Positions 1-64,000 of a stretch of 64,000 nucleotides of DNA are shown one piece after another (positions within the stretch are counted from its first letter, which is position 1; each line of letters opens with the position of its first letter). Under the pieces are notes generated by a model, which saw only the letters and a list, made by a program, of their open reading frames with translations, was not told where the DNA came from and searched no databases. The position numbers and the translations under genes were made by a program. The stretch is taken from positions 1-64,000 of IMG/VR virus record IMGVR_UViG_3300037089_000505; one strand, written 5' to 3'. Source of the DNA: a virus.

Positions 1-2
1 CA

Positions 3-329
3 GCTCAGAAGAGCCCAGTACAAACGTTCAGAGTAATCTTTGCCCCAGCAGCTCCTACTTCAATTGCAGCGGCTGATGGTACTGGAAGTTCATCAGTTAG
101 TTGGACAGTCTCATCTGGCGCTACTTCTTATACTATTTATTGGAAGAGCGGTTCGTTAGTCTATACAGCAGCCCAAATTCTAGCAGCACCAACTGGTTCA
201 GTTGCAGGTACTACACCCGCTGGCCAAATAATTACTCTAGCTGCTACTACTTATTCATTTACAATCACAGCTACTAATCCGGGCGGAACTTCCCTCGGTG
301 GAACAGCTGACGGCGCTACAGTAAGTTAA
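3..329 (+). CDS. 3' end of FN3/Ig-like domain virion protein (truncated by window start)
   Basis: Frame 3 reads ...APAAPTSIAAADGTGSSSVSWTVSSGATSYTIYW...ITATNPGGTSLGG...VS*, the same repeat as in the 412..1782 protein. Confidence 0.8.
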   Translation, partial: AQKSPVQTFRVIFAPAAPTSIAAADGTGSSSVSWTVSSGATSYTIYWKSGSLVYTAAQILAAPTGSVAGTTPAGQIITLAATTYSFTITATNPGGTSLGGTADGATVS

Positions 330-352
330 TAAAATAAAAATTGATCCATTAT

Positions 353-374
353 AGGGCCCTCGGAAGAGGGCCCT
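353..374 (+). terminator. GC-rich hairpin, probable intrinsic terminator
   Basis: agggccctc-ggaa-gagggccct just after the stop at 329. Confidence 0.65.
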
Positions 375-383
375 TCCATTGAC

Positions 384-390
384 AAGATAA
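384..390 (+). promoter_or_regulatory. Putative late promoter AAGATAA
   Basis: The motif recurs upstream of structural genes; followed by GGAGG and ATG 412. Confidence 0.55.
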
Positions 391-411
391 TTGCACCCGG
401 AGGCCCTATAA

Positions 412-1782
412 ATGGCAACAATAAATCCTGCAGATTTTTCTGATCGCGCCCATACGCCACCCAGATGGAAAGTATACGCCGACTATTTAGTTACTAACAA
501 TCCTAATCAACTAGCTTTACTCAATACTAGTGATATAGCGTACTACAACTACGTTCATACTAATGTTAGTGCATATCTGTCGCCAGACATTGTTGTTGCC
601 CTAGCAGCTAAAAGTGTTGGATCTTTGCAATTCCTTCTCAGCACAACAGATACTGATTTACCTGTACAATATTATTATACTCTATCTAGCATAATCCCTT
701 ATTCTGGCACACCACCTACAACCCCTGCAAGTGCTGTTACAAACTTTGGTACGAGCACAAATGCTTATGCTATACTTGGTAGTATATCTAGTGGCGGTTT
801 GATAGCTGGATCAGATGTAGTAGTAGCTATACAAGCTTCAGCTAATGTAGCTAATCCGCCTAAGACAGTAGTAGCAGGTTTTGAAGTAATTCTCGCTCCC
901 GCTGCTCCAGCGGGTGGTTTATTAGGAGCTGGGGCTGGCCAAGTTACGGTCACTTGGACTTTATCTAGTGGCGCTAGTTCATACAACGTTTATTATATTC
1001 CTAATGCAACAGGTTCAGAAACGGGGGCTCAGATAATTGCTAACGGAATAAAATTCACTGGAACTATACTTAATACTGGAACTGTAATAACTGGCATCAC
1101 TTCAGGTAATGTTGTAAGCGCAACAGTTACAGCAACTAATCCTGGCGGAACTAGCGCCCCTTCAACTGCATTACATGCAACAGTGATAGGAGCTCCTGCT
1201 GTACCTACTGTTATATTAGTTACGCCCGCATCTACTCAAGCAACAGTTACGTGGACGTTATCTGCTGGAGCCACTTCTTATGATGTCTGGTATATTGCTA
1301 ACGCAACAGGCTCAGAAACAGCAGCAACTATAATATCTACTGGAACACATTTTGTAGGAGTAGTAAGTAATCTTGGTACTGTAATAACTGGCCTCACGCC
1401 CGGTAATGTTATCAGTGTGACAGTTACAGCTACAAATACCGGTGGAACAAGCCTTGGCGGAACACCCTCCCACGCCTCACTAATTCCCGTAGCTCCCGCT
1501 TCTATATTAGCAACTTCCCCAATAGCTACAGAAGCTAATGTCACTTGGACATTATCTCATGGGGCTACTTCATATGATGTTTATTACATAGATGACGCAA
1601 CTGGATTAGAAGACGCAGCTACTATAATATCTACTGGAACACACTTTGTAGGAACAGTGCTAAATACTGGAACTGTAATAACGAGTCTAAGCACAGGCAA
1701 CATTGTAAACGTAACGGTAACGGCTACTGATAGTGGCGGAGCCAGTCTTGGCGGAACTCCTTCAAGTGTTACAGTTACTTAA
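412..1782 (+). CDS. Virion surface/decoration protein with three tandem fibronectin type III-like repeats
   Basis: Three ~98-aa repeats VTWTLSxGAxSYxVYYI...VTVTATxxGGTS; T/S/A/G-rich. Confidence 0.75.
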   Translation: MATINPADFSDRAHTPPRWKVYADYLVTNNPNQLALLNTSDIAYYNYVHTNVSAYLSPDIVVALAAKSVGSLQFLLSTTDTDLPVQYYYTLSSIIPYSGTPPTTPASAVTNFGTSTNAYAILGSISSGGLIAGSDVVVAIQASANVANPPKTVVAGFEVILAPAAPAGGLLGAGAGQVTVTWTLSSGASSYNVYYIPNATGSETGAQIIANGIKFTGTILNTGTVITGITSGNVVSATVTATNPGGTSAPSTALHATVIGAPAVPTVILVTPASTQATVTWTLSAGATSYDVWYIANATGSETAATIISTGTHFVGVVSNLGTVITGLTPGNVISVTVTATNTGGTSLGGTPSHASLIPVAPASILATSPIATEANVTWTLSHGATSYDVYYIDDATGLEDAATIISTGTHFVGTVLNTGTVITSLSTGNIVNVTVTATDSGGASLGGTPSSVTVT

Positions 1783-1789
1783 TTAATGT

Positions 1790-2104
1790 ATGGAAAGAAA
1801 AATAGACAAGAGCCTGCATACTAATCCTAGTCCGCGAGTAGCGCATTTCAAAAATTTTCCGCATGATATATTCCCAGCGATGCCTTTTGGGTACGGATTA
1901 CATATTCAGGGTCCTGCTCCAGTTCAACCCTTAAATTCTAAAAGAATAGAGGATATAAAATATTTCACTAATCCTTTAGTCACTAAGGCTTTCAACAATT
2001 GGGGTCGAATATTTCCCAAGCCAGCGATAGTAAACGACAAACCAATGGCCAACCCCAAGCACTTAGATTTAAATCCGGAGAATACGCAAAATTGGAAAGG
2101 GTAA
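1790..2104 (+). CDS. Pro-rich hypothetical protein
   Basis: ORF directly after the FN3 gene. Confidence 0.5.
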   Translation: MERKIDKSLHTNPSPRVAHFKNFPHDIFPAMPFGYGLHIQGPAPVQPLNSKRIEDIKYFTNPLVTKAFNNWGRIFPKPAIVNDKPMANPKHLDLNPENTQNWKG

Positions 2105-2378
2105 AAAACTTCACTGGTAAAATAGCCTACTATTTCTACCTTAATCCTGAAGAGGATCTTGGAATTTCGCGTGTTAAACTAACAGCTCGTATTTGGAATC
2201 GGGCACGAGGCGGTTATAATAACGAGCAGTATGAAGGCGAAGTAATAGATCACATTTATGGCCCTAAATTAGAAGACAGCGCGCCTGAAACTATTAACCA
2301 TGTAGCTGCCTTAGATGTAGTAGATATGCTTTTTACAGATAGGGAAGTGATGTCGAGAATTTGGGAGTGGATTGGTAA

Positions 2379-2810
2379 ATGATAACATTCACTTATATTG
2401 CCGCGGGTAGATCTAAAATGTCAGGGCAGGCACTAACTGCCCCGCAACAAAATGGCTTCAATCGAGCTGTAATAGTTCATCCACATCCAGGTCCAGGTAT
2501 CCCTCAATGGTACAGACCACCGACAACAGCTACTATGGGTTTCCCAATTCCAATACGCACCACGCCCGCTCATGGAAACATTCTACTTCCAGTTAAGAAA
2601 CCACTTGAGCCAGAAAATCCAGTCAATCCATATTTGGTACAAGCTTATGGGAATAATTCAAAACTTACCATGAGAATTAATCCGGGAAGTGTTTGGCCCG
2701 TTCGGCATATAGCACCTCGTGTTGAGCTTAAACGCTCACCATACAAACCTCCCGCCCGTAGATATCTCAATCCAAACCTACCAGTCAACGCGCCATACGA
2801 TAACGTTTAA
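2379..2810 (+). CDS. Pro/Arg-rich hypothetical protein
   Basis: ORF with ATGA overlap on the upstream ORF. Confidence 0.55.
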   Translation: MITFTYIAAGRSKMSGQALTAPQQNGFNRAVIVHPHPGPGIPQWYRPPTTATMGFPIPIRTTPAHGNILLPVKKPLEPENPVNPYLVQAYGNNSKLTMRINPGSVWPVRHIAPRVELKRSPYKPPARRYLNPNLPVNAPYDNV

Positions 2811-2828
2811 TAACACATAATTCTTTTA

Positions 2829-3029
2829 GTGAAGAAGCAAGAAGTCATTGCGATGTTGCAGGATAAAACATGCGAGTCTTGTAGCATAGAAGAAATACAA
2901 ATGATGCGATTTCCTGGAGACTCTCCAGGAGTATCCTCAACCGGATCTTGTTTTATCAAACATAGTCAATCATTTATTAGTAGTACCTGTAAATGGTGGG
3001 TACGTAAAAATGGACAAGCAGATAACTAA
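2829..3029 (+). CDS. Cys4 miniprotein (KExT-helix family)
   Basis: KQEVIAMLQDKTCESC...SC...TCKWW; CATAAT 7 nt upstream of the GTG. Confidence 0.6.
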   Translation: MKKQEVIAMLQDKTCESCSIEEIQMMRFPGDSPGVSSTGSCFIKHSQSFISSTCKWWVRKNGQADN

Positions 3030-3222
3030 GAACTTACTTAAAAATCATGTCTGCTCAAACTGTTCGCATTTTTCTGATAGTATAGATTGGTGTAATAAAC
3101 AACCCAATCGACCTAAGTTTGATACGTGTCTAAAGTGGGCTGTTCGCTCGCCATTTGTACGAGTCCCATCGTCGGGACTTGGAAAAACAACACGGAGACG
3201 TCGAAGAAGAAGTCGTTACTAA
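3010..3222 (+). CDS. Cys4 miniprotein with Arg-rich tail
   Basis: DKQITKNLLKNHVCSNC...WC...TCLKW...RRRRRRSRY. Confidence 0.6.
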   Translation: MDKQITKNLLKNHVCSNCSHFSDSIDWCNKQPNRPKFDTCLKWAVRSPFVRVPSSGLGKTTRRRRRRSRY

Positions 3223-3250
3223 AAGCCTCGAAAGGAAAGTAGAATAAAGC

Positions 3251-3718
3251 ATGGGACAAATTCTTACAGACAAAGAAAAGATCGAAAAGTGGAATGACAT
3301 CTGCATGACCATGAACTGGTCGCAGCCCCACGAGCTTGAAACGTGGCTTCAAATGCACGGTGTGATGTTTACGAAATCTGGCAGCTGTGTAGGGGTCAAC
3401 CTCGTTCTTGGCGGCAAACAAATTTCGGTTATTGGACAAGTTGAAGAAATTGTTAAATCTTCAAACAGTGAAGGGATGGCAACTTATATCTTACAGGCAA
3501 TTGCTGGGCTCTTGAGTTTCAAAGTTAAGCCAGACAATACTGAAATGTTGAGCACGACATTAGAGACGATGTTTTGGAAGATAGCCTGCGAAAGATGTCA
3601 ACTCGAGTGGGAGCTTGACATTCCGCCAGAGATCATGCCCAAATACGTTCGAGAAGCTTTATTTCCTGAGCAGTTTCCTGAGGGACCAGAGAAAGGACCC
3701 ACCGATGAAGTTAAGTAG
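3251..3718 (+). CDS. Hypothetical protein
   Basis: ORF preceded by CCTCGA-N8-TAGAAT at 3226-3245. Confidence 0.65.
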   Translation: MGQILTDKEKIEKWNDICMTMNWSQPHELETWLQMHGVMFTKSGSCVGVNLVLGGKQISVIGQVEEIVKSSNSEGMATYILQAIAGLLSFKVKPDNTEMLSTTLETMFWKIACERCQLEWELDIPPEIMPKYVREALFPEQFPEGPEKGPTDEVK

Positions 3719-4367
3719 ATCCAACGGCAACATGTATGATTGGGTGACACACATGTGGTCTCCTTTTACCGGTTGCCCGCATCAATGCTCCTATTGCTAT
3801 GTGAAAAATGCCTGGCGAGATTTGCCAGAAAAGACTACTCTTCAAGAGCCCTTCCCAAATCTTGGTTCTGGCAAGACAATTTTCATCGGGCATCTTTGTG
3901 ACATGTTTGCCGAAGGCGTTGACTCTACCGATGTAATGAAGGTGATAGAGTATTGCCGAATGTGGGATAATGAATACGTCTTCCAAACAAAGAACCCACA
4001 AAACATGTGGAAGTTTATCTACAGGACGCCCTCCAAGAGAATGGTCGGAACTACTATTGAAACAAATAGGGCAGAAACACTTGAGAGGTTTTCTAAAGCA
4101 CCGCATCCCATGGAAAGAGCGAATGGGCTTAGTCAGATTGACGGCAAGAAGTTTTTAACCATTGAGCCAATCATGGACTTCGATGTTTGGGAGTTTGCTA
4201 AATTGATTGAAGCGGCGAAACCAGACTTCGTCAATATTGGAGCTGACTCCAAGAGACACAATCTGCCAGAACCTACTGGTGAAAAGGTCATGGCCTTAGT
4301 AGGGACTCTTGGTGAGCTCAAGATTCCAATTCGCAAGAAGGTCAACATAGAGAGGCTTTTGAAATGA
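3705..4367 (+). CDS. Gp37/Gp68 (DUF5131)-like radical SAM-type protein
   Basis: WSPFTGCPHQCSYCY CxxxCxxC motif, DMF, FQTKNP, TIEPI, IGADS; start moved to ATG 3705 (RBS aagga). Confidence 0.75.
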   Translation: MKLSRSNGNMYDWVTHMWSPFTGCPHQCSYCYVKNAWRDLPEKTTLQEPFPNLGSGKTIFIGHLCDMFAEGVDSTDVMKVIEYCRMWDNEYVFQTKNPQNMWKFIYRTPSKRMVGTTIETNRAETLERFSKAPHPMERANGLSQIDGKKFLTIEPIMDFDVWEFAKLIEAAKPDFVNIGADSKRHNLPEPTGEKVMALVGTLGELKIPIRKKVNIERLLK

Positions 4368-5039
4368 CACCAGAAAATAGGAATGGAATTAACTTACCAG
4401 ATTACGAAATTACAATCACTATCGGAAAGTGTCCGCGGTGTGGTCAAAAACATACCGATATTAAGTTGGTAGCAGACCCGTTACCCTGGGCGGCGCAGTC
4501 AGCCTCAGTTTTACGCATGATGGCTGAGTGTCCGGTTACTAACGAGTTCATAGTTATGACTTTCTGGACGGATGTAACAAGATGATAAATTTTTTACTTA
4601 ATGACATAGAAAAACTAATCAAGGAGCTGGAAGAGGGGCACGCTGCAGATCCTTATGACGATGGCGAAAATGGATACTATGACGCTTGTCAAGAAATAGC
4701 TGATAAACTTCGAACCTTGTATGATAAATATAAACCACGTGACCCTTTGTGTACTTGTGGTTGCGGCTATGAATGGTGTGATGATTATTGTCCAATTCAC
4801 GGCAAGAAAGGAAAGAAATCTAATGGAACAACAGATTCGCCCGACTTTGTCTGATAAGATTTTTGGCAAATGTAAACTCACCGGACTCCCTAGCGGAGGA
4901 AACGCAATAGGCGTTGAAGGCCTTATTCTCTGGCTTGAGGCCATGAAAGAAGATGCCATCCGCGACGACCGAAGCGGAGGTTCTGTCCTCCAGCAAATAA
5001 TCGAGATGTTGACTATCGCTGCCAAGTAGCAGGGAGAAG

Positions 5040-5059
5040 TTTCGAAGTTGATTTAGTAT
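5040..5059 (+). promoter_or_regulatory. Putative early promoter TTTCGA-N8-TAGTAT
   Basis: One of about 10 copies; 8 nt upstream of ATG 5068. Confidence 0.65.
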
Positions 5060-5067
5060 AACTCAAC

Positions 5068-5928
5068 ATGAACATTCAATCGTTGTCGATCGTAGTCCCA
5101 GCTGGTTGCCCCAACAAATGCAAATTTTGCGTAGCCCGAATGAACCACGAAGACTATGTGAATCAGATCGAAGAGAACATGAGGTTCCGCGATCTTTACA
5201 AGAGGGACTACAAAGATCGCCTCGCCTTCGCTCGTGACAACGGCTGCAACATCATGTTCACGGGCAATGGTGAAGCTCTCATGAATCGCCGATTCATGGA
5301 GATGGTCACTGATCTCAACGAGGGGTTGGATAAGCCTTTCAGAATCTTGGAACTCCAGACTTCTGGCGTCACCCTCGATGACGAAGCTCTTCGATGGCTT
5401 CGAAACACAATCAAGGTTTCAAGCCTCTCACTGTCCAGCATCTTTTCAAGCAACAAGAACCAGGAATACAACGTCACTCCCGAGAAGGTCAAGGTAGATA
5501 TCGAACATCTCTGCTCTGAAATCAAACGCTACGATTTCAACCTTCGCCTTTCACTCAACATGACCGATGAATACAACAGCATGGATATTGCGGACATTTT
5601 CAAACAGGTAAAGAAGTTGGGGGCCGATCAGGTCACTTTCCGCAAACTCTACACATCTGGCAATGACACTCCCCAGGATCTTTGGATCAAAGAACATGCA
5701 GTAGAAGAGAGTTTCTGGCCCAGGCTGAATGAGTATGTCCTCAGAAACGGCCGGAAGCTTGAACGACTCCCCTTCGGCGCCATTCGCTATTCAATCAGCG
5801 AAATATCCGCAGTAGTAGACGATGACTGTATGAGCACAGAAACCAAGGAAGACATCAAATACCTCGTCCTTCGCCAGAACTGCAAACTCTACACCAAGTG
5901 GGACGACAAGGGCTCACTTCTTTTCTAG
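5068..5928 (+). CDS. Radical SAM superfamily protein
   Basis: GCPNKCKFC CxxxCxxC motif, FTGNGE, ELQTSG. Confidence 0.85.
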   Translation: MNIQSLSIVVPAGCPNKCKFCVARMNHEDYVNQIEENMRFRDLYKRDYKDRLAFARDNGCNIMFTGNGEALMNRRFMEMVTDLNEGLDKPFRILELQTSGVTLDDEALRWLRNTIKVSSLSLSSIFSSNKNQEYNVTPEKVKVDIEHLCSEIKRYDFNLRLSLNMTDEYNSMDIADIFKQVKKLGADQVTFRKLYTSGNDTPQDLWIKEHAVEESFWPRLNEYVLRNGRKLERLPFGAIRYSISEISAVVDDDCMSTETKEDIKYLVLRQNCKLYTKWDDKGSLLF

Positions 5929-6569
5929 GAGAGAAACATCATGAAACTTCCATTACTATCTACTGTGCCTGGGAAAGATACCACCAATAAGATTCGGGAA
6001 TTAATCCCGCAGATGGTCAACGATCAAAACGCCCAGGAAATAATGGACGGTTTCATTCCTCAAGGCCCAGAGGAGATTGCAAATCACAACCTTGCGTTTT
6101 ACAAAAAGGCTATGCAAAACAAAAAGAAGTGGAGACGAATGCTGAAGCAGAAAGATTGGTCAAATCCCGATCGAATCGAACGAATCTTTGACCACACTGA
6201 TTTTGATGATCAGCTTCGTCTTTACGTTTGGACCGATAAAAATGACGAACAGATTTTAGATTACGGATTCGCTACAGAATAAGGAGGAGAAATGAGATCA
6301 CTCATCCTGGGCATCTTATGGCTCATCATAGCTATATTCGCAATCTTCTTTTTCGGCTGGCCGACTTTGATGATGATTCAGGATCACGATTTCGACTTGC
6401 TTGTCGCCTACTCGCTAAACATCTTCCTCGGATGCGTCATCATTGTCATAGCAACCTGCGTCGGCATTTACTACTTGGGATCATTTCAGGAAGAGATGAA
6501 ATCAAGACGCTTGCATCCACAATGCGCCTTTCCCTATAGCAGGAGTGGTGGATAACTCCCAGGGAGAAG

Positions 6570-6589
6570 TTTCGACAGGGTGGTATTAT
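6570..6589 (+). promoter_or_regulatory. Putative early promoter TTTCGA-N8-TATTAT
   Basis: Near-identical to 55303-55331; followed by an AGGAGG RBS. Confidence 0.7.
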
Positions 6590-6609
6590 AAAGCATCAGG
6601 AGGAATCAG

Positions 6610-7221
6610 ATGGGAAAGGCAAGAATCGGAGATTACGTCTCCCAGTCATTTCAGGACAGGATTGAAATCAACCTGGCCAATATCTCCCGCGGTCCCAAGG
6701 ACAAGTTCGGTCTTCTCGGCATGACCTACATTCCAGCCACTTTCAAATGCGAACTCTGCGGCCATGAGCCCTGCCTCAAGGCTTTCCACATCAAGAATCT
6801 GCAGACTTCCATCGACATGAAGGTCGGCTCCGAATGCATCCACCACTTCGGCTTCAGCCAGACCAACATCGACCTGGCCATGGGAATGGCAAAGAGGATC
6901 CAGTCCATCGTTCGGAAGATGAGACGGACCCTGAAGAAGTCCTTAGAAACCGAAGAGTACAAGACCATGTCGAAAGAGCAGAAGAGAATGCTCATCGTCA
7001 AGCTCTTCGCCAAGCACCAGACCATCGAGGCCCTCCAGGCCAACGCCGGCACGGTGAAGAAGTCTCTCCTGAAAAAGGAAGACGTCCTCAAGACTATCCA
7101 GGACAACCCCTGGGTCGAGGCGGAAGGTTCCGAAGCCGACGAGGATGAGAAGCCCACGAAGCCGACCGCCAAGAAGGCTTCGGTCAAGAAGGCAGTCAAA
7201 TCCACCCCGGCGACCAACTAG
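6610..7221 (+). CDS. Zn-binding hypothetical protein with Lys/Ala-rich tail
   Basis: CELCGH...VGSECIHHF; strong RBS; strongly C/G-ending codons. Confidence 0.75.
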   Translation: MGKARIGDYVSQSFQDRIEINLANISRGPKDKFGLLGMTYIPATFKCELCGHEPCLKAFHIKNLQTSIDMKVGSECIHHFGFSQTNIDLAMGMAKRIQSIVRKMRRTLKKSLETEEYKTMSKEQKRMLIVKLFAKHQTIEALQANAGTVKKSLLKKEDVLKTIQDNPWVEAEGSEADEDEKPTKPTAKKASVKKAVKSTPATN

Positions 7222-7240
7222 AACTCAACCAGCTCTATAA

Positions 7241-7271
7241 AGTAGAAGTGGCACCCAGCCACTTCTATTTT
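7241..7271 (+). terminator. Intrinsic terminator
   Basis: agtagaagtggc-accca-gccacttctatt hairpin with T tract. Confidence 0.75.
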
Positions 7272-7446
7272 GTTGTAAGTAGAATTGAAGGAGATGGTGA
7301 TATAGTTGCTACTGTTCTTGATGAAGGAAGAGGATGCTTTCCCGTCATTTGGAGTGGCCCTATATTTAGCGGTGATTACTGGCCCGCTACAGTAGTCGTA
7401 ATAGATAAGAAGGAAAGAACTAAAGTTGCTCTCAAAGGATTAATAG

Positions 7447-7866
7447 ATGACGCCAGGAGAACAATATAGAGCAGACTTGAAGAGACAAAAGCAACATGAG
7501 AAGAGCGTGAAGTCCCAGGCCGACTGGGCTTTGAGACAACATAAGCAACATGAAAAATTTCTCAAGGACGTTAGACAACTGAAACTCGACACTCTCTACA
7601 AACCTATCCCAGACAGGAACAGCAGATGGTCTACATCAGGCTGGAGCTATTTTGTCGTGAGAGAAAGAAACATAAAACAAGAAACTCTGACCTTAGAGAT
7701 TTTAATGACTAACACCGCGTATGGGAACACCCATGCAGTAAGCAGCCGTTATATCGAAAGAAAGATCATATCTTTTAACGATTACAAACACTTACTGTCC
7801 ACTTTTGAGCGAGTTCTTAGCAAGAAAGAAAAAACAATGGTAGGGCTAAGAGGATTAATGCCATGA
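7447..7866 (+). CDS. Hypothetical protein, C-terminal KEKT-helix motif
   Basis: Ends KKEKTMVGLRGLMP. Confidence 0.6.
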   Translation: MTPGEQYRADLKRQKQHEKSVKSQADWALRQHKQHEKFLKDVRQLKLDTLYKPIPDRNSRWSTSGWSYFVVRERNIKQETLTLEILMTNTAYGNTHAVSSRYIERKIISFNDYKHLLSTFERVLSKKEKTMVGLRGLMP

Positions 7867-8153
7867 GCATCAAAAAAGTCAAATTCAACCAATTATATCG
7901 TTTGTGGATCCGAGGCCCTAATAGTTCTTATTGCATAGTCAGATTTGTAGGTCGAAAAGACTTAAGCGAAGAAGTTATTTATTCTATTGAAAGAGCTGAC
8001 TTGTGGACGACACCCAAAAGAGTTTATGTCATGCGGGTCAGTCAAGGTAATTTTGAAGATCACTGGTTTCAAAGTCTGACGGAAGTTAAGACTGAAAAAG
8101 AAAAGACGCTCATCGCCCTTAAAACAGGTTTGTCTGAAAAGATAATTCTATAA
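7863..8153 (+). CDS. Hypothetical protein, C-terminal KEKT-helix motif
   Basis: Ends KEKTLIALKTGLSEKIIL. Confidence 0.6.
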   Translation: MSIKKVKFNQLYRLWIRGPNSSYCIVRFVGRKDLSEEVIYSIERADLWTTPKRVYVMRVSQGNFEDHWFQSLTEVKTEKEKTLIALKTGLSEKIIL

Positions 8154-8374
8154 TGATGATATTTTTTAGCAAAGAACTCAAAGGTAAAAGATACGTAGAT
8201 TGGTATATTCCATTACCTAAGGGTAAATATTTTAAGGTGACAGTTGGTCTATATAAGGAATATTTAGACACGAGAACAGTTGAAGAGCCACCTTATAGTC
8301 CAATACGAATTGCTAAAAAAGAAGATTTGCAATCTTGCATTAAGTCTATATTTGAGGCAAGGATGATATTATGA
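8153..8374 (+). CDS. Small protein, C-terminal hIKxhF family
   Basis: Ends LQSCIKSIFEARMIL; AAGATAA at 8139-8145. Confidence 0.6.
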   Translation: MMIFFSKELKGKRYVDWYIPLPKGKYFKVTVGLYKEYLDTRTVEEPPYSPIRIAKKEDLQSCIKSIFEARMIL

Positions 8375-8616
8375 AGTTACATGAAGCAATCAAAGAAACT
8401 CGTACAGCTAAACAAATGATAGAAAATCCAGAAACGGATTCACTTATGAAATCTCTTTTAATCAAAGCAGTAAAGAGAAGCGGCGAAAAAATTACACCAG
8501 CAGGACCTAACGCTACATGGGAAAAAGCTTTGAGTGATCCACTTCATGATGGCAACTTTAGATTATGGTACAACACCGAATATGGGAACACTCATGTAAT
8601 CAGCAAGAACGAATAA
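8371..8616 (+). CDS. Small protein with MKLxE leader
   Basis: MKLHEAIKE; ATGA overlap. Confidence 0.6.
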   Translation: MKLHEAIKETRTAKQMIENPETDSLMKSLLIKAVKRSGEKITPAGPNATWEKALSDPLHDGNFRLWYNTEYGNTHVISKNE

Positions 8617-8661
8617 TAGTTTCGACAGCCTTATATACTTACTCACAAGAGGAGAAAAGGA

Positions 8662-8844
8662 ATGGCAGAGAACATCAGCAAAAACGCTCGCACCCAGAAA
8701 GACAAGACGCAGAAGTTTTTCCACAATGGTTGCGGCGGTGAAATCAAGATGGTCCGGGTTTTCGCCCACGGCCGCCTCCAGATGAAGGCTCGCTGCGAAA
8801 AGTGCTCCGCTGAGAAGAGGAGCCCTTCCGAGTTCAAGGCATAA
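8662..8844 (+). CDS. Small zinc-ribbon-like protein
   Basis: HNGCGG...RCEKC; RBS gaggag; TTTCGA-N8-TATACT at 8620-8639. Confidence 0.65.
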   Translation: MAENISKNARTQKDKTQKFFHNGCGGEIKMVRVFAHGRLQMKARCEKCSAEKRSPSEFKA

Positions 8845-8900
8845 GCCGACTGGTTCTGGTTGCCCTACTCCCCTCAAAATGGGGGTGTGGTACAGAACTT

Positions 8901-8940
8901 TAGAGCTCCTCTGTACAATCTGAAGAGGAGCTCTATTTTT
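8901..8940 (+). terminator. Intrinsic terminator
   Basis: 12-bp stem tagagctcctct/agaggagctcta followed by TTTTT. Confidence 0.8.
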
Positions 8941-8992
8941 AGCGCATATATTACCTGAAAGATAATAAGACTTTTTTGAGACTGGAGACAAT

Positions 8993-9616
8993 ATGAACAA
9001 GACGACAACGACAGATGGCCTCTCGGCCGGTATTTTTGGAGGGGTAATTTTCGTAGTGTTCTTCATCTTCTTCCCTATTATTGGGTTGGATGTGGGACTC
9101 TTCCTTTCTATTCTTTTTGCCGTTGTAGCTTTCGGAGCTGGATGGTTTTTTCTTTTCGAAAGGAAGAAGCCAGAAATCCTCGAACGCGAAGCTGGTCTCA
9201 AGGTTGCTCTTGAAGAAGGCGATAAAAACCTCTCTGCAATTCGGGTCCTTGAACGACAAATCAAGAGACCCTCAATTCTCAACAAAATCAAGAACATTGA
9301 AAGTATCTTGCAGAGTATCTTGATCGATCTCAAAAAGGATCCGAACAAGCTTCGCAACGCAAAGCAGCTTCTTGATTACTATGTTCCTACTACAATCAAA
9401 ATCCTCACGAAGTACGTCGAGCTTTCTTCTCAGGGCACCACCAGCGGTGGTATTCAGACCTCTCTTACCAAAGTTGAAACAATGCTTGGGAAAATCGGGG
9501 ACGCCTTTGACGAGCAGCACGCAAGACTCTTGTCAAACGATGTCATGGATCTCGACAATGAACTTGCAACTCTTGACCAGACAATTAACATGGACGGTCT
9601 CACGAAAGACCAGTAA
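8993..9616 (+). CDS. xpaC: XpaC family (5-bromo-4-chloroindolyl phosphate hydrolysis) membrane protein
   Basis: Two N-terminal TM helices; KDPNKL...LLDYYVPTTIKILTKY...DVMDLDNELATL; directly upstream of TelA. Confidence 0.8.
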   Translation: MNKTTTTDGLSAGIFGGVIFVVFFIFFPIIGLDVGLFLSILFAVVAFGAGWFFLFERKKPEILEREAGLKVALEEGDKNLSAIRVLERQIKRPSILNKIKNIESILQSILIDLKKDPNKLRNAKQLLDYYVPTTIKILTKYVELSSQGTTSGGIQTSLTKVETMLGKIGDAFDEQHARLLSNDVMDLDNELATLDQTINMDGLTKDQ

Positions 9617-9639
9617 AGACTCAAAACAAAGGAGATACT

Positions 9640-10704
9640 ATGAGTGATCAGAACACAGCGCTGACGGCAGTAGACGTCAAGTCTTTGTCGAAGCCAGACC
9701 TTTCAAAGGCCTTGGATTTTGCCAAGGCGATCGATCCGGGTAATACCGGAAACCTGATCCAGTACGGCACTGGAGCTCAGGGTAAGATCGCTACTCTTGC
9801 CGACACGATGCTCTCCCAGATCAGGACAAAGGATACCGGCGAAGTCGGAGAGTCTCTTACAAACCTGATGTTCAAGGTGAAGGACGTGGACGTTTCCGGA
9901 TTCACCAAGGACCACAAGGGCCTCTTTGCCAACATCAAGAACAAGGTCGAGCATTTCATGGCGAAGTATGAGAAGCTCGAAACCCAGATTGACCATATCG
10001 TCGACCAGCTCAACAAGAGCAAGATGCAGATGATCACCGACATCAACATGCTCGACCAGCTCTACAAACAGAACAGCGAGTACATGCACAATCTGGATCT
10101 CTACATCGCCGGCGGCCAGGTCCGTCTCGACGAGCTCAAGACCAAGATCCTTCCACAGATGGAAGAGAAGGCCAAGACTTCCGGCACACCGGAAGATGCC
10201 CAGGAGCTCAGCGACTTCAATAACTTCATCGCTCAGGTAGAGAAGAAGCTGTATGACCTCAAGCTGAGCCGGATGATTTCCATCCAGACGGCACCCCAGG
10301 TCAAGTTGATCCAGGGCGGCGACCAGGTTCTAGTTCAGAAGATCCAGAGCTCAATCATGACGACCATCCCGCTGTGGAAGAACCAGATCGTCATCGCCAT
10401 CTCTCTCTTCAGGCAGAAGAAAGCTTTGGGAGTCGAGAAGGCAGTCACCGATGCCACCAACGACCTGCTCCAGAAGAACTCCGAGCTCCTGCACCAGGGA
10501 ACTGTCGAGGTTGCCAAAGAGAACGAGAGGGGCATCGTAGACATCGAAACCCTCCAGAAGACCAACGAGAACCTCATCGCTACGATCGAAGATTGCATCC
10601 AGATCCAGGAAGAGGGAAAGCAGAAGAGAGCAGCGGCCGAACAGACCCTGACCCAGCTCGAGAGCGATCTCAAGGCTAAGCTCACCCAGAAACGCAGCGC
10701 ATAA
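9640..10704 (+). CDS. telA: TelA/KlaA toxic anion resistance protein
   Basis: IQYGTGAQ, SIQTAPQVKLIQ, TTIPLWKNQ, ATNDLLQKNSELL, ERGIVDIETL motifs. Confidence 0.9.
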   Translation: MSDQNTALTAVDVKSLSKPDLSKALDFAKAIDPGNTGNLIQYGTGAQGKIATLADTMLSQIRTKDTGEVGESLTNLMFKVKDVDVSGFTKDHKGLFANIKNKVEHFMAKYEKLETQIDHIVDQLNKSKMQMITDINMLDQLYKQNSEYMHNLDLYIAGGQVRLDELKTKILPQMEEKAKTSGTPEDAQELSDFNNFIAQVEKKLYDLKLSRMISIQTAPQVKLIQGGDQVLVQKIQSSIMTTIPLWKNQIVIAISLFRQKKALGVEKAVTDATNDLLQKNSELLHQGTVEVAKENERGIVDIETLQKTNENLIATIEDCIQIQEEGKQKRAAAEQTLTQLESDLKAKLTQKRSA

Positions 10705-10718
10705 TTTCGGTACTATAC

Positions 10719-10758
10719 CTGGCCCTCCCTAGTTGGGGGCCAGATCATTTCTTTTTTT
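10719..10758 (+). terminator. Intra-operon hairpin with U tract
   Basis: ctggccctcc...gggggccag then tttcttttttt. Confidence 0.55.
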
Positions 10759-10773
10759 ATAGGAGGACTCTAA

Positions 10774-12459
10774 ATGAAGCGTGGTTTGATTGGTGCTCTG
10801 ATTGTCATCGGAGTCATCGTGATCGGACTGGTACTCAGGTTCGTAGTCCTAAAGGCACCGTCTACCGGCGCTTCTACGACTGCCGCACCCAGTTCAGCGA
10901 GCGGACTCACCTTTGCCAAGGCAGCCCCTGTGACTTTGCCGCCGGTTGGCGGATACAAGCTGTCTACGGTAGATTTGGGAGAGGGACCCGTTCCTCTCAT
11001 CACAATCCCGCTTGACACCTGGGGTGGATACGCTGCTATCTTCGCAGCAAACGGCGGCACAAATCCGAATAAGGAAAGTCTCTTCTATAAGAAGGGGCAC
11101 TTCGCTGTGAAGATCGTTAGCGAAGAGAGTTCGGAAAAACAGCTCCAGGGCTATGCAAGTGGCCAGTGGCCCATCATCTGGACCCAGATGGATGCAATGC
11201 CTCTGTTCCTTGACGCTTACAAAGTTGATAAGCGAGTTGCACCCAAGGCACTCATTCTACTCGACTGGAGTGACGGCGGAGACGGAATTCTGTTCAGGAA
11301 CTCTATCAAGTCGGCGGCCGACCTAAAAGGCAGAATCGTCATTACTTCTAGCAACACGCCATTCAGTTTTATGCTGCTTTGGTATCTGGCTCAGAATGGT
11401 TTGACCGGAAACGATGTCCGGGTTGCTTGGATTGACGATGGTGATAAGGCTCTGAAAACATTCAAGCAGAACAAGGACGTCGCAGCTTGGGTCAGCTGGA
11501 CTCCTTACATCAATGACGCTGCAGATCCGAAGTCGCCCAACTACATTGACGACGCTCATCTGGTCATTTCTTCGAAGGATGCCAATCAAGTTATCGCTGA
11601 CCTCCTCATGGTTAGAAGCGACCTTTTGGCGGACAAGCCCGAAATGATGCAGGCTTTTGTCGAGGCAATCATGGAAGGGACCCAGATGATTCAGGATACG
11701 CAGACACTGAACATCATGGCAACCTTCTACAAACTGAAAACGGCTGCTGAAGCAAAGGATATGCTCACTGATGTGCATATTGCGAACTTCCCGGAGAACA
11801 AGATGTTCTTCGATCCAAACAACTCTATTGGCGCCTACAAGGTCTTCAATCTTGCCCAGGAATATTACAAGCAGCTCGGCGCACTTGGAGCTGATGCCAG
11901 CTATGATCCCGAGCGAATTCTTGCTCCGAAAATCATGGCTGCTTTGGACAAGAAAGGCATCTTCGCCAATCAGAAGAATATGATGGCTAACTCCTTTAAT
12001 AAGAAGGCTGGCCTGGATATCTCTGATCTTGAGAGCGGAAGAGTAGTACTCAATAACACCATGCAGCTCTACTTTGATGCCCAGCAGGTCACCTTTGATC
12101 CCACTAGCCTGAATCCGGCAATCCAGAATAACATGAAGCTTCTAGCCCAGGTCGCAGAACAGACCAAGTTCCTGGCTACTACAGTCGTGAAACTGGATGG
12201 ATACCTGGATACTTCCAAGGTAGCTGAATTCAAAGACCCAGTTAAGCACCACCAGCCTTCGGACTTTATCGAGGCCGCTGCCAGTGCAAAGAATCTTTCC
12301 AAGAAGAGGGCAGACTTCGTCAAGTCAATCCTTGTCAAGAACTTTAAGGTCGACCCCGACCGAATCTACACCTCAGGCAAAGGTTGGGATAATCCACTAT
12401 CCGACACTGAGCCTGACAAGAACCGCCGGGTTGAAGTCCGGTTCCTTTCTCTCGAGTAA
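10774..12459 (+). CDS. Membrane-anchored NMT1/SsuA-type solute-binding domain fused to a C-terminal OmpA-like domain
   Basis: N-terminal TM; DTWGGY, LDWSDGGDGI, VSWTPY, IADLLMV; C-terminal LSKKRADFVK...GKGWDNP...NRRVEV. Confidence 0.8.
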   Translation: MKRGLIGALIVIGVIVIGLVLRFVVLKAPSTGASTTAAPSSASGLTFAKAAPVTLPPVGGYKLSTVDLGEGPVPLITIPLDTWGGYAAIFAANGGTNPNKESLFYKKGHFAVKIVSEESSEKQLQGYASGQWPIIWTQMDAMPLFLDAYKVDKRVAPKALILLDWSDGGDGILFRNSIKSAADLKGRIVITSSNTPFSFMLLWYLAQNGLTGNDVRVAWIDDGDKALKTFKQNKDVAAWVSWTPYINDAADPKSPNYIDDAHLVISSKDANQVIADLLMVRSDLLADKPEMMQAFVEAIMEGTQMIQDTQTLNIMATFYKLKTAAEAKDMLTDVHIANFPENKMFFDPNNSIGAYKVFNLAQEYYKQLGALGADASYDPERILAPKIMAALDKKGIFANQKNMMANSFNKKAGLDISDLESGRVVLNNTMQLYFDAQQVTFDPTSLNPAIQNNMKLLAQVAEQTKFLATTVVKLDGYLDTSKVAEFKDPVKHHQPSDFIEAAASAKNLSKKRADFVKSILVKNFKVDPDRIYTSGKGWDNPLSDTEPDKNRRVEVRFLSLE

Positions 12460-12475
12460 GGGAAAGGCAAAGAAC

Positions 12476-13291
12476 ATGAAGAAAGCAATACCAGTTCTTT
12501 TGCTGGTTGCTCTTCTGATGGGATGCGGAGGGTCTTCACCCTCCGCCCCTTCTAATGCAGCAACATCAGAGCAGCACAAGTCTCCATTTGCAGGAACGCC
12601 CGGCTATATCCTGCAGTTTCACAACGACTTCAGATCGGGCATGAATGCAGTCGACGAATCCGGCATCTCCGTGGCCATTGCGATGGATGTGAGCGGATCT
12701 ATGGGAGACGCACCCCAGGCAGGAGGAGAGCCCAAGTATATTCAGGCAACCAAAGCTCTCCGCACTGTTGCAGGCTATCTCGAAGATATGGCTAGTAAAT
12801 TGAAGGATATGAAGATTCGAGTTTGTATCCTGAGATTCAACAACCAGGTCGATCTAGTGCTTCCGCTGACTACCTTAGACGCCGATGGGATTGCAAAGTT
12901 GAATGCAGCAATCAATCCTCGGAATTTCTCCCCCAATGGCGGAACGGCGATCGGAAGAGCCATGGAAATCGAGTCTGAGATTCTTGCCGAATCTGGAACT
13001 GTCTTCAATAGCTTGATGGTAGTGACAGACGGCGAAAACAATGTCAACCCCGACCCAGAAGATGTCATGAAGGCGATTTACAGCAATCGCAACAATATGA
13101 CTACCGAAGACTTTCAAGTCATGACGTCAACACAGATGTCGAGCTTTATCGGCTTTGATGTTCGGTCACGTCAGTTTGAAAGATTCAAAGAGCTGGGAGC
13201 TAGAGTAGCTTCAGCTAACAGTCAGGCCGAAATTGAACAAGGTCTCAAATCGTTCCTCGAGGCTGACATCAAAAACCTGGAAAGCAAGTAA
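12476..13291 (+). CDS. vWA-domain lipoprotein
   Basis: Lipobox LLMGC; MIDAS DVSGSM, GGTAIG, VVTDGE; start ATG 12476. Confidence 0.85.
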   Translation: MKKAIPVLLLVALLMGCGGSSPSAPSNAATSEQHKSPFAGTPGYILQFHNDFRSGMNAVDESGISVAIAMDVSGSMGDAPQAGGEPKYIQATKALRTVAGYLEDMASKLKDMKIRVCILRFNNQVDLVLPLTTLDADGIAKLNAAINPRNFSPNGGTAIGRAMEIESEILAESGTVFNSLMVVTDGENNVNPDPEDVMKAIYSNRNNMTTEDFQVMTSTQMSSFIGFDVRSRQFERFKELGARVASANSQAEIEQGLKSFLEADIKNLESK

Positions 13292-13297
13292 AGAAAC

Positions 13298-13324
13298 AGC
13301 CCCTCTTAACCGAGGGGCTTCTTT
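13298..13324. terminator. Probable bidirectional terminator between convergent genes
   Basis: agcccctc-ttaacc-gaggggct flanked by A-rich and T-rich tracts. Confidence 0.75.
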
Positions 13325-13329
13325 GTGTG

Positions 13330-13713
13330 TTAAGAAGTAGAATTCGGGGGCGTGCCGCTATAAGCTGAAGAAGTATAATTGCCGCCGCCCGTTAGCTGAT
13401 TATAGACACTGCTTGTAATGGCATAAGATCCTGTTGTAGTGGTTATTGGAAGTGCTGTCGTAGTAGCAGTAGTTGTAGTGTTACCATATGTTGTGTAATA
13501 AGCCATCATCTGTTTCCAGAACTTGCAACACCTCTTTTTTGGAAGCGTCCCTAAGACGTCGCATGTTTCTACATATTCAATCTTTGCTGTGGCACTGTAA
13601 TTAGAGCCAGCGCTAATGATCACATTCGTGGCTGTAGTTGGATCACAGAGTTTGAACTTACAATTATCGCAACTTCGTCCTTTCAACATATTTTTGACTG
13701 TTTCTTTGTCCAT
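13330..13713 (-). CDS. Cys4 miniprotein with Thr/Ser-rich tail
   Basis: DKETVKNMLKGRSCDNC...TC...CCKFW then TTTTATTT. Confidence 0.65.
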   Translation of the reverse strand: MDKETVKNMLKGRSCDNCKFKLCDPTTATNVIISAGSNYSATAKIEYVETCDVLGTLPKKRCCKFWKQMMAYYTTYGNTTTTATTTALPITTTTGSYAITSSVYNQLTGGGNYTSSAYSGTPPNSTS

Positions 13714-14138
13714 TATTTTTCTTTCTTTTCAATCTTGTTGAAAGCTCCCTTTTCGATAAATATAAATTCGATTTCACCTTTTTTGTTTTTCACTTTCATC
13801 TCGGGTGTAAGGTCAAGCTCTAACATAGCCGACTGTCGATCTTTGGCGATTACAGTTTGACTAGTTAAGATCTTACACTCTTTTTTATCGACTGCGATAA
13901 CTTCATAGATAAACATTCTTTCTTCCATTCTCTCCTCCTTGGCGACTACAACTGGTGTTATCCATGTTGCCGGAATAATTACTGGCATTGGGATGTAAGC
14001 GGGCATTGGTATTGTGTAAGTAGGTTGATAGTAGTTAATATTATCCCAATATTGATACGTTGGACAATTAGTCCCCGTCCCACAATCTGAAACACCAATT
14101 GTGCAATTATTATCTGCAGTTAAAAATCTTGTACTCAT
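13713..14138 (-). CDS. Hypothetical protein
   Basis: Overlapping ORF in the minus-strand operon; the true start may be the internal M after ggagga. Confidence 0.5.
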   Translation of the reverse strand: MSTRFLTADNNCTIGVSDCGTGTNCPTYQYWDNINYYQPTYTIPMPAYIPMPVIIPATWITPVVVAKEERMEERMFIYEVIAVDKKECKILTSQTVIAKDRQSAMLELDLTPEMKVKNKKGEIEFIFIEKGAFNKIEKKEK

Positions 14139-14617
14139 TTTATTTCTCCGTTAAGATCTATTAGAATATCTGACGTAGATGTCGTTGCGCCAGAAGCATT
14201 GTAGCTTGTAGTGCTAGTGATGGCGGTAGTGTTGGTTATTTGTGTCAAATTAATAGAATTACTAGAGGAAGAATAATTGACAGCCCAATTGTTAGCAGAT
14301 GGTATAGAAACTGAATTCACGAAAGCAGTATTGACTGACATTACAGTGGCGCTAGCCGAAGGAGAAGAAACTGCTAGCTGCAGAAGTCTCTCAAGTTCCT
14401 GAATCGCGATGTCTTGGTATTTGTTTTTGAAACTTTGCCAAACGTCTTTATCGATTTGAACTATACTTGTTTCACTCGATGTAGGTTTTTGATAATTCGC
14501 CATGATTTTTTCAAGAGTGTCTGAAGCATTCGGTGCCTTCTCTCTAAACTCTTCCCAAATTTTTTTATTAACTGATATCCCGGGTTTAATTCTTTTAGAT
14601 ATTAATGATCTTGCCAT
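14135..14617 (-). CDS. Putative ribbon-helix-helix DNA-binding protein with Ser/Thr/Asn-rich tail
   Basis: Two repeats ISVNKKIWEEFREK / VQIDKDVWQSFKNK. Confidence 0.5.
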   Translation of the reverse strand: MARSLISKRIKPGISVNKKIWEEFREKAPNASDTLEKIMANYQKPTSSETSIVQIDKDVWQSFKNKYQDIAIQELERLLQLAVSSPSASATVMSVNTAFVNSVSIPSANNWAVNYSSSSNSINLTQITNTTAITSTTSYNASGATTSTSDILIDLNGEIK

Positions 14618-15202
14618 ATCTATCCGTCCTTATCCTAACAAATTTAAAATCAGGATATATTTTTTCAATTTCAATCTGTCTGATTTTATCTTTTTCTTTG
14701 AGTTGATCGTGATAATAGTGAGTTGTTTCGTCCCATTCTATTATTAACTTTTTCTCAAAATTAATGTAATCGACCCAATAACCTAACTCTTCAATGTAAT
14801 GCTCACCTCCATTAGTTCCATATTTACCAACGGTTTTATTTTCTTTATCAAATTTTTCAAACCACTCACAAGAGTTTAGATTGAAAGATGGACAAATTCC
14901 TTGAGCCTTGAGTCTTCCAGAAAAATCTTGTCTCATATACTTTCTCTAGGATCTGTCCAGCGCTTCTTTTGCTCTTCGCTTTTCTTTTTCTTATTTTCTT
15001 CAGTCACAATATGATGTAAGGTAAAGCATTTATGAGAGCAGTATTTATTACCAGTAAATAGCTTACCACAACCCACGCACAATTTTAGAGTTCTTCTAAC
15101 AGATTGAAGATAACATTTCTTACTACAATAAGTTTTGCGTGGAGTTATTTTATTATTACAGCCTTTACAAAATTTATCTGGCATAACTTTTTTCTTGGCC
15201 AT
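14595..15202 (-). pseudogene. Split (frameshifted) Zn-finger + PD-(D/E)xK-type homing endonuclease
   Basis: 14933..15202 encodes CxxC...YCSxxC repeats; 14595..14936 encodes GKYGTNGGE...YWVDYINFEKKLIIEWDE, paralogous to the single ORF 19630..20451. Confidence 0.6.
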
Positions 15203-15269
15203 GCGTGGCCAACAATTTTATCTTGTGAAAAATTATGCTTTCTTGGAGGTAAATTAGAAAAGTTAAAAA

Positions 15270-16397
15270 TTATTCTTCTTCAGGTTCGGGCTGCCAAGGT
15301 AGATTCTTTATTATGCTATGATTTTGCTTTGGATCAAAACCTTTAGTAGGTGAGTATTTAATTTCTATCTCGTCGTCATAGCCGCCTTGCCCTTCTGGCG
15401 TATAAAAAGAGCACGAGAAATAACCGTTGTGATAATCAATACCGCCATCCATAATTTGTGGTATTATCCATTTTACTTCATCAACTTGAGGATCATACTT
15501 CATTAAGCCCGATCTTTCTTTACCGTAGGCCTCTTGAAGATTAAAGAAATAACCAGCAGCACCTAAGTTGTCGATATTTATATAGTTTTTCTTGCTTAGG
15601 GGTATTATCCATTTTTGAGTTTTAACGTTATAAACACCCTGTTTGTCACCATCGGTCATCGTGAAAAGATTATATTTTTCTAATCGCTCTACATCGTCAT
15701 ATTTAAATGGAAGAACTATTTTACCCGTTAAACTCATTATACCCGTATAGCCATTAGCATCAATTAATTCAAACCAAGTATCAAAAAAGTTTTTAGGATT
15801 CTTGTCTCTTATATAGCTTATATCACTATAAAGACCGAAAGGAATAGTCATAGCATTTGTAGATTTATTGTATACGCCGTTTTGACCTTTGTGATTTTCT
15901 ACATAGATAAATGGATCAAACCAATTTACTTTTCTAACCCAAACTTCATCGGCGTGTGATTTGAAATTTTTGTCGAATACTTCTTTAACGTCCTTCTTGT
16001 TTTTGAACCACCAACCGCCTACTGGTTTAGTAGTCTTTCCAAATTGTCTATACACAAACGGTAGAATCGTTTTACCAGTAACCGAATCTAGGACGCCAAT
16101 ATTGTCGTTTTGGTCTTCAGCAATTAAATATTTAGGGCCTGCGTCTTCATGAATTTCGTCGTATTTGATTAGGGTTAATTTTTTTCCCTGAGGCGAAAAA
16201 AGACCCCATCTATGATTTCTTCGACATAAAAAATAACGACTTGGATATTTAGATTTCCACTCTGCAAACGTATTGTCTAATACAGTTTGCTTTCCTTCCC
16301 TATTACGAAGACCAAATTCGCCCTCTTTTTGGAATGGCTGAACGCCGTATTTATTAGGTTCTCCGAAATATTTGATTGCTTCTAATAGTGTTGTCAT
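15270..16397 (-). CDS. WG-repeat (beta-repeat) protein
   Basis: Repeats G-h-h-x-x-x-G-K-x-I-h-P-F-x-Y-D; start ATG 16397 (MTTLLEAIK). Confidence 0.7.
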   Translation of the reverse strand: MTTLLEAIKYFGEPNKYGVQPFQKEGEFGLRNREGKQTVLDNTFAEWKSKYPSRYFLCRRNHRWGLFSPQGKKLTLIKYDEIHEDAGPKYLIAEDQNDNIGVLDSVTGKTILPFVYRQFGKTTKPVGGWWFKNKKDVKEVFDKNFKSHADEVWVRKVNWFDPFIYVENHKGQNGVYNKSTNAMTIPFGLYSDISYIRDKNPKNFFDTWFELIDANGYTGIMSLTGKIVLPFKYDDVERLEKYNLFTMTDGDKQGVYNVKTQKWIIPLSKKNYINIDNLGAAGYFFNLQEAYGKERSGLMKYDPQVDEVKWIIPQIMDGGIDYHNGYFSCSFYTPEGQGGYDDEIEIKYSPTKGFDPKQNHSIIKNLPWQPEPEEE

Positions 16398-16711
16398 CTT
16401 TTGAAACTCCATACAGTGTATTCAAATATTATCTTTATCAGTTTCTTAGCTCTATTCTTGAGGTTATTCCAAATCCGTGGATCGTCTGACATTTTTATAA
16501 CTCGACCGTATCTAAAAGGTAAGTATTGGTCCGATAGTCTACGAAGCGGCTGGTTGCTATTAAGCGTCTTGGTATCTAGTAAATCTATTATGATCACAAT
16601 TCCAGAGCCCCAATCTTTTTCGTCATAACCCAAATAGAGCCAAATAGATTCAGGATGATGCGCAACTTTCCCACCCTTCCAATATATGATATCAAATGGC
16701 TTAAACTTCAT
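16394..16711 (-). CDS. Small protein, C-terminal hIKxhF family
   Basis: Ends AKKLIKIIFEYTVWSFKR. Confidence 0.6.
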   Translation of the reverse strand: MKFKPFDIIYWKGGKVAHHPESIWLYLGYDEKDWGSGIVIIIDLLDTKTLNSNQPLRRLSDQYLPFRYGRVIKMSDDPRIWNNLKNRAKKLIKIIFEYTVWSFKR

Positions 16712-17351
16712 GCTTCATATATCCATAAATATACTTCAAAAATCTCTTTTTCAAAGCTAGATCTTTTTCAAGAGCGGCATTAAACGAAACTAAAAATATA
16801 GAATTTTGTAGGTATTTTGATTGTTGGAAGTTGGCTATATCTTTGTCTGGCGCGCCTTTAGACTTTAAATAGTCTACAAGGCCAGCTGCATAAGCCATCA
16901 ACTCTAATTTATCACTGAAGTATTTTTGTAAATCATTCTTATACTTCATAGTTATTTCTGGACTTTTGCCAGCTTTGAAAATTCTTTTATTCTGAGCTAC
17001 ATGTATTAATTCATGCTTTATAGTTTCGTTCTGCTCGTGCACAAATAAATCATATCTGCCTCTTTCCAGCCAATCTATATTGTTGGCATCTATGTAAATG
17101 TTGATTATGTTATCAGCCCCGACTCCGCCACCTTTACTAATTGGTTTCTTATCTTTGGCATCAGCTACAAATTTGATATCAAACTTCGATACTTTGCCAT
17201 TGAGGAAGTTAGCAATAGCCTCAGCTTTGTTTTGCCTAGTGGTGCCACGCCGCAAGTGAAATAGAACTCCACTTTTGTTGTTGATTAAGATTTTATTAAA
17301 AGAGTCTACTATAGATTTTTCAGGAAATAATACGGCCTCAGCTAATTTCAT
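16701..17351 (-). CDS. Zincin-like metallopeptidase with MKLxE leader
   Basis: HELIH (HExxH) plus downstream ELMAYA; starts MKLAEAVLFPE. Confidence 0.7.
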   Translation of the reverse strand: MKLAEAVLFPEKSIVDSFNKILINNKSGVLFHLRRGTTRQNKAEAIANFLNGKVSKFDIKFVADAKDKKPISKGGGVGADNIINIYIDANNIDWLERGRYDLFVHEQNETIKHELIHVAQNKRIFKAGKSPEITMKYKNDLQKYFSDKLELMAYAAGLVDYLKSKGAPDKDIANFQQSKYLQNSIFLVSFNAALEKDLALKKRFLKYIYGYMKHEV

Positions 17352-17629
17352 TTTGCAGCTAATTTTAAAATTTCTTGTCGGTGTTGTGAGATAAATTCCA
17401 TCTCTTTCTCAGAGCTGTAGTATTGCTCAAAGAACTCATCGACAAAACTGTCTAACATGTCTACTCTATCATTTAAACTAGCTGATTCCCATTCGTCTTG
17501 CATCTCTTCATCATCAGGCATAAACTTGTCCATGTTATATGAGACATTCTGTGCTATTTCTTTTATTTGTGCCGATGGTGAAGGTTTCTTACTTTTAGTA
17601 ACACCCTCAAAAAGTTGTGATAAATTCAT
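17348..17629 (-). CDS. Acidic small protein with MNLSQLFE leader
   Basis: Start ATG 17629 lies 7 nt downstream of AAGATAA on the minus strand. Confidence 0.6.
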   Translation of the reverse strand: MNLSQLFEGVTKSKKPSPSAQIKEIAQNVSYNMDKFMPDDEEMQDEWESASLNDRVDMLDSFVDEFFEQYYSSEKEMEFISQHRQEILKLAAK

Positions 17630-17632
17630 TGT

Positions 17633-17657
17633 AAGATTATCTTGCATATTTTTCAAT
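17633..17657. promoter_or_regulatory. Back-to-back promoter element (AAGATAA leftward, CATATT rightward)
   Basis: ttatcttgcatatttt, duplicated at 18104-18119. Confidence 0.6.
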
Positions 17658-17834
17658 ATGACCGCCACTAAAGAGCAAATCATAAATCTAATAATAGGAT
17701 GCGATAAATGCGGCCATCGAGGCACTTCAAAAACTGATGTTTGCAATCCGCCATATAGTGGTAAATGGCGCCCAATTACTAATTTGGGTTGTGAAAATTA
17801 TTTGGCGCCAAGTGATTGGCATAAGTCTAAATAG
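17658..17834 (+). CDS. Cys4 miniprotein
   Basis: MTATKEQIINLIIGCDKC...VC...WRPITNLGCENY; CATATT 7 nt upstream. Confidence 0.65.
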   Translation: MTATKEQIINLIIGCDKCGHRGTSKTDVCNPPYSGKWRPITNLGCENYLAPSDWHKSK

Positions 17835-18099
17835 TTTCCTTCTTATTAAACGCCCGCCTGATTATGATTTGCTTTGCCCGCCACAAACTGAAATGAGTAG
17901 GAAAGTCGCTAGCATAATAAAAATCGAGACTGTCGGTATCACCATAATTACGACGCCAAAAAATCCTTGGTCTGTGGCGTTCTTCAAATGACAAAAACCA
18001 AACCTTCTTAGGCGACTTTTTTACTACTATAAGCAAGTCATTATATGTGCCCAAAATAGTTCCAATTTTTAGATCTTCAAAATCGTATTGGTCAGCCAT
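17827..18099 (-). CDS. Small protein, C-terminal hIKxhF family
   Basis: MADQYDFEDLKIG... ends AKQIIIRRAFNKKETI; AAGATAA 4 nt upstream. Confidence 0.6.
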   Translation of the reverse strand: MADQYDFEDLKIGTILGTYNDLLIVVKKSPKKVWFLSFEERHRPRIFWRRNYGDTDSLDFYYASDFPTHFSLWRAKQIIIRRAFNKKETI

Positions 18100-18124
18100 A
18101 AAGTTATCTTGCATATTTTAGTAT

Positions 18125-18283
18125 ATGGACAAATGCGAAGTCATCATCTTACTAAAAGCTTCTTGTGAGACTTGTGTTAAGCGATGGCCACATCATTCTT
18201 TTTGCAAAAGAGACTATAATAATGTATGGTGGCCTATCACGAATTATGGATGTGAACATTGGGAAAGAGTCTATTCCCTTTAG
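18125..18283 (+). CDS. Cys4 miniprotein (not in ORF track)
   Basis: MDKCEVIILLKASCETC...FC...WWPITNYGCEHW; paralog of 17658..17834. Confidence 0.6.
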   Translation: MDKCEVIILLKASCETCVKRWPHHSFCKRDYNNVWWPITNYGCEHWERVYSL

Positions 18284-18806
18284 CTAAATTGTCTTTACGC
18301 CATAAGGGCTGAAGGTTAGCTAAAGACCAACACTGCTTAAACTCAGGATCATTAGCGTCAGAATACTCCCACCAAGATTCTGGTATTTTGTGATCGATGT
18401 GCCATTTACCATAATTATCCCAAGACATTCCTGGTGTCCACAAATTTTCCAGATGCCGCTTTAATTCTTCTACCGTCCAATTAACTAACGTCTCCCACTT
18501 ACGACCCTTTTTATTTCCTCTTAACGACTTACGAATTGCGCTACTCAAGTTCTTTTCAAGTTGGTATTGAGGTTCAGAACGGCGAGCTTTCTTGTATTCA
18601 CGCTGGTATTTTCTGAATCTAGGCTCATTCCGATAAGTTTCAAAATAAATATTTCGGGCTGTTCTGTGTTCAGCTGATTTATTGTGTGCTCTTCTCTTAG
18701 CTTTCCTATGAGGTTGATTTTTACGAGCTCCCCATTTGATTCTATATTCTAACGTTTGTCGGTAAAGATGACGCGCTAAGACTTTTTCTTCTGGTGTTCT
18801 TTTCAT
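18237..18806 (-). CDS. HNH homing endonuclease
   Basis: GMSWDNYGKWHIDHKIP...NLQPLWRKDNLAKG; basic N-terminus. Confidence 0.85.
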   Translation of the reverse strand: MKRTPEEKVLARHLYRQTLEYRIKWGARKNQPHRKAKRRAHNKSAEHRTARNIYFETYRNEPRFRKYQREYKKARRSEPQYQLEKNLSSAIRKSLRGNKKGRKWETLVNWTVEELKRHLENLWTPGMSWDNYGKWHIDHKIPESWWEYSDANDPEFKQCWSLANLQPLWRKDNLAKGNRLFPNVHIHNS

Positions 18807-18841
18807 ACTATTATGTAAAGATAATTATGCGGAGGCGATTT

Positions 18842-19546
18842 ATGGCTTACAACGCTATCAAAAATTTCATCATGGGAAGAATGGGTTATCCCAGAGTTAA
18901 AGTTTATATTACAGAAGAGCAGCTGGATGATTGCATCTGGGAAGCTATGAGCTATTACTTTGAATATAGGGATGATATAATCCGTGAGAGTTATATTTCA
19001 GGAACGGCATATGTCGGCGAATATACACTTCCTCCAACTATCGTTCCAAAATATATACATAACGTAATCTTTAAACCGACAGACCCCCTGTTCAGTTTAA
19101 CAGGAGTAATGCAAGACGTCTATCTGTTGTATTATTTACAGAACGCAGGCGGCGCCGCAAACTTCATCGTAGACTATTGGATGACGCTGTCCAACTATAA
19201 GGAATATGAACGTGTATTAGGAAACCAACCGCACTGGGATATAATTAATGGCAACGTCTTGAAATTAGACCCCACACCGTCTATTGACTTCCAAATTGGA
19301 ATTAGATATATGGCTTTACCCGACGAGACTACTATTGAAAACACAAGGTGGATTAGACTCTTCGCTTTAGCTTGTGCAAAATCTGTAGAAGGTGAAATTC
19401 GAGAAAAGTTTTCTACGCTTCAAGCTGGTAGTGGCGAGATTAGTCTAAATGGAGCAGCACTTAAAGCTGAAGGTGAAGTAGAAAAACAAAGACTCTGGGA
19501 TGAGAACTTTTCAAAACAGCTCCCGCTGGGTATGTTATTTGGTTGA
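18842..19546 (+). CDS. gp13: Neck protein, T4 gp13-like
   Basis: MGYPRVKVYITEEQLDDCI, WIRLFALA, SLNGAALKAEG; RBS GGAGG; AAGATAA at 18818. Confidence 0.8.
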   Translation: MAYNAIKNFIMGRMGYPRVKVYITEEQLDDCIWEAMSYYFEYRDDIIRESYISGTAYVGEYTLPPTIVPKYIHNVIFKPTDPLFSLTGVMQDVYLLYYLQNAGGAANFIVDYWMTLSNYKEYERVLGNQPHWDIINGNVLKLDPTPSIDFQIGIRYMALPDETTIENTRWIRLFALACAKSVEGEIREKFSTLQAGSGEISLNGAALKAEGEVEKQRLWDENFSKQLPLGMLFG

Positions 19547-19629
19547 GTTGAAAATTTCTCTAAACAAAATCTAAAAATCTCTCAATATTTAGCATATTTC
19601 TCTAAGATAACAAAATCAAGGAGAAACTT

Positions 19630-20451
19630 ATGTTTTGTAAAATATGTGGGAAAGAATTTCCTAACAAAAAAACTCGGCGGGGCCCCAAAAAATATTGCTC
19701 TGTACAATGTACGAATAAGGATCGCAAAAACATTGGAAGCAGAAAACCAGGTAGATATAAAAAAGTTTTAGTTGAGCGCCATCATACTTGTATTTATTGT
19801 AAGAAAGACTTTTCTAATAGACGAAAGAAAGCTAAATACTGCTCTAAGCGATGTAGCGAGTTGGGCTGGAAAAAAAATAAACGCTCCTGCCCAATTTGTG
19901 GTAAGTCTGTAGTACGTAAACACGGCGAATCAACAACTCACGACAACAAACAAATTTATTGTAGTGTAGAATGTCGAGGTATCGCCGAACGAAAACCAAG
20001 ACCTAACTGTTTAATCTGTGGCGGTGAATGTAAACACTGGTATAGTAGAACTTGCTCTATGAATTGTCAAGCTGAATTCAAGCGCATATTCCACTTACTA
20101 CGAATTAAGAAGGCTTTGGCCATCGGCGTCCAGTTAAATCCCTTCTACAACTTAGACGCTTGCAAATGGTTTGAGCAGTATGATAAAGACAACAACACGA
20201 TCGGTAAATACGCAACTAATGGTGGCGAAGAGTTTGTAAAAGGCTATTGGCTTGATTATATCAATCATGACAAAAAGCTAATTATCGAATGGAACGAGAA
20301 GCAGCACTACAACAAAGATGGATCTCTTAGAAAAAGAGATATAAGAAAAAGAGACGACATTCTAAAGTCTTTTCCAGCCTACGAGTTCTGGTCTATCAAA
20401 GAAGACACAATGCAAATCGACAAGATAATTCTTAATGGCGTGGTTAGTTAA
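19630..20451 (+). CDS. Putative homing endonuclease: Zn-finger repeats plus PD-(D/E)xK-type domain
   Basis: Four CxxC...YCSxxC repeats; YWLDYINHDKKLIIEWNEKQH. Confidence 0.7.
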   Translation: MFCKICGKEFPNKKTRRGPKKYCSVQCTNKDRKNIGSRKPGRYKKVLVERHHTCIYCKKDFSNRRKKAKYCSKRCSELGWKKNKRSCPICGKSVVRKHGESTTHDNKQIYCSVECRGIAERKPRPNCLICGGECKHWYSRTCSMNCQAEFKRIFHLLRIKKALAIGVQLNPFYNLDACKWFEQYDKDNNTIGKYATNGGEEFVKGYWLDYINHDKKLIIEWNEKQHYNKDGSLRKRDIRKRDDILKSFPAYEFWSIKEDTMQIDKIILNGVVS

Positions 20452-21249
20452 TGACTCTGACGGATATTATATACTCTACAAAACAGCAGGAGCCAAATCC
20501 GTCGCAGAAAGATATGATATTGCACCCGGTTATTTTTCAAAGAAACTAGTAAGCCCAAATACAATTTTTGAAACTGAGGGACTAAGACCCATCCACCGCT
20601 ATGATATTATAAAATTGGTTTGGAGTAAAGTGTGAAAATTAGATTTTTCAAATGGTATGAGAGAGAACACGGCGAATTACCAGGGATAGCGCTTGGAACA
20701 ATAAAAGACTATGCTATTAACAACGTATTTTCAAAAGATCCTAACTCATCTGATATACTTGCAATATGGTATAAAGATGGCAAATGGCGTCGAGGCGATA
20801 CATGGGCGTGGGGCGCTGTAGTTCCAAATCTCACTCGTGAATTAAATATGAATTTTAACTTAGTTAAGCGGCCGTCTAAATTAGACTATATAGATTTTAG
20901 ATCGGCAATTAAGAAATTGTTTAACAAAGAATATTTGCTTAGAAAATGAAAATTAGAGATATTTTTAGGTAAAAGAATGACACTCAAAAAATGGCGTTGG
21001 TATAAAACGCTCAATATGTATATCATGCCTACAAAAATAGTTAAAGCAAAGGGCACAGAGTATTTTGACTACTTTGAATATAACGATGAAAAGGAACGAT
21101 TGAGATATTTCGTAAATATACCTGATGATCAATTTTATGGTATAGATAACAGAGATTTTTTTGGTCGTTGGAAATTAACCACTAAAATTCAACATAAAAT
21201 GATAAAGACAGCATTTAGACCGAAGACGCACTATTAAGCGGAGGACACA

Positions 21250-21561
21250 ATGGAACTAGGTAATTTATTCAGAATGTTAGGCGAAGAACTAAATGAGGCT
21301 TTGGCCCCACAAGTTCACATGGCCAGACGGCGAGCAATGAAATCACAACTGGAAACAGATAAGCCAGGGACTGAAAGTGAAAGCAATGGACAATGGCAAT
21401 ACACTTCTTCGCAAGGTATAAAAGTCACAGAGCTAAAAGATGACACCTGGGAAGTTGAATTTGAGGGTAAAAAAGAAAAAGGTGATTTTGAAACTATCCT
21501 CAAGAAGGCAAAGGCAGCCTCTAAACTACACTATAGTCGAAGAGAATCCAAACTAAGCTAA
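21250..21561 (+). CDS. Small protein with Glu-containing leader (possible internal head protein)
   Basis: MELGNLFRMLGEELNEA; strong RBS ggagga. Confidence 0.6.
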   Translation: MELGNLFRMLGEELNEALAPQVHMARRRAMKSQLETDKPGTESESNGQWQYTSSQGIKVTELKDDTWEVEFEGKKEKGDFETILKKAKAASKLHYSRRESKLS

Positions 21562-24105
21562 ATGTATTTTCGTTATAAGTTGTGGATTAATACGCAAGGT
21601 CAAAAGTGAACGTAGAAAAATATCAAGTTGGTAAGTGGTATGCAACTGATAGTGCGCTCTCCATCCAAACAGGACTTCCATCAGGCAATGGTTTTTATTG
21701 GATTTTAATAGGAAATGGGCGTCATGTAGTCATAGATGCTCGTAAAATAAACATAACCTCTAACCCTCAATTGTATGGGGCAAAACTTACTAAATATAAT
21801 AGGCTACTAACTATTGCTGAGGCGTCTGCAGCGAGTAAGGAATTTGTTAAGCGTTTGTTTAAAGAAGAGTTAATTAAGATATGAAATTCGAGCATCCATA
21901 TAAACAATATTTGGGTAAGCTGATAATCAACCCAGATAAAAATTGGTATTATCCGACGCGAATTTTAGCAACTCAAGGTACTATTAAAAAAGAAGGCGGT
22001 AAAGATTTTATTAGATTTTTCGGAATCAACGATAGAGCTTTAGCCACATTCCCAAATGTGGCCGCCCCAAGAGTTTTTAGCTTAGCTAAAGAATGGGCAA
22101 CTACAAAAGTGATGCCCATTACAGAGTCTTATTATCACCTTATATTAAAATCTGCTTTCAATAAGGATAATAGTAAATGGCTATAAAGTACCATGCATGG
22201 GTTTGGACTAGTAAGAATTGGAAAGATAGTTTCAGGATAGATAAGGTTGAACATCTATACACTAAAAAGGGAACGGCCTATATAAAACTACTAGAGTTAA
22301 TTAAGACAAACACTAAAGAGTTTCCTTTCTCAAGTCCAGGTTATGGAGTAATCAGCACAGAAGAAGTATCACCTAATCGCTTGTTCAAAACATTAGATGA
22401 GGCGCGACACCTTGTTATAAGAGAAATAATTCCATGACAGAACCACTAAAGTTCAAAAAACCATTCGAACAATATGTGGGTCGAACTCTTGTAGATATAG
22501 AAGCAGCCCATGGTAAAATCTATCTAGTCAAATATCTATCTAAGAAAGATCCCAGTAACTTAGATAGAAAAGGCTATTTAGGTGTAGGCTATAATTCTGA
22601 AATAGAAATAAGAGAGTTTTGGTTTCATGATGGCCTGTATTATTTAAAACCGATTAGCTATGACAATAAAAAAGAAGTAGTGAGAGCAATTTTCAATGAA
22701 GCTGAATGAATTTATAAAAGTCTCATCATTTTCTAAGTTCCCTGAGGCTAAAAAAAGATATAGGCCGGGTAATGTTATATTTTGGAAACAGAAGCCCGAT
22801 TTCTATAATTGGTATATTGTTAAAGACGTGGACGAACTTAGTATAAATGGTGTGTATATATCGATAAGTATACCCGGAGGACCATCTTCAGAAACGATTC
22901 CACTTTTCAAAGACGATACTGCATTAGAGTCAATTGGTGAAGATGTAAAAGTTGTAAATAAACATCATCTAATTAAGGGTTTGTTTGGGGATATAAAATG
23001 AACTTCAAAGATGTAAGACCCGGACAAATTTTCGAATACAATATGGTTTATAATACTGAGCATTTATTGATATTGAGTAAAGAAAAAAATAAGCTGGGCA
23101 TAACTATCGTCAACTGTGTTTCTGAAGCGGATGGTACTTTTGAGTTTTTCGACCTAGATAAAGATAGATGGTCAAAAGAGAACTACGAATTAATAGTAAA
23201 CATAGAAGAGCTGAGAGAAAGAAGAAGAGATTTCATATACAACAGTTTTGAACAAAGAGATGAAGTTTAGTAAATGGTAGGTTTACAAAAATTGAAATAC
23301 TATGTAAATTTTTGGGGCGGGGATGAGTGGCAGGGCGTGTGGGATAAAGAGGTTCCAACAGATAGTTTTTGTATAGATAAAATTAGCTCGCGTTACTTTA
23401 GCGAATTTAGTTCTAATGTAGAAATAGTAGAACACGTAGTATATTATGCTACAAGAAATACAGATTCGCCAACTAACGAAGTTGGTGATAAAGTTGCTAT
23501 CCGCAACAAGGATCCAAACTTGTTTGATAGTTTAGAAGACGCTAAACACCACGTCATAAGAGTATTCCTCAAATGACAAAATACGGTGTCTGGTTTGAAA
23601 ATGATACGCTCAATCAATTTTGCATAGACGAATTAGAAGTAGACCCAAAATATAACTCATATAACTTTCAAGGAATTTTCATTAGAAACATATTGGAAAC
23701 TAAACGTATGAAGGAAAACTCAGATCGACCAAAGAAAGGATCAAAAATGGGCTGGGAAAATTATATGAATCTATTTAAGTCAGTAGGAGAGGCAAAGGCT
23801 TTTCTTATCAAAAAGGCTTTTAGAAATGATATTTAAAAAACCGTATTCACAATACAGTGGTAAGTGGTATAAGAGGACTGATGTAGAAGAAGATATTGTC
23901 TATTATATAGTAAGCGGCTATGAAGCGAAGGGTCATATATCAGATTGGCCACGACCCTGGAGAATGGTAGTATTAACAAAAGGCCAAGATTATTACTCGT
24001 CTAAAATGACTGTACATATATCACAAAAAGATTTACGCAAATATAATCCGGAAACAAATGATAAGGCAAGAGTACTAAAAACAATATTCGGGGAAGGTTG
24101 GAGAA

Positions 24106-24645
24106 GTGGATAATAAGAGATCATTAAGAAGAATACCCGCACCTGGAGCTGATGTAAAAAAAATTTTACAACACTTGAAATCTCAGGGAGTTGTTCGAAC
24201 AAACTCTAAAGATGGTGATGCAGCAGCTGAGCAATTGATCAAAGATGGTTACATAAGCGATGAGAATATAGTAACTAGAACAGATCAATTTACCTTACTA
24301 ACTAATTTGATTCATGATGCAAAAATATTAGAAGTAACTAAGCTGATAGACACTGTCCCTAAACACAAAATAGACGATTGGCTTTGGAAACTCGACAGAT
24401 ACAAATACAGGAAATACCCGGCCACATCTATAGCCATAGAAAAGCTAAAAGATAGGAAAGTAGACAAGTTTGCCAAGCTAATTACTTTAATAAGAAATAG
24501 AAGAGAATTGGATATGACAGGCCTAATAGATACAATCCGACGCCAAGAGATAGGTGCTTGGATTGAGAGACTAGAAAAAGGATACAATAGTCTACCTTAT
24601 ACAGCAGTTGCTATTGCAAAATTGAAAAACAGAAGAGGATTCTAA
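24106..24645 (+). CDS. Helical protein with an internal tandem duplication
   Basis: Two ~58-aa repeats F..LI.LI...LIDT.....I..W...L.....P.T..AI.KLK.R. Confidence 0.7.
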   Translation: MDNKRSLRRIPAPGADVKKILQHLKSQGVVRTNSKDGDAAAEQLIKDGYISDENIVTRTDQFTLLTNLIHDAKILEVTKLIDTVPKHKIDDWLWKLDRYKYRKYPATSIAIEKLKDRKVDKFAKLITLIRNRRELDMTGLIDTIRRQEIGAWIERLEKGYNSLPYTAVAIAKLKNRRGF

Positions 24646-24886
24646 GTGGGCAAGATTTTTTATGAGCCACCAACAAATAATTACTTTGAAGCTTGGGACC
24701 TTTACAAAAACAATAACAAAGATATACTAAGAATTGCATATGACCCAGAATCGGATAATTTAGATGCTTTAACTCTTCAAGGCGATGCAGAAGAAGAGCC
24801 GGCTAAACCAGCCACTGAGGCACAGCTACAAAAACTTATAAGAATGATCTTTAATGTAAAAAGTATATATAGGGAGCGGGAAGAAG

Positions 24887-25114
24887 ATGAGTAATAACAT
24901 GTATGATATTTTGAACGAGTGGGAAGAATTTACAACAGTGAGTGGTAAAATTCCCCATAAACATGGTTACAAAGTAGATGATAAAGGTGATGGTAAAACT
25001 ACCAACACAATTAGTGAAGGTGAAAAAAAATCACCCAAACATATTCATGAAATAAAAATGTGGAAGGCATTAGCTGTGGGTGGCGATAACCACACTCATC
25101 AAATAAAAATATGA
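24887..25114 (+). CDS. His-motif (HxH repeat) small protein
   Basis: HKH, HIH and HTH motifs. Confidence 0.6.
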   Translation: MSNNMYDILNEWEEFTTVSGKIPHKHGYKVDDKGDGKTTNTISEGEKKSPKHIHEIKMWKALAVGGDNHTHQIKI

Positions 25115-26138
25115 CGATGTATTACTACAGCAAAGACCAACCCGGAAAGTATGTAGAACTAACTTGGGTAATGTATAAACCTAATGGAAGTTCTTTGTGG
25201 GTAAGAGTTAACTACGCGACCTACAATTTAGTTTATACTTGGGTGAATGTGTCTACTGAAAAGCCTGATATGGACAAGATGACTGAAATTGAAGCCAGAA
25301 AACTAATGAAACTGATATTTAAGATTAAAAAATTAAAGCAGCGGGAAATCAAGAAATATGAAAGTTGAAGGTAAGTGGTATACACATGAATCAACTAATG
25401 CAATAGCCTTTGCAATAGGTCCAATAAGTTTAATGACTGTAGGTCGCCGATCAATATGGATTTCTGCAATGCAGGAAGATTTTTATAAAGTATGGACCCA
25501 AATTCCTTGGGATAAATCTGGAAGTAAGTATAGTCATCATTTAATTAAGAAAACATTCATAGCAAAGATAATTATATGAACTTTGAAGAAATTAGAGCCG
25601 GTCAAATTATTGAGCACAATAAAACTTATTATACAGAGTGGTTGTTCGTATTAGAAAGAAAAAAGAATTTGATTTGGACTTTGAAAGATACAGGTGATGA
25701 CATAATAGAACGTGTAATAATTAGTAAATTAGTTTGGGATGAAGATCATAGAAGTGATGAAATTTTGGGTAATAAAGAAGAAGCCAGCGAAAGAAGAAAA
25801 GACTATATCGTTTTTATGTGGAATAGTCGACTATGAATTATGAGGGTAAGTGGTATTCTAATTTACTAGGTAAGCCAGAAGAACTATCTTTTGTATTAAG
25901 GGCCGTTCCTGGTAAGGCGCAACCTCACCCGCCGAACGCGGCGCTAAAGAAGATTGGATCAATTTAGAAATGTTATATCTTACTAGAAAATATGTAGCGA
26001 TAACAAAACAGGTAATCGTTGAAAAATTTCTATTGAGACCATTAAAGGGCTATGAAATTGATCGGCCCAAGCAGATGCTCATAATCAAGCTTTTCAACAA
26101 ACTAGAATTGAATAGAATGTATTTTTAATGGAGAAAAT

Positions 26139-26861
26139 ATGAAGCTATGTAGGACCTGCAACAAAGAGTTACCGAAAAACAGAAAACTCTATTGCTCTAA
26201 TAACTGCAAACGGCATGAGCGCAAAGAGTTATTATGTAAAGTCTGTGGTAAATCTATTCCCATAAAAAGAAAACGAAGAACAACTTTTTGTTCTGAGGAA
26301 TGTCATCAAAAATCTTGTAGAGGCCCTGGCAATCCCATGTATGGTAAGGCAAGCGCTATGAAAGGGAAACCTGGTGCAATGCTTGGCAAGAAACATAAAA
26401 TTAGCACTATTGATAAAATGAGTTTAACGCGCAAAAAACAATGGAGTGATGCTGAATTTAGAAAAGTTATGATAGATAAATTAGCAAAGGGTAGGGGCAA
26501 CTCTAGACCAGAGTTAAAAGTTAAAGAAATTTTAGATAATTTGGGTATAACCTATAAAAGAGAAAAGCTTGAGAAAAAGTATCTATATGATTTTTACATT
26601 CCAATTAAAAATATATACATAGAAGTTAATGGCGATTTTTGGCACGCCAATCCTAACAAATACATGGCTGACTCTGAGTTGTCCTTTCCGGGCTACGGTA
26701 AAATAAAAGCTAAACACCTTTGGGACAAAGATAAAAAGAAAAGAGAATATGTAGAAGGTTTAGGCGCCAAGTATGTTTGCATTTGGGAATCAGAGTTGAA
26801 AGACAAAGATGCGAACATACTATTAACAGAGAGGTTAAATCATGCCGGATTTTCCATTTGA
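26139..26861 (+). CDS. Putative homing endonuclease (Zn fingers, NUMOD3-like, Vsr/DUF559-like nuclease)
   Basis: CxxC/YCS repeats, GKKHKISTIDKMS, YDFYIP...IEVNGDFWH...IWE. Confidence 0.8.
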   Translation: MKLCRTCNKELPKNRKLYCSNNCKRHERKELLCKVCGKSIPIKRKRRTTFCSEECHQKSCRGPGNPMYGKASAMKGKPGAMLGKKHKISTIDKMSLTRKKQWSDAEFRKVMIDKLAKGRGNSRPELKVKEILDNLGITYKREKLEKKYLYDFYIPIKNIYIEVNGDFWHANPNKYMADSELSFPGYGKIKAKHLWDKDKKKREYVEGLGAKYVCIWESELKDKDANILLTERLNHAGFSI

Positions 26862-27390
26862 ACTATATGACCCAGAGAATAATTTTGAATTAGAGTTATT
26901 TGATCTTGTGGATCAGGAAAGAATGGCAATTCAAGGTTCACCTCTTTTTATTTGGGCATTTGATTTAGCAGCAACTAGGCTATCTAACGACGAAGCAGAA
27001 ATTGGGATTCCTGATGAGGGCTTAGATTTGAATACTTTATACGGCGAAGCTTTACCCGAGCACATGGTTTTCCACGGACCTTTTGGTCCCATCAAAGGCG
27101 CTTATATAACTCCTACGTGGACACAAGATTTAATGGCGTTCGGTATTACAGAGCCAGAGGAGATAAACATAAAATTCAACAAGAATCAACTCATCACATT
27201 ACTAGGTCGACCTTTCATCCGCGGTGATGTCCTTAGAACTTTCCATTTGAAGTATTATATAGTAGAAGACACTTATGTAACAGAAGAAACAGTCTTGTGG
27301 AACTACATTCACTTGAATGTCATAGCTAGAAAAGTAGATCAGACGCAATTGAATCTAACTTCGGTTCCGTCCAATGCAGCAGCAGAATAA
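26842..27390 (+). CDS. gp14: Neck/head completion protein, T4 gp14-like
   Basis: E.MAIQG, LYGEA...F, FGI...EEI.I.F, P.RGDVL; position between gp13 and gp15. Confidence 0.7.
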   Translation: MPDFPFELYDPENNFELELFDLVDQERMAIQGSPLFIWAFDLAATRLSNDEAEIGIPDEGLDLNTLYGEALPEHMVFHGPFGPIKGAYITPTWTQDLMAFGITEPEEINIKFNKNQLITLLGRPFIRGDVLRTFHLKYYIVEDTYVTEETVLWNYIHLNVIARKVDQTQLNLTSVPSNAAAE

Positions 27391-27683
27391 TGTTTAAAAT
27401 ATATTGCAGTAGAAGTAAAAGTGGCAGCTTCAGGTGGGCCTATTTGACGAAACGTGTTAATACAAAAGAAGGTTATTACATCAGCTATTTAGCTATCGAA
27501 GGTCCTTTGGTTAAAGCTTCTTTTACTGATATTAATCGGCCCGACCGCTGGAACAGCTGGAATCAAAATCACTTTGAAGATATGTTTGCTCGGCCAGATG
27601 CTTACGGCGGCAGCCTAGAACAGTTGGATATGAAGGATGAAAAGACATTGAAACGCATCGTAAAGAAAATTTGGAAAAAATAA
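27390..27683 (+). CDS. Small protein, C-terminal hIKxhF family
   Basis: Ends TLKRIVKKIWKK. Confidence 0.55.
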   Translation: MFKIYCSRSKSGSFRWAYLTKRVNTKEGYYISYLAIEGPLVKASFTDINRPDRWNSWNQNHFEDMFARPDAYGGSLEQLDMKDEKTLKRIVKKIWKK

Positions 27684-28153
27684 TGGAATACGAAATTAAA
27701 GTAAGACTCACTGGCAAAGCGGATGATTACACAAAACTCAAGCGTAATTTGGGTGAAGCAGTAAATAAGAAAATCTTGCCAGACGTACAAGAATTCTTAA
27801 CTGGGGCTCTACTTTATAGAAACATGAGAGGATTGGGGACTGGCTCAAAAACTAAACCGTTAGATGAATTCAGAGCACAACATGCAGGACTAATTACCTT
27901 GGGGATTCTAGATCATGTGAATAAAAAATATATTGATTTTGGTGATACTCCAGGTGGACAGCCAAAATCTAGCGCAACAGTTACTAAAGGTGGAAGCTCT
28001 CTAATAGTAGATTTCAAATTCACATTAAAAGATTTATCGCCTGACAAAATTGGCATTTCCATTACTCCCCAAAGCATAGTGGCTAAAACATTCAATCCAA
28101 CGTTTATCAACGATATATTTAAGAAAGCCGCCGCAGGCTTGAAAGATAAATAA
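27683..28153 (+). CDS. Hypothetical protein in the neck/tail operon
   Basis: TAATG overlap; located between gp14 and gp15. Confidence 0.6.
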   Translation: MEYEIKVRLTGKADDYTKLKRNLGEAVNKKILPDVQEFLTGALLYRNMRGLGTGSKTKPLDEFRAQHAGLITLGILDHVNKKYIDFGDTPGGQPKSSATVTKGGSSLIVDFKFTLKDLSPDKIGISITPQSIVAKTFNPTFINDIFKKAAAGLKDK

Positions 28154-28154
28154 T

Positions 28155-28913
28155 ATGCAACTTGATTACCCTATTTTTGCTGAATATCACTACTGGCTAA
28201 AGAAGTGGTTTCAATGTTTATTGACATTGCCAAGATTAGATACGCTAAGTATAAAAATTCCCGTAGTATATGCAACTTCGCGGCGCGCATTTGCTTTAGG
28301 CGGATCTGAGCTAGAAGTTGGCAACGAAGGTAAACCGCCTTTGTACGCGCCACCAAATCAGGGCAATAACTGGCTTCCTATTTTAGCTTTTCACATGACT
28401 GGTATGACTCCCGTATTAGGAAAATTTATACCATATGAGCACATTTTATATAGAGCTACTACAAACCCCCCATATTCTTCTAACGGTCAAGTAACTGGTT
28501 ACACAAAACGAAAACCATATCTAACTTTTGAAACTACTTATATAGCTTCTTTATATTGTGCTCTAGTTCAAGATATGGATATTCTAACATGGAAAATAGT
28601 CACAGAATTTAAACCACAAGCTAACTTATGGATTGGTCCACCAGAAACAGTTGGGAATAGAAACGAAGGTGTCTATGCCCAGATGTTACTGGACTCTGTT
28701 ACTGACGCCACTGAATATGAACCGGGTGACATAGGAGAAAGAGTAGTTAGAAAAGATTTTGCTTGGAAGATTACAGAAGCTTATGTTCCTACTTCTATAA
28801 CTGTACTAGACGAGAATATAATAAAAGACGTTTTTATAGACACCTATTATACCGTTCCACCTACTGCTACACAAAGCGGCATTGAGATCGATGTTAACGT
28901 CCCAAAGGGCTGA
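28155..28913 (+). CDS. gp15: Tail terminator / sheath stabilizer, T4 gp15-like
   Basis: IKIPVVYA...LPILAFHMTG; upstream of the sheath gene; AAGATAA 5 nt upstream. Confidence 0.65.
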   Translation: MQLDYPIFAEYHYWLKKWFQCLLTLPRLDTLSIKIPVVYATSRRAFALGGSELEVGNEGKPPLYAPPNQGNNWLPILAFHMTGMTPVLGKFIPYEHILYRATTNPPYSSNGQVTGYTKRKPYLTFETTYIASLYCALVQDMDILTWKIVTEFKPQANLWIGPPETVGNRNEGVYAQMLLDSVTDATEYEPGDIGERVVRKDFAWKITEAYVPTSITVLDENIIKDVFIDTYYTVPPTATQSGIEIDVNVPKG

Positions 28914-28994
28914 GAAGAATTTGAATAGGGTTTATTTTTTGCTGTCATACTCACAAGATAATTTCAACAGAAAATTTTGTGAGGGTGTATTGTA

Positions 28995-29177
28995 ATGAAA
29001 TATATAATTAAGAACAAAACTACTACAACTCATGTATTGCTCCTTAATAATTCTACGTATTATTTGCTTGCTAAAGGCAATAAGGACAAAAGAGATATTG
29101 TAGAAGTTGACTCTTTGACGCCCCAACTGAAGAACATGAAAAACATGAAATTTATACAGATAAACAAAGTTGACTAG
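28995..29177 (+). CDS. Small hypothetical protein upstream of the sheath gene
   Basis: RBS gagggtg; AAGATAA at 28955. Confidence 0.55.
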   Translation: MKYIIKNKTTTTHVLLLNNSTYYLLAKGNKDKRDIVEVDSLTPQLKNMKNMKFIQINKVD

Positions 29178-29191
29178 CGGAGGATTTTTAA

Positions 29192-32065
29192 ATGGCAAAT
29201 AATTTGCTTTCACCTGGCGTTGCGGTACAAATAATAGATCAAACGACTACAACAGCTCCTATACAAGGTACAGTCGCAGCTGTAGTTGGTTTCGCTGATA
29301 AAGGGCCAGTCAATGTGCCGACATTTGTGCCAGACTTAAATACGTTCACAACTACTTTTGGTAACTCTATACCAGCTTATCCTTATATGGCTATGTTCGC
29401 CTCAAAATTCTTGACGGTGTCTACGGCCTACTTCACAAGAATTGCTCATGAAGTTGAATTCAATTCAATTCAAGGCACTGCAGCACCATCACTGAATTTT
29501 GTAACTGTAAGCCCTGCGGCATTTTGGGTAGACATATCGGGATTACCTATACTTGCCAACAATGGTATATATAGAGTTTTTTGGACAGCTAACGTTGTAT
29601 ACTCTACTATTACAGCTTTAGTAGCAGCTATAAATACAGCCTTCGCAGCAACAAAATTAGCAGACAATGTAACATTTTTGAGTAGCTATTTAACAGCGAC
29701 GACAGATATTACTAATACATTTATTGTTATTGAGTCAACAGCGCTAAATATCAATTTTACTCTTAGACAAGATGGATGGCCCATTGCTTCTATAACTAAC
29801 GTTCTTAAAACTACACCTCCAGGAAGTCTTGGATTTGCGGACGGAGCTAGTACAACTACCAATAGCGATATCTTGGCCTATGCATTAGTAAGAGTACCAG
29901 TAAGTGATGTAGCAGCTACGAACGCTAGCATAACTAGTCCTACGGCGATTTCAGCTCAGAATCTTAATAAGATCAATGCTTTCCCCTACATCGATATTGC
30001 ATATGATGGTGATTCAACTCCTATAACGTTGCCACCTTCAGCGGCCCCAAATCCACCATTCTCAAACACTGTAGTAAGTTTAAGCACCAGCTTAAACATA
30101 GTACCTACAAACGGACAACAAGGAGCCTTCGCTATATTGGGAGCGCTTGCTGCACCAGCAACTTTCAACTGGACGGGCGTACCTGTTACTGGCCCAAATA
30201 TTGCTATTACGCTACAAGGATTCTATAACTTTAACTCGACCGATACAACAACTGAAGTTAATGCGACTTTCACGATTTTCCCTAGTATAAGTTTTATTGC
30301 TGGCACAACGCCTATCTCACAATTAATCATTGCTTTAAACGCAGCTTTACTAGCAACGACTTCAGGTACTGGTGGAGCTTTTACTGGTGGATCTAGCTTA
30401 CAAACATATATTCAATTTTCTACAGTTAACGGCTTCCTATCAATAGGAGCTGGTACAGGGCCCTTATTCAACTTGGGTTCACAATGCTCTGTAGCTATAG
30501 CTGATGGTACAGGCGGAGGATTAATATCAAATCTAGGTTATAACGCTGTTAGCGTACCGCCAAATAATATAGCATTTGGAGTAGATGCTACTTGGACACT
30601 AAGTGATGTGGCTAACAAAATAAACTCTGTTGCAGCTTCTAATAGATTAACTATATTTGCTTCAGCTTCTAACGGATTCCTAAGTATAAGTAGCGACAGA
30701 CTTGGATATACTAGCTTCATACAAATACTAAGTCCATCAAACGTAGTTTTATTTCCAAGTGCCGTACAAACGGTATTGAATTTCGTCCCTACTACAAAAG
30801 CTTTTGGAGTTACAGAAAGCGATTCTGGAGTCTTTAACTTCGTCGCTTTAACGCCTGGAACTGACGGCAACAAAATATCAGTACTGACATACACTAATGT
30901 CAACCCAGTTACTCTAGTCACACAATACTATTTACAGGTATTTTACAATGGCGTCAGCAGAGAAGTTTGGGGTCCAATAAACTGGACTACTTCAACTGAT
31001 CCACAGTTCATTAATACTGTGATCAAGAACTCAGCTTATATAACTGTAGACTTTGGTGAAATAAGTCAGTTTCCAAATCCTATAACTAATCCAGTTCCTA
31101 CACAAGCACCACCCAATGGAACATATAGACTAACTGGTGGTAATAACGGCATACCAGCTGGTGGCGTAATATCTGAATCAGATACTAGTATAGCTGACTC
31201 ATTGGCTATAGTAGCCATAGACGCTTATAACAATCCAGAGGTATACGTAATAGATTTGGCTTTAGCTCCTGGATTTGTAAGTCCTCCAGTCACTTCGGCT
31301 TTACAAGCTTTGGGTGAGGCTAGACAAGATATTCTATGCTTAGTAGATCCACCTGCTTTCTTGAGCTATACTGATATAGTCAACTGGCACAACGGTCTAT
31401 TGAATGGGTCAGTAGATCTAACTTCGAAGTATACGGTAGTAGTTTGGGATTGGCAGAAGGACTTTGACACATTTAATTCTGAATATGTCAACTTACCGCC
31501 TTCAATTTATGAAGCTACAATTATTGCTTCTACCCAAAAGGGCTTTAATCTATGGGAAGCTCCAGCAGGTCCAGTAAGAGGAGTAATCAATTCTATCTCT
31601 TCATATTCTCAACCAACACAGGCTCAAAGAGATGTATTATACAACGACACAGTGCCATCTTGTGTTAACCCAATAGTTCAGTTTCCGTCACAGGGTATAA
31701 TGGTTTATGGTCAAAAGACTACCTATAGAGTGAGCTCAGAACTTACAAGAATTAACGTAGTAAGAACTGTAAACTATGTAAGAAGAAACGTCTCGGCTAT
31801 CGCTAGCAATTATCTATTTGCCCTAGACCAAGCTTCTACATGGGCGGCAATTACACGAGACTTAAATGCGTTTTTAGCTAACGTACAACAGAGAGGTGGT
31901 ATTCAAGCATTCAACGTAATATTTGACAATACTACTAACACACCAAATTTGATATCTCAGAACATAATGTATGGAAAGATCTTTATACAGCCTACTACAG
32001 TAGCTGAACGAATTTATATTGATTTGACTATCCAAAACGCTGGGGCAACAGTAACAGTAGGTTAA
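29192..32065 (+). CDS. gp18: Contractile tail sheath protein, T4 gp18-like
   Basis: LLSPGVAVQIID, GFADKGPVNVP, WEAPAGPVRG, VNPIVQFP, YGQKT, RINVVR. Confidence 0.95.
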   Translation: MANNLLSPGVAVQIIDQTTTTAPIQGTVAAVVGFADKGPVNVPTFVPDLNTFTTTFGNSIPAYPYMAMFASKFLTVSTAYFTRIAHEVEFNSIQGTAAPSLNFVTVSPAAFWVDISGLPILANNGIYRVFWTANVVYSTITALVAAINTAFAATKLADNVTFLSSYLTATTDITNTFIVIESTALNINFTLRQDGWPIASITNVLKTTPPGSLGFADGASTTTNSDILAYALVRVPVSDVAATNASITSPTAISAQNLNKINAFPYIDIAYDGDSTPITLPPSAAPNPPFSNTVVSLSTSLNIVPTNGQQGAFAILGALAAPATFNWTGVPVTGPNIAITLQGFYNFNSTDTTTEVNATFTIFPSISFIAGTTPISQLIIALNAALLATTSGTGGAFTGGSSLQTYIQFSTVNGFLSIGAGTGPLFNLGSQCSVAIADGTGGGLISNLGYNAVSVPPNNIAFGVDATWTLSDVANKINSVAASNRLTIFASASNGFLSISSDRLGYTSFIQILSPSNVVLFPSAVQTVLNFVPTTKAFGVTESDSGVFNFVALTPGTDGNKISVLTYTNVNPVTLVTQYYLQVFYNGVSREVWGPINWTTSTDPQFINTVIKNSAYITVDFGEISQFPNPITNPVPTQAPPNGTYRLTGGNNGIPAGGVISESDTSIADSLAIVAIDAYNNPEVYVIDLALAPGFVSPPVTSALQALGEARQDILCLVDPPAFLSYTDIVNWHNGLLNGSVDLTSKYTVVVWDWQKDFDTFNSEYVNLPPSIYEATIIASTQKGFNLWEAPAGPVRGVINSISSYSQPTQAQRDVLYNDTVPSCVNPIVQFPSQGIMVYGQKTTYRVSSELTRINVVRTVNYVRRNVSAIASNYLFALDQASTWAAITRDLNAFLANVQQRGGIQAFNVIFDNTTNTPNLISQNIMYGKIFIQPTTVAERIYIDLTIQNAGATVTVG

Positions 32066-32133
32066 AAACTGGAAATTATTATGACGTTTGCTAAGATATT
32101 TACAACGTCACGTTTTTACGGAGGAACAAACTA

Positions 32134-32769
32134 ATGCCTATTAGTATAAGTAGTGCAATATCGGGAAGAAGAGAACCAAAGAGAGCCAATAGGTGGGTAC
32201 TAAAGTTTGAGACTGTACCTTATCCAGCGGGTTTATTCATAGGAAATCAGAACTTCTCTAACGGTGCTTCGGATATGTCTGAATCACTTGCTATTGACCT
32301 GTTGTCCGCATCACGACCAAATGTTAGCCACAACATGGGAGAAATCGCAAGGTTAAATGAAAAATGGAAATTTGCTGTTAACCCAACTTGGGATCCAATA
32401 TCAGTTGTATTTTATGACTTTGATTCAGGTTTGGGTTCTACTGCTCAGATCATGTGGAGATGGGCACAGACTGTATATGATGTTCTAAATGGCACGATGG
32501 GTTATGCTGCCACCTACAAAGTAGATGCTAGCTTAATATTACTTGGACCCGGTCAAACAAGTACATCTCGGGCAGCAACAACTGACATTGAAATTATAGA
32601 GGCTTGGGATATATTTGGCATGTGGCCAAACACTGTAAACGGCGGTGAACTAACTTATGAAGGTACTGATGCGCTAAGGATCACGGCAGAATTCCAATAT
32701 GACTATGCTAACCTTCATACTACAACTGACTTTGGTTCGCCCGGTGGTACTTGGAGTACTATTCACTAA
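32134..32769 (+). CDS. gp19: Tail tube protein, T4 gp19-like
   Basis: EPKRANRW, SRP, WDPISVVFYD, W.IFGMWP...GELTY, FQYDYA; follows the sheath gene. Confidence 0.9.
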   Translation: MPISISSAISGRREPKRANRWVLKFETVPYPAGLFIGNQNFSNGASDMSESLAIDLLSASRPNVSHNMGEIARLNEKWKFAVNPTWDPISVVFYDFDSGLGSTAQIMWRWAQTVYDVLNGTMGYAATYKVDASLILLGPGQTSTSRAATTDIEIIEAWDIFGMWPNTVNGGELTYEGTDALRITAEFQYDYANLHTTTDFGSPGGTWSTIH

Positions 32770-32775
32770 ATCTAA

Positions 32776-32952
32776 ATGAAATTAAAAGATCTATTTGAAC
32801 AAGGTAATCCGCATTACGGCGAGCTTCCCAGGAGCCCAAAAAATCCTGTTAGAAATATGATAGTCGCAATGCTTAATAAGCTGAAAAAGCAAAAGCCGCT
32901 ACCAGTAGATGACATTGCAAAACTAGAAAAGAGGCTTAAAGACCTAAAATAA
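32776..32952 (+). CDS. Small protein with MKLKDLFE leader (not in ORF track)
   Basis: MKLKDLFEQGNPHYG...LEKRLKDLK*. Confidence 0.5.
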   Translation: MKLKDLFEQGNPHYGELPRSPKNPVRNMIVAMLNKLKKQKPLPVDDIAKLEKRLKDLK

Positions 32953-33014
32953 AAACCGCACTTTTCTGGCAGTAGTCTTAAATTAATATAGAGACTATTT
33001 TGAAGGAGTTCAAT

Positions 33015-33920
33015 ATGGCTGACGATAAAGATAAAATAACTGAAATTCCTATTCCCTTGAATAGACAAAAAGAGAGAGTTCGGGCTTCTCATCCCGAGAA
33101 GCCTGAAATTTCATCTTCTACAAGACCCATCCCAATTAATGCTCCATCTCGTTTTGAACCTCCAGCTATACAAGTAGAGATACCTTCGCATGGATTTCTA
33201 TACGTTGGTAAAGTAAACGATCCTGATTTAGCTAGCGGTACAATCAAAATTAGACAAATGACCTTAAGAGAAGAAAAGATACTAACTACAGATAGGTTTG
33301 TACAAGATGGACGGGCTCTAGATATGATCCTAGAAAATTGTATTAAATCACCTATAAATCCTTATGACCTATTATCCTCTGATAGAGTTTATTTACTATT
33401 TTATTTACGTGGTATGTCTTATGGCTTAGACTATGATTTTGCCGTTAAATGCTATCATTGTGGTTTTAATTTCGAACAGACTGTAAGCATAAACAAATTA
33501 GAGATAGCTGAATGGGAAGTTGCTCCTGAAGAACCAATAGTTATAACTTTGCCAATGTCTAAATTTGTAGTGAAAGCTCATTACATGAGAGGACGTGACG
33601 AACAAAGATTAACAGAAAAAGCTAGAGAGCTTAAAAATATTAATCAATCAGACTCAGCAGCAGGCGACTCTATATCGTTATTGATTGATGAAATTGCTAC
33701 GGATGAAGGGGAAATATTAGGACCTAGAGATAAAGAAGACTTTATCAACAATATGGTCGGCGGTGATGCTGATTATTTTCGAGAAACTATGAACGATAGA
33801 GATTGCGGATTAAAACCACTCAAACACATTTATTGCCCCAAATGCGATGGCGAATTGGAGTTTAGCGTCCCACTCGGACGCAACTTTTTTCGTCGATCTA
33901 GACAGCGAACGCAATCATAA
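33015..33920 (+). CDS. Baseplate hub / tail assembly chaperone, T4 gp26-like
   Basis: EIPSHG, IRQMTLREEKIL, DRVYLLFYLRGMSYG, CYHC and CPKC, ends P.GRNFF. Confidence 0.8.
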   Translation: MADDKDKITEIPIPLNRQKERVRASHPEKPEISSSTRPIPINAPSRFEPPAIQVEIPSHGFLYVGKVNDPDLASGTIKIRQMTLREEKILTTDRFVQDGRALDMILENCIKSPINPYDLLSSDRVYLLFYLRGMSYGLDYDFAVKCYHCGFNFEQTVSINKLEIAEWEVAPEEPIVITLPMSKFVVKAHYMRGRDEQRLTEKARELKNINQSDSAAGDSISLLIDEIATDEGEILGPRDKEDFINNMVGGDADYFRETMNDRDCGLKPLKHIYCPKCDGELEFSVPLGRNFFRRSRQRTQS

Positions 33921-34215
33921 ACGCTATAGAGCTTTAATAGACGAACAATTTCGTATAGCTTATCACTCGGAAGGCGCAATGGATTTTCATGCGTTAGAGT
34001 GTTTGACACATGATGACAGATCTCTTATTGGTGAAATTCTGTCTGAAATAAAACGTGATGAAAAAGAGCAAATAGAAAGATCGTCTGGGCGTCAAAGTGG
34101 ACCTGGCCCTTTACCTAGTTTGAACAACGCGCCCAAAACCCCAACGCAACAAAATTTTAGTAGCCGATCTAGAAATAGTTCAGTTAACATACCCAAGTTC
34201 CCCACAAGAAGATAA
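33847..34215 (+). CDS. gp51-like partner ORF, possibly made by frameshift from the upstream gene
   Basis: YRALIDEQFRIAYH.G...R...L.E...E.EQ; overlaps the upstream gene across TTTTTTC. Confidence 0.55.
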   Translation: MANWSLASHSDATFFVDLDSERNHKRYRALIDEQFRIAYHSEGAMDFHALECLTHDDRSLIGEILSEIKRDEKEQIERSSGRQSGPGPLPSLNNAPKTPTQQNFSSRSRNSSVNIPKFPTRR

Positions 34216-34236
34216 GAGCAAGCATATTTCATAATA

Positions 34237-35268
34237 ATGAAAATTGTTATTTATAGCGATCTGCATTTGTACAATCATCATAGGCTTTTAGTGAATTCTG
34301 AAACGGCTTTAAACTTTTTGTCCTATATAAAGAAGTACGCTTTGGATAATTCAATAAACACAATTATAAGCGCTGGTGATTTTTTTCACACTAAAGCAAA
34401 GGCTTACGCTCCGCATGTCGTGCAAGGCTGGCTGCGTGTGAAAGATATGTACAAATCTAAACTCAAACATTACATGATAGTCGGCAATCACGACATGGCT
34501 AATCCAGAAAATACAATGAACTCTATTTTGTTCTTGTATAGTGATTACGCTAAAATCATACCAGACTATTTTTGGTTGGATACTGAGAAGACTCGTATTC
34601 ATATGCTCAGTTATTCAATTAGCCAATTCGACTTTGAAAATTTTGTTTTAGCTGAAGATAAACATAATGTATTGGTGGCTCATTTAGATATAGTTGGCTT
34701 TATGATGCCCAATGGCTTTAAGTCAAATACAGGTTATAAAGTTGAAGATTTCAAAATGTTTGATTTGGTCATATCTGGCCACTATCATAAATTTCAAACA
34801 AGAGACAACGTCATATACGTTGGAAGTCCCTATCAAACGAGTTTTGCAGAAAGAGAACAACCGCATGGCTTTTTAATTCTTGATACGGATACTGTTCAAT
34901 GGGAATTTGTAGAAAATCTGAGTGCACCAAAATACAAAGTAATTGAAGTCAGAAAAATAGAAGATATACCTCCATCTGAAATTAACGGCAATTTCGTAAA
35001 AGCTAAGATCCTTTCTAGAAACATAAGTAAAGATGAATTAAGAGATTACTTGTTTAAACTCGGAGCTATAAGCGCCGAAGTTATTCCTCCAGAAGATGTG
35101 AAGGAGATAGAAAAATATTATGATAAAGCTCTGGGCAACGATCCAATCGATGTAGCTTCAGCCTATCTGAAAAGTCTAACCGATTTACCTTTTGAAAATC
35201 AAGAGCTAATGAAAGCTTTTGCTAAAATAGCCGAAGTATCAAATAACATAACAGATTATGAAGTTTAA
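34237..35268 (+). CDS. gp47: Recombination nuclease, gp47/SbcD/Mre11-like
   Basis: SDLH, GDFFH, GNHD, SGHYH, YVGSPYQ. Confidence 0.9.
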   Translation: MKIVIYSDLHLYNHHRLLVNSETALNFLSYIKKYALDNSINTIISAGDFFHTKAKAYAPHVVQGWLRVKDMYKSKLKHYMIVGNHDMANPENTMNSILFLYSDYAKIIPDYFWLDTEKTRIHMLSYSISQFDFENFVLAEDKHNVLVAHLDIVGFMMPNGFKSNTGYKVEDFKMFDLVISGHYHKFQTRDNVIYVGSPYQTSFAEREQPHGFLILDTDTVQWEFVENLSAPKYKVIEVRKIEDIPPSEINGNFVKAKILSRNISKDELRDYLFKLGAISAEVIPPEDVKEIEKYYDKALGNDPIDVASAYLKSLTDLPFENQELMKAFAKIAEVSNNITDYEV

Positions 35269-37075
35269 TTACGTCAAATTTAAAAACTTTCTAAGTTTTG
35301 GCGATTATCTTTGTGTGATTGATTTATCACAACCAGGTCTTACATTAATTACTGGCGACAATCAAAAAGATGGTGGTAGTAATGGAAGTGGTAAATCTAC
35401 TGCAATCGTAGACTCTATCACTTACGCTTTATTTGGTAAGACTACTAAAAAGCTAAAAGCTGAAGCTGTCGTAAATAATAAAATCAAGAAAAATTGCTAT
35501 GTGGAACTAGGCTTTGAAATAAATCAAAAATTCTATGTCATACGCCGATGGAGAGCCCACGAAGAATTTGGCAATAAACTTACATTAGAAGAAGATGAAG
35601 TAGATATTTCTAAAGACAAGATGCCAGATACTCAAGATCTAATTGAGTCAATTATACTAATCGACTTTAAGCCCTTCGTACAATCTATTGTTTTAAGCCA
35701 AGAAAATATAGAAAACTTTGCTAGCGCTGAGCCGCTTGAAAGAAAAAAGATTGTAGAAAATTTATTGATGTTTGGATTCATTACTCAATATCACAAAGGC
35801 ACGAAAGAAATATTACGCAAGATCAATCCACAACTTGAACTCTTACAAGGCTTTTATGTTGACAAGAAAGCAACTATCAAAACACTCACCGACAATCTAC
35901 TCAAATATATAGAGAAGTGGGAAAATGAAATAAAGTCTAAGCGGTCTAGAATAGAATTGCTACAAGAACAAATAGATCAATGGAAACATATTGATGTGGA
36001 TAAAGAACTAAAAACTTTACAAGAGAGAACTCAGAAAATACGAATTAAAGATGAACTGGCAACAAAAAAAGAACACCTTGATGACAATATTTTTAGGACC
36101 AAAGATTATAAGAAGCAACTTGATAAAAAACTAAAAGAGAAAGAGAAAGAAATAGCTGCGGCCAATAAAAACCCCGAAGCGTGTCCAGTTTGTGGCTCTG
36201 ACATTAAAAAGAGTGTATTGAAAGAATACTTGGCTAAGAAACAAAAAGAATTAGATAATCTACGATCTGACTTAAAGTCCCAAGAGCATTACTTACAAGA
36301 AAACATAGACGTGCTAGAAACTACTAAACAGGAACTAGAAATTAAGACGGCTGAAATAGATCAGCTAAATATTTTACTTACTACCCGCTTATCAGAAGTT
36401 GAAGTAGCTAACATAAAACAAACTATAATTAAAGCTGAATCAGAAATTGGTATTTTAGGCGGCCAAATTGAAGGTGACATAGAACTTGACGAATACATAA
36501 AAAATACTCAAGTGGCAATTGAGGGCATTAAGAAAGAAGCCAAAGATATCAGGCTCAAGATGAAGAGATTAGAACACGATGCGCATTTATTTGAGTGGTG
36601 GAAAGAAGCTTTGAGTAATTCGCCGAGCTCTATGAAAACGTTCAGCGTCAATCAAATTTTGATATCTCTTAATAAATACATCAACTATTATTTGAACTTT
36701 TTTGGTTTCAATATAACCTATTCTCTCAGTGCAGAATTGAATGATACAATTACTAAAGACGGCGAAGAAATACCCTTCGGAGCTTTAAGTGGAGGTGAAA
36801 AGAGATCGGTAGAAATTAGTTTAGTATTTGCCCTTTATGAAATCGTGCGGATAAGATTACCCGACAATATAAATATCATTGTTCTAGATGAACTATTGTC
36901 AAGGTATTTAGATGAAGTAAGAATCACTGATGCGCTGGGAATACTAAACGAATTAGAAGAAAGACAGTTAAGTATATTTGTGATTGATCACAAAAATCTA
37001 ATAAAGGAAAGTTTGAACTGTAAAACCATAAATATCACTAAGGGGAAAAATGGCTTTTCAACGCTCGAACAATAA
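35258..37075 (+). CDS. gp46: Recombination ATPase, gp46/SbcC/Rad50-like
   Basis: KNFLSFG, NGSGKST, CPVC zinc hook, LSGGE, VLDE. Confidence 0.95.
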   Translation: MKFNYVKFKNFLSFGDYLCVIDLSQPGLTLITGDNQKDGGSNGSGKSTAIVDSITYALFGKTTKKLKAEAVVNNKIKKNCYVELGFEINQKFYVIRRWRAHEEFGNKLTLEEDEVDISKDKMPDTQDLIESIILIDFKPFVQSIVLSQENIENFASAEPLERKKIVENLLMFGFITQYHKGTKEILRKINPQLELLQGFYVDKKATIKTLTDNLLKYIEKWENEIKSKRSRIELLQEQIDQWKHIDVDKELKTLQERTQKIRIKDELATKKEHLDDNIFRTKDYKKQLDKKLKEKEKEIAAANKNPEACPVCGSDIKKSVLKEYLAKKQKELDNLRSDLKSQEHYLQENIDVLETTKQELEIKTAEIDQLNILLTTRLSEVEVANIKQTIIKAESEIGILGGQIEGDIELDEYIKNTQVAIEGIKKEAKDIRLKMKRLEHDAHLFEWWKEALSNSPSSMKTFSVNQILISLNKYINYYLNFFGFNITYSLSAELNDTITKDGEEIPFGALSGGEKRSVEISLVFALYEIVRIRLPDNINIIVLDELLSRYLDEVRITDALGILNELEERQLSIFVIDHKNLIKESLNCKTINITKGKNGFSTLEQ

Positions 37076-38258
37076 TATACTATGATCTGGAGTAAAGATA
37101 ACTATATGAGCACAGAAAAAAACCCCATCAGCAAGACATGCGTCATTAATGACCCGCTGATTAATACTGTTCAGAATTTGCTATCCACTGGATGGCGCAA
37201 GAAAGAGGATCGTGTTTTCTACAAAGGTAGGAACACTTATATTATAGAGTTGAATGGTAATTACCATCCAATGTGGGGAATTGAGATCACACCCATTAAT
37301 GATGGTTTTGATCCAAACGATTGGAAGCTGCGAAAAGATTTAAACAGCCTAAAGAACTTGGGCCACGTTACCGACAAGAGGCTTTATCTTAACGACGGCA
37401 ACAAAGAAGAAATATCACATATGATTGCTGCATTACAACAGAATCGTTTTAATTTAATCTACGACAATTCCTATGTAGTATTTAGAGCAGCGCCTAATCG
37501 TGTGAGAATCTTTAAAATTGCCGCTACGATGGATTTAGTCGAACAGCCAGACGGCTGGTATGTTGGAGAGAAAAAGATATTATGAAGATAGGAAAATATG
37601 TGGGACGAAGTTTCTGTTTGGGAAAATGAGGGTGGTTTTAATCGCGAGATTGAAAATCATGGCTCGAAAGAATTAAAAAAGCTTCTAAAAACATTTGAAA
37701 AAATGACACCAGAAGAATATAGAATTTTGCATCAAAAAGCTTGTGAGCTCGAAAAAGAGGACCCGAGTCCAAAAATAATATGAATCTAAAAATAGGATCC
37801 CGTATATTTCTAAAGAAAGCATTCATTGAAAGAATAGTTAAAACCGGCGATATGTCTGGTAGCTCGTTGGCATTTGGCATAGTGGCAATCACAGATTATG
37901 CCATAAACTTAAAGAATTTACGAACTGGAAAGCTATACACTATTCCTCTAAGTGAAATGCAAGGCAACGTAGATGAGTCAGCTGACTTACAACAACCACG
38001 ACCAATAGCGACTCCAAAAGAAAAGACTGAAGTAGTAACACTAAATTCGACAATCAAAATTGAAACACCAACAAAGCCAAAGAAAGATTTTACATATGAA
38101 GCTACTGCTACTTTACATTTTCCTGCCGCTACTGCAAATGTCGTTATATTAAAGACCGGCGACCCATTTGCCTATTTATATGAGAGCTAAGACAAACAGC
38201 ATATATCATACAATATATTAGTGTGATTAAAGCATTAAAAACGTAAGGAGTAAAAACA

Positions 38259-39371
38259 ATGGATAGAGAATTAAGTGTTCTAGAGAAAAGTTTGTTAGGA
38301 AACATCAACAAAAAGTTTGGCAAAGACATGGAACTAATGGTTCAGCTCACCGATGATGCCATCTACGGTAAACCAAGAGGTTGGGTAGACACTGGCATTT
38401 ACGCATTAAATTGGTTAATATCTGGTGACTTTAATGGCGGTTATCCGGGTGGACGAATTACCGAAATGGCTGGCGATCCAAGCACAGGCAAATCATTGCT
38501 TTGTGAAATGGCCATCAAAGATAAGGATTTAGGACTCGTAATTTATTTTGATACAGAGACTGCTATAGATAAAGACTTCTTAAAATTCTTAGGTGTAGAT
38601 AATTCTAAAATTCTTTATCAACCAATCGACACAGTAGAACAATTAATTAGAGTATGTCAAGAAGTGTTAGATACTGTTGTAGCTAATAACCAGACTGAAA
38701 AGAAAATTTTAATGATCATTGATTCGATAGCTCTAGCTTCCACCGAAAAAGAAATGGATCCTGAAGGTGGGCAAGACATGGGCTATAAGGCCAGAATGCT
38801 CAGAAAGTTCTTCAGAGTATATGCTCGCAAGATTGAGAAATATAACATCGCTTTATTAGCCACTAACCATTACACTCAGAAAGTAGGCCAGAGTTATGGT
38901 CCAAGTAAGGTTACAACGGGCGGTAGTGGGCTGCTATATGCCGCTAGCGTGCGACTAGATCTTAAGGTGGTAGAACTTGAAATCGATAAGAAGCTTGAAT
39001 CATTAGGCGCTAGTTCTGTAATGATCCAAGCAAAAACTGAAAAAAATAGATGCTTTTCGCCTAAACGTAAAGTCAATTTCATGCTAGATTTTGAGAAGGG
39101 TGTCAATAGATATAGCGGCTTATTTAAGATTTTGCAAGATTACAAACTAGCCACAAAAGGGGGCGCTTGGTGCAAATTGGGATTCGAAGTAGACCCAGAA
39201 ATACCTGAAAAATTCTTTGAGAAAGACTTTCCTGGTATTGTAGAAAAATACAACTTGCTACCAATAATTCAAAGCAATCTACAACAAGTTATAAGCAAAG
39301 ACATTGATACAGAAGATCTTGAAATAGAAGCAATGGAAGAAGTGACTGCCAAAGAGTCAGATGGAGAGTAA
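38259..39371 (+). CDS. uvsX: RecA/UvsX recombinase
   Basis: GGYPGGRITEMAGDPSTGKS, YFDTE, IIDSI, GGSGLLYAAS, KNR. Confidence 0.93.
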   Translation: MDRELSVLEKSLLGNINKKFGKDMELMVQLTDDAIYGKPRGWVDTGIYALNWLISGDFNGGYPGGRITEMAGDPSTGKSLLCEMAIKDKDLGLVIYFDTETAIDKDFLKFLGVDNSKILYQPIDTVEQLIRVCQEVLDTVVANNQTEKKILMIIDSIALASTEKEMDPEGGQDMGYKARMLRKFFRVYARKIEKYNIALLATNHYTQKVGQSYGPSKVTTGGSGLLYAASVRLDLKVVELEIDKKLESLGASSVMIQAKTEKNRCFSPKRKVNFMLDFEKGVNRYSGLFKILQDYKLATKGGAWCKLGFEVDPEIPEKFFEKDFPGIVEKYNLLPIIQSNLQQVISKDIDTEDLEIEAMEEVTAKESDGE

Positions 39372-39382
39372 GGAGAAATTAA

Positions 39383-39790
39383 ATGCCTAATGAATATGAG
39401 GCTAAAATACGAAACACCGCCGATACTATAAGATCGTTAAGGGAGAATTCAGGAGCAACTTCAAGCACATTTATGTTTGCCGTCTTGGCAACTTTATTAG
39501 CTAAGAATAAGATTTCCGATAAAGACCTCGACGTTATATTTGATGTAGAGAAGTTTCAAACTCGTAACACCTTAAAGAGTTATTACGAACAAGGCCAGGG
39601 TGACCCACATTTCGAAATGAAAAGTGAGCAAGAATTAATCGATGTTCAAAATGTTTGTGATGCACAAGTAGACGAATACAATAAGTTTGTCAAACAAGTT
39701 GCTTCGCAAATAAAAACTAAAAGACAGAAAAGGAAAGACGGAACTATCCCCGGCAAAGATGAAGACGAGGATGAAGACGAAGATGAATGA
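39383..39790 (+). CDS. Hypothetical protein with (DE)n tail
   Basis: RBS aaggag; ends DEDEDEDE. Confidence 0.6.
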   Translation: MPNEYEAKIRNTADTIRSLRENSGATSSTFMFAVLATLLAKNKISDKDLDVIFDVEKFQTRNTLKSYYEQGQGDPHFEMKSEQELIDVQNVCDAQVDEYNKFVKQVASQIKTKRQKRKDGTIPGKDEDEDEDEDE

Positions 39791-40285
39791 GCCATATAAA
39801 CCAATCGAAGATTTAAAAGACGATTGGGACTTTGTAAAATCAGATGAAGAAATCATAGCTCGTTATGGACAAGAAACCTATGATCTAATAAAAAAAGTGG
39901 CCGAGTCTAGCGAGAAAAGAATTGCACTTAGATTGAAAAGATCTAAGACGCTTTGGGGTCGATATCTCAATTGGCGAACTGATCGCCAAGAAAGAAAAGC
40001 GGCAGTCAACTTCATCATGTATGGACCGGGTGGCGATTAAAAATAAGGAGAAAACAATGACATTCAAAAAATTCAAGTACACAAAGAAAAGCGACAATGA
40101 AACTAAGGACTATTTTGTTCTAGTATTAGATGAAAATAAAAACCCTAAACATTTTGGTGGTATTGAGTTAGGATTGCTAGATGATAAAGAAATATCACAA
40201 CTGATTACAATTCAAAGTAAATATGAAGAGGCCGTAAAGCCTTTTGTAAGTAAGGCCTATAGACTTTTCATAGAAGAGAACATTA

Positions 40286-41665
40286 ATGACGTCCGTACTG
40301 ACAGTGAAGACGAACTTCTTGATTCTAAGTAGCGAAGACACAGATCTTTTAGAAAATATATACGATACACTTAGTTTTGCCGACACCTCTAAAGCTTTCT
40401 ATAATGGAGTCTTTAATAAAGATCGAATAACACAAGTACGTTTTTCAAAGTATGTAGAGGGATTAGGCTTACCAAGTTTAAGGATTCCCATAGGCTTTCT
40501 TGATTTTATTCAGAGTGTGCTTAAAGGTTATAGCCACACTGTAGTTGATGATAGAAAGCCTATAAAAGAAATCGAAGTAGACGACATAGAAAATCTAGAA
40601 GGCATAGAATTAGTAGAACATCAAATAGGTGCAATCTATAAAGCTTTAGGTAGAAGACGAGGAATTGTACGAGCTCCCACTGCTTCAGGTAAAACAGAAA
40701 TATTTTTAGCCATACTTAACATGCTTGAAGAACCCTCTTTAGTTTTATTTAACCGTGAACAGCTTGCTAAACAAACGGTAGATAGAGCTGCAGAGCGTGG
40801 CCTAGATGTAGGCTTAGTTCAAGGTCCAAATGTTTTAGAAAAAAATATTACGATGGCCACAGTACAGAGCATACACAAACTCAAGAACATACACAAATAT
40901 AAAAACCTTGTATTAGATGAAGTACATAACTGTGGATCTAAATCATATCAAAAAGTTTTGAAGTTAGCTCATTGGGAAAGAGTGTATGGATTTAGTGCTA
41001 CACCCGTCGATCCTAAAAAAATGAATTTGAGATCTGCTAAATTAATTGCCTATGTGGGACCTATAATTTATGACGTCAGTGCTAAAGAATTAATGGAAGC
41101 CGAGATTATAGCTAAACCAAAAATCTTTATGCTGCCTGTAAACGAACCAGACGATCTTGAAGACTGTAATTATAGAGAAGCTGAGATGTTGGGTTTGATC
41201 TATAACACTTACCGAAACAATCTGATCAAAGACTTGGCTGAAAAACATAAAGAAGATAAGGTATTGATTTTGACTAAATATATCGACCAGGGGCAAGAAA
41301 TAGCTAAGTTGATACCTGATGCTGAATTTATATGGCACGAAGTATCAGTCGCAGAGAGATTAAAAGCAGTCGCAAGATTTGAGAGCGGCGAGCTCAAGAT
41401 ATTAATAGCTTCCCGTATCCTTGATGAAGGCATAGATATTAAAGAATTCAAAGTTCTAATAATAGCCAGTGCAGGTATTAGCTTTATAAAAACTATCCAG
41501 AGATTAGGACGCGGCTTAAGAGTTACTGAAGATAAAAAGAATATAACAGTCTATGATTTTATGGACAACACCAGCCCCAAATTACTTAAACATTCCCGTG
41601 CGAGAAAAAAGACTTACAAAATGTTTGGTTATGATGACATAACTGTAGTGGAGAAAATAGCATGA
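40286..41665 (+). CDS. uvsW: SF2 helicase, UvsW-like
   Basis: APTASGKT, LDEVH, GFSATP, DEGID, QRLGRGLR. Confidence 0.9.
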   Translation: MTSVLTVKTNFLILSSEDTDLLENIYDTLSFADTSKAFYNGVFNKDRITQVRFSKYVEGLGLPSLRIPIGFLDFIQSVLKGYSHTVVDDRKPIKEIEVDDIENLEGIELVEHQIGAIYKALGRRRGIVRAPTASGKTEIFLAILNMLEEPSLVLFNREQLAKQTVDRAAERGLDVGLVQGPNVLEKNITMATVQSIHKLKNIHKYKNLVLDEVHNCGSKSYQKVLKLAHWERVYGFSATPVDPKKMNLRSAKLIAYVGPIIYDVSAKELMEAEIIAKPKIFMLPVNEPDDLEDCNYREAEMLGLIYNTYRNNLIKDLAEKHKEDKVLILTKYIDQGQEIAKLIPDAEFIWHEVSVAERLKAVARFESGELKILIASRILDEGIDIKEFKVLIIASAGISFIKTIQRLGRGLRVTEDKKNITVYDFMDNTSPKLLKHSRARKKTYKMFGYDDITVVEKIA

Positions 41666-41958
41666 TAGAAATACACGATGAAAAATTTATCGCTGAAGGA
41701 ATAGACGACGCCTCTTATTTTATTGAGAAATATAAAGTGACTGGCGACGCTATAAATTTAGATAAAGCTGCTCTTTTATTGAAGAGTGTAAAAGTTTATC
41801 TAACCGCAAAGAAGAGCGTTCTCAACTATGAAATATGAAAACCCTTATCCAATCGAGAGTGTTACAGTCGAATTTGTAGCAATACAACATGGCTGGAAAA
41901 ATTATATCTGGAGTGTATTGTATCAAAGAGAACCAAAATATAGGAGAGGAAACTAGAG

Positions 41959-42222
41959 ATGCCTTTATACGAATATGATTGTCCAAAATGTAAAACTAGA
42001 ACAGATCACTTACATGGTTATAATAAGAAACCAAAACTAAAATGTCCAGAATGCGGTACGCTATTAGCGAAAAGATTTTCACTTACGTCATCTATAATAA
42101 TTAAACAATCATTTAAAGCCGTTTCGAATCCCAGATGGTTAGACAAAAAAATAGAGAAGATAAGAGCCAATCCAGACTTAGACCCATACAAGAAACATAG
42201 GGATAAGGACACACCCTTATAA
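41959..42222 (+). CDS. FmdB-family zinc ribbon protein
   Basis: MPLYEYDCPKC...CPECG. Confidence 0.8.
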   Translation: MPLYEYDCPKCKTRTDHLHGYNKKPKLKCPECGTLLAKRFSLTSSIIIKQSFKAVSNPRWLDKKIEKIRANPDLDPYKKHRDKDTPL

Positions 42223-42626
42223 GGAGCCTTTCTATGGAACACAGAATATTAGTAGATGATGTTTTATACATCGTAGAAGATAATAAAATAGAAAAACTAA
42301 AAACATGGTTAACTAAAAATGGCCTAGAGGCAGGCCAAGTCAAAAGCGACTTAGATGTTGAAGATATAGTTTATGAGTTTGAAGCAACCGAACCGGTTTC
42401 TAGTAAGTTACCGGTCGAAGATAAAACCCCCAGGAGGAGAAGTAAGAAAAATGAAGATTAATCTCAAGAATTTCGATGAAACAGATTTACTTGAGCTGAA
42501 TGATGAAGCAATCGAGCAACTAAAAGATCAAGACTATAAAGAGACACAAAAAAAGAAAATGAATAGGAATACGAAACATATCGGTAGATCTAAATAACTT
42601 CCCACCATTGCATATTATAATATATA

Positions 42627-43655
42627 ATGAAAATTAAGTACTCGTTCAAAACTGTTGAAAGTTTCCTCAAGGAGTACGTTAAAGACTATAAGGTATTGGG
42701 CAGCGGCGAATTAGCAATTAATTCGCCGTTCATGAGCGATACGACTTATGACTGTCATATAAACGTAGAGAAGGGAGCCTTCCATGATTGGGAATCTGAC
42801 GAACATGGAAACATAGAGGACTTAGTCGCCATTATTCTTGAGACCGACGACCCCGATGAAGCCCGACGAACATTATTCAAATATGGCTTTGCTGATATTC
42901 AAATTCAAGACACCAGACCCCAAGAACCTTTAATCTTAGACACTAAAGAAATAACGCTACCACCAAATACGTTAGCTTTTAGCAAGAAAGAAAAACGTGG
43001 CGGTATTAGAAATTTACAACTCGCACAAGCATTCTTAATGGAAAAACTTGTCAACTATAAATTGGCCACTAGATATAACCTGCGATGGACAGAAAGTTCT
43101 TATATAGGCAGTGTAAAAGATCCAGCTAAAAAATATAATCTTAGCCGCAGAATAATCATACCTACTTATGAAGATGGTAAATTAGTGTATTTTCAAGCGA
43201 GAGATTATACAGGCAAGAGCGAATTAAGATACAAGAATCCGCCAAAGGAATTGCAGCTCAAAAGTATCATAGTCCCATTTTATGACTTGATACTACCCAA
43301 CGAAATTCTGTTCATAAGCGAAGGACCGTGGGAAGCTATTCAATATTCTGGAACTTACATGTTAGGGCCCGTGATTTCTGATAGGCAGATATTTAAGATC
43401 AAAAAGAAAAATCCTAAAGCGATATATTTTGTGCCAGATAATGATGAGACTGGCCGAAGAAAGTTGATCAAAAACTTGGGTCACATAAAAAGTTTTCTCA
43501 GTTGTCCTATATACATCGTCAAGTGGTGGAAGAATGATTATGCAAACTTCAAAGATCCAATTGATGCCAAGATAAAGTTTGATGATTTAGTGAATGCTGA
43601 CTTTATTGAGTTTGACCAATATACCGAACTCAAAATAAGGATGGGTAATATATGA
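42627..43655 (+). CDS. DNA primase (TOPRIM), gp61-like
   Basis: RIIIP, YFQAR, RYKNP, ISEGPWEA, PDNDETG, KDP. Confidence 0.85.
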   Translation: MKIKYSFKTVESFLKEYVKDYKVLGSGELAINSPFMSDTTYDCHINVEKGAFHDWESDEHGNIEDLVAIILETDDPDEARRTLFKYGFADIQIQDTRPQEPLILDTKEITLPPNTLAFSKKEKRGGIRNLQLAQAFLMEKLVNYKLATRYNLRWTESSYIGSVKDPAKKYNLSRRIIIPTYEDGKLVYFQARDYTGKSELRYKNPPKELQLKSIIVPFYDLILPNEILFISEGPWEAIQYSGTYMLGPVISDRQIFKIKKKNPKAIYFVPDNDETGRRKLIKNLGHIKSFLSCPIYIVKWWKNDYANFKDPIDAKIKFDDLVNADFIEFDQYTELKIRMGNI

Positions 43656-43879
43656 AGAAAGATTTTACGAAAGAAGACGCACTTTTGACAAAATGGAAAC
43701 CATTTTTACCACCATGGAAAATAACCCACAGAAAGAGTAAAAAGCGTAAGATACTTCTACTGACAGCTCAATTACTTGATAATCAAGAAAAGTATATGAA
43801 AGGTTTACCGCCCCAAGGATCTTCATTACTTGAGTGGATGACCTCATTACATTCAGTGGAGCTCACAAATGAACGTTGA
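43652..43879 (+). CDS. Small protein resembling the N-terminal prodomain of T4 gp23 capsid protein
   Basis: LLTKWKPFL...TAQLLDNQEKYM. Confidence 0.55.
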   Translation: MKKDFTKEDALLTKWKPFLPPWKITHRKSKKRKILLLTAQLLDNQEKYMKGLPPQGSSLLEWMTSLHSVELTNER

Positions 43880-44342
43880 AATCGAACGCAAGTTCCTTGT
43901 AAAAGGAGACGGTTACAAAAGCCTTAGATTTAAAATCTATCGTCAAGGATATCTCTCCACAGAAACGAAGCATACAGTAAGGGTGCGAACGGTAGGGCGA
44001 AAAGCCTTTATAACCATCAAGGGTAAAAGAGTTGGAATTAGTCGGACTGAGTTTGAATACGAAATTCCTTATAGTGATGCCAAAGAAATGCTTGAGTTTC
44101 TATGCGAAAGGCCTATCATAGAAAAGACGCGATATATTGTTAAATACGGCGAACTGACTTGGGAAGTAGATGAATTCATGGGTGAGAACCAAGGACTTGT
44201 AATAGCAGAAGTTGAGCTCGAGAGCGAAGATCAAAAAATTCATTTGCCGCCATGGGTAGGAGAAGATGTATCAAAAGATCCCCGCTATGCTAATTCTAAT
44301 TTAGTGAGGAATCCTTACAAATCATGGCCGACAAAGAATTAA
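43869..44342 (+). CDS. CYTH domain protein (triphosphate tunnel metalloenzyme)
   Basis: EIERKFLV, QGYL, VRVR, ITIKG, EFEY, IEKTRY, WEVDEF, AEVEL. Confidence 0.92.
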   Translation: MNVEIERKFLVKGDGYKSLRFKIYRQGYLSTETKHTVRVRTVGRKAFITIKGKRVGISRTEFEYEIPYSDAKEMLEFLCERPIIEKTRYIVKYGELTWEVDEFMGENQGLVIAEVELESEDQKIHLPPWVGEDVSKDPRYANSNLVRNPYKSWPTKN

Positions 44343-44552
44343 CACTTGCATTACTTAAAGCAAGAGAGTGGATAAAAATAAGAGGTGTGCTAGTTCAAGT
44401 CTCACAAGAATATTCGCCTGACGGCATTGGAAGATTTCATGTAGATTTCATGACCACTAATATGGATTCACAACAACGATTGGGTCAGCTCATCTATCAA
44501 AATGTAATGCCATATAGTCCAACTAAAGAAACTGAACTCTGGATTATTAAAG

Positions 44553-44744
44553 TTGATTAGTAAGAAGGTTACTATTTTGATGCTTAGAGGCTTACACTGT
44601 GGAAACTGTCGGCACTTAGCACACATAGTAAGTGCAGTCGGTACCGGCTACTTATATCATTGTGAAAATAAAAAGTCTCGGCGACCAACGATGTCGTTAG
44701 AGGAAGCACGTTATCCGTGTAGCCATTGGAAAAAAGTTAAGTAA
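44553..44744 (+). CDS. Cys4 miniprotein
   Basis: KKVTILMLRGLHCGNC...HC...PCSHW. Confidence 0.55.
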   Translation: MISKKVTILMLRGLHCGNCRHLAHIVSAVGTGYLYHCENKKSRRPTMSLEEARYPCSHWKKVK

Positions 44745-45570
44745 TTACTTTTACGATTGTTGTAAGTGTAAGAATAGCGCACAGCCGTTAGATGATATAG
44801 GCTTATACTGTCGAGCGAAAGAAAAAGACGTATTGCCGTCTCAAAAAAAGTGCGAACATTATGCGGAGTATACATTGACTAAGAAAGAGTTCACAATAGG
44901 AGTTCTCAAAGATGAGTTGTGGTGTTGTTTATGTGTGCGTGGAACGGTAATTGCAAAGCCGGGCTCTCCTATTTATTGCACTATACATAATAGAGATGTG
45001 GCAATAAAATCACCACCATGCAAAAATTATTGCGATTGGAGAGGACCTATAAAAAATGAATGATCTAAAATTCAATTGGCTTGGTGAAGGAATGCACTAT
45101 GGACAAGACACTCACTTCTTTTGCCTAACAGCTTTTAACATTGACCTTATATATTCAATCAATAAAAGAACTAAAATGTCAGACGGCGAAGAGTCGTTTG
45201 TAATAAATCGAGTAACACAAAAAAGTATAGGTAATGTCAACAAGAATAGAAGTATAGATGAAACTATAAACAATGTCTTTTTAATAAAAACAGATGATGC
45301 CTTTCATAGGAAATTCAAACATAGTTACTATTTGCTTAAGTTTGTTACAGATACTAATGTTATTACGATAGGTAAATATTCAGATAACACTGCTAGTAGT
45401 TCTTTTTATCTAATCTGCGGTACTGACTATATAAATCTATTAGCTGATACTAAAAAAGTTGAGTCAGCCGACGATATTAGAGAAACAGCGTTCAAACCAC
45501 TTATGTGTGTGTTTGATCGCAACGAAATGACTAAGGAACTGCTTCGAGATTAAGGAGATAAAGTTAGCCC

Positions 45571-46839
45571 ATGAAAGAAAGTTTAAACCTTGGAACACTT
45601 GAACATTTGATCTTAAACTACTCTACAAAAGATCAAAGCTTCTGGTTGAAAGTATTCGAAAATCTAAAACCCGCCTTCTTTGAGAAGGACGATAATAAGA
45701 AAGTCTTTACATTCTTTAAGAACTATTTCGGTAAGTACAAACAAATACCTGCTCGACAAATAGTTGCAAACGAATTAAGAGACGTAGATGCATCTACATT
45801 ATCGGTTATTTATGAAGCACCTACCGAAGACGCAAAACAATACATATACGAAAAGACTCTTACCTTCATAAAAGAGAGTATGATGAAAGAGGCTTTTATG
45901 AAGTCTATCGACATTCTAGAAAAGAATGGTAAGGATAAGTTTGACGAAATAGAATCTGAAGTAAGAAAAGTCGTTAGATTCAATATGGATGTCTCGCTTG
46001 GTATTAGACTATCAGACGTAGATACCAGATACGAAAAGATCAAATCACTTGAGACAGAAAGAATACCCACTGGTTTCCCTCAATTAGACGCTTTACTCCA
46101 TGGAGGATGGGGACGTAAAGAGTTATTTGCCTGTGCAGCGCCTCCAGGAATTGGTAAATCAATCTTCTTAGCTAATTGGGCAGTTCAAGCTATGAAGCAC
46201 GGACATAACGTTCTAGTCTACACACTAGAAATAGCAGAAGAGCGATTGTCAATGAGGCATGATGCTATTCTAACTAAAATACCAGTAGACGAATTGATAT
46301 TAGATATTGATGCAATCAAAGCAAAGTATAAGATGTTTGCCAAAGTGTCTAAAGCTGACATGCAGATAAAAGAGTTCCCAACTAAGGGTGTCAGCATAAA
46401 CCAATTGAAGTCGCATTATGAACAACTAAATCTATATGAGGGTTTTGAACCAGAAATAATCTTTGTAGACTATGCTGGTCTATTAAGACCGTCCTTCAGA
46501 GTAGGAGATAACTACGAAGATTTAAGAACCATCTTTGAAGAACTAAGAGGTTGGGCGGTAGAGTTAGACATTCCTATCGTTACAGCTGCTCAAACAAACC
46601 GAAAGAGCATAGACGAAAAAGGTGGAACAAAAGAAATCATTACAATGGCTCAAGTAGCTGACTCACTTGGTATTACCCAAACCCTAGACGTCTTTATGAC
46701 TATAACACAATCAAGAACTGAAAAAGAAGAAGGCCGAATCAATTTGTATATAGATAAAAGCCGTAACGGAGAATCTTCAAAATCCATCGAGCTAAGCATA
46801 GATTATAAGAACTTCATAGTAGAGGAGTTAGGAATATGA
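45571..46839 (+). CDS. gp41: Replicative DnaB-like helicase, gp41-like
   Basis: IPTGF, APPGIGKS, YTLE, KEFPT, VDYAGL, TAAQTNR, KSRNG. Confidence 0.93.
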   Translation: MKESLNLGTLEHLILNYSTKDQSFWLKVFENLKPAFFEKDDNKKVFTFFKNYFGKYKQIPARQIVANELRDVDASTLSVIYEAPTEDAKQYIYEKTLTFIKESMMKEAFMKSIDILEKNGKDKFDEIESEVRKVVRFNMDVSLGIRLSDVDTRYEKIKSLETERIPTGFPQLDALLHGGWGRKELFACAAPPGIGKSIFLANWAVQAMKHGHNVLVYTLEIAEERLSMRHDAILTKIPVDELILDIDAIKAKYKMFAKVSKADMQIKEFPTKGVSINQLKSHYEQLNLYEGFEPEIIFVDYAGLLRPSFRVGDNYEDLRTIFEELRGWAVELDIPIVTAAQTNRKSIDEKGGTKEIITMAQVADSLGITQTLDVFMTITQSRTEKEEGRINLYIDKSRNGESSKSIELSIDYKNFIVEELGI

Positions 46840-47052
46840 TAGAATTCGAAGAAAGCAAGAGAGTGGATAATAAGCCTATTTCTCAGTTAGTTAATCGCGA
46901 AACTGGAAAACGCTACATTGATATGGACGACCTATTACATTTCTTGGATAATGTTGCTTTTCGAAGTGAAGGCTATACTGGCCCACAAGTCGTAGAATTC
47001 CTGAAGCAGCGCCTGACAGTTATGATGTCAGGTCAAGACGACAAATGTTGTT

Positions 47053-47588
47053 ATGAGTTATTTAGTCTCTAAGGAAGAAGCACTACTACTCTTAAAAGGC
47101 TGGCAAAAATCTCATCCACCAAAAGACGGTAGAGACTTTGTAGGACTTTGGTCTGACAGAGAACCTCATCTTTTATTTTGGGATAAAAATAATGAGACTT
47201 GGTCTGGCGTAACTAAAGACGAATATGAAGAGCCAGAGTATTGGCGTGAGTTGAATGCCACTGAGAATAAAAGATTAGAAAAATGGACGAAGTTCCTTGA
47301 TAAATGGTCATGACAAAAGAAGAGGTCATAAAACTTTTAAAATTAAAAGGCAGCGAACCACCACACGATAGATCCTTTCTAGGTCGTTGGTTTATTCGAG
47401 ACGCGACTTTTCGTATTGAAAAGGGCACTTATCATTGTACTGAGAGGTGGGTGACCCACATAATTCATTGGGAGAATGGTGAGTGGTGGTCAGATGATTC
47501 AGCTTATCCGTGGAGAAAACCAGAGGGTGGATGGAGAGAAATAGAAGAAGGAGATGAATACGATGAAGAATGGTATGAAGGCAGATGA
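47053..47588 (+). other. Two tandem paralogous Trp-rich small genes (DUF551-like)
   Basis: 47053..47313 and 47304..47588 share KEE...LLK...PP.D..F.G.W...W...W...P..WRE. Confidence 0.55.
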
Positions 47589-47899
47589 TATAAAACCAGC
47601 TTGGGAACTTGACCCAAAAGACATAACTAAAAGATTGCTAAAGGATATACCGAGCGGACTTCGCTATACTCAGAAAGATAAAGAGCGAGCTATAGATGAG
47701 GCTTTCAGTGCTTGTGCCTTCGGTAGTATGCAGAATGGAGTACCTGGTGAAATCATTAACCATCTATCCAAAGAAACTCGCGACATACTACAACATTGCA
47801 CATCGCAAGATTGGATGCACAGAATACCGACTTGGCTTGACAACGATAAAAGCCTTGATGCACAAATTCGCAGAATGGCGCCGAATTGGAATAAAAAGA

Positions 47900-48367
47900 A
47901 TGGACGACGAAGGTAGTGTTTGGTTTCACGGGACCGATACCAAAAAGAAGTATCTCTCAATACTAAAAAGTGGGTTCAAACCTTATACTTATTTTACACC
48001 ATACCTTGATACAGCTATCGGATATGGTGGGAAATATGTATTTGCTATTTACTTTGAAAAGAACCCTACTAAGTACTGGGAATGGAGAAATACCGAAATA
48101 ATCCCGCCTGACAGAATCTTACACGTCAAAGAATACTCCTACACCGTTAAATATATCAACGAAGCTGCTCTTAAAGAACAACACCATTCTGATCTTTTAG
48201 AAAGAAATCCTGGTAAAATTATTTGCCCAAAATGCGACGGTCACGGCGAACATAGACCTAAGAAATATAGACTTCAACACATATACAAAATCGGGGGTGG
48301 ATCTTTCAGGACCAGAAAAGACAAATGTAATATTTGTGAAAACTGTAACGGATATGGAGTAGTCTAA
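47900..48367 (+). CDS. ADP-ribosyltransferase-like domain fused to a DnaJ-type zinc finger
   Basis: WFHGT...ILKSGF...YFT...A.GYG; CPKCDGHG and CENCNGYG; start ATG 47900. Confidence 0.55.
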   Translation: MDDEGSVWFHGTDTKKKYLSILKSGFKPYTYFTPYLDTAIGYGGKYVFAIYFEKNPTKYWEWRNTEIIPPDRILHVKEYSYTVKYINEAALKEQHHSDLLERNPGKIICPKCDGHGEHRPKKYRLQHIYKIGGGSFRTRKDKCNICENCNGYGVV

Positions 48368-48382
48368 AGTCAAGATAATTTC

Positions 48383-48664
48383 ATGGTTAAGCTTGGCCGC
48401 TGGTACAAAGACGAATACAATGAATATACAATGCCTCTCGTTGTTGATATACTGAAAGATAAACTAACTGCTATTATTTCTTTACCAGATACTAGAAACT
48501 CAGACTCTGAAAAACTTAATTACATTTTAACAGATAGATACACCGACACCTTCGGCCTAATGATAGGTGAGATGCCAAAACTACAATCTAAAAGTTTCTC
48601 TAGAAAATTGCCCAGAAAGACAATGCGAAAGGCACTCAAAGCTATATTTACGGGGAAAGCGTAA
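48383..48664 (+). CDS. Small protein, C-terminal hIKxhF family
   Basis: MVKLGRWY... ends MRKALKAIFTGKA; AAGATAA 4 nt upstream. Confidence 0.6.
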   Translation: MVKLGRWYKDEYNEYTMPLVVDILKDKLTAIISLPDTRNSDSEKLNYILTDRYTDTFGLMIGEMPKLQSKSFSRKLPRKTMRKALKAIFTGKA

Positions 48665-48686
48665 AGATAAATATAAGGAGACTCTC

Positions 48687-49470
48687 ATGACACTTTACGG
48701 TTTACTGTTACAAAATTTGACTGACTTAAATGAAATGCATGCAGTTCCAGGCCCAGGTGGATTAAGGCACGGACGTGGGGCAGCTGGACACTTAAGAGGT
48801 TTTGAAAAATCTAAACCACCTGCAGGTATGTCTGGTAAAGATTGGCACATTGGAGATAAGTGGATGAGCTATGAAGAAGCTCAATTATATCTCAAAGACA
48901 AACTGAAACGATCTGTTCCAGAAAAAGAACTTGACCACATGGACGTAGATGAAATGGTCGCTAAAACAAAGGAACTGGCTTTAAAATTGTGAAATTGTCA
49001 GAAGCTCTTTTTCTAGAAATGAACGTAGAGTCTCCTATTAACCCACTAGGCTCATATCCTGGTCCCGGATATGCAAGTCCTGGCTTTAAATTCAATACGC
49101 CTCAAACTCCAGTTACTTCGCAAGGTGCAGACAAAGAAGCTTATAAATATTACGGGAAAAGATACCCTATTCCTAAGAAAAAGAAGAAAGAAAAAAGAAA
49201 GAGGGGCGTAGATGAGATTGATAAACTATCAACAGATATTGATGCGCCAGGTAATGGCTTCGGATCAATGTATTAGGAGTTAATATGAAGCTAGCAGAAG
49301 CTATAGGAACAATCCCTACACCAAACAAGATGAATGAACCATACTTGAACTTCGGCACTCATATAGAAAAACCCCGTAAGAGACCTAAGCCGTTGCGCCG
49401 ACGTCTCAACCCACTCAAGGCAGCGACTCGCCTACCCAACATAAAACCTGCTCCACTCGAAGGCTATTAA
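48687..49470 (+). other. Three small putative late genes with capsid-targeting-like leaders
   Basis: 48687..48992 (..DLNEMH), 48989..49276 (MKLSEALFLE), 49285..49470 (MKLAEAIG); AAGATAA at 48664. Confidence 0.55.
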
Positions 49471-50144
49471 CTATCGATTCTATAATATAGTCCACTAATG
49501 GACGCGAACAAACTAAAAAAACTTAAGGAAATCAAATACCAGATTCGGAAATGCTGTGGAACATGTAAGCACGCTAACTTCCCCGCGAATGATTGGTCTA
49601 CCTGCCAATTTCACACATATCAACATCAAAAACATACAGTAGAAATGAGAAACTTATCTGTCAACAGCTATGGATATTGTCCCAGCTTTGAGTGGAGTGA
49701 GTTTTATCTAAAGGCTGAACTCGGTCTTTGGTTGAGCTTTACTGAAGGAAGTGAAACATGACAAAAACAAAGATCGTTCTTGCAACTGGAGCTGGATTAT
49801 TTGTAATTCTTTTCTTCTTTTTGGTTATATGTTTTCCAAGGCCATTTCCAACTGAAACTCAGCAATTTTCAGAAATCCAAAAATCAATCGACGAGAACGA
49901 AAAGAAACTCCAAGAAGCCGAGCAAGGCGTGTGGAACATTCAAAGGGATTTGTGCAATCTTACTCTTCAGATTTGGGTGACGGATATGATTCGTCATCAT
50001 CAAACTTTTTCTCTCACACACATTGAGACTATAGAAGATTTTAGTCCAATGACCGATTGGATGGCTTTATTGGACAGTTGGGTTCTTTGGCTTCAAAAGA
50101 AAATCATCATCAGAGAAGTTTCGAATCCAGTTTAGTATTAATTT

Positions 50145-50669
50145 GTGGAAAAGGTCAATCTCCCAGAAATGCAGAAAGGTGCTTGGAAGGTAGAACGTTT
50201 CACTACCGACCGAACTGATTGGAGTTCACTCTTTCATGGAAGGGCAGTTCCAGTTGGCGAAACCTATACGCGCCTCATGCGAGACAATGTTCTAGTAATG
50301 TCGGACACTCCTGCTGAAATGCACGACCATCGAGATCCTGTCGATTTTGCAAGAGGCTCCTGTCTTTTGAGTGGACTTGGCCTTGGAATGGTTTTGAAAA
50401 ACATCCTGCTCAAGCCATATGTTACAGATGTAACAGTGATAGAAGTCTCTCAAGATCTGATCGACCTTATTTCGCCTTTCTACATTGATCCACGAGTCAC
50501 AATCATTTGTGCAGATGCTTTAGCCTACAGGCCGCCCAGAGGCAAACACTACAATATGGTCTGGCATGATATCTGGGACAACATCTGTGAAGACAATCTT
50601 GAGAGCATGAAAAAGCTCAGAATGAAGTACGCAAGGCGAAGTGATTGGCAAGGTTGCTGGGCTCAATAG
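50145..50669 (+). CDS. Spermidine synthase-like SAM-dependent methyltransferase
   Basis: VMSDTPAE, LLSGLGLG, VTVIE, ADAL, WHDIW. Confidence 0.8.
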   Translation: MEKVNLPEMQKGAWKVERFTTDRTDWSSLFHGRAVPVGETYTRLMRDNVLVMSDTPAEMHDHRDPVDFARGSCLLSGLGLGMVLKNILLKPYVTDVTVIEVSQDLIDLISPFYIDPRVTIICADALAYRPPRGKHYNMVWHDIWDNICEDNLESMKKLRMKYARRSDWQGCWAQ

Positions 50670-51803
50670 GAATGCAAAAGATGAAGTTTCTTTTCAAAGC
50701 ATTAAATCCTTTTACACAAAGCAGCAAGACAATGTTCTTCATATTCCTGTTTCGTCTTTTACTCATGTTGGTCTTTTTGCTTCTTGCAGCTCTTGTCTGC
50801 TTTGGGCAAGACGTAACTACTGGTACATGGGTAGATAGAGCCCATGGCGGTGCAGAAGCTACTTTCAACGATGATGGTACTAGTATATGGTTGAAGTCTA
50901 ATCCAGTCCTCACTGACGACGAAGTTCAGTGGATAAGAACTGAATGGCATTTCACATACGCAATTGAGGGCGACAAAATAACTCTACTCCGTCTAACGGA
51001 TAACGTAACGTTCATCGGCAAAGTTGTCAGGTGTACGCCGTCACATTTGACATTATTGATCAAGGACGGCAAACTTTCCACAAGATACGAATTTGAAAAC
51101 GAGAATGTCCAAACGTTTGAACCTGACGAAAATGATTGGGAGGACTGAAATGATTTATCGACTGTCTTCTTACATGGCACCCAAAAAGAAAAGTGCTCAG
51201 TTCAGGGGTAATCTCAAATTTGAGATTACAGTCAGAGGTAGTATGCGAATACTCATCAGGGATATTCTTCACGCAATCAAATATCGCATTGAGTCAGCAC
51301 AGGAAACTGAGGCTTTTATAAATATTCTCGAAGACAGGAGGCTCTTAACTTCAGTTTTTCATATTCATGCCCGTCGAGTGACCATACTTGAAACTGCTGC
51401 AATAAAAAAAGCTGCTGAGCAAATCTTCAAGCAGCTTCATGCGCCCGCATATTTTCATTCGAAAGGAATCGTAGTTTGAGAAGTCCCGTAGATGTAGCAC
51501 ATAGAATCGCGCGGCAAGTCCCACTTGAACTTAAAGGACAGTTTGAAGACTTAGCCGTCAATGATCTTGCGTGGTACATCCGAGACTTTGCTTGCAAGCC
51601 ACCTGAGCAGTGGATCACTTGTTTTGCAAATCTTCAGGACTATTGCTGGTCTCATCTATGGAATGAAAGTGGCTATCTGCCCGAAGAATGGCAACAAAAG
51701 GTCGCTGCTATCATTTCGGATAGAACGCTCGAAGAAGTCAAAAGACTTAACGCGGAGGAGTACAAGCACAGAGTCAAATACGATTTAAAAAAGAAGGCGA
51801 AAA

Positions 51804-52625
51804 ATGAAGATTACAATAGTTGGAAGCGGTAACGCTTTTTCGTTCAAAAATTACAACACCTGTTTTTTACTCGAAGAAGATAACAAGAAACTACTCATCG
51901 ACTGTGGTGGAGAAGTTCCACAAGCTTTACACGATAAACTCAATCTGAGCTATAAAGATATAGACGCAATCTATGTAAGCCACTCGCATGCTGATCATAT
52001 TGGCGGCTTAGAAAAGTTTGGCTTTGCTCGATATGATTGGGTAAACAAACCACGTCTATGGAATCAATCCGAAAAGCCTTATGCGCCCGTTCTGATTGGC
52101 AATGCAACGTTACTTCTAAACATTTGGCAAAGATCACTTCGTGGTGGAATGGACACGCTTGAGTTTCAAACCACACTGGAAACCTTTTTCCATACTTTGC
52201 CTATAGACAACAATGAGTTTTATTGGCAGGGATGGGACTTTAAACTTATTCGCAACCTTCACGGAGAAGGCAACAACAAATATTCATATGGCCTTTATGG
52301 CGTTAGGCCAAATTATCCCTCGGTTTACTTTACCACTGATAGTAGATTCGATGATTCATCTGAAAAGATTGAACTATATCGCAAAGCCGATAGAATTTTC
52401 CAGGATTGCGAATGCACTCCATATCTTTCTGGTGCTCATGCAAACTATCAACAGCTGGTGACTTTACCGACTGATATTAAGAAGAAAATGTATCTCACTC
52501 ACTATCAAGATTCTGTGTATGACGGTGGTGATGAAAACAAATATGAAGTTAGGGCAGAACTTGACGGCTTCGTTGGTTTTATCGAGCCGGGTGAAATTTG
52601 GTATTTATCAGAGGTAAATAAATGA
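51804..52625 (+). CDS. MBL-fold hydrolase, Apyc1 (anti-Pycsar)-like
   Basis: GSGNAF, LIDCG, SHSHADHIGGLE, W..SLRGG, FTTD, FQDCE, HA...L..LP..IK.KMYL.HY.D. Confidence 0.75.
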   Translation: MKITIVGSGNAFSFKNYNTCFLLEEDNKKLLIDCGGEVPQALHDKLNLSYKDIDAIYVSHSHADHIGGLEKFGFARYDWVNKPRLWNQSEKPYAPVLIGNATLLLNIWQRSLRGGMDTLEFQTTLETFFHTLPIDNNEFYWQGWDFKLIRNLHGEGNNKYSYGLYGVRPNYPSVYFTTDSRFDDSSEKIELYRKADRIFQDCECTPYLSGAHANYQQLVTLPTDIKKKMYLTHYQDSVYDGGDENKYEVRAELDGFVGFIEPGEIWYLSEVNK

Positions 52626-53188
52626 ACTACTTCTCTTCCGACTGGCATCTCGGCCATACCAATATCATCAAATACTGCCATCGGCCTTTTGTAAGCTCAG
52701 AAGAGATGGATGCTATTATACTCAAAAACTTTTTTGACACTGTCAAACCTGGAGATAAATTTTTCTATCTTGGAGATCTTTCTTTTCATATTGACACAAT
52801 CAAGAGAGTATTAAATAGTCTAGCCGGTACTAATATCAAAAGCGTATTCTTAGTAGGGAACCACGATAATTACAACGTAGCCATTAGACAAGTGGCAAAA
52901 TCTGGGGGCATTGAAATAGTGGATGGCTTTCTTGACATTAACATAGAAGGTCAAGCTATAACCTTATGCCATTATGCAATGCAGTCTTTTTACAAATCTC
53001 ATTTTGGCGCTTGGGGTCTGTACGGCCATCATCATACTAATGTCAGCCAAGAAGTGACTGGCAAAAAGATGAATGTGGGAGTAGATCAACACAACTTCTT
53101 TCCAGTTTCATTTGATCAGGTAAAGGCCTACATGAAAAACCGACCCGACAATTGGGACACAATTCATGATGCCGAAAAAAGATTTTAA
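52622..53188 (+). CDS. Calcineurin-like metallophosphoesterase
   Basis: SDWHLGH.NII, LGD, GNHD, LCHY, YGHHH, NVGVD. Confidence 0.88.
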   Translation: MNYFSSDWHLGHTNIIKYCHRPFVSSEEMDAIILKNFFDTVKPGDKFFYLGDLSFHIDTIKRVLNSLAGTNIKSVFLVGNHDNYNVAIRQVAKSGGIEIVDGFLDINIEGQAITLCHYAMQSFYKSHFGAWGLYGHHHTNVSQEVTGKKMNVGVDQHNFFPVSFDQVKAYMKNRPDNWDTIHDAEKRF

Positions 53189-53402
53189 AGCCATAGAAGC
53201 ATATCATCGTTCTGAGCGTGATAGGTTAGATGCCGCTCTACCAAGAAAAGAATCTACAATTCGCATTCTTAAAGATCAAGATTGTCAACATTGTACTTAT
53301 CAGGGTTTAAAAAAACCTAAAGATATAGCTGATGCTTTATTTGGTTACTGTCCATACTTTGGATTTGAGCCAAATACTTGCAACTGGTGGAAAAGCAAAT
53401 AA
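53166..53402 (+). CDS. Cys4 miniprotein
   Basis: KESTIRILKDQDCQHC...YC...TCNWW. Confidence 0.6.
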   Translation: MMPKKDFKAIEAYHRSERDRLDAALPRKESTIRILKDQDCQHCTYQGLKKPKDIADALFGYCPYFGFEPNTCNWWKSK

Positions 53403-53661
53403 CTAAAAAAACAAGAACGCTCAAACTACTTAAGGGCGAAGATTGCCAGCATTGTATGCGATTTGAGCGAAGACATAAGCCAGTTGTGGGCGGTATTGAG
53501 TCATACTGCCATATATGCGAAAAGATTCTATTCTAAAAGAGAATACTTGTGACGAATGGTGGCCGAGCAATGAAACGCTGAAAGAAAAGTTAGTGCGAGC
53601 CGTACAGATTCCAAAGGAATATTTGTTTCGAGAAGAGAGTATAAATAAACGAAAGAGGTGA
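53387..53661 (+). pseudogene. Frameshifted Cys4 miniprotein paralog
   Basis: KTRTLKLLKGEDCQHC...YC stops at 53536; the family ending NTCDEWW continues in the -1 frame. Confidence 0.5.
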
Positions 53662-54109
53662 GCATGAACTACTTTCAGAGACTCTGGACAAAAACGCCAC
53701 TCAGTAACAAGATCACGCTGGCTGTTTTGGCCCTTGTCATAGATCTCATTCCGATTTTCTGTCTTTGTTGGAGTCTATCACTTCCGCCGGGATCGAAGTA
53801 CCAAACTTTTGACATTGTAGTCAGTGTAATTGCCGTTCCCCTCTTTCTCCTTGGAATCCCATTTGCCTTGTCTGCCCAGGATCTAGCTCAGATTGAAAAG
53901 CGAGAGAAGGAAGTGGCCAAAGATCAGCAAGACTTTCTCAACGATGAAGACGGCTACTTGGAAGGCATGGCCGAAAGAGTCATCACAGAGATTGAATTTG
54001 ATATGGAGATTAAGGAGCTCACTGATTTACAAAAACGGAAATTCGTCAACAAGATTCTTTACAAAATAGTTTCACACTTCAGGGGTTTAGGAAAGGAGAA
54101 GGAAAAGAT

Positions 54110-54940
54110 ATGATCAAGGATTTCACGGGCCTCATCAACGCGACGACCATCAGCATCAGGAACTTTACTGACTGTGCGGTCCTCGGACTCTCAGGCGGAG
54201 CTGACTCGACGCTAGTGGCCATTCTTTCCGCCATGGCTTTGGGCCAGGAAAACGTCTACGGAATCGGACTACCCTACAGCGATCTTGACAAGCAGACTTT
54301 CAATTCACGGTCGGCACGGATCGCCCACAGGCTGAACATTCACTACCTGGAAATCCCCATCAAGAAGCAGGTCGACGCTATCATCGAGTCGCTCAAGTGG
54401 GATGATGACCATCCCATGGAGCTCGATGCCATTCAGTTGGGCAACATCAAAGCTCGAGTCCGAATGGCCACGCTCTACGGCCTGAACGGAGCCTTCTCGG
54501 ATGAAGGAACTCGGTACCGTGTCATAGGCACTGGGAACTTCAGCGAGGACTTCATCGGCTACGATACCAAGGGTGGCGATGCTCTTGCCGACATCTTCCC
54601 TATCGGTTGTCTTTTCAAGAGTGAGGTCTATCAGCTTCTCGATCATTTCATTTCTCAAGGATTCATCGAAGAAGACCTTGTCGACCGGGTTCCGAGCGCC
54701 GGTCTCTGGGAAGGCCAGACAGACGAGGGTGAGCTCGGTCATACCTACGCTGACATGGAACCCAAGATCGTCCAGCTCGTCGATGCTTACAAGGATGAGA
54801 TTGGAGAAGTCCAGACTGATGCTCTGACAGAAGATGTCCGCCTGAGACACCTTGCCAACAAGCACAAGCACATGGCTCCTCCGGTTCTCAACCTTCGCAA
54901 GTTCTGCGAATGGAACGATCCGACTGGCTATTTCGCATAA
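54110..54940 (+). CDS. nadE: NH3-dependent NAD+ synthetase
   Basis: LGLSGGADS, GNIKARVRM, GTGN.SE..IGY.TKGGD, PSAGLWEGQTDE. Confidence 0.93.
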   Translation: MIKDFTGLINATTISIRNFTDCAVLGLSGGADSTLVAILSAMALGQENVYGIGLPYSDLDKQTFNSRSARIAHRLNIHYLEIPIKKQVDAIIESLKWDDDHPMELDAIQLGNIKARVRMATLYGLNGAFSDEGTRYRVIGTGNFSEDFIGYDTKGGDALADIFPIGCLFKSEVYQLLDHFISQGFIEEDLVDRVPSAGLWEGQTDEGELGHTYADMEPKIVQLVDAYKDEIGEVQTDALTEDVRLRHLANKHKHMAPPVLNLRKFCEWNDPTGYFA

Positions 54941-54947
54941 CACTTTG

Positions 54948-54979
54948 AGCTGAGGTTGTAAAGCTTTACAACCTCAGCT
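54948..54979. repeat. Perfect 32-bp palindrome downstream of nadE
   Basis: agctgaggttgtaaag|ctttacaacctcagct. Confidence 0.9.
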
Positions 54980-55329
54980 TCGTTTGGGAGAAAAAGAAAA
55001 TGGATTGGGACGATATCGATGATGGTGATCACGTTCGACACATAATCACAAAAGAAGAAGGCATTGTCATTAACGCCGATCCGTTCTTTGAACTCGGCGA
55101 GAAAGTGTGGGTGAAGTTTTGGGACCCAGTTAAAAGGAAATGGCGCAAAGAAAAAATTCATCCAGGCGAGGTGGAATGGGCATGAAGGCTTTGATCGAGC
55201 TTCTAACTGATTTTGCTAGAGAGCATCCTATCATCTTCTTTTTTCTCATGCTCCTTACAGCTATCGTCGGATGGCTGTTTATCACTCTATCTTTTATTCT
55301 TTAGTTTCGACAGGGATATATTATAAAGC

Positions 55330-55626
55330 ATGGACACAAAACGAACTTGCAATGCTTGCTGGTTTTACGAGAAGGATGGAACCAATTGGTTCGTTTCCAA
55401 AAACGCCGAAGTAAAGCCCAAGCCCAACCAGGAATGGTGCACACTGAACAACGCGCCCTGCCCGGCAGCTCGGACTTGCCCTTCTTGGATGACCACGGCA
55501 GGAACCAAGCCGATCATGAACGGATCTGATACAAAGACCAAACAGGAAGCAGCGGCTGCCAAGAAAGAAAAGAGGCGGCTCCGGAAACTAGCCAAGAAAG
55601 CTATCCTCGAAGGGAGTCGAGAATGA
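55330..55626 (+). CDS. Cys4 miniprotein with basic tail
   Basis: TCNACW...WC...TCPSW; TTTCGA-N8-TATTAT 5 nt upstream. Confidence 0.65.
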   Translation: MDTKRTCNACWFYEKDGTNWFVSKNAEVKPKPNQEWCTLNNAPCPAARTCPSWMTTAGTKPIMNGSDTKTKQEAAAAKKEKRRLRKLAKKAILEGSRE

Positions 55627-56652
55627 TCGTGGCCGTAATTGCCTATATCATCTTAGGCATCATTATGAGCGTTAAGCTTGAATCGGAAATCCTGGAATTT
55701 CCGCTGAGCTTCATAAGTCAAGACACCTATAGAAAGGCAATCGTATTGCCTATCTTGTTTTGGCCTTTTCTGGTCGGAGCTTCTTGGATCTATTTCGTTA
55801 GGAACGGAGAAGGAAATTGAAACCTTACGGAGTCAAAGTCATCCAGTCTCCCGACGTGGCCGATATCCAGGCTATGGGTGCCAAGTCCAGCACTGGAAAG
55901 TTTCCCGGTAAGAGCGGAGATTTTCATCCCTACAGCCGGACCAAAAACAAAAAGGCGATCCGCCAGTATTGGAAGAGCAAGGCCCGCCACCAGAAAATCG
56001 ACTTGGAGGATTAGATGGCCGAAGTTTTTAATAGCATCATGCGGGGGCTGGAAGAAGTCAAAGAAATACGGGCTGCCGATACGGCTCTTGAGCAAGATTT
56101 GAAATGGGCGGTTCAGATTCGCAAACTCCGCAAGGGTCTTGAACGATGGGAGAATCCCTACGTCATCGCAAAAATCCTCAAAATCCTGAAAAAAACTGGA
56201 ACCCCACTTTTCTGGTTCAGCATTGAGAGTCCGAACTGCCTTGAAGAAGAGGACAACGAGAATACTCTCCGAGAGGTTGTGAAGATGCTCAAGCACCACG
56301 TGAAATTCGTAAAGGGCGGGGGAAAAGTACCCACTGTCCAGGGAGTCCCTTTCAAATACGCCCACACCGTCACCTCCGATGATGAAACCAAAATCATGTT
56401 CACAGACATTTCTAACCTGGGCGATTATGTCATTTTCGACGACTAGGAGAGAAGATATGCCAGGATACATTGAAGACACCACGGGAATACACACGGTTTC
56501 ATAGCTGAAGAATGTGACACCTTGGATGCATCAGTGTTCACCGGAGATCAACTTCTTGAAAAATCAAATCGAGAAGGCTTGAAAATGTATCTCGATCGAT
56601 GGCAAAAGAAAATTATGGAATGGGAAGAAATGGCAAAAGAATTGGGGTACAA

Positions 56653-57027
56653 ATGATACTCGGTCTTGATGTTCATGGAGTGATCGATAAAGAGCCTGAC
56701 AAGTACGCTGCTCTAGCACGTGCCGTTCGGTCGAAGAAGGGTGGCAAAGTTTATATCATCACCGGACAATCTGATACTCCCGAATTAAGAAATTTGCTAG
56801 ACAATCTCGGAATGACGTTTGATAGGCTCGTTTCAATTCAGGATGAGCTTATGGCAGTTAGTGCTCCCATCATGGGATACGAAGAAGGAAGACCAATCTT
56901 TCGTTCTCTTGATTGGGACGGCTTCAAAGGGTCATATTGCGCCCGCAATCATGTTGATCTAATGATTGATGACAGCCCAGAATATCGTCTTTATTTCACG
57001 ACTCCTTTCCTTTTAATAAACAAGTAA
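56653..57027 (+). CDS. HAD-like hydrolase
   Basis: LGLDVHGVI, IITG, K, LMIDD; start ATG 56653. Confidence 0.65.
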   Translation: MILGLDVHGVIDKEPDKYAALARAVRSKKGGKVYIITGQSDTPELRNLLDNLGMTFDRLVSIQDELMAVSAPIMGYEEGRPIFRSLDWDGFKGSYCARNHVDLMIDDSPEYRLYFTTPFLLINK

Positions 57028-57030
57028 AAC

Positions 57031-57050
57031 TTTCGAAAGCGAGGTATAAT
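57031..57050 (+). promoter_or_regulatory. Putative early promoter TTTCGA-N8-TATAAT, leaderless
   Basis: Perfect TATAAT 6 nt before ATG 57057; no SD. Confidence 0.7.
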
Positions 57051-57056
57051 AAAGAT

Positions 57057-58289
57057 ATGGAAACACGCGGAGATAAGTCACTCATCATGGTCACCGCTGA
57101 CAACAACAACAAATTTTACAAGATGCATGATAATACCGATGGAACCTTCACGGTGAAATACGGTCGGGTCGGAGTCACTGAGACGACTATGAACTACCCC
57201 ATAAAGAAATGGGATTCCATTTACCGAGACAAGACCGGCAAAGGTTATCGGGATGTTACGGAGCTTCGGGCCGAGAAGACGGTCAACAACAGCAATGGCA
57301 ACACCCCGAGTTTCGCCGACATCAAAATCGCCCAGATCAAATCTCTGGTCGCCACTCTCCAGTCCTATGCGAAGAAATCAGTCACCGAGAACTATACGGT
57401 CACTTCTGAGGCAGTCACTCAAGCCCAGGTCGACGAAGCACAGTCTGTTTTGGACCGGATCACCACTCTGAAGGTCACCGATACCAAGATCCTCAATGAC
57501 ACCCTCCTGGAACTCTACAAGGTCATTCCCCGAAGAATGGCCAACGTCAAGCATCACCTCTTCGGTCTGGAAGAGGGACTTGATAGCAAGCCGGACATTT
57601 TCAAAAGGACAATTGAGACCGAGCAAGCCACTCTGGACGTTATGAGAGGCCAGGTTTCTACTAACACCAAGACCAAGGACGTTTCTAACAAAGCCAACCA
57701 GACACTGCTCGAGGCCATGGGGCTGGAAATCGTTCCCATCGAAGATTCGGATCGGCAGATCATTCTCAAACTTCTCGGCCCCAACAGCCGGCAATTCCGT
57801 TCGGCCTTCAAGGTGATCAACGTCAAGACTCAAGGCCTCTTTGATAAGAAACTGGTCGAAGTCACCAACAAATCCACCAACCTTTTTTGGCACGGCTCTC
57901 GCAACGAAAACTGGTGGTCCATTCTGGACTCCGGCCTCATGATCAGGCCTTCCAACGCCATCTACACTGGGTCCATGTTCGGAGATGGAATCTACTTCGC
58001 CGATAAGGCTCAGAAGTCTATCGGCTACACTTCTCTTCGGGGAAGCTACTGGGCCGGTGGCGGAAGCAACAAGGCTTACCTGGCAGTCTTCAATGTCCAT
58101 ACCGGAAACTGGCTCAAAGCTCAGAGGCACGAGTCCTGGATGTACGAACTGACTGAGAAGAAGCTGAAAGCCCGGGGCGCTTACGATTCTTTCTTCGCTC
58201 TCGACGGAGCTGATCTCCGGAACAATGAATACATCGTCTACAACAAGGCACAGTGCACCGTCCAGTACCTGGTCGAGATCGGAGACTAA
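57057..58289 (+). CDS. Poly(ADP-ribose) polymerase-like protein: WGR + helical regulatory + catalytic domains
   Basis: NNNKFY...YGRVG...KTGKGY (WGR); LYKVIP; FWHGS, GSMFGDGIYFA, KSIGY, NEYIVY (H-Y-E triad). Confidence 0.9.
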   Translation: METRGDKSLIMVTADNNNKFYKMHDNTDGTFTVKYGRVGVTETTMNYPIKKWDSIYRDKTGKGYRDVTELRAEKTVNNSNGNTPSFADIKIAQIKSLVATLQSYAKKSVTENYTVTSEAVTQAQVDEAQSVLDRITTLKVTDTKILNDTLLELYKVIPRRMANVKHHLFGLEEGLDSKPDIFKRTIETEQATLDVMRGQVSTNTKTKDVSNKANQTLLEAMGLEIVPIEDSDRQIILKLLGPNSRQFRSAFKVINVKTQGLFDKKLVEVTNKSTNLFWHGSRNENWWSILDSGLMIRPSNAIYTGSMFGDGIYFADKAQKSIGYTSLRGSYWAGGGSNKAYLAVFNVHTGNWLKAQRHESWMYELTEKKLKARGAYDSFFALDGADLRNNEYIVYNKAQCTVQYLVEIGD

Positions 58290-61030
58290 ATTGATCCGAT
58301 ACGGAATCTACAACACAGAAGTCGGAACCATTACCGAGCTCCTTGCCGACGAGGGCGACACAATCACTATTCGAGCAAAAAACGGTTTTGCAAAATCAAG
58401 AACTATCAAGATTGAAGACTTGGTTGCTTTACTCGAAAAAAACTCTACTCTAAAAAGAGCTGGAGAGATCTTGGCTAAAAAGCTCCGGACGGTTCAAGGC
58501 CTTCAAGTCGGAGATGCTTTCTTAAATTTCGAAGATGAATTGCTCGCATGGGAAAAGGCAAAATGAAATGGCTATCTTTTTAGCACTTCTACCGGCTGCA
58601 ATTCTCTGGAAGCTCTTCGCCTATTTGGTCGTCCTGCTACTCTGGGGAACTATGTGCTTCTTCGTCGGAAGGTGGACAAAGTGAAAGCCTTCGACAGCGA
58701 CATAGTATCAAGCGAAGGGAAGAAATAAATGGCAACCTGGCGGTCATGGTCAAAAAAGCGATGGAGTGAGGCTGGATTCGCTCGCGCACCAGAACACGAG
58801 GAAGATGCAAAGAGGATGGCGCTCGCTGCTATTCGCAATATTTCTATGTCCGAGTTCATGGCTATTCTTGGTCGACCCAAAGAGGAATATGCCGGTCATG
58901 GCTCTGAGCTCTACAATGCTATTATCAATCCCACGATCCGGCGAGAAATGGTTCTGAAAGCATTTTTCGGAAACAAGATTCCTGACATGAAAATTCATCG
59001 ACACAAGACCGTTTGGGTTTGCCAGGATTGCGCAGACGTCAATCACGGCCTTCTGCTCACCAACGGGACAAAAATGCTCTTCACAGAGTGCTCCGATTGT
59101 AGCCAGATGAAACCCTGTATAGACATCGAGAAGTAATAAGGAGAAGACAAATGAGAATTCTAATTGGCCTTGATGAAAAGGCTCTAAAGGAAGCGTTGAA
59201 GAATGGCGGCCCCGTAGTTGTTGTTGATACTGCTGAAACGCCAGTTTCTCTCGTAATTACTGAGGGCGAGATTGAGGACATTTCGTCTATGAAAGGGCAG
59301 AAAGACGATCAAGAAAACCCCATTGATACTTACAATCTTTTTCCAGAGAGCATGTCTGAAAAAGAGTTCAACCAAATCATGAAGGAGACAAAGAAATGAA
59401 GGTGACGAAGATTCTTGTCGTTCTGTTGGCCGTTCTGTTTGCGGCCCTTGTGGGATGCACTTGCTCATAGTTGGTGGTTTTTACTTCTTTCAATAGCAAC
59501 GATCATAGGTGTTACTGGATGTCTTGTTGAAGTATACGACGAGGCCAAGCTAGTTGATGGTAGGGCTAAAGAAATTAGATGGGGTAGTCAACCATTTCCC
59601 AAAGATGAAGTCTTGGCCATGTTGAAGGATGCTCATACTTGTATCAACTGCTATTGGGAGCGTGGTACTGGGAAAGTCAATCGGCAATTGCATAAAGTGC
59701 CAAAAAGCATTTCCAGTTGAACATAAGTGTCTCTGGGAAGAAGTAGAGGCTCGAACGATTACAACCGAAGATTTTCGTAGACCTGATCTTGAAAAGCGAG
59801 TCACTGCTGAAATCAAAATTCTCAAATGTCATATCTGTGGGGATTTGAAAGAGTTTAGGATAAGCATATGAAACGATCTTTTATGGTTATAGTAAAAGAA
59901 AAGTCTTGGGAAATCTATTGGCGACTACAAGAATCATGGTTTTGGAAATTCTATCGGTGGTTCACACCGTCCTGGCTATCTTATGTTTTCGAGAAGAGAC
60001 GGGGAGGTAATGACACGCCATGGTTGACAGTCATTCACTGTCGGGTCATGGGTCATCCAAATGGCGAAGTGTTCTACAATCTCGGTGGCTCTGAGCCTAA
60101 TCATCATTGTAAAGATTGCGGCGAGGATATAGGATAATGAATCGTGACTGGCCCACAATTGAAGACGTTGAAAAGGGTAAGATGTCTGACCTCTCTCACT
60201 GGTTCGTATTGTTACCCAACGCTGAAACTCCAGAGCAAGAAGCAATTGTGTATCGAATTCGACTTAGAATCAAAGAACTTTATAGCGAGGTAAAGTAAAT
60301 GAAGATTACTAAAGAGCAGCTTCTTCACAAAGGTGGATCTTGGCTTGGTGCAATCCGTTCGTGGATTCAATGGAATGCCATAAACGGAAGTCAAGTAACA
60401 TGGGGTAGCGACGAGCCGCTTCGATTCACAAAAGCTCTGACGGTCAAAGACCTGGAAGAACTGGCTGCTGAAATCGCGGCCAATGCCCTCAACTATCCGC
60501 CTTTGTTTTCAACTCAATATCGTCGGCCTCTCGATCCTAAAGAGGAATCTCTTAGAGAATTGAACAGGCTCAAAGATGAAACCGTATGAGTTCATCGACC
60601 GTATAAATTACGTTTTTCATCCAATAAGAATCTCTACATTCCAGAAATTTTTCTGGCGTGTGTTGGGACTCTTATTGACTGCCCTCACGTTCGGGGTAGT
60701 AGCCATACTTTTCTATAGCGTATTTTTTGACAGAGCTGACTTTCTCAACAGGAGAAAAATGTGCCAGCTTCTGACGAAATCCCCTTGCCTTTTGAAAGAT
60801 CCTGTCAAGGTAAAGATAGGTATCACAAAAGGATATCTCTGGCAGCTTGATCTGAGAACTGACGTTTGCTGGACTGAAGACGGAGTCTTTTGTTACTGTA
60901 ATGAGGACATACTCTTTTGTACCTTCTTGCCAGATCGGCTTCAGAAAAAATACGATCTTAAAATGAGAAGAGTTCTCAAAGCTTCTCTAAAACAACAAAG
61001 AAGAGAAAAGAAAGCAATCACAAAAGAATC

Positions 61031-61780
61031 ATGAAAATTTTATTCACAGCTGATCTACATGGATTAGAAAGTGCATTTGTACGATATGTTGAACTTCTCA
61101 AAGACTATGACATTGGCGTCATTGCTGGAGATTTACAAGACGACCGTTTACCAGAAAATAAAATTGCTGAGCTACTTGGTGTTCCAGCTGCAAGTTTACG
61201 TCTGGACCAAGAGTATGATCGTTTCATAGACGCCTACGAGGCTCTTGAAAAACAGAGCGACAAAGCTCTAGAAGTCCAAGCAATCAAATTGAATACGATT
61301 CTTAATTCAGCAAATAAACCCGTTCTGATAATTAAGGGTAATCACGATCGATGCGCTTGGCCCTCGAATGGCAACGTCCACAATATCGATCAGACTAGTT
61401 TCAAGTATGAAAAGCTTAATTTTGTGGGGTACCAATGGACTAATTTCCACAGAAGCGAACTCATGCAGGAAGCTGACCTTCAGTCTCTTGTACCCCTAAT
61501 GGATGAGAACACAGTGTTAGTAACTCATGCTCCGCCATACAGAGTTTTAGACACTATCACAGTCCATATTTTTGGTTATGGTCCTACTAAACAACCGCTC
61601 GGTAGTCAGGCCATTCGGTATTTCGTAGAAAAGACACATCCCAAACTGCATCTCTTTGGACATATTCACGAAGGCTTCGGTCGACGAGGCAATTCGTTCA
61701 ATGGATCCTATAGATTCCCCAAACGTTTTGTAGGTATCACCATTGAAGGTAATGAAATTTTGCATAGAGAACTTTCTTAG
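61031..61780 (+). CDS. Icc-like metallophosphoesterase
   Basis: ADLHG, AGDL, GNHD, VTHAPP, FGHIHE. Confidence 0.88.
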   Translation: MKILFTADLHGLESAFVRYVELLKDYDIGVIAGDLQDDRLPENKIAELLGVPAASLRLDQEYDRFIDAYEALEKQSDKALEVQAIKLNTILNSANKPVLIIKGNHDRCAWPSNGNVHNIDQTSFKYEKLNFVGYQWTNFHRSELMQEADLQSLVPLMDENTVLVTHAPPYRVLDTITVHIFGYGPTKQPLGSQAIRYFVEKTHPKLHLFGHIHEGFGRRGNSFNGSYRFPKRFVGITIEGNEILHRELS

Positions 61781-61816
61781 TATCGAAGGCGACTTATGTT
61801 CTTCTTGGAGGCGCAC

Positions 61817-62713
61817 ATGTTTGAAGAGATAGGTAAATTCATCGACCATCTTCCCACAGCTGTTGTGAAATTCACAGATGCAGTTGCCAAGGGACTTGAA
61901 AAGAATATGTCCCTTTGGCTTTTGATTATTTTCAATGCCTATCTCCTGGGTGGTATTACTTGGACAATCGTCACATCTGTGGCTGTTGGATGGTGGCTGT
62001 TGCTCGCAATACTTCCTATACTACTCGCAATACCCTATGCGATTGCTCTAATCAGGAAGATAAGGAGTCACCATGAAAAGACTGTTTAATTTACTAGTCA
62101 TAGCCATTTTGGTAGCTTTACCTTTTGTAGCATGCGGTGTAGCTCCATCTGATCCAACGCCGAAAGTTCCAGGCTTACAAGCACAAAATCTCCCGTCGAG
62201 TTTCGTATTTGTTGAAGCCAAAGGTAATTACTATTACATCTATAAGGATGAAAATGGCTATTACCTCATCCATCAGGATTCTACATTTGCCCAGAGCGTT
62301 CATATCACTTGGCTTGGTACTACGATTCATTAAAGCATCGAGACATATATTCTTTTAGTAACTGGAGGACCAAGATGTTTGCTGAAGCTTTCAAAGCTAT
62401 CGGTGAAGCCATAGACACGTTCTTCAACGTCGTGCCCAAGGCTATCGTAGATTTTTTCAGGGCTATGTACAAGAGCGATGCTTTTCAGAAAATGCCTTAT
62501 TGGTTTCTGATCGCTTTCGCTGTCTTCAATCTTGTATTTGTTACTTGGGATATTATCTATATAATCAACACGGGCCTTATCTGGTTTCCGTTCCTGGCGG
62601 CGCTTCAACTTTTTATTGCCTCGCCCTATGTGGTCGGCTTGATCAGGAAGATGCGCCAGGGAAATGTGATTTCCAGTCTGATTTCAAAGCTGAAGGGAAA
62701 GAAAGATGTCTGA
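61817..62713 (+). other. Two paralogous small membrane proteins flanking a lipoprotein gene
   Basis: 61817..62089 and 62375..62713 share IG..ID..P.A.V.F...W.LI...PY...LIRK.R; 62073..62333 has lipobox FVAC. Confidence 0.6.
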
Positions 62714-63746
62714 AAGAAAACTCGCTTCAATCCAGAGGATCGCCAAGATCGAGCCCATCGAGGGCGCCGACGCAATCGAGCGTCTTTCCATTCTCGGCTG
62801 GCATTGCGTAAGCCAGAAGGGCACCTTCAAAGAGGGAGACCTTTGTGTCTACTTTGAAGTGGACTCTTTGCTTCCTGTGAAGCCGGAATATGAATTTCTT
62901 CGCAAGAGTTCGTTCAATCCTCGGCTCAATGGTTTCCGCATCACGACCATCAAACTTCGGGGTCAGATTTCGCAGGGTCTTGCCCTTCCCTGGAAAGAAT
63001 TGGAATTTGGCGACCAGAACAACATTGTCGAAGGAGCTAACGCAACAGAAGCTCTCGGCGTTCGGAAATACGAGCCCGAAATTCACCCCTCTCTCATGGG
63101 CGATGTGAAAGGCAACTTCCCATCTTACGTTCCCAAGACGGACGAGGAAAGAATCCAGAACGTTCCCAACGTTCTTACCCGCCATGCCGACAAACTCTTT
63201 GTGGCGACAGAAAAGCTGGATGGAACCTCTACTACCTTCTTTGTCTTTGAAGGAGAATTCGGAGTTTGCGGAAGAAACTGGGAACTCAAGCCGACTGAAA
63301 AGAACACCTACTGGGAAGTGGCAAGAAAGATCGATGCTGAGCTCAAGCTCAAGAAATCCGCCTGGAAGAATGTCGCCGTCCAGGGCGAAATCGTTGGACC
63401 CGGAATCCAGAAGAACAAATACGCTCTTTCTGAGTTCAAGTTCTTCGTCTACCATGTATTCGACATCGACGCCTACAGGTACTTCAACCACTCCGCGCTG
63501 ATGCATTTTTGCAAAGCCAATGGTTTTGACACAGTGCCTGAGGTTGCAGTAGATTTCCACCTGCAGGACAAAATGCCCAATGTGGAAGCAGCCGTCAATT
63601 TCTCTAACGCCAAATCGCTTCTCAATCCTGTCATCATGAGGGAGGGTGTGGTAGTCAAGTCGGCTATAGAGAACATTGATCCTGAGCTCGGGCGACTTTC
63701 ATTCAAAGTCATCAATCCCTACTTCCTACTCAAACACGAGGAATAA
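62706..63746 (+). CDS. RNA ligase, DRB0094/Rnl2-type with N-terminal OB-like domain
   Basis: RKLASIQ.I..I.PI.GAD.IE, KLRGQISQG, PKTDEERIQN, TEKLDGTS, QGE, REGVV, SFKVI. Confidence 0.92.
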   Translation: MSERKLASIQRIAKIEPIEGADAIERLSILGWHCVSQKGTFKEGDLCVYFEVDSLLPVKPEYEFLRKSSFNPRLNGFRITTIKLRGQISQGLALPWKELEFGDQNNIVEGANATEALGVRKYEPEIHPSLMGDVKGNFPSYVPKTDEERIQNVPNVLTRHADKLFVATEKLDGTSTTFFVFEGEFGVCGRNWELKPTEKNTYWEVARKIDAELKLKKSAWKNVAVQGEIVGPGIQKNKYALSEFKFFVYHVFDIDAYRYFNHSALMHFCKANGFDTVPEVAVDFHLQDKMPNVEAAVNFSNAKSLLNPVIMREGVVVKSAIENIDPELGRLSFKVINPYFLLKHEE

Positions 63747-64000
63747 AATGTATGGTCTAGAAGATGAAATTGCTGGTCAAAGAGAAGATATAGAAAAACT
63801 CAAAAGAAAGAACGCAAAGTTGCACAAGCAACTTAAGGACAAGGATACACTAATCAAAACTTTGCAGGAAACAATTGATCGTCTGCAAAAGAAACCATCG
63901 ACGTGAAGATAAAGACTGGGAGGTCTTTTCATGAGCCCCGCTATTTTTATTATAGCCCTGTCCCTTGGGAGATCACCTGCCCTTGTCGCCCAGATTTATA

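Follow-up and report, generated by a model that had tools for sequence, protein, structure and literature searches.

The gap between two normally adjacent neck-module genes of this T4-like phage is filled by a diversified family of small proteins that have one C-terminal helix in common, as a preliminary description of this DNA had proposed. With a probability that we put slightly below one half (about 0.48), a single small-barrel-plus-helix scaffold has undergone lineage-specific birth-and-death expansion within a hyperplastic hotspot to give this array. Most probably, the helix caps one small barrel fold that was duplicated many times, rather than serving as a detachable address label. The window (the whole stretch of 64,000 nucleotides that was analysed) is part of a 144-kb contig that carries about 35 family genes, some of which form a second cluster at 115.9-120.4 kb; further family genes are found in 14 related phage contigs, and a 310-kb contig of the clade encodes identical proteins. 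The clade to which the family is restricted consists of uncultured T4-like phages from peat and sediment metagenomes; a search for near-identical phage records found none. Large phages devote much DNA to tiny, functionally uncharacterised genes. In this case, about 35 such genes, i.e. roughly 6% of the 144 kb, are one undescribed family with a recognisable signature, whose main array has an unusual location since it splits the neck genes.

As judged from sequence comparison, no Pfam, PHROGs or NCBIfam entry matches the family, in agreement with the earlier statement that no named family fits. The search against Pfam-A, PHROGs v4, NCBIfam and PDB sequences covered 21 array ORFs, 31 pooled members and 7 relatives or dispersed members and gave no match at any curated cut-off, the best results (E 0.007-0.09) being at noise level. 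A literature search on phage paralogue arrays returned unrelated papers only.

Organization of the neck-gene locus

The block 20435-26128 consists of 21 co-directional ORFs that we count as 20 small genes, two of the ORFs being one frameshifted gene (Table 1). For this gene, a tblastn search with L009 3468-3728 matches residues 1-25 in frame 1 and residues 29-78 in frame 3. Fourteen of the 21 junctions are overlaps with the next gene and the spacers do not exceed 44 nt.

The array occupies the gap that separates a gp13-like neck adaptor from a conserved protein at the gp14 position. This putative gp14 lies 7,295 bp from the gp13-like gene, which corresponds to the split of about 7.3 kb described previously; gp13 and gp14 adjoin each other in phiM12, the closest cultured match. 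In 12 relatives, the same gap measures 0.7-3.8 kb, as compared with 7.3 kb here, and its gene content differs. The neck-gene labels given earlier fared unequally: the gp13-like label is supported by phrog_211 and by tblastn matches to the annotated gp13 of phiM12 and PX29 (27% identity), whereas the labels "gp14" and "gp15" derive from position only. The candidates for these last two had no match in Pfam, PHROG, PDB or phiM12 comparisons; the protein in the gp14 position did not match PF11649, and its hhalign comparison with phiM12 gp14 had a probability of 0.3%. The right-boundary gene is a putative gp14, assigned through synteny alone. The gp13-like adaptor, for which 18794 and 18827 are alternative starts, is 63-73% identical across 17 related contigs.

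Both clusters of the family have endonuclease genes on their flanks. The one that precedes the array overlaps the first array gene by its 3' end; it has a full homologue at the equivalent site in the related contig L013 and a remnant in L011. The endonuclease-like gene on the right flank also shows a weak Vsr-like match. The dispersed member that follows the gp14-position gene is missing from the equivalent site in the related contig L001. Furthermore, the non-member "KYPG...AISKLKWRRGY" protein has 13 homologues in the gaps of relatives and is present in most relatives with a fully sampled gap.

Table 1. Coordinates of the array genes, of the dispersed family members and of the flanking genes in the window
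Position	Strand	Feature	Remarks
8153..8374	+	Dispersed member, 73 aa, SCIKSIF	
16394..16711	-	Dispersed member, 105 aa, KLIKIIF	
17827..18114	-	Dispersed member, IIIRRAF	Likely start 18099, 4 nt after AAGATAA
18237..18806	-	EndoVII/HNH-like endonuclease gene, left flank	phrog_1035 endonuclease VII, E=4.5e-11
18842..19546	+	gp13-like head-tail adaptor Ad2	phrog_211, E=2.8e-14
19630..20451	+	Zinc-finger homing-endonuclease-like gene	phrog_1271 HNH endonuclease, E=2e-15
20435..20635	+	Family member, 66 aa, DIIKLVW	AAGATAA 6 nt before ATG
20632..20949	+	Family member, 105 aa, SAIKKLF	N-terminal FKWYE
20977..21237	+	Family member, 86 aa, KMIKTAF	N-terminal RWYK; 13.8 bits (relatives-trained matrix)
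21250..21561	+	103-aa ORF without motif, possibly degenerate member (TILKKAKAASKLHY)	No family match
21606..21884	+	Family member, 92 aa, EFVKRLF	N-terminal GKWYA
21881..22186	+	Family member, 101 aa, LILKSAF, sub-family C	Start KP[YF]xQYxG
22177..22437	+	Sub-family A, 86 aa, degenerate ending LVIREII	BLASTP to 23274, E=5e-5; alignment A2; 21.1 bits (relatives-trained matrix)
22434..22709	+	Family member, 91 aa, EVVRAIF, sub-family C	
22696..23001	+	Family member, 101 aa, HLIKGLF	
22998..23270	+	Sub-family D, 90 aa, RPGQIF start, degenerate ending DFIYNSF	BLASTP to 25576, E=5e-9
23274..23576	+	Sub-family A, 100 aa, HVIRVFL	Alignment A2
23573..23836	+	Sub-family A, 87 aa, FLIKKAF	Alignment A2
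23826..24113	+	Family member, 95 aa, RVLKTIF, sub-family C	Has GKWYK
24106..24645	+	Non-member; tandem duplication of conserved ~85-aa "KYPG...AISKLKWRRGY" protein	Both halves match L001 10938-11117
24646..24894	+	Family member, 82 aa, KLIRMIF, sub-family F	phmmer link to 25111
24887..25114	+	75-aa ORF, no clear motif	
25111..25368	+	Family member, 85 aa, KLMKLIF, sub-family F	
25358..25579	+	Sub-family B, 73 aa, GKWYT ... HLIKKTF	B profile E=1.2e-7; alignment A6
25576..25836	+	Sub-family D, 86 aa, DYIVFMW	AAGATAA 4 nt before ATG
25833..26128	+	Sub-family B gene, frameshifted (LIIKLF)	Two ORFs, 25833-25967 and 25970-26128
26139..26861	+	Second zinc-finger homing-endonuclease-like gene, right flank	phrog_22677 (3.5e-15), phrog_559 HNH, phrog_3339 homing endonuclease
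26842..27390	+	Conserved 182-aa protein, gp14 position	60-73% identical and syntenic in relatives
27390..27683	+	Dispersed member, 97 aa, RIVKKIW, 3' of gp14-position gene	15.4 bits
48383..48664	+	Dispersed member, 93 aa, GRWYK ... ALKAIF	

The shared C-terminal helix

Of the 20 array genes, seventeen encode a terminal helix that can be written as h-[IV]-[KR]-x-h-F. In 11 of the 20 array ORFs, the last 25 residues contain the strict pattern [ILVMF][ILVM][KR]x[ILVMAFT][FW], the number expected from in-place shuffling of these residues being 0.18 +/- 0.41, and four further array ORFs have a degenerate motif (VIREII, VIRVFL, FIYNSF and YIVFMW). Hence, the preliminary description was right in claiming about 17 ORFs with a common C-terminal helix, if degenerate versions are counted, and the comparison with shuffled controls, which it suggested, shows enrichment; all 13 endings that it quoted were found at their ORFs, and the five dispersed members that it listed are each confirmed as real. 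Across the 144-kb contig, 26 of the 804 small ORFs have the strict pattern (5.98 +/- 2.43 expected) and none of the 148 ORFs of more than 130 aa, the helix being confined to proteins of 60-110 aa. Moreover, a weight matrix trained on relatives alone retrieves 13 genes of the contig at 8 bits or more, as compared with 0.9 expected.

The codons of the motif differ synonymously between genes (ATA/ATT/ATC, AAA/AAG/AGA/CGG, TTT/TTC), which indicates conservation at the peptide level and not at the DNA level; a DNA-level repeat as the source of the motif was rejected on these grounds. The helix comprises 12-18 residues and is basic and amphipathic, with a [ST]xxE cap preceding h-[IV]-[KR]-x-h-F, and the motif sits 0-42 residues from the C-terminus depending on the member. 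Among hydrophobic residues, beta-branched Ile and Phe are specifically favoured, the motif Lys/Arg is nearly invariant and further basic residues are found at positions -3 to -1 and +6/+7, the charge of the helix reaching +5 or +6 in sub-family B. The near-invariant Lys/Arg and the flanking basic residues, which packing would not need, hint at a shared functional surface.

The C-terminal motif co-occurs with an N-terminal [KNQRE]-W/F-aromatic motif (19/40 versus 31/276, odds ratio 7.2, p=3e-7, for a pattern chosen post hoc and sequences that are not independent). The bodies, described initially as otherwise divergent, are indeed very divergent, but sub-families exist and about half of the members share this N-terminal strand.

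Sub-families, homologues and selection

Profile comparison (hhalign) of the bodies alone joins some sub-families only, i.e. B with B2 (91%) and D with E, a sub-family of the relatives (74-84%). All remaining pairs are below 5%, so that the bodies are truly very divergent and a common fold across sub-families is not demonstrated by these comparisons. Between most sub-families, the alignable part is limited to the last 10-20 residues. Consistently, a full-length HMM of the whole family, iterated over the ORFs of the contig and its relatives, added only two sequences, and a mixed-family profile used as database query recovered two proteins, itself and one with 6% coverage.

The sub-family A profile matched 17 cluster representatives among 1.84 billion. 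The helix is retained in all 17 of them and in all 31 sub-family B sequences, and no tag-less body was found among these sampled homologues, which indicates that the helix is inherited with the body. In sub-family A, it has a conserved capping box and conserved upstream L-F/E-A positions; in sub-family B, conservation is highest at G5, W7 and G13 near the N-terminus and at Ile74 of the helix. Sub-families D and E start with a barrel-like h-x-x-G-D/Q-h-h-Y pattern. One D/E member also has a weak match to WYL_2 (Sm-like SH3). The genes are under selection, with dN/dS values of about 0.2-0.35 when phages are compared and of 0.43-0.69 for tandem copies inside one phage. Scans found no sub-family B protein in representative bacterial genomes, no close relative of 23573 in viral contigs and, with the sub-family B profile, nothing in viral contigs beyond the relatives already in the set.

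Predicted structure

An AlphaFold2 model was obtained for sub-family B with a pLDDT of 83.8 and a pTM of 0.70. It has strands at 7-9, 18-26, 31-39 and 44-53, followed by helices at 62-65 and 68-79, the C-terminal helix having a pLDDT of about 75. The model thus predicts that the helix follows an SH3/Tudor-like small barrel in a compact fold, with the order of elements seen in HspQ/YccV. The best VIA-align neighbour is HspQ (5ycq_A, Z 5.4, rmsd 2.8 A, 67 residues), and the alignment spans model residues 1-74, hence extending into part of the helix. Since this Z-score is below the noise mark of the tool and HspQ has no sequence similarity to sub-family B, we consider it an architectural resemblance only. 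The next neighbours are SH3, EF-P domain I, Tudor and KOW domains (Z 4-5.3), all Z-scores for sub-family B being below the level that the tool sets for a common arrangement. Chromo-domain and Sso7d-type folds are likewise small beta-barrels with a C-terminal helix cap.

A Foldseek search of the sub-family B model against PDB and BFVD gave nothing at E<=0.001, and the homodimer prediction scored 0.20 for a mark of 0.42, which speaks neither for nor against a dimer. Structure prediction of the members, which had been suggested earlier, gave a confident model for sub-family B only: the sub-family A model, from 8 sequences, has a pLDDT of 45 and is unusable, and the ESM Atlas models of 23573 and 23826 have pLDDT of 0.62 and 0.48 (the second being of low confidence), with best neighbours at TM 0.50-0.51.

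A proposed duplicated small-barrel-plus-helix scaffold

In the explanation that we favour, all sub-families would share a scaffold made of an SH3/Tudor/chromo-like beta-barrel of about 60 residues, which would open with a strand of the G-K-W-Y type and be closed by the 12-18-residue basic amphipathic C-terminal helix. The helix would persist across sub-families because its Ile and Phe, together with hydrophobic residues next to them, pack against the barrel, whose strands and loops would be free to diverge. The genes would multiply through tandem duplication inside hyperplastic hotspots of the T4-like clade (the gp13/gp14 junction, other late-module junctions and the second island at 116-120 kb), which homing-endonuclease genes adjoin, and the copies would later diverge or decay, as did the one that is frameshifted here. 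The paralogues may be single-domain binders, each with its own target among the proteins or nucleic acids of host or phage, and might act as accessory host-takeover or counter-defence factors rather than as address-labelled cargo. If so, these diversified binders on a constant scaffold would form a natural collection of small inhibitors or regulators in which the phage-host arms race could be read.

Alternative explanations

The preliminary description had instead viewed the helix as a portable docking or packaging tag that delivers varied small payloads to one receptor (prohead, neck, clamp or host machine). This is improbable in our opinion, even though the bodies of most sub-families have no detectable kinship outside the aligned ends, Lys/Arg and Phe are kept beyond simple hydrophobicity and the genes are co-directional in a late neck-tail module, no convincing terminator separating them. 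Indeed, a tag on unrelated payloads agrees poorly with its absence from all larger ORFs, with the lack of tag-less homologues in sub-families A and B, with the association with the N-terminal strand motif and with a model in which the helix is inside a compact domain; moreover, its distance to the C-terminus varies and neither a processing-site pattern nor a candidate receptor was found. In T4, the capsid targeting sequence of IPI-III and Alt is N-terminal and removed by the prohead protease. Like it, the array element is a short peptide common to otherwise different small phage proteins; unlike it, it is a C-terminal helix whose distance to the end varies, and it shows no cleavage pattern. 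It is also unlikely, in our view, that the 35 or so diversified small barrel proteins are each recruited via the helix to one receptor in the virion interior or neck, at the membrane or on a host machine. If the helix were such a common handle, it would reveal an undescribed modular effector-addressing system of large phages. Under either reading, the family can be annotated in related metagenomic phages by means of its signature and of alignments A2 and A6 of the sub-families.

Also improbable is a membrane-targeting helix of the MinD/FtsA type that would hold the small proteins against the inner side of the cell membrane. E. coli MinD ends in FLKRLF, and the core h-h-K-x-h-F of this basic amphipathic C-terminal helix is identical to that pattern, with a similar hydrophobic moment (mean of 0.41 for the helix 12-mer versus 0.45 for the MinD peptide) and a mean net charge of +1.7. 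However, the array helix is longer and capped, with the conserved capping box and L-F/E-A positions of sub-family A, it shows a specific preference for Ile and Phe, and it is modelled with a pLDDT of about 75 in a compact domain of pTM 0.70. The strongly basic helix of sub-family B and the structural neighbours (EF-P domain I, NusG/Spt5 KOW, UvrD/PcrA Tudor and HspQ, all nucleic-acid- or RNA-polymerase-associated small barrels) would also fit a small nucleic-acid-binding family of the Sso7d/chromo/KOW-like kind, in which helix and barrel bind DNA or RNA and the paralogues are specific regulators. A precedent exists in Bacillus phage G, where a zinc-ribbon expansion of about 35 copies was proposed to provide specific regulators (Iyer et al. 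2021, PMC7824862). Nevertheless, the Z-scores are generic and no sequence family matches, and this function is no likelier, in our view, than the docking tag. Finally, it is extremely improbable that the motif is an artefact of AT-rich codon bias at gene ends, of translational-coupling needs or of non-coding ORFs. It is indeed encoded by AT-rich codons, and most genes overlap the start of the following one, but the in-place shuffles fall far below the observed count, the distance from motif to stop and the synonymous codons vary, and homologues are conserved in other contigs with the low dN/dS given above.

Comparison with known variable regions

T4-type phages possess hyperplastic regions (HPRs), in which variable small ORFs lie between core genes and for which shuffling of promoter-stem-loop (PeSL) cassettes has been described (Arbiol et al. 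2010, PMC2839356; Comeau et al. 2014, PMC4122927). The array resembles HPRs by its variable small ORFs between core genes, by a gap that ranges from 0.7 to 7.3 kb among relatives and by the nearby homing endonucleases. However, HPRs hold unrelated ORFans, whereas the array lies within the late neck-tail module and is made mostly of one motif-sharing family; furthermore, the junctions of the array, which are overlaps or short spacers, leave almost no room for PeSL cassettes. As for the zinc ribbon of phage G, tens of diverged copies of one tiny domain are found in a single large genome, but here the domain is a beta-barrel plus helix that has no metal ligands and belongs to a T4-like clade.

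Expression signals

Judging only from its co-orientation and tight coupling with the neck genes, the array would be expressed late. The T4 late promoter TATAAATA is not enriched (8 versus 4.9 expected) and none lies within the array, and a terminator scan of the + strand detected one weak terminator-like hairpin only, inside an ORF. Five members start 4-7 nt after AAGATAA (8153, 18099 on the - strand, 20435, 25576 and 48383), as reported earlier. Since this motif keeps a constant distance of 4-7 nt from the start codons, a translation-start signal fits better than a late promoter.

An array of small genes sharing a C-terminal helix

The stretch 20435-26128 contains 21 small co-directional ORFs, 14 of whose 21 junctions overlap, the widest spacer being 44 nt. 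All 13 endings quoted in the preliminary description were found in this array, most ORFs terminating in a basic helix of the form h-[IV]-[KR]-x-h-F (h, hydrophobic). This motif is enriched over shuffled controls: the strict pattern ends 11 of 20 array ORFs, for an expectation of 0.18 after in-place shuffling of each ORF's last 25 residues, and degenerate versions occur in four more. Over the whole contig, it is carried by 26 of 804 small ORFs (5.98 +/- 2.43 expected) and by none of the 148 ORFs of more than 130 aa. A weight matrix trained only on the helices of relatives retrieved 13 contig genes at 8 bits or more, for 0.9 expected. The family totals about 35 members on the contig, and the five dispersed ones named previously are all real. 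Since the motif codons differ synonymously between members, the conserved element is the peptide, and neither repeated DNA nor a ribosome-binding sequence.

The bodies had been described as otherwise divergent. This is fair as regards their few links: within the array, BLASTP connected two pairs and no more, and sub-families were resolved once sequences from relatives were added. Profile-profile comparison, made with shallow profiles, gave two links, B-B2 (96%) and D-E (74-84%); every other pair remained below 8%, with the best local match mostly in the last 10-20 residues, and only these two links persisted when the helix was removed. However, an N-terminal [KNQRE]-W/F-aromatic strand recurs in about half of the members and is associated with the C-terminal helix motif (odds ratio 7.2, p=3e-7, for a pattern picked post hoc in non-independent sequences).

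Two ORFs (25833-25967 and 25970-26128) are the halves of one frameshifted sub-family B gene, residues 1-25 of an intact relative matching one frame and residues 29-78 another. The frameshift, placed between about 25910 and 25950, may mean that the gene is a pseudogene, that the assembly is wrong there or that recoding takes place at this site. Furthermore, ORF 24106-24645 (179 aa) is not a member but a tandem duplication of a protein of ~85 aa ending KYPG..AISKLKWRRGY (hereafter KYPG protein).

Features of the window, its contig and related metagenomic phage contigs (L handles)
Feature	Position	Remarks
gp13-like head-tail adaptor Ad2	18842-19546	phrog_211, E=2.8e-14
Zinc-finger homing-endonuclease-like gene	19630-20451	In gap, left of array
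Second endonuclease-like gene	26139-26861	In gap, right of array
gp14-position protein, 182 aa	26842-27390	Conserved clade-wide; named from synteny alone
gp15-position protein	28155-28913	Conserved clade-wide; named from synteny alone
Tail sheath	29192-32065	phrog_23, E=8e-56
Sub-family A	22177, 23274, 23573	Start K-Y-Y-G-W; ending LFxSLxEAKxxVIRxxF
Sub-family B	25358 and frameshifted gene	Start GKW[FY]SNxxGxP
Sub-family C	21881, 22434, 23826	
Sub-family D	22998, 25576	Related to group E (relatives only)
Sub-family F	24646, 25111, 126194	
CAAGATAAYTNN motif, examples in window	8139-8155, 18104-18099(-), 20422-20437, 25565-25578, 28143-28157, 37095-37108, 48372-48385	
KYPG protein in relatives	L001 10854-11120, L002 2540-2830, L006 2891-3169, and others	
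Zinc-ribbon protein CPxCG...CVKCKKKV	L006 3151-3345, L017 2325-2513, L019 1980-2168, L020 1133-1309	
HNH endonuclease gene	contig 118374-119000	Middle of second island

A variable gap in the neck module

The window, the first 64 kb of a contig of 143,947 bp, comes from a very distant T4-like myophage, for which a DNA-level search returned no similar phage record. Its gp13-like protein is ~27% identical to the annotated gp13 of Sinorhizobium phage phiM12 and Aeromonas phage PX29, and is found in 17 related metagenomic contigs (63-73% identity). The proposed splitting of the neck genes by ~7.3 kb holds for the distance, 7,295 bp from the gp13-like gene to that of the conserved 182-aa protein, and is unusual since the gp13, gp14 and gp15 genes are adjacent in phiM12; the names gp14 and gp15 are nevertheless positional here. 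Neither protein matched Pfam, PHROGs, PDB sequences or, by profile comparison, phiM12 gp14, so that no neck or sheath-stabiliser family was recognised by sequence, and both may represent neck components that are highly diverged or have been replaced.

In 12 relatives, this gap measures 0.7-3.8 kb, versus 7,295 bp here. Family members occur there in a different combination in each relative, the KYPG protein usually being present as well; some gaps also contain unrelated genes, and some an endonuclease gene where the window has one. In its variable size and gene mix, the gap behaves like the hyperplastic hotspots of T4-type phages (PMC2839356, PMC4122927). A homologue of the left endonuclease-like gene lies directly 3' of the gp13-like gene in the related contig L013 (1334-2161), as in the window, and a 45-aa C-terminal remnant occupies the same site in L011 (10706-10843), which points to the 3' end of gp13 as a recurrent homing site.

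The KYPG protein lies in the gap of most relatives for which this gap is fully sampled, and is possibly a genuine part of the neck module. No family matched it with confidence; one relative gave a weak PHROG match (E=0.002). A conserved four-cysteine zinc-ribbon protein of ~60 aa, absent from the window's gap, is found in several relatives beside the KYPG protein and one sub-family B member.

Array genes share their direction with the neck module and are coupled to it in translation; no convincing terminator was detected between the two. The T4 late-promoter octamer is not enriched and has zero copies in the array. AAGATAA does precede the start codon by 4-7 nt in five family members, as first noticed, and belongs to a more extended motif, CAAGATAAYTNN-ATG. 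Of 83 copies counted over the contig (144 kb), about 25 stand at this fixed distance from a start codon, including those of the gp13-like and gp15-position genes and of the heads of small-gene runs. Such constant spacing is more suggestive of a translation-start operator or a start of the leaderless type than of a T4-style late promoter.

Distribution and selection

That the proteins belong to no named family was borne out by searches of Pfam, PHROG and NCBIfam models and PDB sequences, all without a match. The sub-family A profile retrieved just 17 cluster representatives among 1.84 billion, and that of sub-family B 23 clusters out of 5.8 billion, each either without a name or annotated as hypothetical; none of the representative bacterial genomes searched carries sub-family B. 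Since dN/dS is about 0.2-0.35 between phages versus 0.43-0.69 for tandem copies inside one phage, family members are real genes on which selection relaxes or diversifies after duplication. The last 22 codons showed no consistent extra constraint relative to the body at the short distances compared. Fresh single-sub-family tandem triplications in two relatives (L019 993-1723 and L013 2177-3052; dN/dS 0.43-0.69) show the duplication process in action.

Integral helix or detachable label

The sub-family A model, built from 8 sequences, was poor (pLDDT 45), and that of sub-family B, from 31 sequences, was confident (pLDDT 83.8, pTM 0.70). In the latter, a short strand (7-9) is followed by three long ones (18-26, 31-39, 44-53); helices come next, first a short one (62-65), then that of the motif (68-79, pLDDT about 75). 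Foldseek returned no significant match for it, and VIA-align ranked small beta-barrels at the top: HspQ (Z 5.4, rmsd 2.8 A over 67 residues, model residues 1-74, thus into the helix), then SH3, EF-P domain I, Tudor and KOW domains (Z 4-5.3). Since these scores are below the tool's level for more than a common arrangement, our claim is limited to the predicted architecture, in which a helix comes after a small barrel.

The helix had been proposed to be a docking or packaging tag on late-expressed, diversified payloads. The evidence leans instead towards an integral helix. Only proteins of 60-110 aa carry it, and among the homologues sampled for sub-families A and B it is always inherited along with the body. 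It is also coupled to the N-terminal strand motif and lies within the compact modelled domain of sub-family B, where its Ile matches the N-terminal Gly and Trp in conservation. On this evidence, the array may stem from a single scaffold, a small barrel plus helix, that expanded in this lineage; most bodies show no demonstrable homology, and the confident model is of one sub-family (B). The proteins would probably act as diversified small binders. In size, the family compares with the zinc-ribbon expansion (~35 copies) of Bacillus phage G (PMC7824862).

The near-invariant Lys/Arg and flanking basic residues suggest a shared functional surface. Alternatively, the helix may be a handle for a common protein partner or for packaging, or the array proteins may bind nucleic acid. 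It may also be a membrane helix like that of MinD; the hydrophobic moment is close (0.41 versus 0.45 for MinD), and the motif core equals the MinD ending FLKRLF.

A second island

At least ten further family members form a second island at contig positions 115904-120437, and another lies beyond it (126194-126466). In members 119178 and 119434, the helix is internal and followed by a common extension of 18-42 residues. Moreover, in a 69-aa ORF (contig 96641-96850), a helix of this type (TEQEANQLVRDLF) is N-terminal rather than C-terminal.
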